Source: Acidobacteriota bacterium
Lineage (GTDB): Bacteria > Acidobacteriota > UBA6911 > RPQK01 > JAJDTT01
Direction of reading: 5' to 3'
Length of the DNA: 64,000 nucleotides
Assembly (NCBI GenBank): GCA_965217775.1
Contig: CBDCJH010000002.1
Location: forward strand, 2,336,001 to 2,400,000
Positions 1-64,000 of the stretch are shown here, one piece after another. Position 1 is the stretch's first letter. The number at the start of each line of letters is the position of its first letter. Under the pieces are notes generated by a model. It saw only the letters and a list, made by a program, of their open reading frames with translations, did no database searches and had not been told where the DNA came from. A program made the position numbers and the translations under genes.

Positions 1-2610
1 CGAGAGTTCGATCGGGCCATCAGCAGGTGGGTGGTGCGAGACAGCGAGGGGATCTGCTACCTCCTGACGGCCAGGAGGGGACCCGGGGGACGGGCCGGCT
101 TCGCACTTCGAATCTCAAAAAACACCAGACCTCGATCCCTGGAGGATTTTCTTCCCCCGGCCGACCTCGTCCCTCCCCGGAGTGCCCAAGAATCGATGGA
201 CTGCGCCGGCATGGCTCTTGATGGCGCCGGACGTCTTCATTTTGTCTGGAGCACTGAAAAGGGTCTTTCCGGTTACAGCTTGATGAGCCTGGATCGACTC
301 AAGAGACGCCTGAAGGCTGGAGAGGAGCCACCCTGGGTGAATCCAGCCGACGGGACGCCGGGAGCGCTGATTCTGGCTGAGGCGGCTTCGCTCGTGGGTG
401 ACATCAGGCAGGCGCCCAATGGCGACGTCTGGCTGGCATGGACGGCCGGGGCGGGCGACGACGTCTCCCTCCACCTGGGGAGCACAAGGGGTGGAAAATG
501 GGAAGCTTTCGAAGTCGCGGCCGGAGACAGCCATGCTCCACCCGCGCTTCTCATTGACAGCGGGGGGCGCTTTCACCTGGCGTGGCATAACCGGGAAGGG
601 CGTGGTTTCTATCTCAGCAAAGAGCCTTCGGATCTGCAAGAGACGCTCAAAGGGTCTGCCGTTGAAACCCGGACCTCCTCTTCCGTGCCCGCCGGACCCT
701 GGAGGCTCTGGGCCTATCGGCCGGCCCTGGTGGAGACACCCGCTGGAATACTGGCGGTCCATGAGAGCGGAACCGCGGAGTTGAGATCCGTGTTTCCAGG
801 GGGCGAAAAAAAGCAACACTTTCCTCTTACCGGTGAGGACGAAAGGTTCGCGTGGGATTTCTGTCACTCGCCCCGGTTTGCCCTCGACCGCTACGGCATC
901 CCCTGGGTTTTCTTCATCAACGGCACCCGTCAGCACGTGTTTTACGCCCGCTGGCTGGAAAAGCAGTGGAGTCCGGTCTTGAACGCCTACTGGCTCACGC
1001 GCAATACGCCCAGAATGGATGAAAATCATCTCTCCATCGAGCGGCTGGCGGTGGAGGAGAGAATGGCTGACGAGGCTGAGGGGATCGGCGTCTCCATTAC
1101 CCATGAAAGCCGGTTTCCCCAGACGGCCTATCACACGATGCCGGTCCCGTCTCTAACGGCCACACCCGGAACCACCGTCTTGTTTTTGGACCTGAAGGAG
1201 TTGAAAGCGCTGGACGGTCTGCGCCTGAAGGTCAATGAGGCCACGAAATACGAGGGAAACCCGGTGATCGGGAGGGGAGCAGCCGGTGATTTTGATGCCG
1301 GGGGAGCCTCGCAATTGGGCGTCCTGAAAGAGAACGGCGTGTATCGAATGTGGTATTCGGGGGTCTTCCGCGAGCCCGGGTCCAAGTGGCCCGAGTCGGG
1401 CCCCGTACCCATGCGGCGGATCGGTTACGCGGAGAGTCAGGACGGTTACGATTTCGAGAAAGTCGATCTGGGGATGGTTCCCTTTGGAGGCCGGGAGCGT
1501 ACGAATCTGGTTCCGGGACTTCCCCCGGCCCCGGTTTACAAGCCCATTTTTGCGGGCGGAATCCATCGTGACGCCCACGAGGCGGACCCGGCGAAAAGGT
1601 ACAAACTGCTGAAGTGGGACCGGGATCCCGTCGAAGAATCGAGTGCGCCGCACCTGCCGGAGAGGCAGCGCTGGACCCTGTTCACCTCACCTGACGGAAT
1701 CCAGTGGAGACAGCAGGTGGCAGGAAACATCTCCTTTCCTGCCGGTCAGCCCGGTTCTTTCGTGCCGATGTCCCTTTTCTTCGACGAGGCGGAACAAGAT
1801 CCGGGAAAGAGGTACAAGGCTTACGGTTTCACTTCTCTGAACATCAGCCGCCGCGGGGGCGCCTACGGCTACAGCCCGGATGCCGTTCACTGGACGGGGC
1901 ATCCTCAGAACCCCATTTTTGACCCCTTTGCCCGAAGCATACCCGTCGTGAGAAGCGGAAAGGTGGAACAGATCCATGATGCGGTGGTGTGGAAGCGCCA
2001 CGGCTACTACCTGGCCCTGTATCAATACCAGCACAGCGGTACGAACATGGATGTGGAACTGGCCGCGAGCCGTGACGGAGAGTACTTCGTATTCATCCAG
2101 CCCGGCGAGAAGGTGATCACTCGCGGCGCTCCGGACGCCTGGGACTCGGACATGGTCGCACCGTCCGTGCCCCTGGTGGATGGCGAAGATATCAAGTTGT
2201 ACTACGGAGGCTGGCGCAGTTCGCCCTGGGCGGAAGGACAGCCCTCAGGGGGCGTGGCTACGCTGAGACTGGACGGTTTTACCCATCTGGAGTTGGTGAA
2301 GGACCGGGCTCGAGGGAGTCTTACCACCATTCCCATCGGCCCCGGCACCGCTTCTGAACTTTACGTGAACGCCGACTGCAGCGAGGGCGGCTTTCTGCAA
2401 GTCGAGCTGATCGACCCCGCCTCGGGACGGCCCCTGCCGGGGTATTCCAGAGAGGAGAGTCCCCGGTTCGAGGGGGACTCGTTGGCTTGGAGAGTCGAAT
2501 GGGAGCAAGGAAGAAGCCTCGATAGGCTGAAGGGGGATTCGTTCCAGATCAAGTTCCATCTGGCCGCCACCGGGGGATCCCCCAAACTCTATTCATTTAG
2601 TTTGAAGTAG
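1..2610 (+). CDS. Large beta-propeller glycoside-hydrolase-like protein (GH32/GH43/GH130 clan-like), 5' partial
   Basis: Frame is open from base 1. Repeated blade motifs YRMWYSG...IGYAESQDG, FTSPDGIQW, YSPDAVHW, LAASRDG, and a C-terminal ATLRLDGF...KLYSF beta-sandwich. Confidence 0.7.
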   Translation, partial: REFDRAISRWVVRDSEGICYLLTARRGPGGRAGFALRISKNTRPRSLEDFLPPADLVPPRSAQESMDCAGMALDGAGRLHFVWSTEKGLSGYSLMSLDRLKRRLKAGEEPPWVNPADGTPGALILAEAASLVGDIRQAPNGDVWLAWTAGAGDDVSLHLGSTRGGKWEAFEVAAGDSHAPPALLIDSGGRFHLAWHNREGRGFYLSKEPSDLQETLKGSAVETRTSSSVPAGPWRLWAYRPALVETPAGILAVHESGTAELRSVFPGGEKKQHFPLTGEDERFAWDFCHSPRFALDRYGIPWVFFINGTRQHVFYARWLEKQWSPVLNAYWLTRNTPRMDENHLSIERLAVEERMADEAEGIGVSITHESRFPQTAYHTMPVPSLTATPGTTVLFLDLKELKALDGLRLKVNEATKYEGNPVIGRGAAGDFDAGGASQLGVLKENGVYRMWYSGVFREPGSKWPESGPVPMRRIGYAESQDGYDFEKVDLGMVPFGGRERTNLVPGLPPAPVYKPIFAGGIHRDAHEADPAKRYKLLKWDRDPVEESSAPHLPERQRWTLFTSPDGIQWRQQVAGNISFPAGQPGSFVPMSLFFDEAEQDPGKRYKAYGFTSLNISRRGGAYGYSPDAVHWTGHPQNPIFDPFARSIPVVRSGKVEQIHDAVVWKRHGYYLALYQYQHSGTNMDVELAASRDGEYFVFIQPGEKVITRGAPDAWDSDMVAPSVPLVDGEDIKLYYGGWRSSPWAEGQPSGGVATLRLDGFTHLELVKDRARGSLTTIPIGPGTASELYVNADCSEGGFLQVELIDPASGRPLPGYSREESPRFEGDSLAWRVEWEQGRSLDRLKGDSFQIKFHLAATGGSPKLYSFSLK

Positions 2611-2614
2611 CACA

Positions 2615-4288
2615 ATGAAAACGTCCCGGGATCTCAAATGGGGGGCGAAAGCCATGGCCCCTTCATGTCAGATATGGATTCTCCGTCGACTTCTGATTGC
2701 TCTTCTCCTGTCCGGTCTGCTGAAGGTTCCGATCCAGGCTGGAGCCCAGGAGAACGAGTCCCGGAAGTCCCCGCCTCAGGGTCAGCTCAAAGAGGAGGCG
2801 GAAGACTACTTTCGACGCTGGTTGGACGAGGACGTCGTCTACGTTATCTCCAAGCAAGAGCGTGCAGTCTTCGAGAGTCTGACCGCCCCGGAAGAGAAGG
2901 AACAGTTCATCGAACAGTTCTGGTTTCAAAGAGATCCGGATCCGCGCAGTGCCGCCAACGAGTTCAAGGAAGAACACTATCGCCGGATCGCCTATGCCAA
3001 CGAGAGATTCGCCAGCGGCTTTCCCGGATGGATGAACGATCGAGGCCGCATCTACATCATCCACGGACCACCCGACGAGATCGAAGCGCACCCTTCCGGC
3101 GGGAGGTATGAGCGACCCCTTGAAGAGGGGGGAGGAACCACCGTAGCGCATCCGTTTGAAGTCTGGAGGTACCGCTTCGTAGAAGGCCTTGGCTCCGATG
3201 TCATCCTGGAGTTCGTAGACCCTTCATGGAGTGGGGAATACCGGCTCGCCCTCAACCCCGACGAGAAGGACGCCCTGCTCAATGTGGCCGGCGCAGGCAA
3301 TACGATCGCTGAAATGATTCAGCGCGACGAATCCTTGGAAGGGACGACCTTCACGTCGCCCGGAAACGCCAATCTCCGAAGCTTTCGATCCCGGGACACC
3401 GCCTTCGACCGCTATGAAACGTTTACTAAGATCCGGCATGCCAAGCCCCTCAAGCATCGTGATCTGAAACGCCTCGTGGAGATCGACGTCACCTACCAGG
3501 ACCTTCCCTTTTCTCACCGGGTCGATTATTTCGGCCTCGACGAGACGCGCTCACTCGTACCCGTAAGTGTCGAAATCCACGATCGTGAACTCACATTCGG
3601 TGAGGAAGAGCATGGAAGGCGGGCCCGCATGGCGGTCTATGGAATCGTAACCAATTTGTCGAATCGGATTGTGGACGAATTCGAAGCGGATCTGGTGAGC
3701 GATTATCGGGCCCGGACCGCCCGCTCCGTCTATCAAAGAGTTCTGGTGCTGGAACGAAAGGGCCGCTACAAGCTGGACCTGATCATCAAGGATCTCATCA
3801 GTGGGCGTGTCGGTGTACGCCGTCTGGTATTGATTCCACCGCCTCACCGGTCTGAGCTATCAGTCAGCTCGATTCTGCTCTCGAATCGAATCACACGACT
3901 GGAGAGCGCCCCGGAGCGCCATGCGATGTTTGTTCTGGGGGACTTGCACATTCGACCGAGCCTCGACAAAGTCTTCCGGCCCTCAGAGAATCTCAACTTT
4001 TATCTCCAGGTGTACAACGTTGCCCTGGATCAGACCGCAATGAGGCCCTCGCTGAGGGTCGCGTACCGGGTGGCAAATGACGGACACCCCGTCGCGCAGT
4101 TCATCGACATAATTGGTAAGTCGATGCAATATCTCTCCGAGCAGAGAGTCGTGCTGGTCCTGCCCATCTCCCTTCAGAGCTTTGAGCCGGGAAGCTATGA
4201 GATCACCGTGACGGTGAAGGATCTGATCCAGGAAAAAGAAGTTCGAGTCTCCGAGAGCTTTGAGGTGGCCGCAGGGGCCGGTCGCTGA
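2615..4288 (+). CDS. GWxTD domain-containing protein
   Basis: WLDEDVVYVIS...FIEQFW...RDPDP...NEFKEEHYRRIAYANERF...GWMNDRGRIYIIHGPPDEIE; N-terminal signal-like hydrophobic stretch. True start may be slightly downstream. Confidence 0.85.
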   Translation: MKTSRDLKWGAKAMAPSCQIWILRRLLIALLLSGLLKVPIQAGAQENESRKSPPQGQLKEEAEDYFRRWLDEDVVYVISKQERAVFESLTAPEEKEQFIEQFWFQRDPDPRSAANEFKEEHYRRIAYANERFASGFPGWMNDRGRIYIIHGPPDEIEAHPSGGRYERPLEEGGGTTVAHPFEVWRYRFVEGLGSDVILEFVDPSWSGEYRLALNPDEKDALLNVAGAGNTIAEMIQRDESLEGTTFTSPGNANLRSFRSRDTAFDRYETFTKIRHAKPLKHRDLKRLVEIDVTYQDLPFSHRVDYFGLDETRSLVPVSVEIHDRELTFGEEEHGRRARMAVYGIVTNLSNRIVDEFEADLVSDYRARTARSVYQRVLVLERKGRYKLDLIIKDLISGRVGVRRLVLIPPPHRSELSVSSILLSNRITRLESAPERHAMFVLGDLHIRPSLDKVFRPSENLNFYLQVYNVALDQTAMRPSLRVAYRVANDGHPVAQFIDIIGKSMQYLSEQRVVLVLPISLQSFEPGSYEITVTVKDLIQEKEVRVSESFEVAAGAGR

Positions 4289-4471
4289 GAGGGCCCCCGG
4301 ACCCGTTCTCAAACCTCTCCCCTGCCTGACCAGACTGAAGACTCAAGGACGGGCCACTTCCTGAGCTACTTTTCCATGTAGCGCGGACCGCTCAAATACG
4401 GTCAGGAATTGAAAGGCTTTAATGCTATCGTGTCTCTCAAATAGTCGATAACGACGAACCCGGAGAGGACG

Positions 4472-6226
4472 ATGCCTGCCCGGAGACCAGCCCGAATCCC
4501 CGTTGTAGGCGCAACTCTCACTCTCACGGCTTCACTGCTCACAGGCTGTGTCGCGGACCCCGGCCTGGAGGAGCACGGTGCCGGACAGGATGTACCCAGC
4601 CTGGAGATTTTCAAGTACCCGAGCCCCGTCCTCGATAATGGACCGCCCGGCTCGTATGACGAGGGCTACCTGGGCGAGCCCTGTGTGCAGTTGGTCGATG
4701 GCATCTACGAGATGTGGTATGAAGCCATCGAATATCCCCCCTATGACGCCGGACACCGGTGGACTATCGCCTATGCCTCCTCCCGCGACGGAGTTCACTG
4801 GGTCAAGGATCCTGCTCGACGCTTTCTCCCCAACCCGGACTACCCCTGGTGCAACAAGGAGGTGTTAGAGCCTTGGGGCTTCAAGCAGGGGGGACTCTAC
4901 CGGATGTACTTTTCGGCCAACGGCATCGAGCAGATCGGCTACGCCGACAGCCCGGACGGTACTCACTGGAAGAATTACCGTCTGGTCCTGGGTGCGGCGC
5001 AACTGGAGGGAAAGAAGATCAACGGCCTGCCGATTCTCACTGCCGGCGAACCTTCCGTCGTTGAACGGCCTGAAGGGGGCTACATCATGTACTTTCAGGC
5101 CGAGACTTCCGGTAACTTCGACCACATCGGCTATGCCGTCTCCCCTGACGGACTAGACTTTACCGTTCCCGCCGATGGGGATGGCAACCATACTCCTGCC
5201 TGGAATGCCCGCGACGCCTGGCAGCCGGCCCGCGGGTTGGCCGGTCCCTGCGTCGTCCGGCATGGAGGTTTGTATTATCTGTTCTGCAGCACCTGGTCGG
5301 CGCCTTACAATCTAGGGTATGCCGTTTCCCGGGACGGACTCGACTTTGCGCCCGGGACGGCGAATCCCCTGGCAGCGACGACTCCCTTCAGTTGGGATAA
5401 CTGGGCAACCTACGAGCCAGGCGTCTTGATCCTGCCGGACGGCCGGGTTCAGATGTGGTGGAACGGGGTACGGGAACGGGGAGGTCGGGCCAACGCCAGG
5501 TACGTGGGTGCCATCGGCTACGGCTTCGGATACCTTGATGGCTCACCCTCCGACAGTCTGGTCTGTCACTGGCCTCTGGATGAAGCCGGGGGCAGCCATT
5601 TGGAAGACAAAACAGCGTTTGGGCACCGGGGCCGGAACGAGGGTGCCGTGGTGGGACGACCGGGTGCCCGTCCAGAGACGGGAAGGGCCTACGAGTTCGA
5701 CGGTCAGGACGACTTTTTGTGGTCGCACCACCTGCCGCTTCTTGGGCGCGCAAGCTTCAGGATCTCGTTTTATCTGTGGCCGGGCGACGTGAGCCGCCCA
5801 CAGGCTCTGGTGAGCAAGTCCAACGTGGAAGGGATGTTTTCGGGCTTTCCGAGCCGGGAATGGCGTATCGGGATCGACGGCCGGGGACGGCCTTTCTTCG
5901 AGGTGGGAAGGTCAGACGCTGCCGATGGCTTTACTCGATGTCGGGGTTCCCGACCAGTTGTCTTGCACGAGTGGCAGCACCTCCGGGCGGAATACAGTGA
6001 AGAGGCCGCCAAGATCAGCCTGTATCTGGACGGGCAGCTCGTTGCAGCGGCGCCTCACCCGGGCGGAAGGAGAACGGGCCGTTCCATTCTCTCGATGGGA
6101 GCGGAGCTGGATTTTCAGAAGCCCGTCCAAAACAGAGCGCCATTGAGCCGGGACCTGACCCACGACATGGGCAGGTTTTTCAAAGGCGCTCTGGATGACT
6201 TCCGCTTCTACGCATCCGCTCGATGA
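4472..6226 (+). CDS. Lipoprotein: beta-propeller hydrolase-like domain plus C-terminal LamG/concanavalin-like domain
   Basis: Lipobox LLTGC; blades YASSRDGVHW, YADSPDGTHW, YAVSPDG; LamG motifs HWPLDE, LYLDGQL, FKGALDDFRFY; GGAGAGG RBS. Confidence 0.75.
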   Translation: MPARRPARIPVVGATLTLTASLLTGCVADPGLEEHGAGQDVPSLEIFKYPSPVLDNGPPGSYDEGYLGEPCVQLVDGIYEMWYEAIEYPPYDAGHRWTIAYASSRDGVHWVKDPARRFLPNPDYPWCNKEVLEPWGFKQGGLYRMYFSANGIEQIGYADSPDGTHWKNYRLVLGAAQLEGKKINGLPILTAGEPSVVERPEGGYIMYFQAETSGNFDHIGYAVSPDGLDFTVPADGDGNHTPAWNARDAWQPARGLAGPCVVRHGGLYYLFCSTWSAPYNLGYAVSRDGLDFAPGTANPLAATTPFSWDNWATYEPGVLILPDGRVQMWWNGVRERGGRANARYVGAIGYGFGYLDGSPSDSLVCHWPLDEAGGSHLEDKTAFGHRGRNEGAVVGRPGARPETGRAYEFDGQDDFLWSHHLPLLGRASFRISFYLWPGDVSRPQALVSKSNVEGMFSGFPSREWRIGIDGRGRPFFEVGRSDAADGFTRCRGSRPVVLHEWQHLRAEYSEEAAKISLYLDGQLVAAAPHPGGRRTGRSILSMGAELDFQKPVQNRAPLSRDLTHDMGRFFKGALDDFRFYASAR

Positions 6227-6234
6227 GTCTCTCT

Positions 6235-7245
6235 TCAACCCACCAGCTCCGCCACCCCGATTCCAGCAAAGCGATTCCCGTCATAGAACATGTAGGTGTG
6301 TTCCGCAGAGTGCCAAATGGAGGGATAGCAGGTCATTTCGCTGTCCCAGCCCGACTCGCTGACCTCGAGAACCGGGTCGGGCCACCACTTCCATCGTATT
6401 CCGTCCGGACTCTCGGCATAGTGAACTCGGTAGAGACGGCGCTGGTCTTCTACGACGCTGAACCACATTCGAAAGCCGCTCCCGGTCTTCTCCACGAAAG
6501 GCTTGGAACAGGTTGAAAAGTAGGAATCAAGCCGGGGCGGAATACTGATCAGCGCCCCCGCGGGATGTGGCCTGAAGGTATGGCCCCCGTCGTTTGAAAC
6601 GGCAAGGGCAATGGAAATCTTGCTGTGCGTCTCGGGCCAGCGCACGACCGCCGTGTACCACATCCAATACTGCGAACCGACCTTCATGACGGCGCAGGAA
6701 CCAGTGCCGTGCTCGTCGCAGGAAAAGGGCCTTCCCAATTCCAGCAGGGCCCGGCCGCTGCGTTTCCAGGTCAGGCCGGCGTCGTCGCTCTCGGCCAGAG
6801 TGGTCCGATAGGCTTTGAACCTGCCGAAGGGGTGATAGTCTCCGCCCCAGCCACAGTAATACAGGTGCCAGTGTTTCTCGGTGACGGGCACCACCCAGGG
6901 ATAACTCACCCAGTGGGAATCGATCGACCCGGGCGCACCGAAGTCCAAGAGCGGCTGGTTCGAAGCTTTCCTCCAACTCAGGGGATCGGAAATGTCAGCT
7001 TCCGCAAGGCCGATTCGCCTCCGCTGACCCTCGATGCTCATGTAGTACATGCGCAGTTGATCGCCGGACTGGATGACGTGAGGAGCGGACGGGCGCCGGT
7101 CCCAGCCACCTTCATCTCCGTCGGGAAAAATGAGCTTCAGTTTCCTCCACCTCTGGCCCTGAAAGTGGGTTGACAGACTCATCCCGGTCCTCGCCCCCAG
7201 CAGAGGCGGCAACGTCGTTGCATAGAGGAACTTACGCCGGTTCAT
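6235..7245 (-). CDS. Tat-exported beta-propeller hydrolase-like protein
   Basis: Start placed at MNRRKFL (twin-arginine signal); blades LAESDDAGLTW, AVSNDGG, YAESPDGIRW. Confidence 0.7.
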   Translation of the reverse strand: MNRRKFLYATTLPPLLGARTGMSLSTHFQGQRWRKLKLIFPDGDEGGWDRRPSAPHVIQSGDQLRMYYMSIEGQRRRIGLAEADISDPLSWRKASNQPLLDFGAPGSIDSHWVSYPWVVPVTEKHWHLYYCGWGGDYHPFGRFKAYRTTLAESDDAGLTWKRSGRALLELGRPFSCDEHGTGSCAVMKVGSQYWMWYTAVVRWPETHSKISIALAVSNDGGHTFRPHPAGALISIPPRLDSYFSTCSKPFVEKTGSGFRMWFSVVEDQRRLYRVHYAESPDGIRWKWWPDPVLEVSESGWDSEMTCYPSIWHSAEHTYMFYDGNRFAGIGVAELVG

Positions 7246-7543
7246 GTCGATTATTGGTGACCTCCATCGCCTCAATCCCTTTCCTTGCTTCCGCAAGCCG
7301 CCGGTGAGCCTCGGGGGCAGCGCACGCCCCCGAATTTCTCACCCAGTCGCTGAGTGTCTGAAGTAAACGTTAGTTTCTTCAGGTACTTACGGCTATTTTG
7401 CGGCAGCCTCCCGGGGACAGACAGCACTGGGCGCGCCCTCGCCGGTCTTTTTGCCCTCAGCCTGCACATGCTCGCTCAAACGTAGCACCCGCCGAGGAAG
7501 AAAATCCTGCGCGATCATCGCGCCCACTGGTGAGAGATTCGGA

Positions 7544-8098
7544 CTACAGCTTCCGGATGGGGTCGCCGACCCGGACCTGCCCCGCCTCCACCACGAAGAC
7601 GTAGCATCCGCGCAGACGGAGGTCCTTCGTACCGGGTCCGTTGACGAACTTCAGGGCGTCGACGCCGTAACGGCTCGAGAATTTCTTGCAGCCCGTGTGC
7701 GGCAACTCCGAGACCTCCACCAACGCCTCGCCGATCCGGAACCGGGTGCCGACGGGGAGATTCTCAGCGGTGAGGTTCATATCCACCGCCAGATTGTCTC
7801 CCGACAGGGACCAGCGATCGCGGCTGCCGGCGATGAGGGAAAGGAGGCGCGAATTGATGAGGGTCAACTGCACCTTGGGATCGGGGCTGCCGTCGGGAAG
7901 TTTTCGCCAGCAGGTCTTTTGCCAGCGGTCCCCTTCCAGGCCCCCCTCAGGTGAGAGCCGGGCTTCGCTCAAAGACTTCCGGAGGTTCGTGGCCGGACAG
8001 GCGGTGATGGCCTCCAGCCTGCCCTCCTGGCGGGGAGCCGCCAGAATGGAATCCAGCTCCTCCTGCAGTCGATCCAGAGTGGCAAATTGTTGCGTCAT
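7544..8098 (-). CDS. MOSC domain protein
   Basis: GLEGDRW, GDNL, NLPVGTRFRIGEALVEVS, PHTGCKKF, LRGCY...V...G.VRVGD motifs. Confidence 0.85.
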   Translation of the reverse strand: MTQQFATLDRLQEELDSILAAPRQEGRLEAITACPATNLRKSLSEARLSPEGGLEGDRWQKTCWRKLPDGSPDPKVQLTLINSRLLSLIAGSRDRWSLSGDNLAVDMNLTAENLPVGTRFRIGEALVEVSELPHTGCKKFSSRYGVDALKFVNGPGTKDLRLRGCYVFVVEAGQVRVGDPIRKL

Positions 8099-8170
8099 CG
8101 TTTTCCTCCGCTCCGCCGCCGGCTGGGTGACGTCCGCCGGGAAAGGGCTGAATGCGGTGCCGTAGCGCCG

Positions 8171-9679
8171 CTATTTGATCTGGAAGGAGTAGAGCCGGGC
8201 GCGGCTGTAGACGAACTTGAGCCGGATCGGACCCGTCAGTCCGCTCAAGTCTCCGCCTTCCCAGCTCACCGTCCGGTAGACGCCCTCTTCCTCGCTCAAC
8301 TTCGAATCCGCAGCGGCAAATCCCGGGATGGTCGTGCCGCTCCGGTCCTGGAGCTCGACCCGCAGGTAGCCGTTGTTGTCCGGGTCGTCGTTGAAGATGT
8401 CCTTCCAGGGCGCGTCCGCCCCTCCCTTGCCTCCCGCCAGCAACTCCACGTTGACCTTCAGGGTGCTCCCCTCGAAGTGGAGCGGATGAGTGGTCACGTG
8501 ACCCTCCGCGGTGGCATCCAGGGCGGCCCATCCGTCCTGCCGGATCTTCATCAGGCCGATCTGTCCCTTGTGTTCGGCCGCGGGGGCGTTGTGGAGGTTG
8601 TCGAACCCCGAGTAGTAGATCCAGACCTCTCCGTCATGGACCACGGGCGTCGAGATGGGAAACACCATCCCGCTGTCGAAGCTGCTCCCGTCGTAGCCAT
8701 TGACCTGGTAGCCCAGCACTATGAAGGGACGCCGGTAAACGGACCGCTCCCAGTTCACGCCGTCCCGGCTCGACGCCAACTGGGCGTCCATGGTCTGGAT
8801 GTCAGTATGGAAGACCCAGACCAACCCCAGATAGTGAGAGCCGTAAGGAAAGGCCGAAACCCCGTAGAATTCGGTGTGGGGCGGGTCGAACTCGTCCGGC
8901 TCCAGGACGAAGCGGCTGTCGCGCCAATGGATGAAGTCGTCGCTCACCAGCCGCGACACCTTGCGCGGTCCGCCGGGGCTGGTCTTGTGGTAGAGCCAGT
9001 ACTGTTTGGTGCCAGGATCCCGCATCAGGCCGAAGGTGTCGCCGCTGCCCCAGATGGGCACCACCGGATTGTTCTCGTAGTCGGTCCAGTTCAGACCGTC
9101 GGGCGAGAAGGCCACCCAGATGCCATGCTTGGGCCGGTCATGGGACTGCCAGTAGGCCAGCTTGTAGCGGCGGTTGGGGTCGGGGTCGTCCGGCTCCTTG
9201 AGGACCACGTGGTTCCAACTGACCCAATCGAGGACGATGTTGTTGGCCTTGGAACCGCGGAACTCCACCAGGCCCAGCTCGGGCTTCTCCCAGTGGATTC
9301 CGTCTTTGGAAGTGGCGTAACAGAGGAATTCGCGAATGTCGGTGTTCCTTGACTTGCCGAAGGTGTTGTACCAAATCTTGAAGATCTGCTCTTCTTCGTC
9401 GTAGATGGCGCTGCCCGGCTGCAGCACCAGGTAGCCTTCCCAGGGACGGTCCGGCTTGATGATGGGGTTTTCGGCGACCTTCCGGGGGCGGGTGTTGTAG
9501 GCCCCGGTCAGGGTCCGCCAGACCCGGTCGCTGTCGGCGATCAGGTGGTCGTCCACGAAAAGCTGCACTCTGGAATCGATCTCCCGCACCGGGCTCGGCT
9601 CCGCGGGCGCGCCCGGCTGGCACGACGGCAACAGGAGCAAGGACAGTGCCAAGAGCAGCAAACGATGGGAGTTCCGCAT
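8171..9679 (-). CDS. Lipoprotein, beta-propeller hydrolase-like (GH32-like)
   Basis: Lipobox LPSC; QLFVDDHLI, CYATSKDGIHWEKPELG, FSPDGLNW, SSRDGVNW, RQDGW, LYSF. Confidence 0.75.
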   Translation of the reverse strand: MRNSHRLLLLALSLLLLPSCQPGAPAEPSPVREIDSRVQLFVDDHLIADSDRVWRTLTGAYNTRPRKVAENPIIKPDRPWEGYLVLQPGSAIYDEEEQIFKIWYNTFGKSRNTDIREFLCYATSKDGIHWEKPELGLVEFRGSKANNIVLDWVSWNHVVLKEPDDPDPNRRYKLAYWQSHDRPKHGIWVAFSPDGLNWTDYENNPVVPIWGSGDTFGLMRDPGTKQYWLYHKTSPGGPRKVSRLVSDDFIHWRDSRFVLEPDEFDPPHTEFYGVSAFPYGSHYLGLVWVFHTDIQTMDAQLASSRDGVNWERSVYRRPFIVLGYQVNGYDGSSFDSGMVFPISTPVVHDGEVWIYYSGFDNLHNAPAAEHKGQIGLMKIRQDGWAALDATAEGHVTTHPLHFEGSTLKVNVELLAGGKGGADAPWKDIFNDDPDNNGYLRVELQDRSGTTIPGFAAADSKLSEEEGVYRTVSWEGGDLSGLTGPIRLKFVYSRARLYSFQIK

Positions 9680-9749
9680 AAAACACCCTCCTCAAGGTTC
9701 TCGGTTTCCGCCCGAATTCTTGGGTCCGACCCTGGAAAAGTCAAGGAGC

Positions 9750-9835
9750 GGGAGCGGCGGCTTTCTTGCCGCCGATTGGGAGCGGCGGTTTCCAGCCGCC
9801 GATTGGGAGCGGCGGTTTCTAGCCGCCGAACTCCC
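9750..9835. repeat. Three tandem REP-like palindromes, GGGAGCGGCGG(C/T)TTyyAGCCGCCGA
   Basis: Units at 9750-9777, 9778-9804 and 9805-9830, each a CGGCGG...CCGCCG hairpin; related copies at 14402-14429, 29231-29255 (inverted) and 31437-31461 (inverted). Confidence 0.8.
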
Positions 9836-9999
9836 AGGGGAGCAAGGGGGCAGGAGAGTCTGGGGAAATGGAAAGAGGGGGCGACTGGAAATCGCCCCTC
9901 CAAATCGCCCCTCCAACGCGCCCCTACATTTTCCGTGGAAGCAAAAAAAGTAGAGGTGTTCGCCGACGGGGTGATGGTCTAGCATAGGCCCTTCGCCCC

Positions 10000-11289
10000 A
10001 TGCGGAGCGGAAACGAGGAACAGACGACAGTGGAGACTCCCAACCCCGAGACGGTCACCCGGGACATGGACCGGCACAACTCCTGGGTCTTCGCCATCTC
10101 CCATCTCCTCATCTACTTCGCCTCTCCGGTGGTCTACGTGGGGATCGTTCAGGCGGCTCTGTGCGACAAGCTGGGAGCCGGCGCCGCGGTGGCCAACCTC
10201 CCCAACTCGGCCTACTTCCTGGGATTCTTCTTTCCCGTCATCCTCTCCTGGACCCTGGCCTACCGCTTCGAGCGGAACGTGGTGGTGGCGGCCAACCTGG
10301 TGACCTCATCCTCCCTGGTCCTGGTGGCGCTCTCACTCTTCCTGCCGGTGGCGGACTCGATCCGCCTGGGGGTGGTCATCGGTCAGGGGCTGGTCCTGGG
10401 CTTGGCGGACTCCTCCTCCATCGTCTACATGTACCAGTGCCTGAAACGGGGCACGAGCCTGAAGGGCCGGGCCCGCTGCCTGAAATGGACCTTCGCCTTC
10501 ACACCCATCCTGGCGGTGGTGGGGAACCTGCTGGCCCAGTTCATCCTCGACGGAGGGATTCCTTTTCTGTCGCATCCCCAGGACTTCGGACTTCTCTACC
10601 TGCTGGCCGCGGGCTGCACGGGTGGAGTCGCCTTCCTGGCCACGCGCTTCCGTCTGACGGAGATCGCCGAGAAGAAACCGCCCTTCGCCGAGACCATGAA
10701 GACCACGTTCCGGTCCTATCTCCAAGTCCGGACCCTCTTCCTGATCTGGATCGCGTACTTGCTCCTGTTCCTGGCCTGGAACTCCATGACCAACCTCTCT
10801 CTCTACAGCCGAGAGGCCCTGGGGGCCGATCCCAAGGACTACGCCGGTTACATGAACGCCCTCCGCTTCGGATTCAAGGCCGTCACCGGTTTCGCTCTGG
10901 GGGTGATCATGATCCGCTGGGGGATCCGGGCGCCCCTGGTGACGACGGTGCTCCTGACGGCCGCAGGCATCCTCTGGGCCTGGGTGGTCCCGGGCCACGC
11001 CTTCCTGATGGCCTTCGCCTTCATGGGCGGAGGGGAACTGGCGGGCGCCTACTTTCCCAACTACGTCATCAGCGTCTCCGCGGCGGCCGCGGCGGCCCGG
11101 AACAACGCTTTCCTTTCACTGGTGCTTCCCGTCAGCTCCTTTGCACCGGCGCTCCACGGCGCCCTCGCCGACGCCTTCGGCTTTCCCGCCAGCTTCGCGT
11201 TCGGCCTGGCTATGGCGGCTCTGGCGCTGACGCTGGTGTTGTGCTTGCCGGCCCGGGCGGAGACAATCGCTGCCAAGTCTCATGACTGA
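10000..11289 (+). CDS. MFS-like membrane transporter
   Basis: About 12 hydrophobic segments in a 6+6 arrangement; C-terminal LHGALADAFGF motif; overlaps the next gene. Confidence 0.7.
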   Translation: MRSGNEEQTTVETPNPETVTRDMDRHNSWVFAISHLLIYFASPVVYVGIVQAALCDKLGAGAAVANLPNSAYFLGFFFPVILSWTLAYRFERNVVVAANLVTSSSLVLVALSLFLPVADSIRLGVVIGQGLVLGLADSSSIVYMYQCLKRGTSLKGRARCLKWTFAFTPILAVVGNLLAQFILDGGIPFLSHPQDFGLLYLLAAGCTGGVAFLATRFRLTEIAEKKPPFAETMKTTFRSYLQVRTLFLIWIAYLLLFLAWNSMTNLSLYSREALGADPKDYAGYMNALRFGFKAVTGFALGVIMIRWGIRAPLVTTVLLTAAGILWAWVVPGHAFLMAFAFMGGGELAGAYFPNYVISVSAAAAAARNNAFLSLVLPVSSFAPALHGALADAFGFPASFAFGLAMAALALTLVLCLPARAETIAAKSHD

Positions 11290-12052
11290 TCAGACCGCAC
11301 GCATCGGAATCCTGTACCCGTTCCAATCGGCGGAAGACGACTATCCTCGCATGGCTCCCATGGTCCGCCCCGAGGTGCGGATGGAAGTCGTCCACACCAC
11401 CATCGCGGAGGACGCCCACCGCGAGGACGCCTGTCTGGCCACGGGAGACGTGAAGCGGCTCCTGGAGGGCGCCCGTAATTTGGCTCCCAAGAAGGTGGAC
11501 GCCGCCATGTGGGCCTGCACCAGCGGCAGCTTCGTCTACGGATTGGAAGGGGCCAGGGATCAGGTCCGGCCGGTTGCCGACTTCCTGGGAGTCCCTGTCT
11601 CCAGCACTTCCCTGGCCTTCGTCTCGGCCCTCCATTTCCTGGGCATCCGTCGCGTGGCGGTGGCCGCCAGCTATCCCCGGGACGTGACCCTGCTGCTGAA
11701 ACAGTTCCTTTCCGATGCCGGTGTCCGGACCGTCCATCTGGACTGCCTGGACATCGTCACCGGGGTGGAGGTGGCCCTCTTGAACCAGGAACAGGTCACG
11801 CGGTTCGTCTGCGGCAACGATCACGCCGAGGCCGAAGCCATCGTGGTCCCGGACACGGCCATGCACTCGGCCGGCTGGGTCGCCGACCTGGAAGAAGCCG
11901 TCGGAGGCAAGCCGGTCCTGACGGCGAATCAGGTGACCCTCTGGCAGGCGCTTCAACTCGTCGACGGAGGATCCTTCCACGTGGACGAGTCCATGGGTTC
12001 TCTATTCTGTGCCGGAACCGCCCGCCCGGCGTCGAGTTCCGGCGGAGAATGA
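11282..12052 (+). CDS. Asp/Glu racemase / maleate isomerase / AMDase family protein
   Basis: IGILYP, WACTSGSF, LGIRRVAVAASY, VPDTAMH, KPVLTANQVTLW. Confidence 0.85.
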   Translation: MTDQTARIGILYPFQSAEDDYPRMAPMVRPEVRMEVVHTTIAEDAHREDACLATGDVKRLLEGARNLAPKKVDAAMWACTSGSFVYGLEGARDQVRPVADFLGVPVSSTSLAFVSALHFLGIRRVAVAASYPRDVTLLLKQFLSDAGVRTVHLDCLDIVTGVEVALLNQEQVTRFVCGNDHAEAEAIVVPDTAMHSAGWVADLEEAVGGKPVLTANQVTLWQALQLVDGGSFHVDESMGSLFCAGTARPASSSGGE

Positions 12053-12079
12053 ATCCGGACCCCAAAGGAGAAGACGGAC

Positions 12080-13243
12080 ATGCCCATCCCCAGAGAGCCC
12101 GCCTTCGACGTCGCCGAGTACCGGCGCCGGCTGGAACGGGTCCATCGATCCATGGCCTCCCGGTCCCTAGGCGCCCTGGTCCTGTTCAGCCCCCACAACG
12201 TCTTCTACCTCTCGGGGATGGATACGGAGAACCTGTCCGACTACCAGTGCCTGCTGGTCCCGGCCGGCGACGACCCGATTCTGGTCACGTCCCACTTCGA
12301 GGAGGCCCGGGCCGCGAACTCGTGCTGGCACCGCGGCCAGGTGTTCTACGGACCGTTCGAGAACCCGATCCAAGTGACGCTGGATGCGGTGCGCCGGCTG
12401 AAGGTCCGGACTCTGGGCCTGGAACGGCGCAACCGGGCGGTCTCGCCAGACCACTATCAGTCGTTGGCAGGGGAATTGTCCGACCTGCGGATCGACGATC
12501 CATTCGGCGTGGTGGAACATTCCCGGCTGGTCAAATCGCCGGCCGAGATCGCCTGCATGCGCCGGGCCGCCATCCTCACCGATCTCGGAGTCGAGGCGGC
12601 CTACGGCGCCATGAGCGAGGGCCAACGGGATTCGGACGTGGCGGCCGCCATCATGGAGGCCATGTACGGCAACGGCAGCGACACCGTCTGCTGGGGACCC
12701 ATCGTGGCCGCCGGCTACCGCGCGGGGAGCGCCCACAGCACCTTCATGGGGCTGCCGCTACGCCGGGGGCAGACCGTCTTCCTGGAGCTGACGGCCCAGG
12801 TGCGGCGTTATGTGGCACCCCTCATGCGAACTGCCGTTTTGGGACCGCCGACCGACGACATGAAGCGCGTGGAAGCGGCCGGCCGCGCGGCGCTCGCCTG
12901 CATCCTGGAGGAGGCCCGGCCCGGCGTCCCGGCCGCCCACGTGGCCCGCACGGCCCTGGCGATCCTGGAGCCGGTCCTTCCCGGACACGTCTTCCACTAC
13001 AACTTCGGCTATCCGGTGGGAATCGGCTACCCACCAAGCTGGATCGAAGAGTTGGACTTTCTCATGCGCACCGACAATCCGAGGCCGCTGGAGGCCGGCA
13101 TGACCTTCCACCTCCCCATGTCGGTCCGCAAGTACGGCGAGTACGGAGTCAACCTGAGCCAGACCATCCTGGTGGGAGAAGACGAGACCGAGGCCCTCGC
13201 TCGGACTCCGGCGCGGTTGCACCAGATCAGATTCGGGAATTAG
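12080..13243 (+). CDS. M24 (creatinase/prolidase) family hydrolase, ectoine-hydrolase-like
   Basis: EYRRRL, NVFYLSG, RLVKSPAEIACMRRAA, RYVAPLMRT, GYPVGIGYPPSW, LEAGMTFH; GGAG RBS. Confidence 0.85.
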   Translation: MPIPREPAFDVAEYRRRLERVHRSMASRSLGALVLFSPHNVFYLSGMDTENLSDYQCLLVPAGDDPILVTSHFEEARAANSCWHRGQVFYGPFENPIQVTLDAVRRLKVRTLGLERRNRAVSPDHYQSLAGELSDLRIDDPFGVVEHSRLVKSPAEIACMRRAAILTDLGVEAAYGAMSEGQRDSDVAAAIMEAMYGNGSDTVCWGPIVAAGYRAGSAHSTFMGLPLRRGQTVFLELTAQVRRYVAPLMRTAVLGPPTDDMKRVEAAGRAALACILEEARPGVPAAHVARTALAILEPVLPGHVFHYNFGYPVGIGYPPSWIEELDFLMRTDNPRPLEAGMTFHLPMSVRKYGEYGVNLSQTILVGEDETEALARTPARLHQIRFGN

Positions 13244-13322
13244 AAATTAAGGATCCGGGAGTCGGCGTCTGGAGACCGATGCCGTCCCAAACCCAACTTC
13301 AAGACCAACCGGAGAGGACAGC

Positions 13323-14381
13323 ATGATCGAAGCGCTTCGAGGCAAGATTCAGACGGTGACCGGCCCCATCGAACCGGACGATCTGGGGGTGACGCTGATT
13401 CACGAGCACCTTTATTTCGACCTGACCTGCTACTACCAGCCGCCGCAGGACGAGAAGGGAGAACGGCTGACGGACCAGGAACTGAGCCTGTCTAATCTGG
13501 GCTGGGTCCGGAACAACACCATGACTTCACGGCCCAACCTCCGGTCCTATGACGACGACGTCATCGCCTCGGAAGTCGAGCTCTACATGGACCTGGGCGG
13601 ACGAGCCATGGTGGACTGCACCATCAACGGCATCGAGCCCAATCCGGCCGGTCTCAGGAGGATCGCCGAGAGAACCGGTTTGCACGTAATCGCCGGCAGC
13701 GGATATTACATCTATCCCTCCCATCCCCCGGACATGGACTCCAAGACCATCGACGACATCCAGGACGAGATCGTCGGGGACCTCACCCGGGGCGGGCACG
13801 GAACCGACGTCCTCTCGGGCCTCATCGGCGAGCTGGGGGCTTCCTGGCCCTTGCATCCCAACGAAGAGAAAACCTTCCGGGCGGGAGCCCGGGCGCACCT
13901 GGAAACCGGCGCCCCCATCTCGGTCCACCCCGGACACGACCCCGACTCTCCCCGCTCCCTCATCGAGCTGCTGAAGGAAGAGGGCGTGCAACCCGACCGG
14001 GTCATCATGAGCCACATCGAGAACCGTTATCGCGAAGACCTGGACCGCTACAAGCGCCTGGCCGACACCGGCTGCATGCTGGGATTCGACACTTACGGAC
14101 GGGATATGTACTTTGCCGGCGCGGGCCGCCAGCATCCGCCCGACGACCTCCGAAACCACATCATCGCCACCCTGGTGGCCGACGGCTACGCCGAGTCCGT
14201 CACGGCGGCTCAGGACTGCTGCTTCCAGTGCGACCTGGTCACTTACGGCGGGAACGGCTACGGGCACATCCTGGAGAACATCGTGCCCCGGCTCGGGAAC
14301 CTGGGGGTGGACGAAAAGGCCCTCCACCAGATCCTGGTGGAGAATCCCAAACGGGTCCTGACGTTCCGCGATCCCAGCTGA
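13323..14381 (+). CDS. Phosphotriesterase-family (PHP) amidohydrolase
   Basis: IQTVTGPI...LGVTLIHEHL, GLIGELG, ETGAPISVH, VIMSH, ILVENPKRVL. Confidence 0.9.
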   Translation: MIEALRGKIQTVTGPIEPDDLGVTLIHEHLYFDLTCYYQPPQDEKGERLTDQELSLSNLGWVRNNTMTSRPNLRSYDDDVIASEVELYMDLGGRAMVDCTINGIEPNPAGLRRIAERTGLHVIAGSGYYIYPSHPPDMDSKTIDDIQDEIVGDLTRGGHGTDVLSGLIGELGASWPLHPNEEKTFRAGARAHLETGAPISVHPGHDPDSPRSLIELLKEEGVQPDRVIMSHIENRYREDLDRYKRLADTGCMLGFDTYGRDMYFAGAGRQHPPDDLRNHIIATLVADGYAESVTAAQDCCFQCDLVTYGGNGYGHILENIVPRLGNLGVDEKALHQILVENPKRVLTFRDPS

Positions 14382-14489
14382 TCACGCAGCGCCGGCGGAT
14401 TGGGAGCGGCGACTTTCTTGTCGCCGATTGGGGGGGCAGGGGGGACGGAGTCCCCACTTTACAGCCCCGACTCCTCCAAAAACAAAAGA

Positions 14490-14514
14490 GGACGCCCACA
14501 AGGAGCGCCCCCAA
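14490..14514. repeat. REP-like palindrome, second family (GGGCGCCCACAAGGGGCGCCCCTA type)
   Basis: GGACGCCCACAAGGAGCGCCCCCAA here; inverted near-copy TAGGGGCGCCCCTTGTGGGCGCCC at 31327-31350. Confidence 0.6.
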
Positions 14515-14552
14515 TTCCGTCGGTCGCACCGCCGGTCAAATCCCGGCGGCCT

Positions 14553-16181
14553 CTATTGCGTGGCTCCGGCCTCGGTAAGAATTCCCACGATGTTGCCGTA
14601 ACCCTGCTGGACCGCCAACTTCAGGGCGCTGCGGCCGTCGTTTCCTTTGACGTTGACGTCGGCGCCGTTCTCGACCAGCACCTGGACCACGTCGGCTTCC
14701 TTCCCCGCGACCGCCAGCATAAGTGCGTTCCAGCCATTGTAGTTGGTGGCCTTGAGGTCGGCGCCACCCGCCAACAGGGAACGGACCATTTCCGCCTCCC
14801 CTTCCGAAGCCGCATGCATCAACGGGGTCCAATCGGCGTTGAGACGGAAGTTGACCCGAGCTCCACCCTGGATCAGAGCTTCCACCGTGTCGGCATGTCC
14901 TTCGTTGATGGCCAGCATCAGACAGGGAAGACCATCCTTGGTCTTGGAGTTCACGTTGGCCCCCTTGGCCATCAAGAGCTTTGCCGCCTCCGTCTGTCCC
15001 TGGTTGGCGGCGATGAGGACGGCCGTCCAGCCGGTCCGGCGGGAGCGAGTTTTGACTCTGGAACCGGCGTCGACGAGCAGGTTCATGCTCCCGACATGCC
15101 CTCCTTCCGCTGCCGCCATAAGTGGAGTCTGGTCCCCCCTGTCGCCGGCATCCCGGAAATAGCGAAGAGACCGCGGCCACTTCTTGCGGCCCCTCTCCAG
15201 CAGCAGCGTCAAGGTCTCGTCGTGACCCTTACTCGCAGCGAGCCAGACGCCGTTTCGGCCATCGCCGTCCTTGCCATCCAACTGGGCGCCCTTATCCGCG
15301 ATCAGCTCGACCATGGCGGTCTGTCCTCGACCCGCCGCCCAGAGCAAGGCGGTACGCTTGTCCGCGTCCTTGTAGTCCACACGCGCTCCCTGCTCCAACA
15401 GCACCTTCGCCGTCTCCACATGCCCTTCACCCGACGCCACCATGAGTGGAGTCCAACCCAGCTTGGTGTAGGCATTGACGTCGGCCCCCTTGGAAAGAAA
15501 ATCGGAGACCATCTCGGTATGACCGCCGGTTGCGGCGAAGAGGAGGGGAGTCCGACCCGAGTTGTCCGTTTCCTTGACGTTGGCGCCGGCGTCTTCCAAA
15601 GCCCGGACCACCGCCATATACCCTCCTTCGGCGGCGCGCATTATGGCCGTTCGTCCTGCGGCGTCCTTGGCCCCGACCTCAGCCCCCTTCTTCAAAAGGA
15701 ATTCCACCATCGCCGTCTGTCCCTCGGCGGCTGCCAAAGCCAGCGGCCGCTCGCCCCGCCGGCTCTCGCCATCCAGCGGCCCTCCCAGTCCCAGGAGGGC
15801 GTCCACGGCCTCGACGTGCCCCTTTTCTACGGCATACATCAGCGCCGTCTTTCCGTCCGGGTCAGTCCGAGCCAGTTCGGCGCCACCCGCCACCAGGGCC
15901 TGGATCACGCCTGTATGCCCCTCCTCCGCCGCCCTGACCAGGAGGGACTTGCCGCCATAGACGCGGTTGGGATCGGCGCCCTGCACGATGAGATCTTCCA
16001 CATCGGAAGCCTCGCCGGCCGCCACCGCATCCTCCATCTCCCGCCGGACGTTGGAGGAGCAGCTCACCGAAACCAGTAACAGGAGCAGAAGAAGACCAAA
16101 ACTATTTGATTGACACAGTGCCCGGATCATTCGAAACCACCTCCAAGATTCACCTACACCATTCCGCCGAGGTGAGCGCAT
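14553..16181 (-). CDS. Ankyrin-repeat protein, probably a lipoprotein
   Basis: About 14 GxTALxxAAxxGHxxxVxxLLxxGA repeats after a hydrophobic stretch ending VSC. True start probably near 16130. Confidence 0.9.
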   Translation of the reverse strand: MRSPRRNGVGESWRWFRMIRALCQSNSFGLLLLLLLVSVSCSSNVRREMEDAVAAGEASDVEDLIVQGADPNRVYGGKSLLVRAAEEGHTGVIQALVAGGAELARTDPDGKTALMYAVEKGHVEAVDALLGLGGPLDGESRRGERPLALAAAEGQTAMVEFLLKKGAEVGAKDAAGRTAIMRAAEGGYMAVVRALEDAGANVKETDNSGRTPLLFAATGGHTEMVSDFLSKGADVNAYTKLGWTPLMVASGEGHVETAKVLLEQGARVDYKDADKRTALLWAAGRGQTAMVELIADKGAQLDGKDGDGRNGVWLAASKGHDETLTLLLERGRKKWPRSLRYFRDAGDRGDQTPLMAAAEGGHVGSMNLLVDAGSRVKTRSRRTGWTAVLIAANQGQTEAAKLLMAKGANVNSKTKDGLPCLMLAINEGHADTVEALIQGGARVNFRLNADWTPLMHAASEGEAEMVRSLLAGGADLKATNYNGWNALMLAVAGKEADVVQVLVENGADVNVKGNDGRSALKLAVQQGYGNIVGILTEAGATQ

Positions 16182-16275
16182 ATCTTAGCCGGAGGACCGG
16201 CGGCGAGACAACCTGACGACCGCGCCCATCCGATCTCCGGCGTAGACTCGAACCCGCCGATTCCGTGCGACGCCC

Positions 16276-16440
16276 TAGGAGCCTGCGCCGCAGAAATTGA
16301 TCTACTGCGAAAGCGGTAGAATCGGTCCGGATTTCCCCGATTTCTCGGCGAATAGAACAACTATGCACCTCCAAATCGAGAAAATCCGGCCTCGATTCCC
16401 CACTTTCTCGCTACGATCATTTCTACCGCGCAGACTCCTA
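16276..16440. mobile_element. Fold-back MITE-like element
   Basis: Ends TA-GGAGCCTGCGCCGCAGAAATTGATC ... GATCATTTCTACCGCGCAGACTCC-TA; the imperfect inversion continues for about 65 bp; no coding capacity. Confidence 0.6.
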
Positions 16441-16483
16441 AGTTGGATTTCAGTTAGGGTCGAAAAGATCAAAAGTGAGAGAA

Positions 16484-17539
16484 TCACACGACAAAGATGG
16501 GCGGCGCGGCGTCGGTGAGCTTCACGGCGACGGGCGCGCCAACGTTTAGCGACGAGGTATCGGTCCGTAGGGTCCGGAAACTCGCAAGCTCCGTTCCCGA
16601 AGGCAGCCGCACACGGTAGCGTTCGTGGGAGCCGCGAAACGCACGCTCGACGACGACGCCTGGTCCGGCGCGACTCGGCGTGACCTCAAGCTCGTGCGGT
16701 CTGACGGCAACCATCACCTTTGTCCCGACCGCGAGCGAGTCGGAACCCCGAGCCGGTCCCAGCTCAGTCTCGACCCCCACCCTCGTGACGACACCGGGCA
16801 GGAACGTGGCATCCAGCACGAATTCCGCAACGAACCGGCTGCCCGGACGATCGTGAAGGTCGCGGGCCGAGCCCACTTGCTCGAGCCTTGCATGGCGCAT
16901 CACTGCCACCCGGTCCGCGATCTGAAAAGCCTCCTCCCGGTCGTGCGTGACGACGATGGCGGCGCGTCCGGCATGTTTCAGGATCCGCCGAAGCTCTTTA
17001 CACAAGCTCGTGCGCAGGGCCGCGTCCAGGTTCGACAGCGGCTCGTCCAGCAGCAGCAGCTCGCACCCTGGAGCGAGCGCCCGCGCGAGCGCGGTGCGCT
17101 GCTGTTGGCCGCCGGAAAGCTGGTGCGGAAAGCGTGATTCCATCCCCTTGAGGCCGCACAAATCCATCGTTTCGCGAGCGCGCCGCGCGCGAGCGGCGGG
17201 GGTGAGTCCGGTCAGTCCGAACTCGACGTTTCTTCGGACATCCAAATGTGGAAACAGCGCGTAGTCCTGGAAGACGAAACCGATGCGACGCTCTTCAGGC
17301 GGGAGCTCGACCTCGTCACTCTGTACGATTCGACCCCCAATGCGAATCGTGCCACGGTCCGGTGTCTCGAATCCGGCGATCAGTCGAAGGGTCGTCGTCT
17401 TGCCGCACCCGCTCGGACCGAGAAGCGCCAGGATTTCACCCTTCGGCATCGAGAACGATACGTCCGACACGGCCGGCGACGGCGAGCCTTCGAAAGTCTT
17501 GTCAAGGCCGTCGAGGGACAGGAAGACGTCCGTCATCAC
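16484..17539 (-). CDS. fbpC: Fe(III) ABC transporter ATP-binding subunit
   Basis: GPSGCGKTT, IGFVFQDYALFPH, LSGGQQQR, LLLDEP, C-terminal TOBE domain; operon context. Confidence 0.85.
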   Translation of the reverse strand: MMTDVFLSLDGLDKTFEGSPSPAVSDVSFSMPKGEILALLGPSGCGKTTTLRLIAGFETPDRGTIRIGGRIVQSDEVELPPEERRIGFVFQDYALFPHLDVRRNVEFGLTGLTPAARARRARETMDLCGLKGMESRFPHQLSGGQQQRTALARALAPGCELLLLDEPLSNLDAALRTSLCKELRRILKHAGRAAIVVTHDREEAFQIADRVAVMRHARLEQVGSARDLHDRPGSRFVAEFVLDATFLPGVVTRVGVETELGPARGSDSLAVGTKVMVAVRPHELEVTPSRAGPGVVVERAFRGSHERYRVRLPSGTELASFRTLRTDTSSLNVGAPVAVKLTDAAPPIFVV

Positions 17540-19168
17540 TTATGGCCTCGCCTCGTTCGTGCCCCGAAGTCTGGTCAGCACGATAACCGGCAAGATCCCG
17601 GCTGCGACGATCGAGAGTGCCGGGGCAGACGCTTCCGTCCACATCGACTCGGCCGTTCGCTGCCACACTTCCACGGCGAGTGTGTCGACACCGAACGGGC
17701 GAACCAGCATCGTTGCCGGCATTTCCTTCATCACATCGACGAAGACGAGAATGAGAGCGGTCAAAAGGGAACCTCGAAGCAGCGGGAGATGAATGCGGCC
17801 CAGCACGCGAACCGGTCCCGCGCCGAGACCGCGCGCACTCTCGTCCATGCTACCCGAGATCCGGGTGAGCCCGGACTCCACCGAGAAGAACGCCACCGAG
17901 ATAAAGCGCACGAGATACGCGAACAACAGCCCGAACGCCGAGCCGGTCAGAATCAATCCGGCATCGAAGTCCCCGAACCATCCGAGAGCGGAGTTGATGA
18001 TGCCGTCGGCGCGGGCGAGCGTCAACAGAACGCCGACGGCGATGACGGAGCCTGGTATGGCGTAGCCGAGACTCGCAAAACGAGCCGCGAGCGACAGAGC
18101 GCGCGAACGAGTGGAACGGGTCGAATACGCGAGGACGATTGCCGCCAAGACCGCGAGCAGGCTGGCGGACGCCGCGAGCGCGAGCGTGTTGCCCAAGAGC
18201 TCCGGAAAATTTCTCGGAAGCAGCGACGCTTCCGCCGCACGGAGGCTCCAGTAGACGAGAACACCGGTCGGAACCACAAAGGCGGCCGCGAGAACGCTCG
18301 AAACGAACGCCGTCGCCGCCCAGCCTTTTATTCCCGTAAGCGGGGGAAGCGTTCGAGCGACGTTTCGTCCATGAGCTTGAACGAATCGCATACGACCCCG
18401 CGCCCGCTGCTCCAGAGCGACGAGTGTCAATGCGAACAGCATGAGTATCACCGCGAGCTGGCCCGCCGCGACCCGGTCGAACATCCCGAACCAGACGCGA
18501 TAGATGGCCGTCGTGAGCGTTCGATAGCCGAACACGGAGACGGTTCCAAAGTCCGCGAGCGTCTCCATGAGAGCGAGTGTGACGCCGGTGGCAATTGCCG
18601 GTCGCGCCAGCGGCAATCCAACTCTCCGGAATACGGCTGTCGAACGGCATCCCAGGCTTCGCGCCACTTCGGTGAGGTTCGCCCCGAGCTCGCGAAACGC
18701 CGTCAGGGCGAGCAGATAGACATACGGATACACGACCAGGCTCATTGCGAGAACGACGCCTCCGTACGACCGCACGTTCGGAAATCGCCAACTGAGGTTC
18801 AGAGTCTCGCGGAAAAACGTGGGGACGGGCCCTGCAAACTCGAAGAGCGCCACAAAAACGAAGCCGATGACGTACGTCGGAACGGCGAGCGGCAGGACGA
18901 GCGCCCACTCGAAGACATCACGGCCCGGAAACCGCCGGGTCGCGACGAGCCACGCGGAAACCGTCCCCATGAGGCCGGCGAGCGCGCCGACCCCCAGCAG
19001 GAGCCAGAGAGTGTTCGACAGAAGCTCCCAGAGAATCGTGTCTGCGAGGTGGCGCCACACGTCCCCTCGCGGAGAGGTCAGATTGAACGCGACGCCAAGG
19101 ACCGGGAGCGCGACGAGCGCGGCCGTGAGCCACGCTCCGACGGTGAGGGCTCGCGAGCTTCGAGCCAT
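17540..19168 (-). CDS. fbpB: Fe(III) ABC transporter permease
   Basis: Two BPD_transp_1 domains: LPLAVPTYV, METLADFGTV, YAIPGSVIAVG, DVMKEMPAT. Confidence 0.85.
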   Translation of the reverse strand: MARSSRALTVGAWLTAALVALPVLGVAFNLTSPRGDVWRHLADTILWELLSNTLWLLLGVGALAGLMGTVSAWLVATRRFPGRDVFEWALVLPLAVPTYVIGFVFVALFEFAGPVPTFFRETLNLSWRFPNVRSYGGVVLAMSLVVYPYVYLLALTAFRELGANLTEVARSLGCRSTAVFRRVGLPLARPAIATGVTLALMETLADFGTVSVFGYRTLTTAIYRVWFGMFDRVAAGQLAVILMLFALTLVALEQRARGRMRFVQAHGRNVARTLPPLTGIKGWAATAFVSSVLAAAFVVPTGVLVYWSLRAAEASLLPRNFPELLGNTLALAASASLLAVLAAIVLAYSTRSTRSRALSLAARFASLGYAIPGSVIAVGVLLTLARADGIINSALGWFGDFDAGLILTGSAFGLLFAYLVRFISVAFFSVESGLTRISGSMDESARGLGAGPVRVLGRIHLPLLRGSLLTALILVFVDVMKEMPATMLVRPFGVDTLAVEVWQRTAESMWTEASAPALSIVAAGILPVIVLTRLRGTNEARP

Positions 19169-19174
19169 GAGAAA

Positions 19175-20176
19175 CTACCGGTAGCCGGCACGGTCGGCGA
19201 GCTTGATCGCGGCCGCCTGATTCTCACCGGCCGCAGCGACGCCCACCTGCTCTGGTTTGAAGACGCCCCAGTCTTTCAGGATCGGGTGCGGTTCCGCAGC
19301 AGGGTTTGCCGGATACTCGAAACTGCTCGCGGCAAGGGTCTCTTGAGCCTCGGCGGAGGTCATGAACTCGAGGAGTCGCACGGCGTTTTCCTTGTTCTTC
19401 GCGTACTTGGTGACACCCGCTCCCGAGATGTTCACGTGGGTCCCGGTCGTCTCCCGGTTGGCCCAGAATGGCGCGACCGGTAGATCCGGCTCTTTGGACA
19501 GGATGCGCGCGAGGTAGTAGCTGTTGGTGATGCCGACGTCGCACTGCCCCGCCGCGATCGCGCGGAGGACGGGCCGATCCGAATTGACGATCTCCGGCTC
19601 GTTCTCGACCCAGCCCCCAATCATCTTCTCCACTGCCGCTTCGCCGTGAACTCCGATCGCCGAGGCGAGCAAAGACTGGTTGTAGATGCTGTTCGACGTG
19701 CGCAAGCAGATGCGGCCCTTCCATTTCGGATCCGCCAGCGCCGCGTACGTCGAGAGCTCCGAAGGCTTCACGCGCTCGGTGCTGTACATGATCGTGCGCG
19801 CGCGAACAGCGAGGCCGAACCACCGGTTCTCCGGATCACGGAGGTGCGCCGGGACGTTCCTCATCAGAACGTCGGATTCGATGGACATGAGGAGTCCTTC
19901 GCGGGCCGCATTCCACAGATTCCCGGCGTCGACCGTCACCATGACGTCGGCCTGGGTGTTGGCGCCCTCGGCCCGCAACCGTTCGAAGACCTCGTTGTTG
20001 TTGCCCATGAAGAAGTTGACCTTGATTCCGGTCTTCTCGGTGAACAGCTCGAAGGCGGGCTCGGACCCGTAGTGCGAGCGCGCCGAATAGACGTTGACCT
20101 CTTGTGCATTCGCTATCCCTATCAGAATCAACGAAATAGCGGCCAGGATGACAAACCGCCGGTAGTTCGGGTTCAT
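19175..20176 (-). CDS. fbpA: Fe(III) ABC transporter substrate-binding protein (FbpA/FutA family)
   Basis: VNVYSAR, TVDAGNL, YNQSLLAS, NSYYLAR, HVNISGAGVTK, EYP; AAGGAG RBS before the ATG at 20176. Confidence 0.85.
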   Translation of the reverse strand: MNPNYRRFVILAAISLILIGIANAQEVNVYSARSHYGSEPAFELFTEKTGIKVNFFMGNNNEVFERLRAEGANTQADVMVTVDAGNLWNAAREGLLMSIESDVLMRNVPAHLRDPENRWFGLAVRARTIMYSTERVKPSELSTYAALADPKWKGRICLRTSNSIYNQSLLASAIGVHGEAAVEKMIGGWVENEPEIVNSDRPVLRAIAAGQCDVGITNSYYLARILSKEPDLPVAPFWANRETTGTHVNISGAGVTKYAKNKENAVRLLEFMTSAEAQETLAASSFEYPANPAAEPHPILKDWGVFKPEQVGVAAAGENQAAAIKLADRAGYR

Positions 20177-20210
20177 GATGCTGTATCTCCTTATCGAACG
20201 TGCCTGTATA

Positions 20211-20231
20211 TGAAAATGAAATTCGTTTTCA
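20211..20231. promoter_or_regulatory. Fur-box-like operator
   Basis: TGAAAATGAAATTCGTTTTCA inverted repeat; 14/19 match to GATAATGATAATCATTATC; about 35 bp upstream of the iron ABC operon. Confidence 0.75.
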
Positions 20232-20276
20232 AAATCAACCATGGCTTGCCCGCAGGGAGAGTTTTGAGATCGCCGG

Positions 20277-20480
20277 CGTCAAGGTGACCCACTGACGATG
20301 GCGGCGGTCGGGAAATCGTGACCCACCCCAATCAGGCCTTGGTTCCAGGCTGTTGGTGAGCAGTGAACAGTCAGAACCGACGTCGGAAGCTGATTGGGAT
20401 GGACCAGGACGCGATTATCAGAACGGCCCATCGAGTGCATGGCAAGAGTATCCGTCAGATGCAGCGGGAGGCGGGTTCGA
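20277..20480 (+). mobile_element. IS21-family left-end remnant with istA 5' fragment
   Basis: GTGACCCAC repeated at 20284-20292 and 20318-20326; from 20399 the frame reads MDQDAIIRTAHRVHGKSIRQMQREAG, resembling the IstA N-terminal HTH, then breaks off. Confidence 0.55.
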
Positions 20481-20825
20481 TCCGGTCGTGTGGATAGCCG
20501 GGTCAGTTCAAGTGAAGTCCGCACCGAAGCCGGGAGCTGCAGCTACGACATCCTCGATCCGCCCTGCCACCAATTCCTCAAGGGGACGCGCGACACGGTC
20601 GGAAAAAGGCCATTCCTGGGTCAAAAATTCCCAAGCTAATTCGGGGTCATTATGTCAGCCGTTCCCCGCACTCGATACCGTCGGGATCGGTCGCGGCCAA
20701 AAAGGCAGGAGACGCACTTTTCGCGTAGGGAGGCCTATTCCTCGCAGGCCGTGAGAATCGTCTGAGGAACCACCCGCAAACCTACTGGCTCGGGACTCGT
20801 ATCGCCGGGCTTTGTTGGAGACGCC

Positions 20826-22583
20826 TCAATCCCCCGACTTCGCCGGGGCGTCCGCTTCGACGCGCACCGTGACCACATCGGTGTCGTGGTACTGCCGGTG
20901 GCGCACCGAGCTGGCGTAGTGGCGGAGCAGCCGGAGCGAGAACTCCCGGTCGACGGATCGTCTCGCCCATTGACCCATGAGCGCCAGCCGGTCCTCGAGA
21001 TTCCCGTCCACGGCCGAGGCGATGAACTCCAACTCCACTCCCCGGCCGTCCCCCCGGACCAGGAGCAACAGGTGCCGGGCCTCTTCCTCCTCCGACGCCT
21101 CCTCATCCGGAATCAGGCTCAGGACCGATTCCTCCGCCGCGGCCCGGAGCCGTTCCGTCGACGCCTCGTTCCAACCCTTGTCTTCGGCGAACCTGCAGAC
21201 GAACCCGTCGATCTCCGGCAGCGACTCGACGCTGAGCATGGCCTTGACTCGCCGCCGCCGCGGCTTGGCCAGATCCAGAGCCACCGTCATCACGATCGCG
21301 GCCAATCCGCCGGCCGCCATTCCGTTCCCCAGGATGGTCGCCAACGTCCCGCCCATGTAGTCCGCAAAGATCTGCTGGTTCTGAAAACCGACCCCCAGCC
21401 AGAAGGACAGGCCGACCACCACGCTCTTGCGGCTGTCGAGGCCGTCCTGTGCCACGATCCTCATACCCAGCACGAACAGGATGGCCATCAGGACCAGGAT
21501 GTAGGCCGCGACGACCGGGTCCGGAATCGCCAGGATCGCCGCCGTCACTTTGGGGAGGAAGGCGAAAGAGAAGAACAGGATTCCGATGCAGACCCCGACG
21601 GAGCGCGCGGCGACGCCGGTGAGTTCGGTGACCGCGACGCTGGAGGAGTAGGTCGTATTGGGCACGGTCCCCATCAGACCCGACAGGAGGTTGCCCACGC
21701 CGTCGGCTCCAACCGCTCCCTGTACCGCGCGAAAGTCCGTCGCCCGCGGCCTCCGCCAGGAGATCTGCTGGATCCCGATGGCATCGCCGACGGTCTCGAT
21801 GGCGCCCACTACGGTCACCAGAACGAAGACCGGGAGCAAGGTCCAGAACGAGGCACCGAACGTCAGGTCGAGGCCAGGCCAGCCGCTTGTGGGTATTCCG
21901 AACCAAGGAGCGTCGGCAACTCGGGCGACGTCGTAGAGGCCGTAAAAAGAGGCGACGACACACCCCGCGGTAACGCCCAGAACGGGCGCCCAGAGCCGCA
22001 AGCTCCCCTTGGCGAAGAGGGCGAGACCCGCCGTAAAGACGAGCGTCGCCGCCGCGCTGGTCGGAGCACCAGAGGCCGCCCCTTCCGCCGCGTTGGCCAC
22101 CAGGTTGAAGGCGATGGGCATGATGGTCACCGAGATCAACATGATCACGGTCCCCGCCACCAAGGGGGTGATCACCCTCCGGAGCAACGACAGATGGGAC
22201 GCCAGAACGAATTGGAACAGGGACGAGATGACGACCAGCGTCGCCAGGAGTCCGGGTCCCCCTTCCGTCAGCGCCGTCACCGACACGGCGATAAAGACGC
22301 CGGACGTTCCCATCAGGAGGACGTAGCCGGAACCGAACCTTCCGACGCGGACGGCTTGGAGGATGGTGGACAAGCCGCAGACGCAGAGCGCCGCGAACAC
22401 CGCCCAGGTCATGTAGATCTCCTCGCCGCCGGCCGCGCGGACGATGATCGCCGGGGTCAGGACGATTCCGCCGATGCTGAGCAGGACAAGCTGAAATCCG
22501 AGTCCCAGGGAGAGCAGGTTCGGCGGCCTCTCGTTGGGTTCGTAACGAATTTCTTTCTGAAGGGCTGGAGCGGATGTTTTCAT
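20826..22583 (-). CDS. NCS2 (xanthine/uracil) permease with C-terminal degenerate RsbW/HATPase-like domain
   Basis: YEPNERPP, STILQ...GSGY, ITPLVAGTVI, ETVGD, ADGVGN, PNTTYS, IPDPV; soluble tail of about 145 aa. Confidence 0.85.
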   Translation of the reverse strand: MKTSAPALQKEIRYEPNERPPNLLSLGLGFQLVLLSIGGIVLTPAIIVRAAGGEEIYMTWAVFAALCVCGLSTILQAVRVGRFGSGYVLLMGTSGVFIAVSVTALTEGGPGLLATLVVISSLFQFVLASHLSLLRRVITPLVAGTVIMLISVTIMPIAFNLVANAAEGAASGAPTSAAATLVFTAGLALFAKGSLRLWAPVLGVTAGCVVASFYGLYDVARVADAPWFGIPTSGWPGLDLTFGASFWTLLPVFVLVTVVGAIETVGDAIGIQQISWRRPRATDFRAVQGAVGADGVGNLLSGLMGTVPNTTYSSSVAVTELTGVAARSVGVCIGILFFSFAFLPKVTAAILAIPDPVVAAYILVLMAILFVLGMRIVAQDGLDSRKSVVVGLSFWLGVGFQNQQIFADYMGGTLATILGNGMAAGGLAAIVMTVALDLAKPRRRRVKAMLSVESLPEIDGFVCRFAEDKGWNEASTERLRAAAEESVLSLIPDEEASEEEEARHLLLLVRGDGRGVELEFIASAVDGNLEDRLALMGQWARRSVDREFSLRLLRHYASSVRHRQYHDTDVVTVRVEADAPAKSGD

Positions 22584-22591
22584 AATTCAAT

Positions 22592-23856
22592 GGGGCTTAT
22601 ATACCTAAGTGCCCTTGGCATACAGTTCTGGCACCACGCTTTCCCCAACGAGATACGTTCCGGTACCCAGGGCAAGAACCCCAGCCCTGAGAATGTTCAG
22701 GGCGGCATTGTGGTCCCTGTCCATTCTAAGTCCGCAGGCCCTGCACCGGAAGGTTTCGCTCCGCCCTGGATCGTGGCGGGCGCCGCACCGGTGGCAGTCC
22801 TGCGATGTAAATGCGGGATTCACTTCTACGAACTTCCGACCGGCCCATTCTGCCTTGTACTGGATTTGATTCCGCAGAAGCCCCCAGGATTGCGTCAGTA
22901 TTTCTCGATTCAGCCCCTTCTTCTTCGAGCCCTTCGTTACCATCCCTTGGATGTTCAGCTTCTCCACAGCGATCAGACCGTGCTCACGAATGATCCTGCT
23001 GGAGAGACGATGGCAGGCATTACGGTTTCGGACCGATTCCCGGTGACGGAGCCGAGATAGCTGTACGATCCGCTTCCGTCTGGTCTTGGAAATCTTCTTG
23101 CACCTGGAGACCTTTCTCTGCTGCTTTCGGATCCCCGCCCAGTCCCGTCTATTCCGTTCGATCCTCTCACCCGTGGACAGCACCGCTCGCTTGCGGACTC
23201 CCAGGTCGATCCCTACCGAAGACTCGCATTTCGGTAGCGGCGGCTTCTCCACCTCGTACGTCAGGTCCACATACACCCGGTTCGGCTTGCGGACAATCCG
23301 CAACGCCTTCAACGGGCATCCGTCCGGCAACAGCCGGGACGGAAATATCCGGATCGTCGGGAAGCCCTTGGGCCGGATGGCGTAGCCCCGAGCGCGCTTC
23401 TTCACCATGGTCGCTTTGGGGTCGACGACGGCTTCTCCCCCGCCTTGCAGCGACGATGGTCTCCATCCGCCTCGCAATGGGCCGGTCAACCCCTTCATCT
23501 GATCGAGGATACCCCGGCTTCTCCCCCGCCTTGCAGCGACGGAAGAACGCCTTGAAGGCCCGGTCCAACCGCATCAACATCCCACGCTCCGCCTTGACCG
23601 CCACCGACCCGAGCCCCTCCGGATCGTCCTTCCTCTGGGAGGCTGATCGTACAGGGTCACGCCGCGTTGCTCGGATTCCCAGGCCGTCCTGCGTTCCTCC
23701 AGTGCAGCCAGCCGATTCAGGATGGACCTCACCCCGTCCAACCGCCGGATTCCACCCTTGGACAGCTTGGCTCGGCACTGGATAGTTGCGTGGACTTTCA
23801 TGGTAGGAATTGTAACCTATCAGCCTGAATTCTCGGCACTTACGTATATAATTCCC
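22592..23856 (-). mobile_element. Non-autonomous TIR element (IS1595-like ends) carrying only tnpB
   Basis: 22-bp TIRs GGGGCTTATATACCTAAGTGCC (22592-22613) and reverse complement GGGAATTATATACGTAAGTGCC (23835-23856), 19/22 identical; exact 8-bp flanking duplication AATTCAAT at 22584-22591 and 23857-23864. Confidence 0.8.
22605..23801 (-). pseudogene. tnpB: TnpB RNA-guided endonuclease, frameshifted in the N-terminal third
   Basis: Split over three frames: AALEERRTAW / LDRAFKAFFRRCKAGEKPGYPR / VGIDLG, IAVEKL, YKAEWAG, VNPAFTSQDCHRC, CRAC, DRDHNAALNI. RuvC D-E-D and the zinc finger are intact. Confidence 0.9.
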
Positions 23857-23947
23857 AATTCAATCCCTGTTTGTCACAACCTGGCGTTGCCGGTTCGTTT
23901 CCGAAAAGGGAGCCGGCCGAGTCCTTGGCGGCCCGTCAATCTGCGAG

Positions 23948-25699
23948 TCATGCCGCCGTGTCCGCGTCCACACGGATCGTGACCACATCGGTGTCGTGAT
24001 ACTGCCGGTGAGTCACTGACGTGGCGTAGTGGCCCAGCAGCCGGAGCGAGAACTCGCGATCGCTCGACTGTTTCGCCCACTGTCCCAACAGCGCCAGCCA
24101 ATCCTTGAGATTATCCTCCCCGGCCGCGGCGATGAACTCCAACTCCGCTTTCCGGCCATCACCTCCCAACGACAGAACCAGGTTCCTCGCACCTTCCGGC
24201 TCCGAACCCGGCTCGTCCGGAACCAGGCTCAAGATGGCTTCCTCCGTCGCCGCCCGAAGCCGTTCCGTCGAAGTCGCGTTCCATCGCTTCTGTTCGGCGA
24301 ACCGCCGAACGAACTCGTCGATCTCCGGCAACGACTCCACTCCCAGCTTGGTCTTGATTTTCCCTCGCCCTGGCTTGGACAGTTCCAGGGCGACGGCCAT
24401 CACGATCGCGGCCAATCCACCGGCTGCGATCCCGTTTTCCAGGATCGACGCCACCGCGTCTCCCAGATGATCCGAGAAGATCTGCCGGTTCTGGAAACCG
24501 ACCCCCAACCAGAACGCGACGCCGACCACGATGCTCTTGCGGCTGTCCAGCCCGTCCCGGACCACGATCCGAGTTCCCACCACGAACAGGAGCGAGATGA
24601 GGACGATGATGTAGCCTGCAACCACCGAATTGGGAATCGCCAGGATCACCGCCGTCGCTTTGGGGAAAAACGAGAAGACGATGATCAGGATCCCGACGCA
24701 GACCCCCACGTTGCGGGCGGCCACACCCGTGAGCGCGGCCACCGAGATGCTGGAGGAGTAGGTCGTATTGGGCAACGTTCCCACCAGACCGGAGAGAAGG
24801 TTGGCCAAGCCGCTTGCCCCAATGGTGCCCTGCACCGATCGAAAATCGGTCGCCCGCGGCTGCCGCCAGGAAACCTGCTGGATGCTGATGGAGCCGCCGA
24901 TGGTCCTCACGGTATCGATGGCCACCACGAGTACGAAAACCGGCAGCAACGCCCAAAATAACGAGCCGAAACTCAGGTCGAATCCAGGCCAGCCGCTTGC
25001 GGACAGCCCGAACCAAGGGGCGGCAGCAACTCGGGCGGTGTCGTAGATCCCATAGAACCCCGCTACGGTGCAACCCGCGATCACGCCCAGAACCGGCCCC
25101 CAGAGCCGCCATGCGCCCGTCGCGAAGAGCGCAAGACCCGCCATCGAGACGAGAGTCACTCCGAAGCTGGCGGGGGCGGCAGCCGGCGGGGCCCCTGCCG
25201 GCGGCTTGGCCAACATGTTGAAGGCGATGGGCATGATCGTGACCGCCACCAGCATGATGACCGTCCCCGCCACCAACGGTGTGATCACCCGGCGAAGCAG
25301 CACCAGACGCGATCCCAACAGGAACTGGAACAGGGACGAGACCACGATCAAGGTGGCCAACAGAGCGGGCCACCCTCCCTCCGTCAAAGCCGTGATCGAC
25401 ACGGCCACGAAGGTGCCGGAGGTCCCCATCAGGAGAATGTAGCCCGCTCCCATCCTTCCGATACGAATCGACTGGAGAATGGTGATCAGACCGCAGACGC
25501 AGAGTCCGGCGAACACGGCTCAGGAGAGGTAGATCTCACCGGTGCCTGCGGCTTCGATGATGATCTTCGGGATCAGCACGATTCCGCTGATATTCAGTAT
25601 CACGAGCTGAAGGGCGAGTCCCAAGGAGAGCAGGTGCGGAGGCTTCTCGGGAGGTTCGTAGCGAACGCCCGTCCGAGGGGGCGGTCCGGAGCGTTTCAT
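23948..25699 (-). pseudogene. Second NCS2 permease with RsbW-like tail, interrupted by an in-frame TGA at codon 60
   Basis: ATG at 25699 reads MKRSGP...YEPPEKPP...EIYLS*AVFAGL; TGA at 25520-25522 aligns with Trp in the paralog (IYMTWAVFAAL). Confidence 0.8.
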
Positions 25700-25899
25700 C
25701 TGGCGGTTTTTATACCGCAGGCACGGCGGGGCCGCCAGCCGGATTGCCTCGATGAACCTTCCGCCGCAGTCGGGACATGTGACTGAAATCGACGTTGGGA
25801 GTTCAGTGGAGCTGCCGGGCGACCAACGCTGCCGACCGAAATGCCGTGCCAGTCAAGTACCGAAGCGACTCGTGCCACGCGCCGAAGAAAGTGATCCGT

Positions 25900-27090
25900 T
25901 CAGGGGGCCTTGCGCTGGAGCCATCCAAAAGTCGGTTCAGATCTGACCCGGACCCATTCCCCTCCCCATAGCCGGTCCAGAAAGTCGGACCAGGGAAGGA
26001 TCAAAATCCCGTCCACGACCCTGGGTGCCGGCTCCATCGAGACCAGCAGGAAGTGGCTGAACAAGTTCTCCTCTCTCAAGGCTCGCAATCCTTTGAGGTC
26101 TCGCGCGCTCACGTTCTTCTTTGCCTTCGTCTCGACCGCGAGATCCTCGAAAACAAAATCCACCTCGAATTGCGATTTCGATCGCCAGTAACGGGGCGTG
26201 TCGAGCCGATGGTAGTCACAGAAGGCCTTGATCTCCTGGAAAATGTAGCTTTCGAACGCGCTGCCGTATTCGGCGGTTCCCGGCGCCAATCCCCGCCGGC
26301 CCTGCAGATGACGGGCGAGTCCGACGTCGAAAAGATAATACTTCGAGGTGGAGATCGCCTTGCGTTTCCGGCTCTCGCTCAACGCCGGAACCTCGTGGGC
26401 AATGAACGTGTCCTTCAGGATCTCATAGTATTCCCGCACGGTGGACCTGGGCACTTGAGAATCGTTGGCCATGGAGGAGAAATTGATCATCTCTCCATGC
26501 GCGTGCCCCGCCGTTTCCAGAAACCGGCTGAAGGCGCCGATGTTCCTGACGATCGCCTCGGCTGCGACCTCCTCCTTCAGATAGTCGCCCACATACGCGG
26601 CCAGGTCCTCAGTGGGAGAATCGGAAAAATAGATCGGCGGCAGGAGACCGTACTCCAGGGTTCGGTCCAGATCGAACCACTCACCGAGTTCAATCCGGAC
26701 GAACGGATGCAAAGCCCGCGATCGGGCGCGGCCGCCCAGGAGATTGACGCCCTTCCGGCGCAGACTCCGGGCGCTCGATCCGGTGAGAAGGAACCGAACA
26801 CCGGATTCCTGAATCATGAGTTGCACCTCGTTGAGCAATTGGGGCATTTTCTGGATTTCGTCGATGACGACGATGGAGGTGTCGTCGGTGAGTTCCTGCC
26901 GGATCAGCGCGGGATTGCGCGACAGACGGACGAACAGAATCTGGTCGAGCAAGCTGTAAGTGGGATAGCCGGCGAGCTGCTGACGAATCAGCGTGGTCTT
27001 GCCGGTCTGACGCGGACCGAACAGAAAACAGGAGCGGTGCTCCAGAATGTCCATCACTTTCAGGTAACGAGGAACCAGGGGATGGCTCAT
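25900..27090 (-). CDS. AAA+ ATPase (AAA_14 / DUF4143 family)
   Basis: FGPRQTGKT, IDEIQK, LTGSSA, LLGGRA, KYYLFDVG, FESY, YWR...EVDF...ETK (PD-(D/E)xK-like tail). Confidence 0.85.
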   Translation of the reverse strand: MSHPLVPRYLKVMDILEHRSCFLFGPRQTGKTTLIRQQLAGYPTYSLLDQILFVRLSRNPALIRQELTDDTSIVVIDEIQKMPQLLNEVQLMIQESGVRFLLTGSSARSLRRKGVNLLGGRARSRALHPFVRIELGEWFDLDRTLEYGLLPPIYFSDSPTEDLAAYVGDYLKEEVAAEAIVRNIGAFSRFLETAGHAHGEMINFSSMANDSQVPRSTVREYYEILKDTFIAHEVPALSESRKRKAISTSKYYLFDVGLARHLQGRRGLAPGTAEYGSAFESYIFQEIKAFCDYHRLDTPRYWRSKSQFEVDFVFEDLAVETKAKKNVSARDLKGLRALREENLFSHFLLVSMEPAPRVVDGILILPWSDFLDRLWGGEWVRVRSEPTFGWLQRKAP

Positions 27091-27337
27091 ATTTTCCAGA
27101 CAATTGACAATTGTTTCGTCAATTATCATGACAATTAACGACAGACATGTCAATTGTCACAATCATCTCTCGACCAACAGCAGGAAACTAAAACGCTGCC
27201 TCCAAGCTGCCAGAATGCAGTAATCAATAAGTCTTGGCTTTTGTTTTCTTGACTTCCCTCTCTGCCCGCTGCTATGAGGAACGGATGTTGACGGCACGAT
27301 TTTTTCCCACTTTCCGGCTTGGCCTTCTCGTCACCGG

Positions 27338-29137
27338 GAATGGATCTCCTACGGCGGGGACCCGGGAGGGATGCAGTACTCCTCCCTGGGCCAGATCAAC
27401 CGCGAGAACGTCGGCCGCCTGAAGGAAGCCTGGGTCTACGACACGGGTGATTTCAGCGACGGCTCCGAGTTGCCCACCTTCTCCTCCTTCCAGGCCACGC
27501 CCTTGATGATTGACGGCGTCCTCTATGTCTCCACCGTCTTTCATCGCCTCCTGGCCCTCGATCCCGACACCGGAAAGAAGCTCTGGGAGTTCGATCCCAA
27601 GTTCGACCGCAACGAGCGGGTGAACATGTACAAGAGCCGCGGCATCGCCTACTGGACCGACGGAAAGGCCAAACGGATCTTTCTGGGGGACCAGTTGGGG
27701 CGCCTCTTCTCCGTGGACACCACCACCGGAAAGGCCGACTCGGCCTTCGGGACCGCGGGGATGGTGGACCTGAAGCAAGGGATGATGGGCGACTACGGTC
27801 ATCTCCGCTTCGGATTGGGGTCACCGGTGGCCCCCTGCGGCAACGTGCTGGTGGCGGGAAGCTGGGTCAGCGACGGCGAACCCCAGGGACCGAGCGGCGA
27901 CATCCAGGCCGTCGACGCCCGGACCGGGCGCCGGGTCTGGCGCTTCCACTCCATTCCCCGTCCGGGAGAATTCGGCCACGACACCTGGGAGGGAGACTCG
28001 TGGAAGGACCGGTCGGGTGTCAACGCCTGGTCCAACCTGAGCGTGGACGAAGAACGGCAGATGGTTTTCGTCCCCCTCACCTCCCCCGGCACCGACTTCT
28101 ACGGAGGGGACCGCAGAGGGGACAACCTCTTCAGCGACGCCATCGTGGCCCTGGACTGCCGCACCGGAAAGCGGGTCTGGCATTTCCAGACCATCCACCA
28201 TGACCTCTGGGACTGGGACCTGCCCTCGCAGCCGTCCCTGGTCACCGTGCGGCGCGACGGCAAGGCGGTTCCGGCAGTGGCCCAAACCACCAAGACCGGG
28301 TTCGTCTTCCTGCTCCATCGGGAAACGGGGAAGCCCCTCTTCGAAGTCCGGGAGCAGCCGGTGCCCCAGGGGAACATTCCCGGCGAGTACTACTCCCCCA
28401 CCCAACCCGTCCCGGTCAAGCCGCCGCCCTTTGCCCGCCAAGCCATGACCCGGGAGGAGATCACCGATGTCACTCCCGAGTCCCGGGCCGAGTGCCTGGA
28501 AATGGTCAAGGACGCCTATGTGGAGGGCCCCCTCTTTCGGCCCATAGGACTGCGGCTGACCGTCATGTTTCCGGGGACCAACGGCGGCTCCAACTGGGGC
28601 GGCGCGGCGTTCGACCCCGAGTCGCAGGTGCTCTACATCAACTCCATGGACGTGGGCGCCATCGTCCGGATGGTGAGCCGGCCCGAGGGATCCAAGGTCC
28701 CCTTCCGGGCCCGAGGCACCAAGTATGGGCGCTTCTGGGATTCCAATCAGTACCCCTGCCAGAAGCCGCCGTGGGGTTCGTTGACCGCCATCGACCTGAA
28801 CACGGGCGAGTTCCGTTGGCAGTCCATCCTGGGCGAATTCGACGAGCTGACGCGGCGAGGCGTCCCCAAGACCGGGACCCCCAGCCTGGGCGGCCCCATC
28901 GTGACGGCCGGCGGACTGGTCTTCATCGCCGCCACCAACGACAGCCGGTTCCGCGCCTTCGACAAAAAGTCGGGGGAGGAGATCTGGGTCCGGCGGCTGC
29001 CGGCCAGCGGCCACGCCACCCCCATGACCTATCTGGGACCCAAGACCGGCAAGCAGTTCGTCGTCATCGCGGCGGGCGGGGGAAACAAGTACAACAAGGT
29101 CTTCGGCGGCAAGCTCGTTGCCTTTGCCCTGCCGTGA
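27338..29137 (+). CDS. PQQ-dependent dehydrogenase (quinoprotein glucose dehydrogenase family); N-terminus uncertain
   Basis: EWISYGGDPGG.QYSSLGQIN, FQATPL, RGIAYW, HHDLWDWD, GGSNWGG, PCQKPPWG, GGPIVTAGGL, ATPMTY. Homology starts upstream of the first in-frame ATG (27371). Confidence 0.85.
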   Translation, partial: EWISYGGDPGGMQYSSLGQINRENVGRLKEAWVYDTGDFSDGSELPTFSSFQATPLMIDGVLYVSTVFHRLLALDPDTGKKLWEFDPKFDRNERVNMYKSRGIAYWTDGKAKRIFLGDQLGRLFSVDTTTGKADSAFGTAGMVDLKQGMMGDYGHLRFGLGSPVAPCGNVLVAGSWVSDGEPQGPSGDIQAVDARTGRRVWRFHSIPRPGEFGHDTWEGDSWKDRSGVNAWSNLSVDEERQMVFVPLTSPGTDFYGGDRRGDNLFSDAIVALDCRTGKRVWHFQTIHHDLWDWDLPSQPSLVTVRRDGKAVPAVAQTTKTGFVFLLHRETGKPLFEVREQPVPQGNIPGEYYSPTQPVPVKPPPFARQAMTREEITDVTPESRAECLEMVKDAYVEGPLFRPIGLRLTVMFPGTNGGSNWGGAAFDPESQVLYINSMDVGAIVRMVSRPEGSKVPFRARGTKYGRFWDSNQYPCQKPPWGSLTAIDLNTGEFRWQSILGEFDELTRRGVPKTGTPSLGGPIVTAGGLVFIAATNDSRFRAFDKKSGEEIWVRRLPASGHATPMTYLGPKTGKQFVVIAAGGGNKYNKVFGGKLVAFALP

Positions 29138-29264
29138 ACGGGGATTCGGGACTATAGAAAATAGTCCCATCGCGTTCTTTATATCCCACGATTCGGACCT
29201 CCAACCCCGCGTACGCACAGGCAATCAGAGTCGGCGGCTGGAAGCCGCCGCTCCCGGCCCGGTC

Positions 29265-30386
29265 TTACGCCGAGATCGTGGCGCGGCCGACCGTGCACTC
29301 TTCCAGCATTGCGGGGTCCGGCTCGGTTCCGTGGCCCGGCTCCTCCGATAGGCTCATGACAGGTTCGCCCGAAGGCCCCTGATCCAGGAACACCTCGGGC
29401 CGCGCCAGATCCTTCCGGTAGAAGCGGCTGGTGGGGAAGAGGTCGGCCGGGTAGGTGAAGTTCTCCAACGTGGCCAGAGCCAGGTTGACCCGGGCGCCCA
29501 CGGCGCTTTCCAACATGGACCCGATCCAGCAGGGGATCCCGGCCTCTCGGCACCGGTCGTGGATCTGCAGGGCCGGTGTCAGTCCTCCGACCCGGCAGGT
29601 CTTGATGTTGACGATTTGGCAACTCCCCATTTCGATAGCCTTCCGGGCCTTGTCGGGAGAAGTCACGCTCTCATCCAGACAGACGGGCGTTCTCAGTTCC
29701 TTCTGGAGCCGGGCGTGGTCCGCCAAGTCGTCGTACTGCAGCGGCTGCTCGATCATGGCCAGGCCCAGTTGATCGATCTCCCGGAACATCTCCAGGTCGG
29801 ACAGCCGGTAGCCGCTGTTGCAGTCGATGTGAAAGGTGTGATCGGGAAAGTTCTTCCGAACCTCCTTCAGGACGGGCAGGTCCCATCCCGGCCCGTACTT
29901 GAGCTTGGTCCGTTTGAAGCCCGCCTCCACGCCCCGGCCGATGGCCTCCAGCAGATCGTCCACCGAGTCCATGATTCCGAAGTCGGCCCCCACGTCCACC
30001 TGGGACCGCCGCCCTCCCAGGAGACGGTAGAGAGGAGTCTCCCGTCTCATGGCCTCCAGAACCCACCAGGCGCTGTCCAGGCCGCCTTTGGCGAACGAGT
30101 TTCCCTTGACGAACGAGAGCCGGGCCTGGAGTTCCTCTCCACTGTCGATTTCCTCACCCACCAGGATTGGCGCCAACCAGTCCCGGATGCAGGCGAAGAC
30201 GCCGCCCGCCCACTCCGGCAGGTATTGGGGCGCGGCCAGCGGCGCCGCCTCGCTCCAGGCGGCCAGTCCCTGCGACTCCATCCGGACCAGGACTGACTGA
30301 ACGGTCGCATCCTCACCGTAGGCGGTTCGCCAGGGATAGATGAGCGGCATGGCCACGTGGACCACTTCGATGGAATCGATTCTCAT
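29265..30386 (-). CDS. menC: o-succinylbenzoate synthase / N-succinylamino acid racemase (enolase superfamily)
   Basis: KLKYGPGWD, IDCNSGY, MIEQPL, PVCLDES, NIKTCRVGG, GSMLES. NSAR versus OSBS role is not resolved. Confidence 0.75.
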   Translation of the reverse strand: MRIDSIEVVHVAMPLIYPWRTAYGEDATVQSVLVRMESQGLAAWSEAAPLAAPQYLPEWAGGVFACIRDWLAPILVGEEIDSGEELQARLSFVKGNSFAKGGLDSAWWVLEAMRRETPLYRLLGGRRSQVDVGADFGIMDSVDDLLEAIGRGVEAGFKRTKLKYGPGWDLPVLKEVRKNFPDHTFHIDCNSGYRLSDLEMFREIDQLGLAMIEQPLQYDDLADHARLQKELRTPVCLDESVTSPDKARKAIEMGSCQIVNIKTCRVGGLTPALQIHDRCREAGIPCWIGSMLESAVGARVNLALATLENFTYPADLFPTSRFYRKDLARPEVFLDQGPSGEPVMSLSEEPGHGTEPDPAMLEECTVGRATISA

Positions 30387-30465
30387 GGGTTCCAGGGTAT
30401 ACGGAAAGGCCCGCAACGGAAAACGGATCAGAGCCGGCCTCGGGCGGTCCGCCCGTACGACCGAT

Positions 30466-31197
30466 TCAGTGATCCATCCGCCGGAGCAGGCTGCCGAACC
30501 CTTCGATGGGTCGGGTCAGCCCCAGCTTCCGGAAGCTGGCCCAGATCGTGGACTGGTTGGAGGTCACCACGGGACGGCCCGTGATCCGCTCCAGCTCCTC
30601 CACCACCTCCAGGGACCGCCAAGCCGTGCAGGAACAGAAGAGCAGATCGGCCTCGGGCCGGCAGGCCTGGGAGGCGAACCGCACCACTGATTCCGGATCC
30701 TGATCGTTGATGCCCTGCTGTCCGGCGCCCACCGCAACCGGCTCGCCCTCCACGTTGAGGACGGTGAAGCCGGCGGTCTCCAGGTAGATGCGGAGCCTCC
30801 GGTTGCTCCAATCCGGGTAGGGGGTGGCTACCGAGATCTTGCGGGCGCCCATGAATCGCAGCGCCTCGACCACGGCCGGACTGGTGCCGATGGCGGGAAC
30901 CTTCGCCTTTCGCTCGATGAGAGCGAGCATCTCCCGATCCCAGCCGGCGCCCTTGAAGAAGCTCCCCGTGGTGCAGGCATAGACGATGGCGTCCACCCGG
31001 GCCGTGGACAGGTAGCGGGCGCCGCTCTCGATGTCCGTGTTCATCCGCTCCATGCCGTCTTCGCCCATGGAGTCGTTGGTCAGCCAGAGTCTCTGGCCGT
31101 GGACGGTCATGGACCGCGGCGCCACCAACTGGTAGTCCCCCTCGCAGGTGGTGTTGGTGGAGGGGACCATCAATCCGATTCGATGACGAATGCTCAT
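30466..31197 (-). CDS. Maleate cis-trans isomerase / Asp-Glu racemase family
   Basis: IGLMVPSTNTT, YACTTGS, VATPY, CSCTAW, PVVTSNQ; both catalytic Cys present. Confidence 0.85.
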   Translation of the reverse strand: MSIRHRIGLMVPSTNTTCEGDYQLVAPRSMTVHGQRLWLTNDSMGEDGMERMNTDIESGARYLSTARVDAIVYACTTGSFFKGAGWDREMLALIERKAKVPAIGTSPAVVEALRFMGARKISVATPYPDWSNRRLRIYLETAGFTVLNVEGEPVAVGAGQQGINDQDPESVVRFASQACRPEADLLFCSCTAWRSLEVVEELERITGRPVVTSNQSTIWASFRKLGLTRPIEGFGSLLRRMDH

Positions 31198-31514
31198 TTT
31201 GGGAGTCTCCTGCAATAACGATCCTATCCGAACCAGGAGATTATACTGATACCGTCAGATGAGACGATCGACTTCATGGGACGCATTGTACTGCTCACGC
31301 AACGATCCGACCTTGTTTTTTCCATCTAGGGGCGCCCCTTGTGGGCGCCCTCCTTCGTCTAATCAGGAGGGGTGACTTCCAGAGGCCTATGCCTCAGTTT
31401 CCCCGTGGACTCATTCTCTCGTGGTCCATCGCGACTTCGGCGGTTGGAAACCGCCGCACCCAGGCCGTGACGCCGGGGGTTTCGTGCTATTCTGGACTCC
31501 ATCAGGCACCGAAG

Positions 31515-34500
31515 ATGCACAGGCCGCCTAGCTCTCTTTCCCCCATCCTGGTTCTGGCTGCAGGACTCCTGCTCCTGACCGGAAACCTCGTCACCGCACA
31601 ATCGGGGACGGGGAGTCTTCTGGGAACCGTGCGGGACGGTCAGAATGGGACCCTCAGCGGGGTCGAGCTGACCCTCACCCGGATCCAGACCAACGAAGTC
31701 TTCGTGGCTCTGAGCGCGGCGAACGGCAACTATCGCCTGGACGGGGTGCCCGTCGGCGACTATGAGATCGGAGTGAGTCTGGCCGGATACCAGAGTGAGG
31801 TGCGCACCGGGGTCCTGCTTCAGGTGGGGCAGACGGTTCGCCAGGACTTCAATTTATTGTCCGGGGACTCGGCTGAGGTCCGCCGCACCCAGGCGCAGGC
31901 TCTCCAATTGGAATCGGAGGACGCCGAGCTGGGACAGGTCATCGGCCGCAAGAAGCTGGAAGACATGCCGTTGAACGACCGCGACTTCACCAAGTTGGCG
32001 ACCCTGGCTCCAGGGACCGCTCCCGCCAGCAGCACCAGCACCAGCGGGAGCGCCATGGGGAACATCCGGGTCCAGGGCATGCGGCAACGGGACAACGTCA
32101 CCTATGTGGACGGGGCTTTGTTTCCCCGTTTTTCCAACTTCAAGCCCAGCACCGACGCCCTCGAGGAGTTCGAGGTCAAGACGGGACTCTACGGGGCCGA
32201 GTACGGGATCCGTCCCGGAGGGCAGATCGTGGCGGTCACCCGGAGCGGCGGCAACGACTATCACGGCAACCTGTTCTGGTTTCACCGCAACGACAACCTG
32301 GACGCCCGCAACTTTTTCGAGCCCGAGAAGCAGGAATACAAGCGCAATCAGGTGGGGGCCACCTTGGGGGGGCCGATCGGGATTCCTCGCCTGCTGGACG
32401 GGCGGGACCGGGCCTGGTTCTTCGTCTCGTACCAGCTCGAGTCCATCCGGGAGATCCGTCCGCTGACGGGAGTCGTGCCCACCGATGCGGAACGGGAGGG
32501 CCGTTTCTCCACCATCCTGAGGGATCCGTCCACGGGGAAACCCTTCCCCAACAACACCATTCCTCCGGACCGGATCAATCCGGTGGCGAAGAGGCTTCTG
32601 GCCTTCTATCCCCGGCCCAACACGGCGGGGGCGCTCAACTTCACCAGCCCCGACTCCTTCGCACCCTACGACAACCCCCAGTTCATCACGAGGGTCGATT
32701 TCAAGGATTCGGAACAGAGCCGCTGGTCGGGGCGCTTCGTCTGGAATTCGGGACCTTACGTCACCGCGCGCCTCATCTCCGCATTCTCCGCCGTCCAGCC
32801 TCTCCACGCCTACGGCCAGAGCATCACCAACACGCGGACCCTGGCGGGAGGCCTCACCAACGTGGCCAGCCTGCACTGGACACGAAGGCCCTACATTGCG
32901 GCGCCTTCCAATCCCAAATCTGAGGCTTCGAGGGGACTTGGCGTCCCCGAACTCCAAGCCAGCGAAGTGGATCGAATGGGAATCCCCATCGTCCAGATCC
33001 AGGGCTACACCAACCTGGGAGACATCAGTCTTCAGGGACCGTCCATCACCGGGAACTGGCAGATCAAGGAACTGATCAGTTTCCAGCGGGGCGACCACTC
33101 ACTGAAGACCGGCGCCGAGTTCCGGCAGCACTACCTTTTCATCAACATGGAGGCCCGGTCCCAGTTCGACTTCTTCGATCGCTACACCGGGCGCGCGCTC
33201 GGCGATTTCCTTCTCGGCTATCCGGCCCGCACCACTCTGGGAGGGGAGTCCTACCGGGGGAACCTGCACCAGAACGCCCTCTATCTGTTCGTCCAGGACG
33301 ATTGGAAGCTGAGCTCGACGCTGACCCTGACTCTGGGGCTGCGCTACGAGGGGAGGTTCCCGTGGAAGGACAAACGGGGATTCGCCTCCAACTTCGATCC
33401 TCACCGGGGAGCTATTGCGGCGTCCCCCTTGGACCTGGACTTGAAACCGGGCGAGACCGGCCGCTTCCCGGCGGGGATTCCTCTGGTGAGCTGGCGGCGA
33501 AGCGAGGGTTTCCTGCCCCGCGCGGGGATGGCTTGGCGGGTGGGGCCCAGCTCGGTGGTGCGGCTTGGCTACGGCATCTATTCCAACGAGCTGGACAGCG
33601 GGACGCTCTATCGCCTGTCCCGGACTCCGCGGGAGGGCGCCATCCGCTCGACCTTCAATGCGCCCCTGGAAACTCCCAGCCTGAGCTTGTCGGACCCGTT
33701 TCCCGAAACCCTGGCCGGATCGGCTGTTCCCACCATCTATGGAGTGGAGAGCCCGCTGCCCCTCTCTTCGACGCACGTCTGGGGCCTCTCGCTGCAGCAC
33801 AAATTCTCCTCCCTCCTGATGCTGGAGGCGGGATATCTTGGTTCCCACACGGCGAACCAGTTGGATACCGTGTCCATCAACGACGCCCGGCCCGGCACCG
33901 GCGACCGGCAGGCCCGCCGTCCCTTTCCCGAGCTTCAAGCCGTCCATATTCCTATGGCCGACGCTGACTCCCGATACCACGGCATGCAGTTTCGGATCGA
34001 GAGGCGGCCCGGAGCCGAGGGACTCCACTTGAACGGTTCTTTCACTTGGTCGAGCCAGGTCAACACCGGCGGCGGCTGGGAAGGGTCGTATGAGCGGCGC
34101 TATTTCAGGAGCCGGAACCTGCCGCTGCACCTCAACCGCGGACTCTCCGAGCTCCATGTCCGGCGCCGGTTGGTCCTCACTACAGGTTACGAGCCTCCCT
34201 TCGGCCGGGGAAAGCCCTATTTCCAGAGTGGACCTATGGGGGCGATTCTGGGCGGTTGGTCCCTCCAGGCCATCTCCAGTTTCCAGGACGGTCCCTGGTT
34301 CAGCGTCTACCTCCCGGGCGACGCTCTGGACGTGGGCTCCGAGTTTTCTCAGTGGCCGGACCGGATCGGAAACCCGAACCTGCCGCCGGACCAGCGCACG
34401 CCCAGACGGTGGTTCGACACGGATGCCTTCGTCCGACCCGACGGCTTTCGCTACGGCAACGCCGGGCGGACCACGGTGGAGGGTCCCGGCCTGGCCAACG

Positions 34501-34706
34501 TGGACCTCTCGCTCCGGCGCTCCTTCCGCCTGACCGAAGGACAGAAGCTGGAGCTGCGCCTGCAGATGTTCAACGCCGCCAACCGCACCAACTTCGTCCT
34601 CCGGCGCAAGGCCAGGGTCAACCAGTTCGGCACGGCCGACTTCGGGGCGCTGGGCGAAGCGTCCCCTGCCCGCCAGGTCCAGGTGGCTCTCAAGTATTCG
34701 TTCTAA
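31515..34706 (+). CDS. TonB-dependent receptor with carboxypeptidase-regulatory-like N-terminus
   Basis: GSLLGTVRD, LPLNxR-type motif (MPLNDRDF), EEFEVKT..Y.AEYG, HRNDNLDARNFF, FVQDDWK, GLRYE, C-terminal RQVQVALKYSF. Confidence 0.9.
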   Translation: MHRPPSSLSPILVLAAGLLLLTGNLVTAQSGTGSLLGTVRDGQNGTLSGVELTLTRIQTNEVFVALSAANGNYRLDGVPVGDYEIGVSLAGYQSEVRTGVLLQVGQTVRQDFNLLSGDSAEVRRTQAQALQLESEDAELGQVIGRKKLEDMPLNDRDFTKLATLAPGTAPASSTSTSGSAMGNIRVQGMRQRDNVTYVDGALFPRFSNFKPSTDALEEFEVKTGLYGAEYGIRPGGQIVAVTRSGGNDYHGNLFWFHRNDNLDARNFFEPEKQEYKRNQVGATLGGPIGIPRLLDGRDRAWFFVSYQLESIREIRPLTGVVPTDAEREGRFSTILRDPSTGKPFPNNTIPPDRINPVAKRLLAFYPRPNTAGALNFTSPDSFAPYDNPQFITRVDFKDSEQSRWSGRFVWNSGPYVTARLISAFSAVQPLHAYGQSITNTRTLAGGLTNVASLHWTRRPYIAAPSNPKSEASRGLGVPELQASEVDRMGIPIVQIQGYTNLGDISLQGPSITGNWQIKELISFQRGDHSLKTGAEFRQHYLFINMEARSQFDFFDRYTGRALGDFLLGYPARTTLGGESYRGNLHQNALYLFVQDDWKLSSTLTLTLGLRYEGRFPWKDKRGFASNFDPHRGAIAASPLDLDLKPGETGRFPAGIPLVSWRRSEGFLPRAGMAWRVGPSSVVRLGYGIYSNELDSGTLYRLSRTPREGAIRSTFNAPLETPSLSLSDPFPETLAGSAVPTIYGVESPLPLSSTHVWGLSLQHKFSSLLMLEAGYLGSHTANQLDTVSINDARPGTGDRQARRPFPELQAVHIPMADADSRYHGMQFRIERRPGAEGLHLNGSFTWSSQVNTGGGWEGSYERRYFRSRNLPLHLNRGLSELHVRRRLVLTTGYEPPFGRGKPYFQSGPMGAILGGWSLQAISSFQDGPWFSVYLPGDALDVGSEFSQWPDRIGNPNLPPDQRTPRRWFDTDAFVRPDGFRYGNAGRTTVEGPGLANVDLSLRRSFRLTEGQKLELRLQMFNAANRTNFVLRRKARVNQFGTADFGALGEASPARQVQVALKYSF

Positions 34707-34887
34707 CCCCACGTTTTCGCGACGATCAGGGTGACCACAACTACCGGGTGGCATGTCATCATGGACGCGTATATTGGTGCGGCTATCAGGTCGCTGGAGA
34801 CACCATGACAGCTTCCGCCGTCGGCCATTTGCGGCAGGTTTCTTTTTACGACGGTGATCGTGAAACGGCAGACTTGCCTTTCGGCAC

Positions 34888-35949
34888 TTGCGTCAAGGAA
34901 TGAAAAACGGCAAGCACAGAAGTTCAATCGGAATGCTGGAAGCACACGTACCGGAAGACCTCCGGAATCTGAAGGATCCGGCGCGCGAGTTGCCGCGTCT
35001 CGCGAAAAATCCATCCGCCATGGCGAAGATAGAGTCGGCCATGAGTAGGGTCTCCACGGAGCACAAGGTGTTTCTGGGTGACTCTCGGGACGCCAGCTTT
35101 CCCGCCGGGTCGGTCCACTTGGTTCTGACCTCCCCACCTTACTGGACCCTCAAGAAGTACCACCGCTCCGACGGCCAGTTAGGCTGGATCGAGGATTACG
35201 CCGAGTTCCTGGACCAACTCGACAAGGTCTGGCGCATGTGTTACCGCGTCTTGGTTCCCGGGGGGCGACTCGTCTGCGTGGTGGGGGACGTCTGTCTTTC
35301 GAGACGCAGGAATTCGGGCCGACATACGGTGGTTCCGCTGCACGCCTCCATACAGGAGCGTTGCCGCGATCTGGGATTCGACAATCTCGCGCCGATCATC
35401 TGGAACAAGATTGCCAACGCCACTTACGAAGTCGACCGTGGCGGGGGAGGTTTCCTCGGCAAACCTTATGAGCCCAACGCTGTAGTAAAAAACGACATCG
35501 AGTTCATCCTCATGCAGAGAAAACCGGGAGGTTATCGGAGCCCTTCCTTAGCGGCCAGGACTCTGAGCCTGCTCTCGCGGCAAGACTTCCAGAAGCTCTT
35601 TCGCCAAGTTTGGACCGATATCAGGGGCGCCTCTACGCGCACGCACCCTGCTCCATTTCCGGTGGAATTGGCCGAACGGCTCATCCGAATGTACAGCTTT
35701 GTGGGTGATACCGTGCTGGACCCCTTTATGGGAACCGCCTCGACTCAGGTCGCCGCCATTGCCTGCGGCAGAAACAGCGTCGGCATCGAGGTCGATCCGG
35801 CATACTTCGAGACCGCGCTTAAGCGCCTAGGAAACGAAACCAACCGCCTGTGGAAGGACGTCACGGTAGAGCCTGGCAGGATCGCCGGACGGCACCGAAC
35901 CCCAGCCACCAACACGCGGAAATCGTCAGCATCGCTCGTTGCTGTCTGA
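34888..35949 (+). CDS. Site-specific DNA methyltransferase (N4-C/N6-A, beta class)
   Basis: Motif IV LTSPPY precedes HPAPFP and motif I VLDPFMGTAST. Confidence 0.9.
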   Translation: MRQGMKNGKHRSSIGMLEAHVPEDLRNLKDPARELPRLAKNPSAMAKIESAMSRVSTEHKVFLGDSRDASFPAGSVHLVLTSPPYWTLKKYHRSDGQLGWIEDYAEFLDQLDKVWRMCYRVLVPGGRLVCVVGDVCLSRRRNSGRHTVVPLHASIQERCRDLGFDNLAPIIWNKIANATYEVDRGGGGFLGKPYEPNAVVKNDIEFILMQRKPGGYRSPSLAARTLSLLSRQDFQKLFRQVWTDIRGASTRTHPAPFPVELAERLIRMYSFVGDTVLDPFMGTASTQVAAIACGRNSVGIEVDPAYFETALKRLGNETNRLWKDVTVEPGRIAGRHRTPATNTRKSSASLVAV

Positions 35950-35958
35950 AGCGAACCC

Positions 35959-36585
35959 GTGATTTCACTCCAAGACGCAATCACTCGCCTCTATCGGATT
36001 GCGGTTCTCGAGGGCAAAGCGACGTCTACGGTTCGGTTGGCAAGACTGGCGGACTACTGTGTCCAAGAGCTTGAGCGGCGAGGACTGAGAGGCGTCGAAA
36101 CAGAGTCTTCGATTCCCGGCGCGGGAAGAAGCAAGCAGTGGGATGTCGCGTGGCGATACGATGGGAAATACCGCCTCGGGATCTCACTGAAGTCCATATT
36201 GAAAAACTTGGGTGGGACCGTCCCCAACAGAATTGACGACTTGATCGGCGAGGCGGCTAACGCACAGCTTCACTCCCCCGAAATCACCATCGGCTACGTC
36301 ATGATCTTCAACGTCGAAAAGGATGTCGTATCGCCGAAATACGGATCGACTTGGGGCGAAGTCGCGGAAGACCGATTGACATCCTTGTCCGGTAGAAGGC
36401 CTCCCGCTTGGGCAACCGGCATGATCGAAGACTTTGTGCTTGTCAAAGTCAACTTCCGTTCATCGGGTTCGATTGTCTCCACCTCCCAGCCATTCGCAGA
36501 TTTCTTCGACACGATCGTGGGACAGGTCGCCCACCGGAACCCGAACGCCCTACCGCAAGTTGAAAGTCAGGCACCGCAAGTCTGA
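35959..36585 (+). CDS. Putative type II restriction endonuclease (PaeR7I/XhoI-like)
   Basis: Directly after the MTase; PG..RSKQWDV...ISLKS...NRIDDLIGEA pattern (PD-(D/E)xK variant). Confidence 0.65.
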   Translation: MISLQDAITRLYRIAVLEGKATSTVRLARLADYCVQELERRGLRGVETESSIPGAGRSKQWDVAWRYDGKYRLGISLKSILKNLGGTVPNRIDDLIGEAANAQLHSPEITIGYVMIFNVEKDVVSPKYGSTWGEVAEDRLTSLSGRRPPAWATGMIEDFVLVKVNFRSSGSIVSTSQPFADFFDTIVGQVAHRNPNALPQVESQAPQV

Positions 36586-36657
36586 CGAGCAGTCGCCAGC
36601 CGATTCAATAACAGCGCGGTGCCACCACACTTCCCTGGCGGCTCATCGAGTGTGCCT

Positions 36658-38274
36658 TCAGTCGAAATCGCGCAGATAAACAGCGTACAGTCTCGGGTCG
36701 GCGTCCGCTTCACGCTCCATGTGGATGCGCAGGCGCACGGTCTGTCCAGCCAGGGCGGACAGATCGCCGCTCGACCATCGGACGGGCACGTCGAGTCCTC
36801 CCTCTCCCTGGGGTACGCCGCTCGCCGGCCCTGAATAGTCGGGCAGCAGGTTGAACGTAGCGTCGGAGATCTCGACCTTCATGAGCCGGGCGTGGTCGGC
36901 GTTGAGCACTACCTGCCAACCCCCTTGGGGCAGGGTCACCGGAGCGGACCAGACCCAACCCTTGGGCTCGTCCAGCCGGGTCGAGCCTTCGGGATAGAGC
37001 CCCAGGGCTCCCCAGCGATCCCGCGGCAGCGTGGCCAGGGCCACCTCCGCATAATACTCCTCCCCGTACTCGGCGTTGCGCCAGCGGCCGTGGTAGATGA
37101 GGGTCTTGTCTCCCACGTTGAGGATCCCGTTTCCCGACTGGCAGAGGATGGTGGGGTAGTTCCTTCCCGGCTCGTTGGTCACCGGGGAATCGTCCCGATG
37201 CAGGTAGACGTGCCCCTTCACCGGCTCGCGGAAGTGGATCCCGTCGTTGCTGACCACCAGGCCGAAATCGGCCGAAATCTTCCCGTGTCCGAACCAGGCC
37301 GCCGGGACGTTCCGGGTCGTGTCCCCGGGGAAGTTGTGCCAGAGCCCGAAGAGGCCCACCAGCACCGAGCCGTAGCTGCGGGCGCCGATGCCCAGATGCA
37401 CCTGATCGTAGGGCTTTCGGCCACCTCGTTTGGAAGGATCCTCCGGCTCCCGGATCAGGAAAGCCGGGGCGTACCCCGACACCCAGTCTTCGAAGTTGGC
37501 CGAGACGGCCGCGTAACCCTGGCGGCCATGGGCATTGCCCCCTTCGCTGTGTCCGCTGGCCTGACCGTGGACCGCGTAGAAACCGTTGTGCTTGTAGACC
37601 CCCGCGATCTCGATGAACTTGTCCACGGCGTCCCGATCCTTGACCTTCCAGTGGATCCCGTCGGGGCTCGTGGCCGACCGGAAGACCCAGGTCGTGCCGT
37701 TGTGGAGGTTGTAGATCATCTTGTAGCGGCGTTGCGGATCCGGCTCCTCCTTATCCTTGAGGACGTGACCGCCATACATGCGCTCCCCCGGCAGATCCAG
37801 CGCGTTGTTTTCGCGGCTCCCCTTGTATTCCACCTGTCCCAGGTTCGGCTTCACCCAGCGGATCCCGTCGTCGCTCTCGGCGTAGCAGACCGGCCCCACC
37901 GTGAACCCGCTCTCAGTCTCTCCCGTACCCAGGCCGTAGTACCACATGCGGTACTTCCCCTGGTCGAAGAGGACCGTCCCGTAGAAATGGGTCGCGATGT
38001 AGTCCGGCTTGCCGGGATCGTCCCGGCTGGGGGTCAATACCGGCTCCAGCCTCGCTTCCGGCTTGGAGTAGTAGAGGGAGACGTTTCGCCAGAGCGGCAA
38101 CAAGTGGTCGTCGATGGCCAGCAGCGGGGCCTCTCCCCGAACCACTCCCGGAACGGTTTCGAAACGGAATCCGTCGGCTTCGGGAGCGTCCGGCCCGCCG
38201 CCGGAACAGCCGGCGCCCAGGTAAAGCATCAGTGAGATGGCGAGAAAGAGGTGGACCCGATGCATCAGATTCAT
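36658..38274 (-). CDS. Lipoprotein, beta-propeller hydrolase-like
   Basis: Lipobox GAGC; YRMWYY, CYAESDDGIRWVKPNLG, DPQRRYKM, ATSPDGIHW, VSNDGIHF, RDRWG. Confidence 0.75.
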   Translation of the reverse strand: MNLMHRVHLFLAISLMLYLGAGCSGGGPDAPEADGFRFETVPGVVRGEAPLLAIDDHLLPLWRNVSLYYSKPEARLEPVLTPSRDDPGKPDYIATHFYGTVLFDQGKYRMWYYGLGTGETESGFTVGPVCYAESDDGIRWVKPNLGQVEYKGSRENNALDLPGERMYGGHVLKDKEEPDPQRRYKMIYNLHNGTTWVFRSATSPDGIHWKVKDRDAVDKFIEIAGVYKHNGFYAVHGQASGHSEGGNAHGRQGYAAVSANFEDWVSGYAPAFLIREPEDPSKRGGRKPYDQVHLGIGARSYGSVLVGLFGLWHNFPGDTTRNVPAAWFGHGKISADFGLVVSNDGIHFREPVKGHVYLHRDDSPVTNEPGRNYPTILCQSGNGILNVGDKTLIYHGRWRNAEYGEEYYAEVALATLPRDRWGALGLYPEGSTRLDEPKGWVWSAPVTLPQGGWQVVLNADHARLMKVEISDATFNLLPDYSGPASGVPQGEGGLDVPVRWSSGDLSALAGQTVRLRIHMEREADADPRLYAVYLRDFD

Positions 38275-38323
38275 GACTCCTCCAAGTTGGAAATCCGGCC
38301 GCGACGATACAGCCGGAGCGTCG

Positions 38324-38704
38324 TTACCTCTGGTCCTGCGGCTTCACGTCGGGAGGCGCGCCGACGAAGAGCCACCAGCAGTCCTCGTCGGTGTGATTGT
38401 AGACCGACCTCATGGGCTCGGGAGGAAAGTAGATGGCCGTGTTCTCCTCCACCTCGTATTCGTCGTCATCGACTCTCACCATGGCTCGGCCCTTCATCAG
38501 GTAGTAGACCTCCTCCATGGTGAAGTGCCGGTGATGCTCCACGCTTCCTCCGGGCGCCAACCGCCCCACCGACATCCGCAGATGGCCGGGGAGCCCGAAG
38601 GCGTCGTTGAAGGACTTGTGCTCCAGGGTCTCCTGCTTCGCGGCGATGTCCGCCAGATCCACGAAACGAACCGGTTTGCATGCCTTGGACCTGTCTTTGT
38701 TCAT
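38324..38704 (-). CDS. Cupin domain protein
   Basis: PGG..EHHRH..EEVYYLMKG...FPP.....VYN. Confidence 0.8.
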   Translation of the reverse strand: MNKDRSKACKPVRFVDLADIAAKQETLEHKSFNDAFGLPGHLRMSVGRLAPGGSVEHHRHFTMEEVYYLMKGRAMVRVDDDEYEVEENTAIYFPPEPMRSVYNHTDEDCWWLFVGAPPDVKPQDQR

Positions 38705-38782
38705 TCTTTCGACCTCCCGTCCGTAGTTGTATCGTCCGTCAACAGCTCATTTACCCTCTCGGAGGCGCCGTGACAAGAACCG

Positions 38783-39583
38783 TTACCAGGCCAGCCAGCC
38801 GCCGTCCACGCAGAGGACCTGTCCGGTGACGAACGAAGCCGCGTCCGACGCCAGGTAGATGACGGCTCCTTGCAGGTCCTCCCCCGTCCCCGGGCGTTTC
38901 AACGGGGTGCGCTGAATCATTCGGGACCAGGTGTCCCTGGGGACGGCCGTTTTCAGCCGTTCGGTCCGGATCATCCCGGGACTGATGGCGTTGACCCGGA
39001 TCTTGTATTCCGCCCAATAGGTGGCCAAGGCCCGGGTCATGCTGATCACGGCTCCCTTGCTGGCCGAATAGGCCAGATCCTCACGGGTCGGGTTGCCTGG
39101 AGGGTGAGAAACCGAAGGGTCCACTCCCACGTGCCCGTAGACCGAGGCGATGTTGATGATGCACCCGCCCCCCTGGGGCACCATGATCCGGCCGGCCCTC
39201 TGGGAACAGAGAAAGGTCCCGGTGGAGTTGACGTCGAAGACCCTCTGCCAGACCTCCAGGGGGGCGTCGAGGGTGATGGCGTGGATGGAGATCCCGGCGT
39301 TGTTCACCAGCACGTCGAGGCGCCCGAAACGGTCCTCGGTGGCCGCCATCATGCGGTCGACGTCGTCGGGACGGGAGACGTCCGCCTCCACTCCCAACCC
39401 GTCCCGTCCCCGCCGGCGTATTCGCCGGGCGGCGGCTTCGGCCAGAGTCCCGTCCAGATCCCCGATGACCAGGTCGGCGCCGGCCTCGGCCAGGGCCAGG
39501 GCCAGATCCTCTCCGAGACCCGATCCGGCTCCGGTGACGACTGCGACCTTGCCCTCGAGGCTGAACCGATCGGACACTGGCAT
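38783..39583 (-). CDS. Short-chain dehydrogenase/reductase
   Basis: VTGAGSGLG, LVNNAG, YSASK, RVNAISPG, VDGG. Confidence 0.9.
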   Translation of the reverse strand: MPVSDRFSLEGKVAVVTGAGSGLGEDLALALAEAGADLVIGDLDGTLAEAAARRIRRRGRDGLGVEADVSRPDDVDRMMAATEDRFGRLDVLVNNAGISIHAITLDAPLEVWQRVFDVNSTGTFLCSQRAGRIMVPQGGGCIINIASVYGHVGVDPSVSHPPGNPTREDLAYSASKGAVISMTRALATYWAEYKIRVNAISPGMIRTERLKTAVPRDTWSRMIQRTPLKRPGTGEDLQGAVIYLASDAASFVTGQVLCVDGGWLAW

Positions 39584-39588
39584 GCCGG

Positions 39589-41355
39589 TCAGAACAGTCC
39601 CTGGACCCGACCGGTTTCGGTATCGACGTCGATCCCTCGGTAGGCAGGCCGGGAACCGGTTCCGGGCAAAAGATGGATTCCGCCGGCCACCGGGACCACC
39701 AGTCCGGCGCCGCGGTAGAGCAGGATGTCCCGAATCGGAAGCTCCCAGCCCCGTGGCCGGCCCTTCAACTGCGGATCGTGGGAGAGACTCAGATTGGTCT
39801 TGGCCATGCAGAGCCCCAGCGAGCGGTTTCCGGGATCGCTCTCCAGCCGCTCCAGCTTGCGCCGGGCTTCCGGCGAGTAGCTCACGCTCGCGGCTCCGTA
39901 GACCTGGGTGGCGATGCACTCGATCCGTTCGCCGAGACCGCTCTCAAGATCGTAGAGAAACCGGAATTCCTGTTTCTGTTCGCAGGCCGCCACCACCGCC
40001 TCGGCCAACTCCACGGCCCCCTCGCCTCCCTTGAGCCAGTGGTCGGACATGGCGAAAGGTGCCCCGGCCTCATCCGCGACCCGCTTCACCACGGCGATCT
40101 CCGCGTCGGAATCGGTGACGAACCGATTGACGCAGACCACCGGTTGGATGCCGCTCTTCCGGACGATGTCGATATGGGCCAGCAGATTGGTGCACCCTCG
40201 TTCCACCAGCTCCAGGTTCTCTTCGGTGTAGGCCGGGCCCAGAGGCTGGCCCGGGCGTACTCGAGGACCGCCCCCGTGACTCTTGAGGGCCCGGATCGTG
40301 GCCACCAACACCACGGCGTCGGGCTGGAGTCCCGAGTACCGGCACTTGAGGTTCCAGAACTTCTCGTAGCCGATGTCGGACCCGAACCCGCTTTCGGTGA
40401 CCAGGTAGTCGGTCAGCAGGGTTCCCATTCGGTCGGCGATGACGGAGCTCTGGCCCAAGGCGATGTTGGCGAAGGGACCCGCGTGCACCAGCATCGGCTG
40501 CCCCTCGATGGTCTGAAGCAGGTTGGGATGCACCGCGTCGGTCATCCAGGCCGTCATGGCCCCGGCCACTTGCAGGTCGGAAGTGGTGACTTCCCTGCCC
40601 TCGCGGTCCCAAGCCACCACGATTCTGCCGATCCGCTCCCTCAGGTCCGCCAAGTCCCGGGAGACGGCCAGAATCGCCATCAGCTCGCTGGAGGCGGTGA
40701 TCTGAAAACCCGACTCCATGGGATAGCCGTCCATCTTGCCGCCGTTCCCGATGTTGATCCGGCGCAGGGACTGGGCGCAGAAATCGATGGCCCACTTCAT
40801 CTCCACCCGGCCGGGGTCCAGGTCGAGACGGCTCAGGCCCAACGACTCCAGCTTGCGGTCGTCGTAGTTGCGCTCGTGCTGCATCCTGGCGGTCAGGGCC
40901 ACCATGGCCAGGTTGTGGGCATTGGTGATGGAATCCAGGTCTCCGGTGAGCCGGATCGAGAGCGGGGCCAGCGGTATGCACTGGGAGAGGCCGCCGCCGG
41001 CGCCGGAGCCCTTGAGGTTGAAGGTGGGTCCGCCGCTGGGCTGGCGGATGGCGCCCGCCACTCTGCAGCCGATCCGGGCCAAGCCCTGTACCAGTCCGAT
41101 GGTGGTGGTGGTCTTCCCCTCCCCGAGGGGGGTCGGAGTGATGGCGGTCACGTCAATGTACCGCCCACGAGTGGAGCCTTCGAGCCGTTCCATGACCGCC
41201 CGGTGATCCACTTTTGCGAGTCCCCGGCCCGCGGGAATCAACTCCTCCGCCCGAAGGCCCAACTCCGAGCCCAATTGGTCGAGGGGCTTGGACGACCTCT
41301 CTGCCGCCTCGGCCAACTGCCAGCCTTTCAGCTTCGTGGGATCCAAGCTCATCAT
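39589..41355 (-). CDS. fhs: Formate--tetrahydrofolate ligase
   Basis: TAITPTPLGEGKTTT, RQPSGGPTF, VHAGPFANIA, TESGFG.D.G.EKF, VATIRALK.HGG, CMAKT.LSLS. Confidence 0.95.
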   Translation of the reverse strand: MMSLDPTKLKGWQLAEAAERSSKPLDQLGSELGLRAEELIPAGRGLAKVDHRAVMERLEGSTRGRYIDVTAITPTPLGEGKTTTTIGLVQGLARIGCRVAGAIRQPSGGPTFNLKGSGAGGGLSQCIPLAPLSIRLTGDLDSITNAHNLAMVALTARMQHERNYDDRKLESLGLSRLDLDPGRVEMKWAIDFCAQSLRRINIGNGGKMDGYPMESGFQITASSELMAILAVSRDLADLRERIGRIVVAWDREGREVTTSDLQVAGAMTAWMTDAVHPNLLQTIEGQPMLVHAGPFANIALGQSSVIADRMGTLLTDYLVTESGFGSDIGYEKFWNLKCRYSGLQPDAVVLVATIRALKSHGGGPRVRPGQPLGPAYTEENLELVERGCTNLLAHIDIVRKSGIQPVVCVNRFVTDSDAEIAVVKRVADEAGAPFAMSDHWLKGGEGAVELAEAVVAACEQKQEFRFLYDLESGLGERIECIATQVYGAASVSYSPEARRKLERLESDPGNRSLGLCMAKTNLSLSHDPQLKGRPRGWELPIRDILLYRGAGLVVPVAGGIHLLPGTGSRPAYRGIDVDTETGRVQGLF

Positions 41356-41386
41356 GGCCACGGTGAATTGAGCCTCTTGTGCCCGG

Positions 41387-42439
41387 CTATGCCAGGTTGG
41401 GATTCGCGAACCAGCCCTGGTCCGCAAGTGTTTCGTATGCGATCTTGATTTGCCGCTGAGTGAACTGCTCCTTCCGGTCGTTCCATGCGTAGGTGCGGTC
41501 AACCACATCAGCAAGAGTCTGTGCCTTCTCCCGGGTGACGACCCAGTGGACTGTGGCCAACAACTCCAGCCCGTATGCAGACTCGAACCCCTCGACCAGT
41601 TGCCGGACCTTGTTGAAACGCTGCCGCGTGGCAGGAAACCCGTCCAGGTAACGAGTGGCGTCCTCAATTGCGCCGGCGACCAGTTCAAGGTGGATGCCGG
41701 GCGTATCGTCCCCGCCGGTATATCCGGAGACGTAGTGTCCCTCAACCTTGAGCAGAACGTGGCGCAGATTTACCGCATAGGGTCCGTAGAACCCTTTCAT
41801 ATACCTGAGTCGCAAGCGTTCTCCGGCTTCCTGCATGAAGTACATGAGCTTGTGGACCTCGAGCAGCGTCACGAACGGATCCAACAAGCCTCGCAGGTAG
41901 ATGTCCATCAGTCCAACCAGAGTTGCCCGCCCCGGAGTCATTGCAGGCACATTGGTCGAACGATTGACACGCGTATCCGCTGGTCCGCCCCCAGGCTCGA
42001 ATATGACGATCTCGACGCCATACAGTTCCTGTAGTTCCGCCTCCATTCGAGCGCGCACCTCCACCCATACCAAGCCGCCCAAGCCACTTCCAAGCGGAGG
42101 AATCGCGATGGAGCGGATACGGTGCGAGCGGATTGAATTCGCGAGTGACTCCAAGCCGGATTCAATATCTTCCATTCGACTCTTGCCCCGCCAATGCCGC
42201 TTGGTCGGGAAGTTGATGATATAGCGGGGTGGATGCATTTTGCCCGTATCGTAGACGAACACGCAGCCTGGCTTCATTCTGCCCTGTTTGCATTCAGTTT
42301 CGTACGCCTTGAAGTTATCGGGGAACCTGCGCTTGAACTGCAACGCGACACCACGTCCCATGACGCCGACGCAGTTGACGGTATTGACCAGGGCTTCGCT
42401 GTCTTCAGTGAGGATATCGCCGATCTTGTATTCGATCAT
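41387..42439 (-). CDS. darG: DarG antitoxin (macrodomain DNA ADP-ribosylglycohydrolase)
   Basis: ALVNTVNCVGVMGRGVALQFK, IINFPTK.HW, SIAIPPLGSG.GGL, HKLMYF, YGPYA, GFES.YGLELLATVHW. Confidence 0.9.
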   Translation of the reverse strand: MIEYKIGDILTEDSEALVNTVNCVGVMGRGVALQFKRRFPDNFKAYETECKQGRMKPGCVFVYDTGKMHPPRYIINFPTKRHWRGKSRMEDIESGLESLANSIRSHRIRSIAIPPLGSGLGGLVWVEVRARMEAELQELYGVEIVIFEPGGGPADTRVNRSTNVPAMTPGRATLVGLMDIYLRGLLDPFVTLLEVHKLMYFMQEAGERLRLRYMKGFYGPYAVNLRHVLLKVEGHYVSGYTGGDDTPGIHLELVAGAIEDATRYLDGFPATRQRFNKVRQLVEGFESAYGLELLATVHWVVTREKAQTLADVVDRTYAWNDRKEQFTQRQIKIAYETLADQGWFANPNLA

Positions 42440-42456
42440 GGCTGTTTGTCCCATGG

Positions 42457-43095
42457 TCAGTAGTACCAGGCCGGCATGACTCTGACGGGCGGCTTGTTGG
42501 AATCAAGGAGCTTGACGACTCGACGCCAGATCCGCTTCGTGCAGACGCCAATGCGGGTGATCAGCTCCCAGGGGAACCGCTGCTCGATGAGAAACTCCGC
42601 CTGCTTTGGTTCCTTACATTCTCGCCAGTTTCTGGCCTGCACCGCACTCCAGTCGATCTCTCTCAAGTCCTCCAAATTACATCGGTCTTGGAAATAGGAC
42701 GAACCTGCATTGGAAAGTGTGAACGCCCAACGCAACTCACGGTCCTCTGCCCATGCAACGGACTGGCGCAGGTCCGCTTCCAGATGAACGATGGGCCCCT
42801 GTCCCTCGCGATAGGCCAATTCGGGATGATTCGCTTGACGGATCACGTAGAGCATGACGGACCGCGGGCAGAATTAGAAGGGAACGCAGTCGCCGATGCA
42901 CAGGTTTACATAGCTGTTCAGCCGCAGACGCAATCGCCGCTGCTTGATTCCGTGCATTCCGATCACAGTTCCTGGGAGAGAACTCTTCGCCATCTCCGCA
43001 CCACACAAGAGCCCATTCGCTGCAATGATTGAGGGGAGTCGGTCTACATGTACAATGTGGTAGATTTTTGGGTTTTCGGGCACTGGCGAGATCAC
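42457..43095 (-). pseudogene. darT: DarT toxin (DUF4433 DNA ADP-ribosyltransferase) with in-frame TAA
   Basis: KIYHIVHVDRLPSII...VPF*FCPRSVMLY...FTLSNA...KQAEFL...WYY; TAA at 42874-42876 replaces the conserved Tyr of VPFYF. Confidence 0.85.
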
Positions 43096-43257
43096 TGGAA
43101 AAATTGTAACTTATCGCCACCTGATCTTCGCCGTGATCTGCGCGGATTTTTTTAGAAATCTGGAACCAATCCAACATCGTGGCGACGTTCACCGCACACT
43201 GTTAGAATACCTGCGAGTTCGGCAATTTGCTGGCCTGATTCAACCAAGAGCATCCTC

Positions 43258-45786
43258 ATGTGTCACTGGCTCGGTTTGTCGCTGATCTTGACGGTCACGG
43301 CCGCCATGGCCGGGACCCGGGATCTCCCTCCACCAGCTCCTGCCGGCGTGGACTTTTCCGAGCAAGTCGAGCCGATTCTCCGAGACCGTTGCTACGCCTG
43401 TCACGGCACCAACGTTCAGATGAACGGATTGCGCCTCGACGAGCGTAGCCACGCTCTGAAAGGTGGCGACTCAGGCCTCCCCGCGGTGATCCCCGGCGAC
43501 AGCGCCCGGAGTCTTCTGATCCGGACCGTGGCCGGTCTGGACCCCGACCTGATCATGCCCAAGACCGGCGATCGGCTCTCCCACGAGGAGATCGGCCTGC
43601 TCCGGGCCTGGATCGACTCCGGTGCCGACTACAGCGAATCGGCCGATTCCAGTCCGGCGGCGGACGGAAAGGATCACTGGTCATTTCAAGGGCTGAACTC
43701 GCCTCCGGTCCCGGAGGTAAAGAACGCCGATTGGGTCCGAAATCCCATCGACGCCTTCGTCCTGGCCAAGCTGGAGGAGCGAGGATGGAAGCCGTCTCCC
43801 CCTGCGGGAAACGAGGCCCTGTTGCGGCGCATCTACCTGGATCTCATCGGCCTGCCTCCCACTCCTCAGGAACAGCAGGAGTTCCTGGAGCGGAGTTCAC
43901 CGGAGAAGTTCGACCGTCTCATCGTCGAACTTCTCGATCGGCCCGGATACGGAGAGCGATGGGGCCGCCACTGGCTGGACGTGGTCCGCTACGCCGAGTC
44001 CAACGGTTACGAAAGGGACGCCATCAAGCCGGAAGTCTGGAAGTATCGGGACTATGTCATCCGATCCCTGAACCAGGACAAGCCCTACGACCGTTTTATT
44101 CTGGAGCAGTTGGCGGGGGACGAGCTGGAGGACGCCACCGCAGAGACTCATATCGCGCTGGGCTTCAACCGCTTGGGTCCCTGGGACGACGAGCCGGCCG
44201 ACTTCGACCAGGACCGCTTCGATCAATTGGATGACGTGGTCCGAACCACCTCCGAGGCCTTCCTGGGCCTCACCATGGGCTGCGCCCGCTGCCACGACCA
44301 CAAGTTCGATCCCCTCACCCAAAAGGACTATTACGGCATGGTCGCCCTCTTCAACGGCCTGCGCCGTTCCCAGAACGGCCGCCGGGAGGTCAGCCTGCCG
44401 GTGGGAGCTCGTGCCCAACTGGCGCGGCAGTCTCAAAGGGACGATCGAATCAAGGAGTTGGAAGGCCAGATCGACAAGCTGCGGGAGGACTTCCGGATCG
44501 AGCGGCTCCGCTCTGGCCGGAGCGGACTTCCGGAGAACGCGGTCGCGGCCCTGCTGGAAGACGCCAAGAAGAGAACGGAAGAGCAGAAGCGCCTGGCCAG
44601 GGAGTACTCCTCGGAAATGATCAGAGAGACGGCGGCAGCCCTCTCGCCTGAACTGGTGGGCCGGATCGCCGCGTTGGAAGCCGAGATCGCCGTGGTTCGG
44701 CGATCCACGTCCGAGCTGGACCGCGGCTACTATCTCTACGAGTCGAAACCTCCGGAAGTGGTCCACGTGCTGATGAGAGGCCGCGCCGCCAGTCCCGGTG
44801 AGGTGGCCGTTCCATGCCTGCCGACGGCCTTGGTCCCTTCCCAGCCCGAGTTTTCCTCCAAGGGCAACAGCAGCGGACGGAGGCTGGCCCTGGCCCGCTG
44901 GATCGCCAGTCCCGAAAACCCCCTCACCGCCCGGGTCCTGGCCAACCGGGTCTGGCAGCAGCATCTGGGCCACGGACTGGTCCGCACCGGCGGCGACTTC
45001 GGAATCATGGGAGACCGGCCCAGCCATCCCGAACTCCTGGACTGGCTGGCCAGCCGGTTTATCCAGGAGGGTTGGTCCCTCAAGAAGCTCCACACCCTGA
45101 TCATGACCAGCAACACCTACCGCATGGACAAGACTCCGATGGCCGAGTATCTGGAGGCGGACCCGGAGAACCGTTTCCTCTGGCGGGCGCACTACCGGCG
45201 CCTGGAGGCGGAGGCCATTCGGGATTCGATGCTGGCGGCCAGCGGACAGCTCAATCGGAAGATGTACGGACCCAGCATGGTGCCTCCCATTCCGGAAGCC
45301 GCTCTGGAAGGGCACCCGGACCCGGACAAGATCTGGCACACTTCCAACGAGCGGGAGGCGAGCCGAAGAACCGTCTATGCCTTCGTCAAGCGGTCTATGC
45401 TCATCCCCATGCTGGAGGTCCTGGACTTCTGCGATACGACCCGAAGCTCCGCCCAGCGGCCGGTGACCAGCATCGCTCCCCAGGCATTGACCCTCTTCAA
45501 CGGAGACTTCGCCAACGCGCAGGCTCTACACCTGGCTCGCCGAGTCCTGGAGGATGCCGGTCCGAACCCGGTCGAGCAGGTGGACCTGGTCTACCGCTTG
45601 GCACTGTCCCGCAGACCGACCCCCGATGAACACCGGGAGATGGTGGACTTCCTGAACCAGGAGACGGAGGCTCGCCTCTGGGAGACGAGCGCCCGCAACC
45701 GGGACCGGCTCGTGGCCCGTGAGGAGAGTCTGGTGCAGCTCTGCCGGGTGGTCTTCAACCTGAATGAATTCGTCTACCCCAACTGA
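43258..45786 (+). CDS. Planctomycete cytochrome c / DUF1549 / DUF1553 (PSD1) protein
   Basis: CYACHG, HWSF, NPIDAF, YGERWGRHWLD, CARCHDHKFDP, NPLTARV, HPELLDWLA, RRLEAEAIRD, PQAL. Confidence 0.9.
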   Translation: MCHWLGLSLILTVTAAMAGTRDLPPPAPAGVDFSEQVEPILRDRCYACHGTNVQMNGLRLDERSHALKGGDSGLPAVIPGDSARSLLIRTVAGLDPDLIMPKTGDRLSHEEIGLLRAWIDSGADYSESADSSPAADGKDHWSFQGLNSPPVPEVKNADWVRNPIDAFVLAKLEERGWKPSPPAGNEALLRRIYLDLIGLPPTPQEQQEFLERSSPEKFDRLIVELLDRPGYGERWGRHWLDVVRYAESNGYERDAIKPEVWKYRDYVIRSLNQDKPYDRFILEQLAGDELEDATAETHIALGFNRLGPWDDEPADFDQDRFDQLDDVVRTTSEAFLGLTMGCARCHDHKFDPLTQKDYYGMVALFNGLRRSQNGRREVSLPVGARAQLARQSQRDDRIKELEGQIDKLREDFRIERLRSGRSGLPENAVAALLEDAKKRTEEQKRLAREYSSEMIRETAAALSPELVGRIAALEAEIAVVRRSTSELDRGYYLYESKPPEVVHVLMRGRAASPGEVAVPCLPTALVPSQPEFSSKGNSSGRRLALARWIASPENPLTARVLANRVWQQHLGHGLVRTGGDFGIMGDRPSHPELLDWLASRFIQEGWSLKKLHTLIMTSNTYRMDKTPMAEYLEADPENRFLWRAHYRRLEAEAIRDSMLAASGQLNRKMYGPSMVPPIPEAALEGHPDPDKIWHTSNEREASRRTVYAFVKRSMLIPMLEVLDFCDTTRSSAQRPVTSIAPQALTLFNGDFANAQALHLARRVLEDAGPNPVEQVDLVYRLALSRRPTPDEHREMVDFLNQETEARLWETSARNRDRLVAREESLVQLCRVVFNLNEFVYPN

Positions 45787-45824
45787 GGAGGCGTCGAGAT
45801 AACGGCTCAGCCGGGAGAATAACG

Positions 45825-47297
45825 ATGCAGGCGAAACGTTTCACACGCAACAACCCGCCCTGTGGCCGGACTCGAAGAGAGTTCCTGTGGGAGACGGGGG
45901 GAGGATTCGCCGGCCTGGCCCTCATCGACCTCCTCTCGGCGGACGGTTTCTTCGGCCGGCTGGAAGGAGCTACCGCCGACGGCAACCCCCCGGTACTCCT
46001 GGCTCCCAAACTCCCTCATTTCGCGACGCGCGCCAAGCACGTCATCTTCCTCTTCATGAACGGCGGGCCCAGCCATGTGGACCTGTTCGACCCCAAGCCG
46101 GCGCTGACCAAGTACAACGGCAGCCCCTACCAGGGCAAGGTGAAGGTGGGATCCAACAACCGTCCCATCGGCTACCTCATGCAATCCCCCTTCGAGTTCA
46201 AAAAGCACGGCCGGAGCGGCCTGGAGATCAGCAGCGTCTACCCTCACCTCTCCCGCTTCGCCGACGACCTCTGCGTGATTCGCTCCTTGTACACCGACAC
46301 CGCGGCCCACGCCTCTGGGAACATCCAGATGAACACGGGCAACGTCATCATCGGGAGACCCTCCCTGGGCTCTTGGCTCAGCTACGGTCTGGGTACTCTG
46401 GGCAACGACCTGCCCAGCTTCGTGGTCATGACCGATCCCCGCGGCGGACCCATCGGAGGGTCCTCCAACTGGACCGCCGGTTTCATGCCGGCCGCGTATC
46501 AGGGAACCCTATTCAGGAGCAAGGGTAGTCCGCTCTTGAATCTGGCGACGCCGGAGGACGTCAGTGAGCGGACCCAGCGCCACTCCCTGAATCTTCTACA
46601 GCGGCTGAACCGAAAGCATCTGAAAAACCGTGAGCAGGAGTCGGAACTGGCCGCCCGGATCCACTCCTACGAGTTGGCCTACCGGATGCAGACCACGGCC
46701 TCCGAGGTGGTGGACCTGGAGCAGGAGAACGAGCAGACCCGGGAGATGTACGGGCTCAACAATCGGCTTACCGCCGACTTCGGCCGCAAGTGCCTGATCG
46801 CGCGGCGGCTCATCGAGAAGGGCGTCCGTTTCGTTCAACTCTATTCGGGCGGAGGGCACGGCCCCGAAACCTGGGACGGCCATGTGGACTGCATCAAGAA
46901 CCACTCGCTCCACGGCTACGAGACTGACCAGCCCATGGCGGGTCTGATCGAAGACCTGAAGCGGACTGGCCTCTGGGAAGAGACGCTCCTGGTGTGGGGT
47001 GGCGAGTTCGGGCGGACCCCCACCAGCGAGGGCGTCGGCAAGCCGGGCCGCGACCACAACTGGCTCGGCTTCTCCATGTGGCTGGCCGGAGCCGGCGTCA
47101 AGGGCGGGCAGGCCATCGGAGCCACCGACGAACTGGGCTTCGAGGCGGTGGAATCCCCCTACCACGTCTCCGACCTGCACGCGACGGTGCTGCACCTGAT
47201 GGGACTGGACCACACCAAGCTGACCTACTTCTATCACGGCCTCGAAGAGCGCCTCACCGGCCAGCGGGGTCAGGTGATCGAGGGATCTCTGGCCTGA
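45825..47297 (+). CDS. DUF1501 domain protein (Tat signal)
   Basis: TRREFL, GGPSHVDLFDPKP, PSLGSW..YGLG, YELAYRMQ, GEFGRTP, GRDH, DLHAT.LH. Confidence 0.9.
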   Translation: MQAKRFTRNNPPCGRTRREFLWETGGGFAGLALIDLLSADGFFGRLEGATADGNPPVLLAPKLPHFATRAKHVIFLFMNGGPSHVDLFDPKPALTKYNGSPYQGKVKVGSNNRPIGYLMQSPFEFKKHGRSGLEISSVYPHLSRFADDLCVIRSLYTDTAAHASGNIQMNTGNVIIGRPSLGSWLSYGLGTLGNDLPSFVVMTDPRGGPIGGSSNWTAGFMPAAYQGTLFRSKGSPLLNLATPEDVSERTQRHSLNLLQRLNRKHLKNREQESELAARIHSYELAYRMQTTASEVVDLEQENEQTREMYGLNNRLTADFGRKCLIARRLIEKGVRFVQLYSGGGHGPETWDGHVDCIKNHSLHGYETDQPMAGLIEDLKRTGLWEETLLVWGGEFGRTPTSEGVGKPGRDHNWLGFSMWLAGAGVKGGQAIGATDELGFEAVESPYHVSDLHATVLHLMGLDHTKLTYFYHGLEERLTGQRGQVIEGSLA

Positions 47298-47544
47298 TCC
47301 GGGGCCGGGCCCACCGTCCTGCGCATCCGCTTTTTGCTCCTACAGGGTAGACTTCTCGGTCGCGACCGAGACGAGAGTTGGGCACGGTTCAGGGTTGGGG
47401 GCCGAACAGCCGAATTTGGTTCGGCTGCAGGTTTGCAAGATCCGGGTCTGGCTCGAGCTGATCCATTCTGAGAAGCTCGCCATCCGTGTAGAGTGATCTC
47501 CCAATGTGGAGGTTCCGGATCGCCTCCGGATTCAGGGCATGGTC

Positions 47545-47617
47545 CGTCCACGTGCGTGTCACGACCGTTTGCGACGATTGGGACGTTGGTGTCCGCGACT
47601 ACGTTTCCCGCGTTCAT
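47545..47617 (-). pseudogene. Truncated PIN-like partner gene of the DUF3696 ATPase
   Basis: MNAGNVVADTNVPIVANGR begins overlapping the ATPase stop (ATGA); the family-like pattern is lost after about 24 codons. Confidence 0.4.
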
Positions 47618-48978
47618 TGGTCATCGCCGAGCTTCCGCTTCAAGCCAGCGGCCCGGATCGCAGATATTTCACCAAGTTCGTCACCGAAGAAGTTCTCAGG
47701 CCAATTTCGAACTTCGCCGAATTCGTTTAGTTCAAGGCTGCGCAATTGCGCAGAACCCTTGGCCATCGACGTAAAGTAGAGCTTTACGTCGTCCGGCGCC
47801 ATTTCTCCCTCCGCGATACGACGCTGGAACCTGCGCAACAGGTGCTCACTGTGACTCTCCACGATGACCTGAACGTTTCGGGTACGCGCAACCGTGAGAA
47901 TGACGTCGGCCAAACCGCTTTGGACCGATGGGTGGAGGTGGATTTCCGGCTGTTCCATCAGAACGGTGGAACCCTCGGGAACGTAGTAGAGAAGGACAAG
48001 GGCCGATAATAACTGAGACACGCCGAAGCCAACGTCCGTTAACATGACCTCGGGGCTGGCATTGTCTTTCTTGACGCGGGCTTGATAAAGACTTGAACCC
48101 GTTGCGATCTCGGTCACGTCGAACTCGTGGATAAGTGCAAGTTCTTGCAACCAGTATGCGATCATCTCCTGGAATGGCTTGCGCCACTTCCGCGGTCCGA
48201 GATTGCGCATCTCTCTCTTAGCCGTGGCGGCCAGAATCGCCTCGACGGTTCGTTCACCGCGCGGTCCGACATCAACCGGTTGGCTCCCTGACCATCGGTA
48301 CTCTCTTTGGGGGTATTCCCGAAGGGGACCAAGATAGAAGATATTGTCCATCAGGTTTTCGTATGCGATCTCAAACTTATTCAGGAAATCGGCGTTCTGA
48401 AAATAATTCCGAACCTGGTGGGAAAGAATATGCGTCTTAACGGGTCCAGGGAGTGCCCAGGGTCTTCCTTGATTTCGGACGAACCGAAAACCACCACAGT
48501 CATTTGCGGTCAAGCGAAATTTGGTCGCTCCCTTCGACTCCGGTTTCAGCACAAACGTAGCTCCACCAAATCTGTATATCAGGGAATGCGCCCGGAGCTG
48601 CCCACGTCTCATGCCAACCTGGCATTTCGTTTCAAGTCGACATCCCTGTACCAGGACATCACCCCGGCGACCACCAGGGTTCTCAATCTTGAGTAGGCCC
48701 GGGGAGGTCCAGTCAAGTGTCCACTCCATCTGTGTTTCGTCGTCGTGAGCGTGAGCTACGTCGCGAAAACTCCCGAGGTTTACTAGTTCGCCCGGGCCCC
48801 CGAAATCCAGAACGAGACCCCGATCCGTCGCGTTCTTCGTCTGCTTGAGCATGAGCAGGAACTGGAACACGCTACTCTTGCCCGAACTGTTGGTTCCGAA
48901 CAGCCCGGTGACTTTACCGAGTGACAGGTCCAGCTCGCGCCATGCCTTGAAGTTGGTGACCTTCAGTGTTTCGAGCAT
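47614..48978 (-). CDS. ABC/AAA_21-type ATPase with DUF3696 C-terminus
   Basis: NFKAW, GTNSSGKSS, YLGPLR, DVGFGVSQ, EQPEIHLHP..Q, VESHSEH, NWPENFFG. Confidence 0.85.
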   Translation of the reverse strand: MLETLKVTNFKAWRELDLSLGKVTGLFGTNSSGKSSVFQFLLMLKQTKNATDRGLVLDFGGPGELVNLGSFRDVAHAHDDETQMEWTLDWTSPGLLKIENPGGRRGDVLVQGCRLETKCQVGMRRGQLRAHSLIYRFGGATFVLKPESKGATKFRLTANDCGGFRFVRNQGRPWALPGPVKTHILSHQVRNYFQNADFLNKFEIAYENLMDNIFYLGPLREYPQREYRWSGSQPVDVGPRGERTVEAILAATAKREMRNLGPRKWRKPFQEMIAYWLQELALIHEFDVTEIATGSSLYQARVKKDNASPEVMLTDVGFGVSQLLSALVLLYYVPEGSTVLMEQPEIHLHPSVQSGLADVILTVARTRNVQVIVESHSEHLLRRFQRRIAEGEMAPDDVKLYFTSMAKGSAQLRSLELNEFGEVRNWPENFFGDELGEISAIRAAGLKRKLGDDQ

Positions 48979-49338
48979 GTCGGGTCGTGATAGGAGTGCT
49001 CCCGTTTTCCAGCACAGTTAGAGTACTTCGTTGACGGGCACTCCGATTGCCTGAACGATCCAGTCGTCAGATCACGGTAGCGGACACCGGCGGTAGCCGT
49101 CGACCTGGCGCGACAAGTAGCTTTCCACCAACCGGACAGGATTCTCCTTAAGTGATTGAAAACATGAGGATCACGAGATCTGAGGATTGGTATCCTATCG
49201 AAAAACGAGCGGGGGCCGCTCTCCGTGGGCAGACGAGGTATTCTTGCAAGAATTCAACGGATCCGTATCACGAGCCGGGAGTAGCAATGATCAGAATTGC
49301 ACAAACTACCGGCTCAACTCGATCTTTGTCCCCTGCAT

Positions 49339-50162
49339 GTACTCAACGCCTTGCGGCATCACTGACTATTGCACCCGTGCTCAAAGGCGGCCCGGAAGTT
49401 ACCCGTGCCGTGCTCAACGCCTTGCGGCATCACTGACTATTGCACGCAGAGAAACGCCAACATCACCGACATCATCAACGAGTGCTCAACGCCTTGCGGC
49501 ATCACTGACTATTGCACCAGACGCAGGCGCGCTCGGATCCAGTACTTTTCGAGTGCTCAACGCCTTGCGGCATCACTGACTATTGCACCTGCACCTGCGG
49601 ATCGAACAGTTCTCCGATCGGTTGTGCTCAACGCCTTGCGGCATCACTGACTATTGCACGTTGGCCGCCCAGATGGTCCAGAGCAACTCGAGCTAGTGCT
49701 CAACGCCTTGCGGCATCACTGACTATTGCACCCGGAAACCGACGCTGGGAACGACTGGATTGATGAGGTGCTCAACGCCTTGCGGCATCACTGACTATTG
49801 CACACGCGGAGTCGTCGCCTATCTCCGGCTGATTGAAAGGTGCTCAACGCCTTGCGGCATCACTGACTATTGCACTCCTCACTTTCGCCGAGCTGGGTGG
49901 AGGACAGTCGAGGTGCTCAACGCCTTGCGGCATCACTGACTATTGCACTCCTCACTTTCGCCGAGCTGGGTGGAGGACAGTCGAGGTGCTCAACGCCTTG
50001 CGGCATCACTGACTATTGCACTCGAGGACGGACGCGACTGCCTCGGCGACGTCCAGTGCTCAACGCCTTGCGGCATCACTGACTATTGCACACGGCCCAG
50101 CGGTCGGTCGAGGGCGGGATCAACATGTGCTCAACGCCTTGCGGCATCACTGACTATTGCAC
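49339..50162 (-). CRISPR. Type I-B (MYXAN) CRISPR array: 12 repeats, 11 spacers
   Basis: 36-bp repeat GTGCAATAGTCAGTGATGCCGCAAGGCGTTGAGCAC (minus strand); spacers 34-37 bp; the distal repeat at 49339 has one mismatch; leader lies on the cas2 side. Confidence 0.98.
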
Positions 50163-50414
50163 AGCATGTCTGTAATCGATTGACTCTATTGGACAAATAG
50201 GCTGGCGTGTCATGTATCTCCTTGGATCTCGGGTCGCCCATGCTCGATTCATGCTTCCCCACCATCGAAGTGCTTTTGTTGCACCACTTATGCACTGACA
50301 AGCACTTCAGAGACTACTGAAATTCCAAAAATCGTTGAAATTGCTTGCGATCTCCCGCCGTTATCCTTCGTCCGCCTTGGTCCATTCGGTAGTGCTTGCC
50401 ATCACGCAACCACG
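50163..50414 (-). promoter_or_regulatory. CRISPR leader
   Basis: Non-coding, relatively AT-rich segment between the cas2 stop and the first perfect repeat. Confidence 0.7.
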
Positions 50415-50699
50415 TTAAACGATGTCAAAGCGCTGCGGGGAGTCGTCCCACGTTCTGTTTCCAGGCCTCTCTACGATCTTGCAGCGCGGTGAGAGCCGGA
50501 TCACGAGCAGATCGTCTTCCTCCTCCATTGCCATCTCCAATTGGTGCCGAGCTTGTTCCATCTGTACCCGTGTCAAACGACATCGGAACAACGAATACTG
50601 CAACCGTTCTCCATAGCCATTGACAATCCTATGCACGCGACGCCACCGTTTCGGATCACGGATGTCATAGCTGAAGAGATACCAGTGACGTTCACTCAT
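50415..50699 (-). CDS. cas2: Cas2
   Basis: MSERHWYLFSYDIRDPKRWRRV...YGERLQYSLF; ATGA overlap with cas1. Confidence 0.95.
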   Translation of the reverse strand: MSERHWYLFSYDIRDPKRWRRVHRIVNGYGERLQYSLFRCRLTRVQMEQARHQLEMAMEEEDDLLVIRLSPRCKIVERPGNRTWDDSPQRFDIV

Positions 50700-52336
50700 C
50701 CGCGCAGGCGCATCCGGGCGAACAGACCTTCCTCGCCACTCCATTCCTTTTCCAGCAGCCGTGCCTCCAACTCGATGGAGCGAGCGTAGCTCAAGGAGTA
50801 CTTCAACACGGGATGCTTCCAAGTTTCTTGCTTGCGTTTTTCAAAGAGTCGTATGGCCAGCCGTTTACCCTCATCCGAAAGCCAAACCCGTTTCTTGCTT
50901 ACCTGGAGATGTTGGTCAGTCCATTGCCGCCGGTTGATGGACGCCACCAACGGCATATCCCACAGCGTGGTCCGAAACAGCTCCATCAAGTCCAACACGA
51001 GGGGGTGAGCGGCACTCCGGGGCGCATGGAAGAAACCGATCGTGGAATCCAATCCCACGGCGATGATCGCGCCCATGACCTCACGGTACAGCAGGCCATA
51101 GCCGAATGAGAGGGCAGAATTGAACCCATCACGAGGCGGCCGCCGACTGCGCTGGGAGAACACCATCAATTCCTCCTGAGGGGACAACAGCAGGGCGAGA
51201 GCCGAAAAATAGTTGCGCGCCGCAATGCCTTCACAACCACGCAAGGCACCAGCGTTGGCACAATGCTGTACTTGTCGGAGCTGTGCGCGTATGGCGATCA
51301 GGGATTTTCTCGCCTCATCTCTTACGCCACGGACGCGAGAATGTCGGATAATGAACCGCAACTGGTTTTCGATTTTGGCTTTCGCCAGACGGCGCGCCAA
51401 GCGCAGGCACAATTCCTTGTTCTGCAATGCCCGGTACTGTCGGAGACGGCGGTGAGTGCCCGCAGGCGGGGCCACGCCGCCGACGTACCAGCCGCCACCG
51501 CTGATCCAGTGGACGCCAATATCGTTGGCGGCGGAGAAGTGGATAGCCTGCGATGTGATTTGTGCGTTACCGTGCAAGATGACGGCTCCGACATCCATGC
51601 CGGGAAACTTCTTTTCCTCTCCGTCCAGCTTGCGCACGACGAGCTGCAAGCCGGAACGTCTGACCTGCGCCCCATGATCCACGATGTGCAGCACCCGGCG
51701 AGCGTCGTCCTTCGGAAAGAGGCGGCGGGGCTTCGAGATGGGGTCCAATGCTTCGGCCTCGCTGGCCGCAGCAGCCAAGCGTGACTCTTCCGGGAGGCAG
51801 ACCGGAGCGAGCGAACACTTGGCGCACAAATTCTCGTTGCTCGTCACCGGCGGACGCTCCAGGGAAGCCGACAATTCCCGGGCGCGAGCCACCGCGCGTC
51901 GCAATCGCTCCCGGGCCGCGTCATCGATGACGACACGCACCGTCGTATTGCTGGCGTGGTATCGGATGCGTCCCTCGGAAACCGGCCTCCCGAAATGTTC
52001 GGAAAGGAGCTCGGCGTAGGCCGTCACCTGGATTTTGTCCGTTTCCCACGCATCATTCCCTTTCGAGCGTCCTTTCTTGTGTTCGACGGCGATGAACTTT
52101 CCGTCGCGATAGCGAGCGAAGTCCACCTTGCCCCGAATACCCCAGGTGTCACTCGAAAGCTCCAGGCTCCGCCATTCCCGATTCTTATCTACTTCTGAGT
52201 CATGCAGGGTACGCCCGGCGTGCACGCGGTGGTCGGCTACACGAATTTCTTCCACTTCCTCCAGATAGAACAGGCGCTCGCAATACGCGAGTGCATGCAA
52301 CGCCATGACACGAATGGGCATTTTGGTGTCACTCAC
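50696..52336 (-). CDS. cas1: Cas4-Cas1 fusion (MYXAN type)
   Basis: Cas4: HALAYCERLFY, GKVD, VEHKKG, CAKCSLAPVC. Cas1: LRGCEGIAARNYF, RSRRPPRD.FNSALSFGY, GFFH, LDLMELFR. Confidence 0.95.
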   Translation of the reverse strand: MSDTKMPIRVMALHALAYCERLFYLEEVEEIRVADHRVHAGRTLHDSEVDKNREWRSLELSSDTWGIRGKVDFARYRDGKFIAVEHKKGRSKGNDAWETDKIQVTAYAELLSEHFGRPVSEGRIRYHASNTTVRVVIDDAARERLRRAVARARELSASLERPPVTSNENLCAKCSLAPVCLPEESRLAAAASEAEALDPISKPRRLFPKDDARRVLHIVDHGAQVRRSGLQLVVRKLDGEEKKFPGMDVGAVILHGNAQITSQAIHFSAANDIGVHWISGGGWYVGGVAPPAGTHRRLRQYRALQNKELCLRLARRLAKAKIENQLRFIIRHSRVRGVRDEARKSLIAIRAQLRQVQHCANAGALRGCEGIAARNYFSALALLLSPQEELMVFSQRSRRPPRDGFNSALSFGYGLLYREVMGAIIAVGLDSTIGFFHAPRSAAHPLVLDLMELFRTTLWDMPLVASINRRQWTDQHLQVSKKRVWLSDEGKRLAIRLFEKRKQETWKHPVLKYSLSYARSIELEARLLEKEWSGEEGLFARMRLRG

Positions 52337-53013
52337 TACTTTCTTGTTATTCTCCTCCGATGCTTCCGACCGTTGGCTAGATCCGGAGGCTCAATCCGGG
52401 GAAGTTGTGCTCTATCAGGAGGTGCCAGCGACACTGTTCGCAGATCCCCAGTTACAAACCGGGTCCCTTTGGAACCGACATGGTCCACCCAAACCGGGAG
52501 AGTGATTCGCCCCTGATCGGAGCAAATAAATAATGATCCCGACTCACTACTTCCGTAAAAGAGAGAAACTTCATCGACAAGATGGGTGCTCTCGCCAAAA
52601 GACAGTCCACCAAATCGCTGAACGGCTTCAGGACACTTTAGAGCACATTCTACCCTCTGCTCCAAAAAGGGGCTCTTCGCTCTTTCGTCTGTCGAGTCCA
52701 ACCACAATATGAGCCGAACGTTCGTGAGTAATTCCTGTTGCCCGGGAGTTCGATTATTGCCAACGCCCATCGGAAAACGTTTGATCTTAATTCTCCATAA
52801 TGTTCGAAGCACAGTGCTTCTGGCAGGAGTTCCGACAAGAACAGGAGAAATCCGGCAACCGACATGGCGGGAGCGGTCTAATTCCCCCACTAGCGACAGG
52901 AGAAATCCATAACAGGTTGACGGAGGTGGTAATGCTTCCGTCTCTAGATACTCTCGAGCCAGACCCCTACGAAAACACGCGACTGGAACCGATACAGATA
53001 TGCCAAGCATCAC
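52336..53013 (-). CDS. cas5: Cas5 (Cmx5/DevS)
   Basis: VPVACFR...REYLET..LPPPSTCYGFLLSLVGE, RFGGLSFGESTHLVD, LPVWVDHVGS. Confidence 0.9.
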   Translation of the reverse strand: MMLGISVSVPVACFRRGLAREYLETEALPPPSTCYGFLLSLVGELDRSRHVGCRISPVLVGTPARSTVLRTLWRIKIKRFPMGVGNNRTPGQQELLTNVRLILWLDSTDERAKSPFLEQRVECALKCPEAVQRFGGLSFGESTHLVDEVSLFYGSSESGSLFICSDQGRITLPVWVDHVGSKGTRFVTGDLRTVSLAPPDRAQLPRIEPPDLANGRKHRRRITRK

Positions 53014-53014
53014 C

Positions 53015-53911
53015 CTAAACTTTCAGTCTTTCAGCAACAGCTTGGCCTGTTTTCCGTACTCCAAGGAAAACCTCAGCTCCTCTATCTTTCAACCGTTGGG
53101 CTGTCGAAGTTGTAGCAAAGCCACCACCGATAAAAAGTTCCGTGGCTTGGATATCTTCGGCCCTAACCCGTTCAAGTAAAACTGGAGCATCAACCCTTCG
53201 GCCTTTTTCTTCAAAAATATAGAGAAGTCGTGGTGCTGGATCATGAGTCAATCGAAATATCACACTCTCCGGTGAAAAATCGAAGAGAAACCGACCATGA
53301 TTTCCTGCGACCTCTGCCAGCTCGCAGAGGGCCATAATGGCCATTCTCGCTCTGTTTTTCTCCCGGAGGCGTTCCGGTGTCATTGCAATACCGTATTGAT
53401 AGCGTGTCGCATGGAGCTCAGTGCCGTAGGGAACAGGATTAACCCCTCTTTTTGCAGCACTCGGGGTTGCTCCAGGGCTGGCCGCGTTAAAAGTCAAATC
53501 ACCTGACCACGGAACCAGAGAAATTGCCCGTGTCATTTCTAGCACCGCACGGCGAACGGTTACACTTCCGGCTTGTCCTTCTTGCCTTGCGGCTTCGGCA
53601 GTCATATATCCAAGTAGGTCATCATCAATATAAGTCTCCCCGTCATTACTTGCCCACCCTTTGAATTGCTGATCCTGCCAAGTGTTTGTCCCCGTCACGT
53701 CATCCCATTTTCTGTTCGTGCCTCTATCCGGTTCACATCCAGTCAGCCGACGTCGTAGAGCAAAGCGAATAGCCTCGGCGCTAACTGTCGTATGTACCTG
53801 ACCATGCCAGAGCAATTTCTGGAGAGTTGTCACATTTCCATCAGTTTCTCCACGGTTATTCGCAGCCGTTCCGTGGTGGGTAACGATCGCAGCAAAAAGA
53901 TGTTGACTCAT
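53015..53911 (-). CDS. cas7: Cas7 (Cst2/DevR)
   Basis: AANNRGE..GN.TTLQK, TVSAEAIRFALR, YIDDDLLGYM, E.HATRYQY, VAGNH.RFL.DFSP. Confidence 0.9.
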   Translation of the reverse strand: MSQHLFAAIVTHHGTAANNRGETDGNVTTLQKLLWHGQVHTTVSAEAIRFALRRRLTGCEPDRGTNRKWDDVTGTNTWQDQQFKGWASNDGETYIDDDLLGYMTAEAARQEGQAGSVTVRRAVLEMTRAISLVPWSGDLTFNAASPGATPSAAKRGVNPVPYGTELHATRYQYGIAMTPERLREKNRARMAIMALCELAEVAGNHGRFLFDFSPESVIFRLTHDPAPRLLYIFEEKGRRVDAPVLLERVRAEDIQATELFIGGGFATTSTAQRLKDRGAEVFLGVRKTGQAVAERLKV

Positions 53912-55485
53912 ATTTGTTCCTCCGTTTCGTCGCGTAACTCAGACTCAGCCAGATCAATATCTTCCTGTTTCTTTCCCTTGTAACAGGCCAGTGCAATCAA
54001 TGATAGGTCTCGCGCAAGCTGCCATCTTTCATTGCTCAGCATTGGGATAACTTGCCGCCAATTCTCTCTTAGCACATTATTTGATCCGGCCCGACTCCAA
54101 AGGTCGGCAAGAGCATGTCTTAGTGCATCGGCGGTCTTTGCTCCCATGAATGCAAGGCGTTGTCTCTCGTACTCCCTACGCATACGGTTCTTCATCGCCG
54201 CTGGCCTTCCGGTATTCTCAGCGGCAATGCGCCCATACCGACACCGCATAGCCTCGTGGACGGCGAGAACGACTGTTGTCTCCCCGGGGTTATCCCAGAT
54301 AGTTTCTTGCATCATAGTGTGTAGTCCTCCTCTCTCGTATTTCAGGGAATCACGAATAGGCTTCGGTTTCTTCATCGATACATCTTTCGCTGTCATAAGA
54401 CGAGTAAACCCACTGTACCAAGGAAGCCCAGCTACAAGGTTATCGGCGACCAGTGGTCGCACATGACTCTTCGCCCAGAAGCCCCCACCATCCTCTCTGG
54501 TCTTTCGGCTTTTCGGAGGGAAACAGCGCATTGCGATCTCGAATTGGTCAAGCGCAGTATCGGTTGTTCCAGTGCTAACATCCGTTACAATTGAAGGAGG
54601 TTGTAGGCGTGAATTCCAATCGTTGGGACAACACCAGACACAGCGAAGTGACGAAATAGATTCATCAACAAGCAGGTTTGTGCTGCGCAATCGTAGTTCT
54701 GCCTGGAGAGCAGCGTCTGCTAGATTGGCGATTTGGCAATCTCGGACCGTGCGCGGGCACAATCCTGGCAGTATGTACTGCACTTCCGAGAGGCTATTAA
54801 AATTTGGTATAAGTAAGGCTGCCCCGGGTTTATATCTCCTTCCACCTCGACTATTAACCTTTTTCCCGCCTGCCCTCAAAGCGAACACCCCAATTGGCGC
54901 AAACAGGAGGGGAAGAAGAAGCTGTGCCGATTGAGTTGCCTGACTATTCTTATACGCAGCGTGCCTTTGTACTGCTCCCGGAAATAGCATTCGTGTTAGC
55001 CCTACTTCGCTTTGCAGGCCCTTGATCATAAGCTTGCTTCCGTCTCGCTGATGCTTGTACCACGATAGAGGCAGGTAGCGGTAAGAAACCGTAAGTTCGT
55101 CAACTTCGTAGGTTTTTTCAACTGCTGGCCCGCTCCCTCTTGACTTGGGTCCATGGTCATAAAGACTTAGCAACAGTCCTTCCTGCAACGCTGCCCGTAC
55201 TTCGAGAGGTGGAGGATTTGGTCCATGCTGTCCTGGCAGATAGATAAGCCCCTCTTGGATCTGATAGGCAAGACTGAACAATCGATCAAAAAATGGCTTA
55301 GCCCCCACCATTTCATTCCATTTGAGGGTCACGGATCGTTCATCGATGGTCCATTGACCTGGTGGACCTTCCATATCTGAGAGATTATTTTCGATCCAGC
55401 GCAACGTACTGACCAGCCCTCCCACCCCAGCTCTGTGGAAAGCGGTCATACCAGGCTCGAACAGATCACATTTCAGCGATTCCAT
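53908..55485 (-). CDS. cas8: Cas8 large subunit (MYXAN Cas8a1/Cmx-type)
   Basis: LFEPGMT..HRAGVGGL, LLFAPIG, R.LVADNL..G.PWY, C-terminal W...RDL.L.ALA.Y; lies between cas3 and cas7. Confidence 0.85.
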   Translation of the reverse strand: MESLKCDLFEPGMTAFHRAGVGGLVSTLRWIENNLSDMEGPPGQWTIDERSVTLKWNEMVGAKPFFDRLFSLAYQIQEGLIYLPGQHGPNPPPLEVRAALQEGLLLSLYDHGPKSRGSGPAVEKTYEVDELTVSYRYLPLSWYKHQRDGSKLMIKGLQSEVGLTRMLFPGAVQRHAAYKNSQATQSAQLLLPLLFAPIGVFALRAGGKKVNSRGGRRYKPGAALLIPNFNSLSEVQYILPGLCPRTVRDCQIANLADAALQAELRLRSTNLLVDESISSLRCVWCCPNDWNSRLQPPSIVTDVSTGTTDTALDQFEIAMRCFPPKSRKTREDGGGFWAKSHVRPLVADNLVAGLPWYSGFTRLMTAKDVSMKKPKPIRDSLKYERGGLHTMMQETIWDNPGETTVVLAVHEAMRCRYGRIAAENTGRPAAMKNRMRREYERQRLAFMGAKTADALRHALADLWSRAGSNNVLRENWRQVIPMLSNERWQLARDLSLIALACYKGKKQEDIDLAESELRDETEEQI

Positions 55486-57695
55486 CTGGCACCCCGTTCA
55501 GGATCGTAACTTATGTGTTCAGGAGGTGGCACATAGGCAAAAGCCACCTTGGGCCACTGTTTCCAATCCAGTCCCCTTGGCATGGTCATTGGGATCCGGA
55601 CCCGTACGGGATCTACCTCCCCGCGTCGTACAGCTGCAGCGTCACTCTGCAGTAACACTGTTATTCCTGACATACTATCTCTGAGGTGACGTGGCATTGT
55701 CTCAAATCCGCCATCTATCCACGCACTTTCTATTGGTTGTCGCGGATCTCCTTCGTCTAATGCGCTCCAAGTCCGGCCTAGATCTTGTTGAGACACAGAT
55801 CCCATTCCAAGATGTTCTAGCCATAAACGAGACACATGGAAGGGATCTGGGTGAGCTTGGCTTTTGTACGGTGCAGAACTGTTAGGTTCAATGACGAGGA
55901 ATGGCTTCGGCGGAATTGGATCCTTGGGTGTTGATCGTCGATTGAGACGCCCCAGCCGTTGAATAAGCGGCGCAATCGGTGCCAAGTCCGTAACTAGAAG
56001 GTCTGCTGAAAGATCCAAGCTCATTTCTGCGACTTGTGTCGCAATGGTGAGTACCGGCTGCTCGTCGCGAAAGGCATCAACGATTCGAGCATGCTGGCGG
56101 ACACGATCCTCGTATCGAAATCGGCTATGGTATACGAGTGGTTGGATGCCACGTGCGTGTGCTTTTTCAGCAAACGATAGAGCTCGATTTACAGTATTGG
56201 TGACCCACAAAATTTTCTCGTTGTCCCGGAAGCTTCTTTCTACGACATTCCACGGATCATCGCCGACGAGCCTTTGATAACGGGGGAGTAATTCACGCTC
56301 TATCGGACCAGGAACTGTTTCAAGACTCTCCCCAATAGAACTTAGTGCCTCTACCAGTGCTTTGCGCCGGGCCTGTGGAAGGCTTGCCGTCATCAGGAGG
56401 CAAGGCAGGCCGCGACAAGTCAGGAGAAAGCGAAGTAAACTGGAAAATAAGCGCTCATCGTAAGCATGGATCTCATCAAAAACAAATGCGGCTTTAACTA
56501 ATGCGGGCCACGCGAACATTCCCCTCTTATGATTTTGAGTCAGACCGAGCACGGTATCCACTGTACAGCTCGTAATGTAGGTAGACCATGCCTCAAGCGC
56601 AGCAAGTGGATCAGAATGTTCCCCATCTTCGTCAACACCTAGAATCTCCAAGTCCACAGCGGCTCGGCCATGAATTAGTCGGGCGTTTAACGCGGGATCT
56701 ATCAAATAGTCACGGAATCCTTCGGTTGCGGTTCCCGTTGTAGGATAAGCGAAAAAGAGACATTTTCCCGGAGCGCGTTGCGCAGCCCAGACATATGCGC
56801 CCAGAGTCTTCCCACTGCCACAGCCAGCCTCAGCGAGGACAATACGCGCTGTTGTTTTGCCAAGCGCTTGTTGAAAGGGCCTCAGCGGCAGCCCCTGCAA
56901 ACGTCCACAAACAATTTGTTGTAGTTGATCTGGGCTTAGATTTTGTCTGAAGACGCTCTGTATCCACCGGGAGATCTTTCTCCCCTCTCTCGGCAGCGCG
57001 GACCCTGCGACATCGGAAGCAATAACACAAGCTTTCACAGCTGCAAGAAACCTGCGTTTCTCATCGTTACATGAGTGCCAGAAGATCCCGGCTTTGATAT
57101 GTGCCATTTTCAAGAGGTGATGGGGAGACTCGGTTCCAACAAGTTTCCACGATAAATCAGTTACAGAAGGTGGCTCTTCAAGTTTTAGCTGTGTGGTGCC
57201 AATAGAGAGCGTACTTTGAAAATCGGAATGTCCTAGTAATAAAGGTAGCCATATTCCTGTACCAGGAGAGGGCTCTCCAGGAGGAAACTTCCGATGGTGT
57301 CCAGCAACCGACCAGAGCAAAAATTGTAGGTCTTCAGGTTCCTTCAGAGCTGCGGATAGCCATCTGTGCAGTGCTGTCCCTTGTAAAATCAGTAGCGATA
57401 GAGCTTCATGGCGAATTGCTTGGTGATGCTGAAGTTGATGTCTGACCATCGCCTGAAACTGTTCATTCGCCTTACCAAAATCATGGCAAAAAGCTGCAAG
57501 GAGAACGGTTCGCCGAAAACGTTCTTCCCACGTTCCTACGGATAGACCTACAGCCGATAGTTGAGCTCTGGCAGTTTCATCTAACAAAGTCTGAGCCGCA
57601 GCCATGACGTTTTCGGTATGGCCGGGTAGCGTTTCAGCTCCACGGGGCGCATCTGGATGCTTACTATTCTTTGCCAGAAGCCTTTTGAAGGTCAC
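55473..57695 (-). CDS. cas3: Cas3 HD nuclease-helicase
   Basis: TLPGHT, CHDFGKAN, VAGHH, AGCGSGKT, FDEIH, MTAS, YHSRF, ATQVAEMSLD, QRLGRLNR. Confidence 0.95.
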   Translation of the reverse strand: MTFKRLLAKNSKHPDAPRGAETLPGHTENVMAAAQTLLDETARAQLSAVGLSVGTWEERFRRTVLLAAFCHDFGKANEQFQAMVRHQLQHHQAIRHEALSLLILQGTALHRWLSAALKEPEDLQFLLWSVAGHHRKFPPGEPSPGTGIWLPLLLGHSDFQSTLSIGTTQLKLEEPPSVTDLSWKLVGTESPHHLLKMAHIKAGIFWHSCNDEKRRFLAAVKACVIASDVAGSALPREGRKISRWIQSVFRQNLSPDQLQQIVCGRLQGLPLRPFQQALGKTTARIVLAEAGCGSGKTLGAYVWAAQRAPGKCLFFAYPTTGTATEGFRDYLIDPALNARLIHGRAAVDLEILGVDEDGEHSDPLAALEAWSTYITSCTVDTVLGLTQNHKRGMFAWPALVKAAFVFDEIHAYDERLFSSLLRFLLTCRGLPCLLMTASLPQARRKALVEALSSIGESLETVPGPIERELLPRYQRLVGDDPWNVVERSFRDNEKILWVTNTVNRALSFAEKAHARGIQPLVYHSRFRYEDRVRQHARIVDAFRDEQPVLTIATQVAEMSLDLSADLLVTDLAPIAPLIQRLGRLNRRSTPKDPIPPKPFLVIEPNSSAPYKSQAHPDPFHVSRLWLEHLGMGSVSQQDLGRTWSALDEGDPRQPIESAWIDGGFETMPRHLRDSMSGITVLLQSDAAAVRRGEVDPVRVRIPMTMPRGLDWKQWPKVAFAYVPPPEHISYDPERGARWNR

Positions 57696-58339
57696 CGCTT
57701 CAGAGCCCTCGCGACGGGTACAAAAACCCCACCTCCCATCCGGCGACGCCCTCCCAGGCCGAGTTCCTGCAACCGGATGGATTCCTCGGCGAGTAATTCC
57801 GTCGCCAGCATGGCGTAACCCACAATGCGCTTGCCCCTCAGGCGCACGACACGGCGACTGGGATCGCGGTGACCGCTTCCCGCACGGCCCTGCGGCACGC
57901 GAAGAACCCGGCCGTGTATGCCCAGTGAGGTCAATTGCCGGGCGATCTCAGCGTCGAACCGGACCGGATCATGTCCGTTCTTGGTGGTCACGATCCGACA
58001 ATACAATGTCGCCGCAGGAACTAGTGCGCGGGCCTCGGCAACGCCCACTCGGAGTTTGCATCCGCCCAAGTTGAGACTTTTTCCGGCCAGTTTCAGGGAT
58101 CGCGGCAACAGATCGGACGGCAGGCGGAGCCCAAAGCGAGCATTGCGGCCGATCAGCCGCCTACCGTTCCCGAGGCTCGGCCCGCGAATGGTATGCAGGC
58201 CGATATGCGGGTTACCGTGCATCCAGCGATCGTTTTCGGTCTCCAGTATTCGGGACAGAGCACCGAACAGCGAATAGCCGTGATCGGTAGGTACCTCCGT
58301 TCCGGTGACGCGAAAAAGAATGTCAAGAGTCGGATTCAT
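57692..58339 (-). CDS. cas6: Cas6 (Cmx6)
   Basis: VPTDHGYSLFGALS, LAGKSL, S..LQ..GLGGRRRMGGGVF G-rich loop. Confidence 0.9.
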   Translation of the reverse strand: MNPTLDILFRVTGTEVPTDHGYSLFGALSRILETENDRWMHGNPHIGLHTIRGPSLGNGRRLIGRNARFGLRLPSDLLPRSLKLAGKSLNLGGCKLRVGVAEARALVPAATLYCRIVTTKNGHDPVRFDAEIARQLTSLGIHGRVLRVPQGRAGSGHRDPSRRVVRLRGKRIVGYAMLATELLAEESIRLQELGLGGRRRMGGGVFVPVARALKR

Positions 58340-58472
58340 ATCAAGGAAATTTCAATCGTTTTAGGAACGGAAATCTTTAGCCAGCCTGACTGCAATATCC
58401 CATTTTTTTGCTGTGGAGCGCTGACTAATCAGAATAGCGAACATAGGTGACACAAAAGAGGCGTTCTTCGGC

Positions 58473-59701
58473 GGGTGCACGACACGAAAGTGGCGCTGGA
58501 GGTGAAGTTCAGGCAACGTCAGGGATTGGGCACGCTCCTCGCTGACAGTTATAGTAACTGTCAGCGAGGAGCGTGCCCATGTCCCCAGACCTTTCCCCTC
58601 AGCTCCAACTCCAACGACGACGCCAGCAGTTATTGCAGGCCTTGCTCGAACTCGGCGATCTCCGGCCTGGGTCTCTAGTGGCCCGTTACCGCCATTGTGG
58701 CAAGCCCAACTGTCACTGCGCCTAGCCCGGCGACCGGGGCCACGGGCCCAGTTTCTCCTTGACCCGTCGCGTGGCGGGCAAGACCGTGACCAAGATCATT
58801 CCCCCGGGGCCAGCCGTCCAACGGACTCGAGAGCAGATCGACGAGTATCGCCGATTGCGGAGCTTGGTGAAGGAGTTGGTGGAGGTCAGCGAGCAAATTT
58901 GTCAGGCCAAGCTGGACGCCTCTCCGGCCCGGACGGGCCAAAAAAAGGGCTCCAAAAAACGCTGGCCCAAGAAATCCAGCGAGAAGTCCGGACCCTGATG
59001 GGACCCGCGGCCGCCGCCGCCCTGGACTTTGAAGCGCTGGAGACAGCCCTCCGGCGTCAAGTTCTCGAGCTGGCGGCCCGGACGGTGGAAACGCATCTGA
59101 ACCAGGATCATTCCGACGCCACTCCCAGCCATAACTGCTCCTATGGAGGGAGCGCGCGCTACGCGGGTCGGCGGACCAAACAGTTCGTCACCGTGCTGGG
59201 ACCGATGCGATTGGCGCGCGCCCACTATCACTGTGGGGATTGCGGCCATGGCTTCTGTCCCCGAGATCGAGCGCTGGGACTGGAGGGGAGTTCTTTGTCT
59301 CCCGCGCTGATGCGGATGGTGGGGGCAGTTGCCTCCATGGTCAGCTTTCAGGAAAGCAGTCAGTTGTTGGAGGAGTTGGCCGGAGTGGACGTAGGAACCA
59401 AACAGGTGCAGCGGTCGGCCCAGGCTCTGGGAGAGCAAGTCGCGGGCTATGAGCGCCAGACCCGGGAGCCCGACTCGGGGCTCCCCTTGCCCGCGACCCT
59501 CTATCTGGGCTTGGACGGCACCGGCGTGCCGATGCGATCGACCGAGGTTCAGGGGCGGGCGGGCAAACAACCCGACGGGTCGGCCCGAACCCGGGAAGCC
59601 AAGCTCTGTACGGTCTGGAGTGCCGAGCGACGGGACGCGGAGGGTCGGCCCCAGCGCGACCCGGGCTCGGTCACTTACACCGCGGCCATCGAGAGCGCGG
59701 C
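58473..59701 (+). mobile_element. ISKra4-family element, 3' truncated
   Basis: Left end GGGTGCACGAC; DUF6788-like orf followed by a DDE transposase frame (RAHYHC..CGHG.CP.D..L, LYLGLDGTGVP, TREAK) that is cut after IESAA. Confidence 0.75.
58579..58998 (+). pseudogene. DUF6788-like accessory orf of the ISKra4 element, with premature TAG
   Basis: LGDLRPGSL..RYRHCGKPNCHCA*...GHGP...GKTVT; TAG at 58723-58725. Confidence 0.7.
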
Positions 59702-59887
59702 CGTATTTTCGGCGATGAGGTGATGGCCGCCGCGCTCTTGGATTGGTTGCTCCACCGCTGCCACATCGGCAACATCCGGAGCAACATCTATCGGATGCGC
59801 CGCCACGCCGAACTCTCCAAGGCGATCCATCCCGCCGCCGGTCGAAGACCTGCTGAACCTCTCGCCGCCCGGGGAACCGTGTCATGA
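59702..59887 (+). pseudogene. istB: IS21-family istB 3' fragment
   Basis: Reads RIFGDEVMAAALLDWLLHRCHIGNIRSNIYRMR, matching the IstB C-terminal motif GD...A.A.LDRL.H......I.G.SYR. Confidence 0.75.
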
Positions 59888-60141
59888 CAGCCCCCAGGGT
59901 TCCGTCGGTCTGCCCCGCTTCGGTCGCTCCACTCCCTACGCGGGCCAGACCGAAAACCCTGATATTTTCGATGTTATGTGGAACTCAACATAACATCCAA
60001 TATGTTGCGGTCCGGATTATGTGGCGGACAGTCCGTATCATCCTGCTGCACATGAGAACACGCCGTATCTCAGCAACATAATTATCTGACTGGAAGTCGT
60101 TCGACCATAATCATGTCTTCACCCCACAAGGAGGCACGATC

Positions 60142-61435
60142 AGGTTCGAGGCCCTGTTCATCGACCGCGGCACGATAGCCCGTTATCGCTGCGAACCGTT
60201 GCTGGAAGAACGGCTGAGCTACCTGAGGCATTGCGCGCAGGAGGGCGCGCGGCCGCTCACATTACGCACGATCGCAGCGGCTCAGATCACGCTGATTCGT
60301 CTTCTGGACTTGCGAGCAGGCGAGCGCGTCAGCGTGCCCCGGATCGAGGCGGCGGCCGAACGTCGATCGAGTCGCCCGGCGCAACCGAGGGTGCGCCGGA
60401 TCTTCGTCAGCCGCGCAGTGCGATGGCTACGCTTCGCGGATCTGCTCGATGAGCCCTGTAGGGTGCGGCAACGACACGCCCACGTCGCCGAGGTCACGGT
60501 CTTCCGGGAGTGGATGCGCAAAGAGCGCGGATGGTCCGAGGCGACGATCCGCAATTGTTGCCATACGATTGACCGCTTCTTCGACTGGCTCGGCGAGTGG
60601 GGCATTGCCCTGGATGCGGTCGTTGTCACCGACATCGACCGGGCTGTCATGCGCTGGCACGGCCGCGGCTGCAGTCGGAGCACGATCCGCATTTACGGGC
60701 AGCGTCTGCGCACTTTTTTCCGGTTCGCCGAACGCCATGGCTGGTGTACACGGGGGCTGGCTGACGGGATCATGCCGGTGCGGTTCCATCCCGGTGAGAC
60801 GCTCCCGAAGGGACTCAACCGGGACGAGGTGCTACGCCTGCTCGCAACCACCGAGGGCAACCGGCAGGCCGACCTTCGCGACCGTGCCATCCTGATGGTG
60901 CTGATCGCGTACGGGTTGCGTGCCAGCGAGGTCGCCGGCCTCCGACTCGATGATCCGGACTGGGAAGAGGAGACGCTACGGGTACGCCGCCCCAAGTCGG
61001 GATGCACCCATCACTATCCGCTTTCCCGCGGCGTCGGGCAGGCGATCGTGCGTTACCTCACCGAGGTTCGTCCCCCGCGCCCGGAGAGGGCGCGCCTTGG
61101 CGCGTTGAATCGCCGCGTCCTGCGCCGTTCGTCCCCCGCGCCCGGAGAGGGCGCTGTTCCTCACGCTGATCGCTCCGACCCGTCCGGTGACCCGGTAGGC
61201 AGTTTCGAACGTCGTCAGGACACGCCTCGATCGGCTCGGTATCACCGGCAAGCGTCGCGGTGCCCATGCGCTTCGTCATGCTGCCGCCCAGCACCTGCTC
61301 GACCACGGCCTGTCGATCAAGGAGGTCGGCGATTACCTCGGCCATCGCAGCACCTCGTCCACCGCAGTGTACGCCAAGGTGCAACTCAGCACCCTCCGTG
61401 AGGTCGCCGACATCGACCTGGAGGGCCTGACATGA
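60142..61435 (+). pseudogene. RitA tyrosine recombinase, disrupted
   Basis: RDRAIL...YGLRASEV, then after a 61-bp insertion HALRH...LGH...VYAK in another frame; TAG at 61196-61198; AGG where ATG is expected after GGAGG. Confidence 0.85.
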
Positions 61436-62385
61436 TGCTCCGGGATGCGGTCAACGACTATATCGCCTGGCGTCAGGCCCATGGCGCCAAGTTCGACACC
61501 GGCGCATATCTATTGCACCGGTTCCTGAAGCATGTCGGCGGGAGCGCCGGCTGCGATGCTGTCTCCCCAGCCGACGTTCTGGACTTCCTTGCCGGTAAAG
61601 GTCCGCTCACCCGGTATCGGGCCGGCAAGTACAGCGTCCTGGCCGGCTTCTACCGCTACGCGATCAGCCGCAGCTACGTGATCCGGTCGCCGCTTCCGGC
61701 GCGCGATGATGAGCCGACTCGACCGCGGTCGTCACCACCTTACGTGTACTCCCGTAACGAGTTGCAACGCTTGTTCGACGCCATCGATGTCAGTCGGCAA
61801 CGTTCAATCCAGCTCGACGCCGATACCCTGCGGGCACTGCTCCAGCTTCTCTACGGCGCGGGACTGCGATTCGGTGAGGCCCAGCGCCTGACCCTCGACG
61901 ATGTGGACCTGCCCGATGCGCTGCTGACCATACGTAACACCAAGTTCTACAAGACCCGCCTCGTTCCCGTCTGCCGGCAACTTGCCGACGCGCTGAAGAC
62001 CTATGCCGCCCGGCGCGCAGAACGCCCCTTCCCCAAGGGCACGGCCTCGACCTTCCTCGCCAACCGCGACGGGACGCCCTTGGTCCAGCGCACCGCCGCG
62101 CACGCGTTCACCAAGCTGCTCAAGGAGGCCGGAATCGAAGGTCGCAACGACGGGCGGCGAGCTCCGTGCTTTCATTCCCTGCGCCATGCCGCAGCCGTAC
62201 ACCGGCTGGAGTCCTGGTACCGGCAGGGCGCCGATGTCCAGCGACTGCTGCCGACGCTATCCATCTGGCTCGGCCACACTGATCTCAACGGCACCCGGAT
62301 CTATCTGTCGATGACGCCCGAACTCCTGCATCAGGCTTCGGTCCGTTTCGACGCCTACGTCAACGGAGGAGGAGACCATGAGTGA
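61432..62385 (+). CDS. RitB tyrosine recombinase
   Basis: PYVYS, LYGAGLRFGEA, TKFYKTRLVP, HSLRH, WLGH, TRIYL. Confidence 0.9.
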   Translation: MMLRDAVNDYIAWRQAHGAKFDTGAYLLHRFLKHVGGSAGCDAVSPADVLDFLAGKGPLTRYRAGKYSVLAGFYRYAISRSYVIRSPLPARDDEPTRPRSSPPYVYSRNELQRLFDAIDVSRQRSIQLDADTLRALLQLLYGAGLRFGEAQRLTLDDVDLPDALLTIRNTKFYKTRLVPVCRQLADALKTYAARRAERPFPKGTASTFLANRDGTPLVQRTAAHAFTKLLKEAGIEGRNDGRRAPCFHSLRHAAAVHRLESWYRQGADVQRLLPTLSIWLGHTDLNGTRIYLSMTPELLHQASVRFDAYVNGGGDHE

Positions 62386-63373
62386 TCCCCGCACGCTCGG
62401 CCCCTGGCTGCGCCGATTCCTGGCCGAATACATCGTCACCGAGCGCAACCTCGCCCGCAACACACAGAAGAGCTACCGCGATACCTTCGCACTCCTGCTG
62501 CCGTTCGTCGGCGCCAAGGCCCGCAAGCCAGTCGAACGGATCGCGGTGCAGGACCTCACGGCCCGGCACGTGCGCCAGTTCCTCGACTATCTCGAGGATG
62601 ACCGCGGCTGCTCCGTGCAGACCCGCAACCAGCGGCTGTCGGCGATCCGCGCCTTCGCACGCTTCATCGCCAGCCGCGATCCCGAACCTATCGAGTGGAG
62701 CGGCAGTATCCGTGCGATTGCCTCGAAGAAGGCCGTGCCGAAGCCGATCGGCTGGCTCAGCAAGACCGAGATGAAGGACCTGCTCGAGGCCCCGGACCGC
62801 CGAACGCCGAGAGGCCGGGTCGAACACGCCCTGCTCCTGTTCCTCTACAACACCGGGGCACGCGTCTCCGAAACGACTCAGCTCGTGGCAGGCGATCTGC
62901 AAATCGGACGACGCGGCGGCGGGCAAGCGCTCGTCAACATCCACGGCAAGGGCCGAAAACACCGACAGTGTCCGCTGTGGCCCCGGACCGAAGCCGCGCT
63001 CACCGAGCTCTTGCAGGGACGGGCAGCCGGGGATGCCGTCTTCCTCAGCCGGCAGCGAAGAGCCTATACTCGGTTCGGAGTCTACCGGCTCGTCGAGCGC
63101 TCTGCGGCCCGCGTACCGTCGCTCGGCGGAAGGAGGATTACGCCTCACACAATCCGTCACACCAGCGCCTGCCACCTGCTCCAGGCCGGCATCGATCTGA
63201 ACACGATCCGCGCTTGGCTCGGTCATGCCAGCCTCGATACGACCAACATCTACGCCGAGATCGACCTGGAGATGAAAGCCAGGGCCATGGCGCTCTGCGA
63301 TGCCGCCGAGCCCGGATCGGATCGCCCGTGGAGGGCAAACATGGGACTGATCGCCTTCCTGGCCGCGCTCTGA
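62378..63373 (+). CDS. RitC tyrosine recombinase
   Basis: SYRDTF, TRNQRL.AIR.F, YNTGARVSE, GKGRK.R, PHTIRH, WLGHASLDTTNIYA. Confidence 0.9.
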   Translation: MSDPRTLGPWLRRFLAEYIVTERNLARNTQKSYRDTFALLLPFVGAKARKPVERIAVQDLTARHVRQFLDYLEDDRGCSVQTRNQRLSAIRAFARFIASRDPEPIEWSGSIRAIASKKAVPKPIGWLSKTEMKDLLEAPDRRTPRGRVEHALLLFLYNTGARVSETTQLVAGDLQIGRRGGGQALVNIHGKGRKHRQCPLWPRTEAALTELLQGRAAGDAVFLSRQRRAYTRFGVYRLVERSAARVPSLGGRRITPHTIRHTSACHLLQAGIDLNTIRAWLGHASLDTTNIYAEIDLEMKARAMALCDAAEPGSDRPWRANMGLIAFLAAL

Positions 63374-63562
63374 GTGAAGGAGATTATGTTGCTGAGATGC
63401 GGCGTGTTCTCATGTGCAGCAGGATGATACGGACTGTCCGCCACATAATCCGGACCGCAACATATTCGATGGTCATTGACAGCTCGCGAGCGCAGATTCT
63501 TACTTCGCCATCGAACGGTCAATGCGCATTTCGACCCGCACGGCCAAGTCCGAGCTTCCTGA

Positions 63563-64000
63563 TCAGGGTCGAGTGGGAGCCGTCGTTTCCGCCAGTTCAC
63601 TTCGAATGTCAGCCGCGATCTCGTCAACCTCCCGCGCGACCTGGGGCAACCGACCAAGCATCTGTTCCAACGCGGTGACCAGTGGTAGCAATCGGTTTGC
63701 AGACGATGATTCTTGAATCAAATCAAGCGCACGCGCGGGGCCAGCCACGGCGGCAAATTGGATCAAAAGTGGCACGCAGCCTTCGGGCAAACTGTGCATC
63801 GCTGGAAGGCACGCAAGAAACTTTGCGACCTCGATCTCACCGACGATTCCCACGGGCGCCGGTGGGTCTTCCGAATATGAGTCAGGCCCCAAAAACTTAG
63901 AGGGATGTCCGATTTTGGACCGGTAGATATCTATTCTCCGGGGATAGGTCACTCCGGCCTCGGCCGGGAATGCCTCGCCTGTATCCGGCAACTCGACGGG
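63563..64000 (-). CDS. C-terminal part of a hypothetical helical protein, running off the window
   Basis: Ends ALDLIQESSSANRLLPLVTALEQMLGRLPQVAREVDEIAADIR; no start visible with confidence. Confidence 0.35.
   Translation of the reverse strand, partial: PVELPDTGEAFPAEAGVTYPRRIDIYRSKIGHPSKFLGPDSYSEDPPAPVGIVGEIEVAKFLACLPAMHSLPEGCVPLLIQFAAVAGPARALDLIQESSSANRLLPLVTALEQMLGRLPQVAREVDEIAADIRSELAETTAPTRP

What the first reader, a model, noticed from the sequence alone, without database searches (positions are those of the whole stretch)
22584..23864. tnpB packaged alone in a DDE-type (IS1595-like) cassette with TIRs and an 8-bp target duplication
Seen: the 1265-bp segment 22592-23856 is bounded by 22-bp inverted repeats (GGGGCTTATATACCTAAGTGCC / GGGAATTATATACGTAAGTGCC) and an exact AATTCAAT duplication. 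It contains only tnpB. The tnpB stop codon lies inside one TIR, and a TACAAT -10 box sits 7 nt before the ATG, close to the other TIR. Established: IS200/IS605 (HUH) and IS607 (serine) elements, the usual tnpB carriers, lack TIRs and create no TSD; ~20-25-bp TIRs with 8-bp AT-rich TSDs are typical of IS1595-family DDE elements and their passenger-only derivatives. Inference: a TnpB lineage adopted by a DDE transposon and mobilised in trans, a prokaryotic parallel to Fanzor capture by eukaryotic DDE transposons. If the omegaRNA ends at the TIR, the guide would start with the TSD (ATTGAATTATGAAAAC...) and match the empty site, preceded by CAGGG. This copy is frameshifted, so function must be sought in sister copies.
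Basis: partly seen in the sequence, partly recalled or inferred. Interest (0 to 1): 0.88.

Follow-up and report, generated by a model that had tools for sequence, protein, structure and literature searches.

The report
TnpB cassette with IS1595 transposon ends
A small mobile element carries only an RNA-guided nuclease gene (tnpB) and its guide-RNA module between the inverted ends of an IS1595-type cut-and-paste transposon, is most likely moved by a transposase encoded elsewhere in the same genome, and its insertion sites carry a one-sided sequence signature suggesting that the nuclease still helps the element persist.

Summary
Window 22592-23856 is a decayed copy of a 1244-bp element with 22-bp inverted ends and an 8-bp duplication. 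The genome holds 12 copies: 10 have an intact 391-aa TnpB and 11 have their own 8-bp duplication. Five related genomes have the empty site. Five co-resident 1762-bp elements with ends identical at 21 of 22 bases encode an IS1595-family transposase. A Dehalococcoidia genome carries transposase and tnpB inside one element. The TnpB clade with these ends spans Acidobacteriota, Binatia and Chloroflexota.

- The last 6 bases of the inverted end pair, with covariation, to a hairpin loop about 90 nt upstream. This is the position of the ISDra2 guide-RNA pseudoknot, so the guide should start in the duplication.
- Read on the tnpB strand, the base before the duplication is G in 48 of 50 independent insertions. 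For transposase-only relatives it is G at 14 of 44 ends. This looks like a minimal TAM.

TnpB inside DDE transposons has been in print since 2023. IS1595 is not named in the text I could read, and the supplements are closed. This scan noted TnpB/IS1595 cassettes before on other DNA (e1-2592056, e1-2078191). Verdict: a new variant of a known kind.

The parts
22584..22591 (.). 8-bp target-site duplication, copy next to the right end (AATTCAAT on +; ATTGAATT on the tnpB strand). It abuts the ATG (22581-22583) of the permease gene.
   Evidence: A single copy is present in the empty sites of five relatives.
22592..22613 (-). Right-end (tnpB 3' side) terminal inverted repeat. It contains the tnpB stop codon (22605-22607).
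22592..22689 (-). Guide-RNA (omegaRNA) core, intact in this copy. Hairpin a has stems at 22684-22689 and 22668-22673, with its loop at 22674-22683. Hairpin b is at 22630-22667. A pseudoknot joins loop bases 22677-22682 to the last six bases of the element, 22592-22597.
   Evidence: RNAalifold and pair counts on 14 and 22 relatives. The sequence is identical to the intact copy A02 over the last 91 nt. The RNA itself was not observed.
22568..22591 (-). Predicted guide: the duplication plus the flank that follows the right end on the tnpB strand. It starts at duplication base 1, 2 or 3.
   Evidence: Inference from the pseudoknot position and the one-sided G.
22605..23801 (-). tnpB pseudogene. The N-terminal frame is 23574-23801 and the C-terminal frame is 22605-23498. 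Indels of -6, -13, +15, +3 and +22 bp relative to the intact 391-aa sister.
23429..23541 (.). Internal 27-nt direct repeat, 86 bp apart. It is part of the rearrangement that breaks the frame.
23809..23814 (-). TACAAT hexamer, 7 nt before the ATG.
   Evidence: Not supported as a promoter by the scan.
23835..23856 (-). Left-end (tnpB 5' side) terminal inverted repeat. In sister copies it matches the ends of the co-resident IS1595 element at 21 of 22 bases.
23857..23864 (.). 8-bp target-site duplication, copy next to the left end.
23865..23865 (-). G on the tnpB strand immediately 5' of the duplication. This is the candidate TAM base.
   Evidence: G in 48 of 50 independent insertions, against 14 of 44 control ends.
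20826..22583 (-). Xanthine/uracil-type permease gene. The insertion separated its start codon from its upstream region.
   Evidence: Empty sites in relatives show ...AGGGATT[CA]AATTATGAA... uninterrupted.

Best explanation
The segment is a dead copy of a non-autonomous IS1595-family element whose only cargo is tnpB plus its guide-RNA (omegaRNA) module.

Shown:
- It is a multi-copy element bounded by IS1595-type inverted repeats, and it makes 8-bp duplications at AT-rich sites.
- An IS1595 transposase with almost the same ends is encoded by a second element family in the same genome.
- A relative carries both genes in one element.
- TnpB is under purifying selection and keeps its catalytic residues.
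- A structured RNA module overlaps the 3' end of tnpB and pairs with the outermost 6 bases of the right inverted repeat.

Inferred:
- The cassette is cut and pasted in trans by the co-resident transposase.
- The omegaRNA is transcribed through the right end into the flank. The tip of the inverted repeat therefore serves twice, as transposase end and as pseudoknot strand.
- The first duplication base (A in 40 of 50) takes the place of the -1 linker of ISDra2, and the guide is the rest of the duplication plus the flank.
- TnpB with that guide cuts the unoccupied allele, which reads ...G-A-[guide match]. Repair from an occupied copy then restores or spreads the insertion.
- Only insertions that happen to have the G (a minimal TAM) on the correct side profit from this. 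That would explain why 48 of 50 surviving insertions have it.
- The window copy can no longer make TnpB. It keeps an intact omegaRNA module that the 10 intact sister genes could load in trans.
For: Copies and ends
- 12 family copies end at the repeats, and 11 of the 12 have an 8-bp duplication.
- 10 of the 12 have an intact 391-aa ORF.
- Empty orthologous sites are present in 5 relatives, with the two flanks overlapping by exactly 8 bp.
- An empty allele of a sister site appears in community contigs: a joint that skips 1252 = 1244 + 8 bases.

Transposase
- Five 1762-bp elements have 8-bp duplications and ends matching at 21 of 22 bases. They encode a protein with PF12762 (E 1.8e-38), a Zn ribbon and NF033547.
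- The cis form is a 2249-bp element with 28-bp perfect repeats, 8-bp duplications, and an IS1595 transposase plus TnpB. It has 4 copies, about 99.7-99.8% identical.

TnpB
- PF01385, PF07282 and NF040570 all score over their cut-offs.
- D192, E273, D356 and CxxC..CxxC are invariant in 8 subfamilies.
- dN/dS is 0.12-0.23 in 28 of 28 pairs.

RNA
- On alignment A1 (14 sequences): 26 pairs, 98.9% of cells paired, 11 pairs with compensatory changes, and 0 of 500 shuffles reach any of the five measures.
- The pseudoknot alone, on 22 sequences from three phyla: 97% paired, 2 of 6 pairs covary (A-U/G-C/G-U and A-U/U-G/C-G), 0 of 500 shuffles reach 3 of the 5 measures (% cells paired, cells with change on both sides, covariation score); for the 2 measures counting pairs/types, 472 and 403 of 500 shuffles do. 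The slid controls fall to 14-80%.
- In ISDra2 the pseudoknot pairs -6..-2 with -102..-106, and -1A is the linker (PMC10097598, passages).

One-sided signature
- Position -1 is G in 48 of 50. Position +1 is A in 40 of 50. Position +9 is unbiased.
- Transposase-only IS1595 elements of the same genus have G at 8 of 22 ends in one orientation and 6 of 22 in the other (hand count). Fisher p = 1e-11. The genome background is 0.35.
- The residue aligned to ISDra2 Q80, which reads TAM base -2 there, is Arg in 57 of 57 rows with IS1595 ends and Gln in the two outgroup rows.
- In Fanzors the 5' duplication is part of the TAM and the 3' duplication is part of the scaffold (PMC13565253, passage).
Against: - No RNA ends were seen. 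The RNA-library data are contigs and cannot show starts, ends, strand or even that the stretch is transcribed.
- No Rfam family matches.
- No promoter-like site was found on the tnpB strand.
- A TAM of one or two bases would be unusual for TnpB, and cleavage was not tested.
- A cut-and-paste donor site is already a double-strand break, so the benefit of TnpB to a DDE element is not obvious. The 2026 review makes the same point.
- Two of 50 insertions lack the G (L043, L121).
- One family copy (A06) has no duplication.
- Genomes G041 (about 30 cassettes) and G005 have no intact IS1595 transposase. Cassettes can therefore persist without a partner, and trans-mobilisation by family B specifically is inferred only from end identity and co-occurrence in G000 and G006.
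- The controls come from one genus only.
- Arg at the Q80 position also occurs in 5 of 7 nested rows where I found no IS1595 ends.
Confidence: 0.72

Rival explanations
1. Passive passenger. The cassette is a real IS1595 derivative moved in trans, but TnpB and its RNA play no part in its spread or retention. The one-sided G comes from an unrecognised asymmetry of the transposition machinery or of insertion-site survival unrelated to TnpB.
For: - Asymmetric targeting may therefore exist in this family.
- Cassettes persist in genomes without an intact transposase.
- DDE excision already leaves a break, so the need for TnpB is unclear.
Against: - Transposase-only elements with ends matching at 21 of 22 bases, in the same genomes, show no bias: G at 8 of 22 and 6 of 22 ends.
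- In several subfamilies, and in the cis element, the two ends are identical for 17-28 bases, yet the G follows the tnpB orientation.
- TnpB is under purifying selection with an intact active site.
- The G lies exactly where the last TAM bases would be if the guide starts after the pseudoknot.
Confidence: 0.14
2. TnpB takes part in target choice. A TnpB-omegaRNA complex that recognises only the short TAM helps to place or orient the DDE insertion next to a G, rather than filtering insertions afterwards.
For: - The bias is very strong (48 of 50). Post-insertion selection must work hard to produce that.
- The orientation is tied to tnpB.
Against: - There is no evidence of contact between TnpB and the transposase.
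- The guide of each copy matches its own flank, not new sites.
- RNA-guided DDE insertion is known only for CAST systems, which have dedicated adaptor proteins (recalled, not checked here).
Confidence: 0.07
3. Nested chimera. An IS200/IS605-type tnpB element with its own internal ends sits inside an IS1595 miniature element. The repeats and the duplication belong to the outer shell, and the guide is the fixed sequence after an internal right end.
For: A conserved GAAC(T/G)GT follows the last hairpin, 27-40 nt before the element end, and could mark an old boundary.
Against: - Only 33 nt lie between the left repeat and the ATG, which leaves no room for an IS605 left end.
- All copies and all subfamilies end at the repeats.
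- The outermost 6 bases covary with an internal loop.
- G000 has no canonical Y1 transposase: three weak partial hits of 22-39 bits, the nearest about 17 kb from any copy.
Confidence: 0.03
4. Domesticated or host-serving TnpB. The protein acts as an RNA-guided regulator or defence factor, and the transposon ends are only a vehicle.
For: Exapted TnpB relatives exist: inactive TnpBs may have acquired other functions (PMC10691335, passages). The window insertion sits directly at a gene start.
Against: - The catalytic D-E-D triad is intact, unlike nuclease-dead repressors.
- The element is multi-copy and polymorphic, and insertions also land inside genes, such as copy A02.
Confidence: 0.04

Closest known systems
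DDE-transposase-associated TnpB branches and solo TnpBs with the same ends (Altae-Tran et al. 2023, PNAS, PMC10691335; passages read)
   Same: TnpB lies inside a transposon with inverted terminal repeats. The TnpB 3' end is close to the transposon end. Solo TnpBs are flanked by ends like those of transposase-bearing relatives, which suggests mobilisation in trans.
   Different: The main text names only IS630 for branch DDE-6. A 2026 review lists ISL2, IS630 and IS1031 (PMC13565253). IS1595 or ISXO2 appear in neither text. The supplements that list the branches are closed, so overlap cannot be excluded. In the passages I read I saw no one-sided target signature or pseudoknot made from the repeat tip for these branches.
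IS1595-family insertion sequences and their passenger-carrying or transposase-less derivatives (transporter IS, MITEs). The family description is recalled from ISfinder and Siguier et al. 2009, not read here.
   Same: Ends of about 22-28 bp that begin GGG.ATTAT, 8-bp AT-rich duplications, a Zn-ribbon plus ISXO2-like DDE transposase in the autonomous partner, and cargo genes in some members. Family B here carries an Mrr_cat-like ORF.
   Different: The cargo is an RNA-guided nuclease whose guide RNA uses the repeat tip. The insertions are orientation-biased relative to a flanking G, unlike the transposase-only relatives.
ISDra2 TnpB-omegaRNA of Deinococcus radiodurans (IS200/IS605; structures 8bf8 and 8h1j; PMC10097598)
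   Same: This is the closest natural solved relative (E 3.5e-32); an AI-designed nuclease (9yyg) scores higher (E 9.7e-39). Deinococcus TnpBs are also the closest plasmid-borne hits, at about 39% identity. The domain order and the RuvC and Zn-finger residues are the same. The omegaRNA overlaps the gene's 3' end, and a pseudoknot joins the bases just before the guide to a site about 100 nt upstream.
   Different: ISDra2 has no inverted repeats and makes no duplication. It is moved by a Y1 transposase and uses a 5-base TAM, TTGAT. Here the ends are DDE-type, only G (and mostly A after it) is conserved next to the presumed target, and the Q80 position is Arg.
Fanzor1 and Fanzor2 in eukaryotic DDE transposons (Bao and Jurka 2013, PMC3627910, listing only; review PMC13565253, passages)
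   Same: TnpB-type nuclease carried by TIR/TSD transposons. In Fanzors the 5' duplication forms part of the TAM and the 3' duplication lies in the RNA scaffold. This is the logic proposed here for the first duplication base.
   Different: The host is bacterial. The duplication is 8 bp and variable, so at most its first base or two can be TAM or scaffold. The protein clusters with bacterial TnpBs.
IS1341-group solo tnpB elements of IS200/IS605
   Same: tnpB is the only gene, and there are several copies per genome.
   Different: IS200/IS605 members lack inverted repeats and duplications (review). This element has both.

Membership tests
TnpB (OMEGA RNA-guided nuclease) | OrfB_IS605 plus Cas12f1-like TNB domains; NCBIfam guided_TnpB over its cut-off | tested here: met
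   PF01385 E 6e-18; PF07282 E 3e-25; NF040570 215 bits against a cut-off of 100. Tested on the intact sister copy; the window copy is frameshifted.
TnpB (OMEGA RNA-guided nuclease) | RuvC D-E-D triad and CxxC..CxxC zinc finger | tested here: met
   D192, E273, D356, C329/C332 and C346/C349 are invariant in 8 subfamily representatives.
TnpB (OMEGA RNA-guided nuclease) | Structured omegaRNA overlapping the gene's 3' end, with a pseudoknot next to the guide | tested here: met
   Covariation only. 98.9% of cells paired, 11 of 26 pairs compensatory. Pseudoknot 97% paired across 22 sequences. No RNA was observed.
TnpB (OMEGA RNA-guided nuclease) | RNA-guided, TAM-dependent DNA cleavage | not testable with these tools
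   Needs a biochemical or plasmid-interference assay.
IS200/IS605 family (including the IS1341 group) | No terminal inverted repeats, no target duplication, subterminal hairpin ends | tested here: not met
   22-bp inverted repeats and 8-bp duplications in 11 of 12 copies. Only 33 nt lie between the left repeat and the ATG.
IS200/IS605 family (including the IS1341 group) | Y1 (HUH) TnpA in cis or elsewhere in the genome | tested here: inconclusive
   PF01797 gives three weak partial hits in G000 (39, 31 and 22 bits, inside 225-316-aa frames). The nearest lies about 17 kb from any copy.
IS1595 family (non-autonomous derivative) | Ends like those of an element that encodes an IS1595 transposase | tested here: met
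   21 of 22 (left) and 19 of 22 (right) bases identical to the ends of five 1762-bp elements. Their ORF hits PF12762, PF12760 and NF033547.
IS1595 family (non-autonomous derivative) | 8-bp target-site duplication | tested here: met
   The flanks overlap by 8 bp in empty sites.
IS1595 family (non-autonomous derivative) | Mobilised by an IS1595 transposase | not testable with these tools
   Indirect evidence only: co-residence in G000 and G006, the cis form in L112-L114/L121, and presence/absence polymorphism.
DDE-associated TnpB branches DDE-1 to DDE-6 (Altae-Tran 2023) | Placement of the protein in one of the published branches | not testable with these tools
   The branch lists are in supplementary files, which are closed. 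The main text does not name IS1595.
Fanzor | Eukaryotic or giant-virus host | tested here: not met
   All 80 loci kept from genome contigs are bacterial genome records.

The most novel reading that the evidence does not exclude
A TnpB lineage has lived for a long time inside IS1595 DDE transposons across at least three phyla and has adapted to them in three ways. Its guide RNA uses the transposon's own inverted-repeat tip as the pseudoknot strand. The first base of the 8-bp duplication serves as both scaffold linker and last TAM base. The TAM has shrunk to G (or GA), read by an Arg that replaces the TAM-reading Gln of ISDra2. A nuclease with a fixed TAM can then work at the almost random sites chosen by a DDE transposase. 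TnpB-driven cutting of empty sites filters which insertions, and in which orientation, survive. This would be the first sequence-level evidence of functional coupling between OMEGA and a duplication-making DNA transposon in prokaryotes. It would also be a natural source of nearly TAM-free compact nucleases.
Probability: 0.4. Interest if true: 0.8.

Novelty: new variant of a known kind. Interest (0 to 1): 0.64.

Why it matters
- TnpB is the ancestor of Cas12 and a compact genome-editing enzyme. Its biology has been worked out only for IS200/IS605 and IS607 elements, which excise without a scar.
- A recent review calls it an open question how an RNA-guided nuclease with a fixed TAM can serve a DDE transposon that makes duplications at variable sites. 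This family gives a concrete, testable answer, with dozens of natural insertions as evidence.
- If the one- or two-base TAM holds, these 385-414-aa enzymes would be among the least target-restricted TnpBs.
- The family also shows one 6-base sequence constrained at once by three things: a transposase end, an RNA pseudoknot partner inside a coding region, and a protein sequence.

Tried and rejected
- Rfam at E up to 1 on an intact copy and on a family-B element gave only one chance-level lncRNA hit outside the elements.
- The metagenome-contig scan returned only 2 remote relatives at 27% identity and added nothing.
- The promoter and terminator scan found no sigma-70-like site on the tnpB strand.
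- RNA libraries: all runs served are contigs. They show presence, junctions and an empty allele. They do not show transcription, strand or RNA ends.
- The careful maximum-likelihood tree did not finish in 300 s, so the quick tree was used.
- The first control scan timed out. It was rerun with faster code.
- One paper reading failed on a search term that was too short. It was repeated correctly.
- Copy A07 was dropped from the count because I gave a wrong right boundary. By eye it has ATTTGATT on both sides and G before it.
- L024, L025, L026, L035 and A06 were dropped for duplications under 7 of 8. Eleven rows were dropped as the same sites fetched twice.
- In the control set I left out L163 and L190. 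Their 'repeats' are not IS1595-like, and both have A at -1.
- The hand count of A at +1 in the controls is 20 of 44. The Fisher test used 21 of 44.
- A weak enrichment of A at -5 (25 of 50) is not consistent within lineages and I make nothing of it.
- I considered GAW as a remnant of the ISDra2 TTGAT. It cannot be excluded, but AT-richness at +2 and +3 is shared with the controls.
Full report
**The observation**

The segment is as described.
- The inverted repeats lie at 22592-22613 and 23835-23856 and match at 19 of 22 bases.
- AATTCAAT is present at 22584-22591 and again at 23857-23864.
- The only gene inside is tnpB, on the minus strand. Its ATG is at 23801 and its stop at 22605-22607, inside the right repeat.
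- TACAAT lies 7 nt before the ATG.
- The reading frame is broken. Against an intact sister copy, the window copy has indels of -6, -13, +15, +3 and +22 bp.

**It is a mobile family**

The window's genome (G000, 6.43 Mb, 62% G+C) holds 12 copies at 92-94% identity, and all end exactly at the repeats.
- The standard length is 1244 bp.
- 10 of the 12 carry an intact 391-aa ORF.
- 10 of the 12 have a perfect 8-bp duplication, each different. One has 7 of 8, and one (A06) has none.

The orthologous site is empty in related genomes.
- In three related genomes of the genus (G006, G003, G002) the two flanks overlap by exactly 8 bp.
- The fetched sequences from G006, G003, G002, G005 and G004 read ...TTCAT-AATT[GT]AAT-like-CCCTG... 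with no repeat.

Contigs from two RNA libraries join the flanks of a sister copy (A02). They skip 1252 = 1244 + 8 bases, with 8 shared letters, while another run holds the occupied junction. The family is therefore polymorphic in nature.

**The partner**

The same repeat, identical at 21 of 22 bases, bounds five 1762-bp elements in G000 that also have 8-bp duplications.
- Four of the five encode an intact 334-aa protein.
- That protein hits the ISXO2-like DDE domain (PF12762, E 1.8e-38), the IS1595 zinc ribbon, and NCBIfam transpos_IS1595 (177 bits against a cut-off of 75).
- These elements also carry a short Mrr_cat-like ORF.
- A 1531-bp relative encodes a second IS1595 transposase.

The distribution across genomes fits a partnership.
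- Among 40 relatives searched, TnpB of this type was found in 5 of 8 other genomes of the genus and in 0 of 32 outside it at E <= 1e-20.
- The transposase was found in 7 of the 8 other genomes of the genus.
- G000 and G006 hold both near-identical families.
- G000 has no canonical Y1 transposase: three weak partial hits, none near a copy.

**Breadth**

A scan of one genome per species found 202 relatives, of which 80 were kept.
- Elements with GGG[GA][AC]TTATA-type repeats and 8-bp duplications occur in Acidobacteriota, Binatia, Dehalococcoidia and Caldilineaceae, at 40-54% protein identity to the query.
- 38 of the 80 passed a strict automatic test. Most others show the right repeat by eye.
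- A Dehalococcoidia genome has four copies (about 99.7-99.8% identical) of a 2249-bp element with perfect 28-bp repeats and 8-bp duplications. It encodes an IS1595 transposase followed by TnpB on the same strand. This is the autonomous form.
- One Caldilineaceae genome has about 30 cassettes but only a remnant of the transposase.
- On a quick tree of 67 rows, the 58 rows with IS1595 ends and 7 rows without detected ends form one clade (SH-aLRT 99). Two end-less rows lie outside it. The label needs 3 changes. The careful search did not finish.

**TnpB is maintained**

- The RuvC triad and the zinc finger are invariant in 8 subfamily representatives.
- dN/dS is 0.12-0.23 in all 28 pairs.
- The closest natural solved relative is ISDra2 TnpB (E 3.5e-32); an AI-designed nuclease (9yyg) scores higher (E 9.7e-39).

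**The guide RNA**

The last 100 nt or so of the element fold into two hairpins that lie inside the coding region and show compensatory changes.
- With a pseudoknot added, 26 pairs are 98.9% paired on 14 sequences. 11 pairs have changes on both sides, and 0 of 500 shuffles reach any of the five measures.
- The pseudoknot joins the loop GGGRWU of the first hairpin (about -91 to -86) to the last six bases of the right repeat.
- Across 22 sequences from three phyla, 97% of cells pair.
- The fourth pair is A-U, G-C or G-U. The fifth pair is A-U, U-G or C-G. The slid controls drop to 14-80%.
- In two subfamilies the loop change alters the protein (Val-Leu to Asn-Ile) in step with the repeat tip.

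In ISDra2 the pseudoknot pairs -6..-2 with -102..-106, and a single -1A separates it from the guide (PMC10097598). By analogy, the scaffold here runs to the last base of the transposon. The guide then starts at the first or, more likely, the second base of the duplication. The window copy keeps this module intact.

**A one-sided target signature**

I collected 67 candidate insertions. Of these, 50 are distinct events with a duplication of at least 7 of 8 (the dropped rows are listed under Tried and rejected). Oriented by tnpB:
- The base before the left-hand duplication is G in 48 of 50.
- The first duplication base is A in 40 of 50 and never G.
- Positions +2 and +3 are A or T.
- The base after the duplication is unbiased (C in 16 of 50), so the pattern is not a palindrome.

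The controls are 22 transposase-only IS1595 insertions of the same genus.
- G sits at that position in 8 of 22 in one orientation and 6 of 22 in the other.
- Fisher p is 1e-11 against all 44 ends. Within the genus alone it is 2e-5 (22 of 23 against 8 of 22).
- G precedes AT-rich octamers in 35% of cases genome-wide.

In several subfamilies, and in the cis element, the two repeats are identical for 17-28 bases. The transposase can hardly sense orientation, so the bias must come from the cargo. The G lies where the last TAM bases would be.

The residue aligned to ISDra2 Q80, which reads TAM base -2, is Arg in 57 of 57 rows with IS1595 ends. It is Gln in the two outgroup rows. Arg commonly reads guanine; this is general knowledge and an inference here. 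The proposed logic has a parallel in Fanzors, where the 5' duplication is part of the TAM and the 3' duplication is part of the scaffold (PMC13565253).

**What is not shown**

- No RNA, no cleavage and no transposition was observed.
- The advantage of TnpB for a cut-and-paste element is debated.
- The controls come from one genus.
- Two events lack the G.

**Novelty**

- TnpB with DDE transposases inside inverted repeats, and solo TnpBs moved in trans, were published in 2023 (PMC10691335; passages only, supplements closed).
- A 2026 review names ISL2, IS630 and IS1031 as the partners.
- A full-text search for TnpB with IS1595 gave 9 papers, seen as titles and abstract starts. None is about this link. 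The one with the most mentions lists IS1595 names in a gene table only.
- Two further searches gave nothing closer; a fourth queried IS1595 transporter/passenger elements, not TnpB.
- This scan noted TnpB cassettes with IS1595 ends twice before on other DNA. A look-up for TAM, orientation or pseudoknot notes found none.
- I file this as a new variant of a known kind. The partner family, the cis form, the repeat-tip pseudoknot and the minimal TAM-like signature are the new parts.

Noticed in passing
window 25517-25519 (minus strand), within 23948-25699: The second of two tandem xanthine/uracil-permease paralogues has an in-frame stop where the first has Trp (EIYLS*AVFAGL against EIYMTWAVFAAL). 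It is a pseudogene, a sequencing error or a read-through site.
   Followed up: partly
G000:C2:445385-447146 and four sisters (L019, L021, L052...): The co-resident 1762-bp IS1595 element carries a 110-aa ORF with a weak Mrr_cat / NA-iREase1 match (E 1e-7). It is itself a cargo-carrying 'transporter' IS. One copy (312985-314744) has a split transposase.
   Followed up: partly
G000:C2:4150406-4150849 (L016 1502-1967): A 466-bp internally deleted cassette keeps both ends and the guide-RNA module but not tnpB. Its flanks match those of a full-length copy in G006 (L035). It is an orthologous insertion that became a guide-RNA-only miniature element.
   Followed up: partly
G000:C2:4647309-4648714 (copy A12): This family copy is 1406 bp because of an insertion of about 160 bp that breaks tnpB. 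The inserted DNA was not identified.
   Followed up: no
G041 (genome of L127; Caldilineaceae record): About 30 tnpB cassettes of one subfamily are present, but there is no intact IS1595 transposase: only a 62-aa remnant, below the Pfam cut-off. This points to a past burst whose driver is gone or too diverged to find.
   Followed up: partly
L117 (SAR202 record), flanks of 3001-4128: A TnpB nested in the same clade is flanked by a different perfect 17-bp inverted repeat (GAGACGATTTCACAAAT) instead of IS1595-type ends. This may be a switch to another transposon family.
   Followed up: no
L103 (Bryobacterales record) 75-1061 and about 2930: An IS1595 transposase gene (61% identical to family B) lies 1.9 kb upstream of a tnpB cassette whose left end is replaced by the end of another IS1595 element. 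This is a nested insertion into the repeat.
   Followed up: no
L002 1494/2747 (copy A02 site) in runs X2, X3 against X1: Both the empty and the occupied allele of one insertion, which lies inside a large outer-membrane-receptor-like ORF, occur in community contigs of one study.
   Followed up: partly
50 insertion sites, position -5: A is found at -5 in 25 of 50 sites. The enrichment is weak and not consistent within lineages.
   Followed up: partly
window 25900-27153 (minus strand): An AAA_14 / DUF4143 ATPase gene lies next to the permease pair. It is unrelated to the finding.
   Followed up: no

What the first reader, a model, noticed from the sequence alone, without database searches (positions are those of the whole stretch)
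61066..61154. Repeat-spacer-repeat scar inside ritA with type I-E Cas1-Cas2 geometry (natural neo-CRISPR)
Seen: GTTCGTCCCCCGCGCCCGGAGAGGGCGC (28 bp) occurs identically at 61066-61093 and 61127-61154, separated by a unique 33-bp insert GCCTTGGCGCGTTGAATCGCCGCGTCCTGCGCC. Removing 61 bp restores the RitA frame (EVRPPRPERALFLTL). Established: E. coli type I-E Cas1-Cas2 inserts 33-bp protospacers whose first base is the PAM-derived G and duplicates 28 bp, and off-target integration into repeat-like sites has been shown experimentally. The insert starts with G, and the duplicated site matches the first 28 nt of the E. coli repeat at 14/28 ungapped positions, including the CCC.CGC...CGG.GA core. Inference: ectopic spacer acquisition knocked out a mobile-element recombinase. 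The I-B system in this window (36-bp repeats, 34-37-bp spacers) does not fit these sizes, so another integrase is implied.
Basis: partly seen in the sequence, partly recalled or inferred. Interest (0 to 1): 0.8.

Follow-up and report, generated by a model that had tools for sequence, protein, structure and literature searches.

The report
Stray CRISPR spacer inside a recombinase gene
A 61-base insertion that breaks a mobile-element recombinase gene has the size and internal landmarks of a spacer insertion by the bacterium's own type I-E CRISPR machinery, making it a rare natural example of CRISPR memory written into the wrong place.

Summary
In detail: an exact 28-bp direct repeat (61066-61093, 61127-61154) flanks a 33-bp insert that is unique in the genome. 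The 61 bp are a derived insertion. They are absent from the sister RIT copy in this genome, from 4 RIT copies in 2 congeners, and from related contigs in 4 of 4 public runs laid.

The genome has two type I-E loci with full-length Cas1e and Cas2e. Their arrays have the same unit: 18 of 19 and 37 of 39 native units are 28+33 bp.

Read on the minus strand, the duplicated 28-mer carries GCGGG at positions 16-20, as both native repeats do. This is the published I-E ruler anchor, 8 nt before the cut, and 0.42% of genomic 28-mers match by chance.

Caveats:
- No protospacer was found, but native spacers find none either.
- ritA carries a second lesion, a TAG stop.
- The assembly's own reads were not available.

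Three older 61-bp scars lie at REP-like palindromes. Their CRISPR origin is less certain.

Verdict: ectopic I-E spacer integration, confidence about 0.8.

The parts
61127..61154 (-). Copy of the duplicated 28-bp target; the leader-proximal 'neo-repeat' if read on the minus strand
   Evidence: Exact 28-bp repeat. On the minus strand GCGGG lies at positions 16-20 (plus-strand 61135-61139).
61094..61126 (-). 33-bp insert, the presumed spacer; starts with G in both orientations
   Evidence: Unique in the genome. Absent from all other RIT copies examined. Same length as 18 of 19 and 37 of 39 native units when the repeat is taken as 28 bp.
61066..61093 (-). Second copy of the duplicated 28-bp target (leader-distal if read on the minus strand)
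   Evidence: GCGGG on the minus strand equals plus-strand 61074-61078. A 6-bp palindrome with a 5-nt loop fills one end of the 28-mer.
60199..61435 (+). ritA, first tyrosine recombinase of the RIT trio, now a pseudogene; the insert sits inside the catalytic domain
   Evidence: The N-terminal 298 aa match PF00589 (8.5e-13) and a SAM-like N-terminal domain. The frame is broken by the 61 bp.
61196..61198 (+). Second, independent lesion: TAG stop in the restored ritA frame
   Evidence: The sister copy has CAG. In the 4 runs laid, contigs read C (X15, X3) or A (X1, X4) at 61196.
61432..62385 (+). ritB, tyrosine recombinase, open frame
   Evidence: 317-aa ORF; PF00589 at 8.4e-24.
62378..63373 (+). 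ritC, tyrosine recombinase, open frame
   Evidence: 331-aa ORF; PF00589 at 2e-27.
60000..60082 (.). Left 83-bp terminal inverted repeat of the RIT element
   Evidence: Inverted repeat I1, 99% complementary to 63383-63465.
63383..63465 (.). Right 83-bp terminal inverted repeat of the RIT element

Best explanation
A type I-E Cas1-Cas2 integrase encoded elsewhere in this genome (locus A near C2:872 kb or locus B near C2:3.41 Mb) inserted a 33-bp prespacer into a repeat-mimicking site inside ritA. Shown: the two staggered cuts were 28 bp apart, and gap repair duplicated the 28-bp target, giving repeat-spacer-repeat (28+33+28). Inferred: the enzyme docked on the minus strand, where a GCGGG motif sits at positions 16-20 of the 28-mer. 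The IR2 ruler therefore placed the distal cut 8 nt after the motif, as in a real repeat. A 6-bp GC palindrome at the other end of the site may have helped recruitment. The product is a dead scar rather than a working mini-array. Its hairpin is out of register with the native repeat hairpin, and it lies antisense inside a gene. The event is recent: the copies are identical and the insert is private to one RIT copy of this genome. It is one of two lesions in ritA.
For: - Derived insertion. The 61 bp are missing from the sister RIT copy (97-99% identical). They are missing from 4 of 4 full-site RIT copies in congeners (G007 x3, G004 x1; the flank matches overlap by 25-26 nt). They are also missing from related contigs in 4 of 4 runs laid, from 4 studies, each of which joins 61065 to 61127.
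- Geometry. Exactly 28+33 bp. Native array A has 18 of 19 units of 28+33 and array B has 37 of 39.
- Enzymes. Cas1e scores 358 and 276 bits (cut-off 215.6) and Cas2e 119 and 99 bits (cut-off 33), with no internal stops.
- Ruler test taken from the literature before it was applied. In E. coli I-E, GCGGG anchors a ruler and the cut falls 8 nt after the motif's end, giving a 28-bp repeat (Goren 2016, PMC5039180, passages read). Both native repeats and the ritA site (minus strand) have GCGGG at 16-20. The chance for a genomic 28-mer in either orientation is 0.42%.
- Overall identity to repeat A in register is 15/28 (top 0.39% per strand).
- The insert starts with G, as do 19 of 19 array A spacers.
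- The insert matches nothing in the host genome, like all 58 native spacers.
- No other exact repeat of 18 bp or more at a 61-bp spacing exists outside the arrays.
- Non-CRISPR inverted repeats attract E. coli Cas1-Cas2 in vitro (Moch 2017, PMC5389526, passages citing Nunez 2015). The site contains a perfect 6-bp palindrome.
Against: - No protospacer was found, so no PAM could be read. The control shows the collections have no power here.
- The IR1 anchor is weak at this site on the minus strand: 4 of 7 positions by eye, with no CCCC at positions 6-9.
- Overall similarity to the repeats is modest, and tens of thousands of genomic 28-mers score as well.
- In E. coli, integration in vivo also uses a leader and IHF. 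No leader-like sequence was looked for or seen here.
- G-first holds in both orientations and has about a 0.3 chance each.
- No reads of this assembly were available, and no run laid shows the insert itself.
- A similar 60-bp duplication at a REP site occurs in G005, which has no I-E cas2 and only a 36-bp-repeat array. Some non-CRISPR process that makes scars of about 60 bp therefore cannot be excluded.
Confidence: 0.8

Rival explanations
1. A hairpin- or palindrome-associated repair or replication process unrelated to CRISPR (staggered break, filler DNA, fill-in) duplicated the target and inserted about 32-33 bp. The match to the I-E unit is a coincidence.
For: The ritA site and the three REP-linked sites all contain GC-rich palindromes. 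G005 carries an independent 60-bp duplication at the same REP nucleotide as X1 but has no I-E Cas2, no I-E-like repeats, and only a 36-bp-repeat array. No PAM or protospacer is available to tie the insert to CRISPR adaptation.
Against: No known repair process gives a fixed 28-bp duplication with a fixed 33-bp filler. The period is 61 in 4 of 4 loci in this genome, while neighbouring non-multiple-of-3 spacings give 0-1. GCGGG lies in the exact ruler register at ritA (p about 0.004). G at position 1 plus CCCC at 6-9 lies in the IR1 register at the REP sites. I-E systems occur in 3 of the 7 genomes of this genus tested for Cas2e (G000, G006, G002), so past presence in the G005 lineage is plausible.
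Confidence: 0.13
2. Assembly or sequencing artefact: the 61 bp do not exist in the organism.
For: Two near-identical RIT copies could confuse an assembler. No public run holding this stretch in full was served (best share of sampled words 0.43). No laid contig contains the insert. Single-base indels between the copies could be sequencing errors.
Against: Artefacts do not create a novel 33-mer flanked by a perfect 28-bp duplication. The assembly is in 2 contigs. The insert has no source elsewhere in the assembly from which it could have been mis-joined.
Confidence: 0.04
3. The repeat-insert-repeat is ancestral, and all other RIT copies lost it by recombination between the 28-bp repeats.
For: Deletion between 28-bp direct repeats is easy and would leave exactly one copy.
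Against: It would need independent loss, or loss before all duplications, in every other copy: the sister, 4 copies in congeners, and 4 of 4 runs. The insert also breaks the frame inside the conserved catalytic domain, so the inserted form cannot be the functional ancestor.
Confidence: 0.01
4. The window's own type I-B Cas1-Cas2 made the insertion.
For: It lies only about 9-11 kb away in the same window (cas1 at window 50837-51691; array at 49330-50162).
Against: Its array has a period of 71-72 bp with 36-bp repeats. A 28-bp duplication and a 33-bp insert fit neither figure.
Confidence: 0.02

Closest known systems
Neo-CRISPR / off-target spacer integration by E. coli type I-E Cas1-Cas2 (Nivala, Shipman and Church 2018)
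   Same: A spacer-sized DNA is integrated outside an array, which can seed new repeat-spacer-repeat units. Citing papers report genome-wide off-target events on Cas1-Cas2 overproduction and circumstantial natural evidence in two other species (passages).
   Different: That work used overexpressed enzymes and supplied oligonucleotides. Here the event is natural, lies inside a gene, and has empty-site comparators in the same genome and in relatives. The primary paper was not held, so its target motifs could not be compared.
Canonical type I-E spacer acquisition with two molecular rulers (Goren et al. 2016, PMC5039180)
   Same: A 28-bp duplicated repeat, and a GCGGG anchor in IR2 placed 8 nt before the distal cut. 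Both hold for the ritA site on the minus strand.
   Different: There is no leader, no array context and only a weak IR1 anchor. The hairpin of the new repeat is shifted to positions 1-17, against about 5-22 in the native repeats.
In vitro integration next to non-CRISPR inverted repeats (Nunez et al. 2015, as cited by Moch et al. 2017, PMC5389526) and off-target integration by P. furiosus Cas1-Cas2 (PMC6698737)
   Same: Palindromic or repeat-like non-CRISPR sites are used (passages). The ritA site and the three REP-linked sites contain GC palindromes.
   Different: Those are plasmid assays and mostly half-site events. Moch et al. also found that the plasmid palindrome alone does not give stable Cas1-Cas2 binding.
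Transposon or IS target-site duplication and excision footprints
   Same: A direct duplication of the target flanks inserted DNA.
   Different: By general knowledge (recalled), target duplications of IS elements and transposons are about 2-15 bp. A 33-bp single-copy insert has no terminal repeats, no coding capacity and no other copy in the genome.

Membership tests
Type I-E Cas1-Cas2 integration product (ectopic, 'neo-CRISPR') | 28-bp duplication of the target | tested here: met
   Exact 28 bp, with sharp boundaries on both sides. The 28-bp wild-type repeat is stated in PMC5039180.
Type I-E Cas1-Cas2 integration product (ectopic, 'neo-CRISPR') | Insert of the native spacer length (33 bp when the repeat is counted as 28 bp) | tested here: met
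   The insert is 33 bp. Native units: 18 of 19 (array A) and 37 of 39 (array B) are 33 bp.
Type I-E Cas1-Cas2 integration product (ectopic, 'neo-CRISPR') | Cas1e and Cas2e encoded in the same genome | tested here: met
   Two loci. TIGR03638 scores 358 and 276 bits; TIGR01873 scores 119 and 99 bits. No internal stops.
Type I-E Cas1-Cas2 integration product (ectopic, 'neo-CRISPR') | IR2 anchor (GCGGG) ending 8 nt before the distal cut | tested here: met
   On the minus strand GCGGG is at positions 16-20 of 28, identical to repeats A and B. The chance is 0.42%.
Type I-E Cas1-Cas2 integration product (ectopic, 'neo-CRISPR') | IR1 anchor (CCCCGCG-like) ending 16 nt before the distal cut | tested here: not met
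   The minus strand has no CCCC at positions 6-9. The plus strand has CCCCGCG, but it ends at position 14, which is 2 nt out of register (sequence; rule).
Type I-E Cas1-Cas2 integration product (ectopic, 'neo-CRISPR') | PAM-derived first base of the insert (G in array A) | tested here: met
   The insert starts with G in both orientations, and array A spacers start with G in 19 of 19 cases. This is weak evidence: the chance is about 0.3 per orientation.
Type I-E Cas1-Cas2 integration product (ectopic, 'neo-CRISPR') | Protospacer in foreign DNA, flanked by the PAM | tested here: inconclusive
   No exact match in viral, genome or metagenome contigs. Only chance-level hits (E of 0.9 or more) in phages and plasmids. 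0 of 60 relatives match at up to 3 mismatches. Native array A spacers also find no protospacer.
Type I-E Cas1-Cas2 integration product (ectopic, 'neo-CRISPR') | Leader or IHF site next to the integration site | not tested
   The site lies inside GC-rich coding sequence. No scan for a leader motif or an IHF site was made.
Functional CRISPR array | Repeat hairpin in the register that Cas6e recognises, and a transcribed crRNA | tested here: not met
   Native repeats fold with a stem over about positions 5-22 and a 4-nt loop. The neo-repeat folds over positions 1-17 (minus strand) or 12-28 (plus strand). Transcription cannot be tested here.
RIT element (recombinase in trio) | Three adjacent tyrosine recombinase genes bounded by long terminal inverted repeats, in several copies | tested here: met
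   Three PF00589 proteins in a row. 83-bp inverted repeats. Further copies in G000, G007 and G004. The name and definition of RIT are recalled, not taken from a call.

The most novel reading that the evidence does not exclude
Ectopic type I-E spacer integration is a recurrent natural mutational process in this lineage, not a one-off. Besides ritA, the genome carries three older scars of the same 61-bp period at REP-like palindromes whose arm mimics the repeat's 5' end (G at position 1, CCCC at positions 6-9). Two of them have clean empty sites in congeners, and a fifth, independent event sits at the same REP nucleotide in another species. REP-type palindromes would then be natural landing pads where new CRISPR arrays could be seeded, and Cas1-Cas2 would be a source of gene-disrupting insertions.
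Probability: 0.35. Interest if true: 0.8.

Novelty: new member of a known kind. Interest (0 to 1): 0.62.

Why it matters
- Off-target integration by Cas1-Cas2 is known from overexpression experiments. According to the passages read in a preprint that cites that work, natural evidence was only circumstantial.
- This locus gives a clean natural before-and-after pair. The intact target is available in a sister copy and in relatives, the boundaries are exact, the matching integrases are in the same genome, and the published ruler anchor is in register.
- It shows that CRISPR adaptation can inactivate genes, here a gene of a mobile element.
- It offers concrete target sequences for testing what a non-E. 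coli I-E integrase needs in a target.
- If the REP-linked scars are confirmed, they would bear on how new arrays arise and on the genomic cost of carrying an adaptation module.

Tried and rejected
- **Protospacer search for the 33-mer.** Exact scans of viral, genome and metagenome contigs found nothing. blastn against phages and plasmids gave only chance-level hits, E of 0.9 or more. 0 of 60 relatives match at up to 3 mismatches.
- **Fillers of X1-X3.** No exact match in viral contigs.
- **Power control.** The whole of array A against phages and plasmids gave only 60-80% identity matches to other arrays and no protospacer-level hit. The negatives above therefore say little.
- **Insert derived from host or REP sequence.** Rejected for ritA, X1 and X3. 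The X2 filler has only weak partial REP-like hits.
- **Reads.** No run holds the stretch in full. The four runs laid show only insert-free relatives, so the junctions themselves remain unconfirmed.
- **X3 empty site.** G007, G002 and G003 have one REP arm at the orthologous spot, but the flank differs, so this is inconclusive.
- **Correlation of scars with I-E presence in congeners.** It does not hold simply. G005 and G007 lack Cas2e, while G006 and G002 have it.
- **I-B origin.** Rejected on size.
- **Loss in all other copies.** Rejected.
- **Literature not held.** The Nivala 2018 and Nunez 2015 primary papers are not held, so only citing passages were read. Supplements of papers were not consulted.
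- **Third RIT copy.** The diverged copy at C2:3539444-3542018 aligns too loosely across the site to count. The gap differs by about 58 nt.

Full report
**1. The observation.** Window 61066-61093 and 61127-61154 are identical 28-mers, 61 bp apart start to start. The bases flanking the two copies differ on both sides, so the repeat is exactly 28 bp and the piece between is exactly 33 bp. The window is G000:C2:2336001-2400000 of a 6.43-Mb, 62% G+C genome in 2 contigs. In that genome the 28-mer occurs three times, the third at C2:1691360. The 33-mer occurs once, and none of its 16-mers recurs. Outside the native arrays, this is the only exact direct repeat of 18 bp or more at a 61-bp spacing.

**2. 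The setting.**
- The repeat lies in the first of three adjacent tyrosine-recombinase genes. The N-terminal part of ritA, ritB and ritC all match PF00589.
- The trio is bounded by 83-bp inverted repeats at 60000-60082 and 63383-63465. This is the layout I recall as a RIT element.
- The insert sits in the RitA catalytic domain, near profile position 85 of 172.

**3. Polarity: the 61 bp are an insertion.**
- A second RIT copy (C2:1689048-1692452, minus strand) is 97-99% identical and has a single 28-mer and no 33-mer.
- Four further copies in congeners (three in G007, one in G004) match window 60700-61091 and 61127-61500 with 25-26 nt of overlap, so they also lack exactly 61 bp. G005 holds only a partial RIT remnant that does not reach the site.
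- In 4 of 4 public runs laid, from 4 studies, one contig each joins 61065 directly to 61127. No laid contig shows the insert.
- The insert is therefore derived, private to this one copy, and younger than the split from G007, the closest congener by identity at the loci compared.

**4. A second lesion.**
- With the 61 bp removed, the local frame reads through (...ERALFLTL...). It then stops at a TAG at 61196-61198.
- The sister copy has CAG there. The laid contigs read C or A at 61196.
- The sister ritA is itself frameshifted by a 1-bp deletion at the position equivalent to 60415.
- The claim that the insertion knocked out the recombinase therefore cannot be made. Either lesion may have come first.

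**5. The predicted integrase exists.**
- The I-B array in the window has 36-bp repeats and a 71-72-bp period, which does not fit.
- The genome has two type I-E loci:

| | Locus A | Locus B |
|---|---|---|
| Cas1e | 312 aa, TIGR03638 358 bits | 296 aa, 276 bits |
| Cas2e | 119 bits | 99 bits |
| Other | Cas6e and Cse1, near C2:872-878 kb | weak Cse1 and Cas6e matches below cut-off, near C2:3.40-3.41 Mb |
| Repeats detected in the array | 20 | 40 |
| Array coordinates | C2:870897-872130 | C2:3408480-3410888 |

- Both arrays have a 61-bp period.
- Taking the repeat as 28 bp, 18 of 19 array A units and 37 of 39 array B units have 33-bp spacers. All 19 array A spacers start with G, and 24 of 39 array B spacers start with C.
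- None of the 58 native spacers has a significant match in the host genome, and neither does the insert.

**6. Does the site look like a repeat?**
- In the register fixed by the duplication, identity is 15/28 to repeat A and 14/28 to repeat B, in either orientation. 0.39% of genomic 28-mers per strand reach 15/28 to repeat A.
- A sharper test comes from the literature. In E. coli I-E, the wild-type repeat is 28 bp. A GCGGG motif in the distal inverted repeat anchors a ruler, and the spacer enters 8 nt after the motif's end. A CCCCGCG motif in the proximal inverted repeat anchors a 16-nt ruler (Goren et al. 2016, PMC5039180, passages read).
- Both native repeats here have GCGGG at positions 16-20. 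So does the ritA 28-mer read on the minus strand. Only 0.42% of genomic 28-mers do so in at least one orientation.
- The proximal anchor is not in register on that strand.
- The functional orientation is thus probably the minus strand. There the insert again begins with G.
- The 28-mer also contains a perfect 6-bp GC palindrome with a 5-nt loop, which fills positions 1-17 on the minus strand. Non-CRISPR inverted repeats were reported as frequent in vitro integration sites. The same paper found such a palindrome insufficient for stable binding (Moch et al. 2017, PMC5389526, passages).

**7. What could not be shown.**
- No protospacer was found for the 33-mer: exact scans of three contig collections, blastn against phages and plasmids, and 60 relatives at up to 3 mismatches. 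No PAM could therefore be read.
- Used as a control, array A finds no protospacer-level hit either. This negative carries little weight.
The best run holds 0.43 of the sampled words.
- The neo-repeat hairpin is out of register with the native one, so a working crRNA is unlikely.

**8. An extension beyond the finding.** I scanned for 28-nt windows at least 24-25/28 identical at spacings of 45-80 bp, outside the arrays and not tandem.
- This gave four loci at 61 bp, against 0-3 at other spacings that are not multiples of 3, and 0-1 at 58, 59, 62, 64 and 65 bp.
- Besides ritA the loci are X1 (C2:399559), X2 (C2:3039473) and X3 (C2:5056681). Each has a 29-bp block with 2-3 mismatches and a 32-nt filler that is unique in the genome.
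- Each block straddles the end of a high-copy REP-like palindrome and its unique flank.
- X1 has clean empty sites in G007 and G006.
- X2 has clean empty sites in G006, G002 and G005, and apparently G003. G007 shares the insertion.
- X3 is inconclusive.
- All three, in one orientation, have G at position 1 and CCCC at positions 6-9, like repeat A. None has GCGGG in register.
- G005 has an independent duplication that starts at the same REP nucleotide as X1. It has a 26-bp exact block, a 60-bp period and a different filler.

**9. Evidence against the extension.**
- G005 (99% complete, one contig) has no I-E Cas2, no I-E-like repeats, and only a Cas1 next to a 36-bp-repeat array of period 72-73.
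- G007 likewise lacks I-E: it has a 32-bp repeat with period 66-67. G007 could have inherited X2.
- I-E Cas2e was found in 3 of the 7 genomes of the genus tested (G000, G006, G002), so loss in the G005 lineage is plausible but not shown.
- The REP arms resemble G....CCCC by their nature.
- I therefore hold the REP-linked scars as a lead, with probability about 0.35 that they reflect recurrent I-E activity. They do not weaken the ritA case, which rests on its own geometry and anchor.

**10. Comparison with what is known.**
- Off-target integration by overproduced E. coli Cas1-Cas2, the term 'neo-CRISPR', and circumstantial natural cases in two other species are attributed to Nivala et al. 2018. 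I know this only from passages in citing papers. The paper itself was not held.
- A search for 'neo-CRISPR' found 1 paper and a search for the Nivala title found 10 citing papers. I read passages of five of them, and none describes a natural case inside a gene with an empty-site comparator.
- I cannot claim that no such case is in print. Subscription papers and supplements were not searchable.
- I file the finding as a new member of a known kind.

**11. Verdict.** Confidence in ectopic I-E integration is 0.8. Interest is 0.62.

Noticed in passing
G000 C2:399559-399648, C2:3039473-3039562 and C2:5056681-5056770 (outside the window): Three more repeat-filler-repeat units of 61-bp period: 29-bp blocks with 2-3 mismatches and 32-nt unique fillers, each at the edge of a REP-like palindrome. 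Two have clean empty sites in congeners.
   Followed up: partly
L016 (G005:C1:687114-690925), minus strand, index 1856-1944: An independent 26-bp exact duplication with a 60-bp period, starting at the same REP nucleotide as X1 but with a different filler. The genome has no I-E cas2 and only a 36-bp-repeat array.
   Followed up: partly
window 61196-61198; sister copy at the equivalents of window 60415 and 62495: Both RIT copies are decaying. The window ritA has a private TAG. The sister ritA has a 1-bp deletion, and the sister has an extra T inside ritC. The single-base indels could also be sequencing errors.
   Followed up: partly
G000 C2:3408480-3410888 and C2:3411613-3411762: Array B contains duplicated spacers: two adjacent pairs repeated, one tandem duplicate, and one near-duplicate between the start and the end of the array. 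About 700 bp downstream lies a 3-repeat mini-array with a variant repeat, also of 61-bp period.
   Followed up: no
L013:125-300 (G000 C2:5056424-5056599) and many other places: An element of about 160 bp is present at 93-100% identity in very many copies in G000 and in all 8 congeners. It looks like a very active MITE-like repeat.
   Followed up: no
window 49330-50162 and 50837-51691: A type I-B-like array (36-bp repeat, period 71-72) and a strong Cas1 match (261 bits) lie about 9-11 kb upstream of the RIT element.
   Followed up: no
window 58695-59723: A 342-aa ORF lies immediately left of the RIT element, with long overlapping antisense ORFs. It may be a transposase-like gene. It was not examined.
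   Followed up: no
genome-wide, e.g. C2:940400, C2:4661511 and window 9750-9829: Several distinct families of short GC-rich palindromic (REP-like) repeats form tandem clusters at spacings of 52-54 and 104 bp.
   Followed up: no
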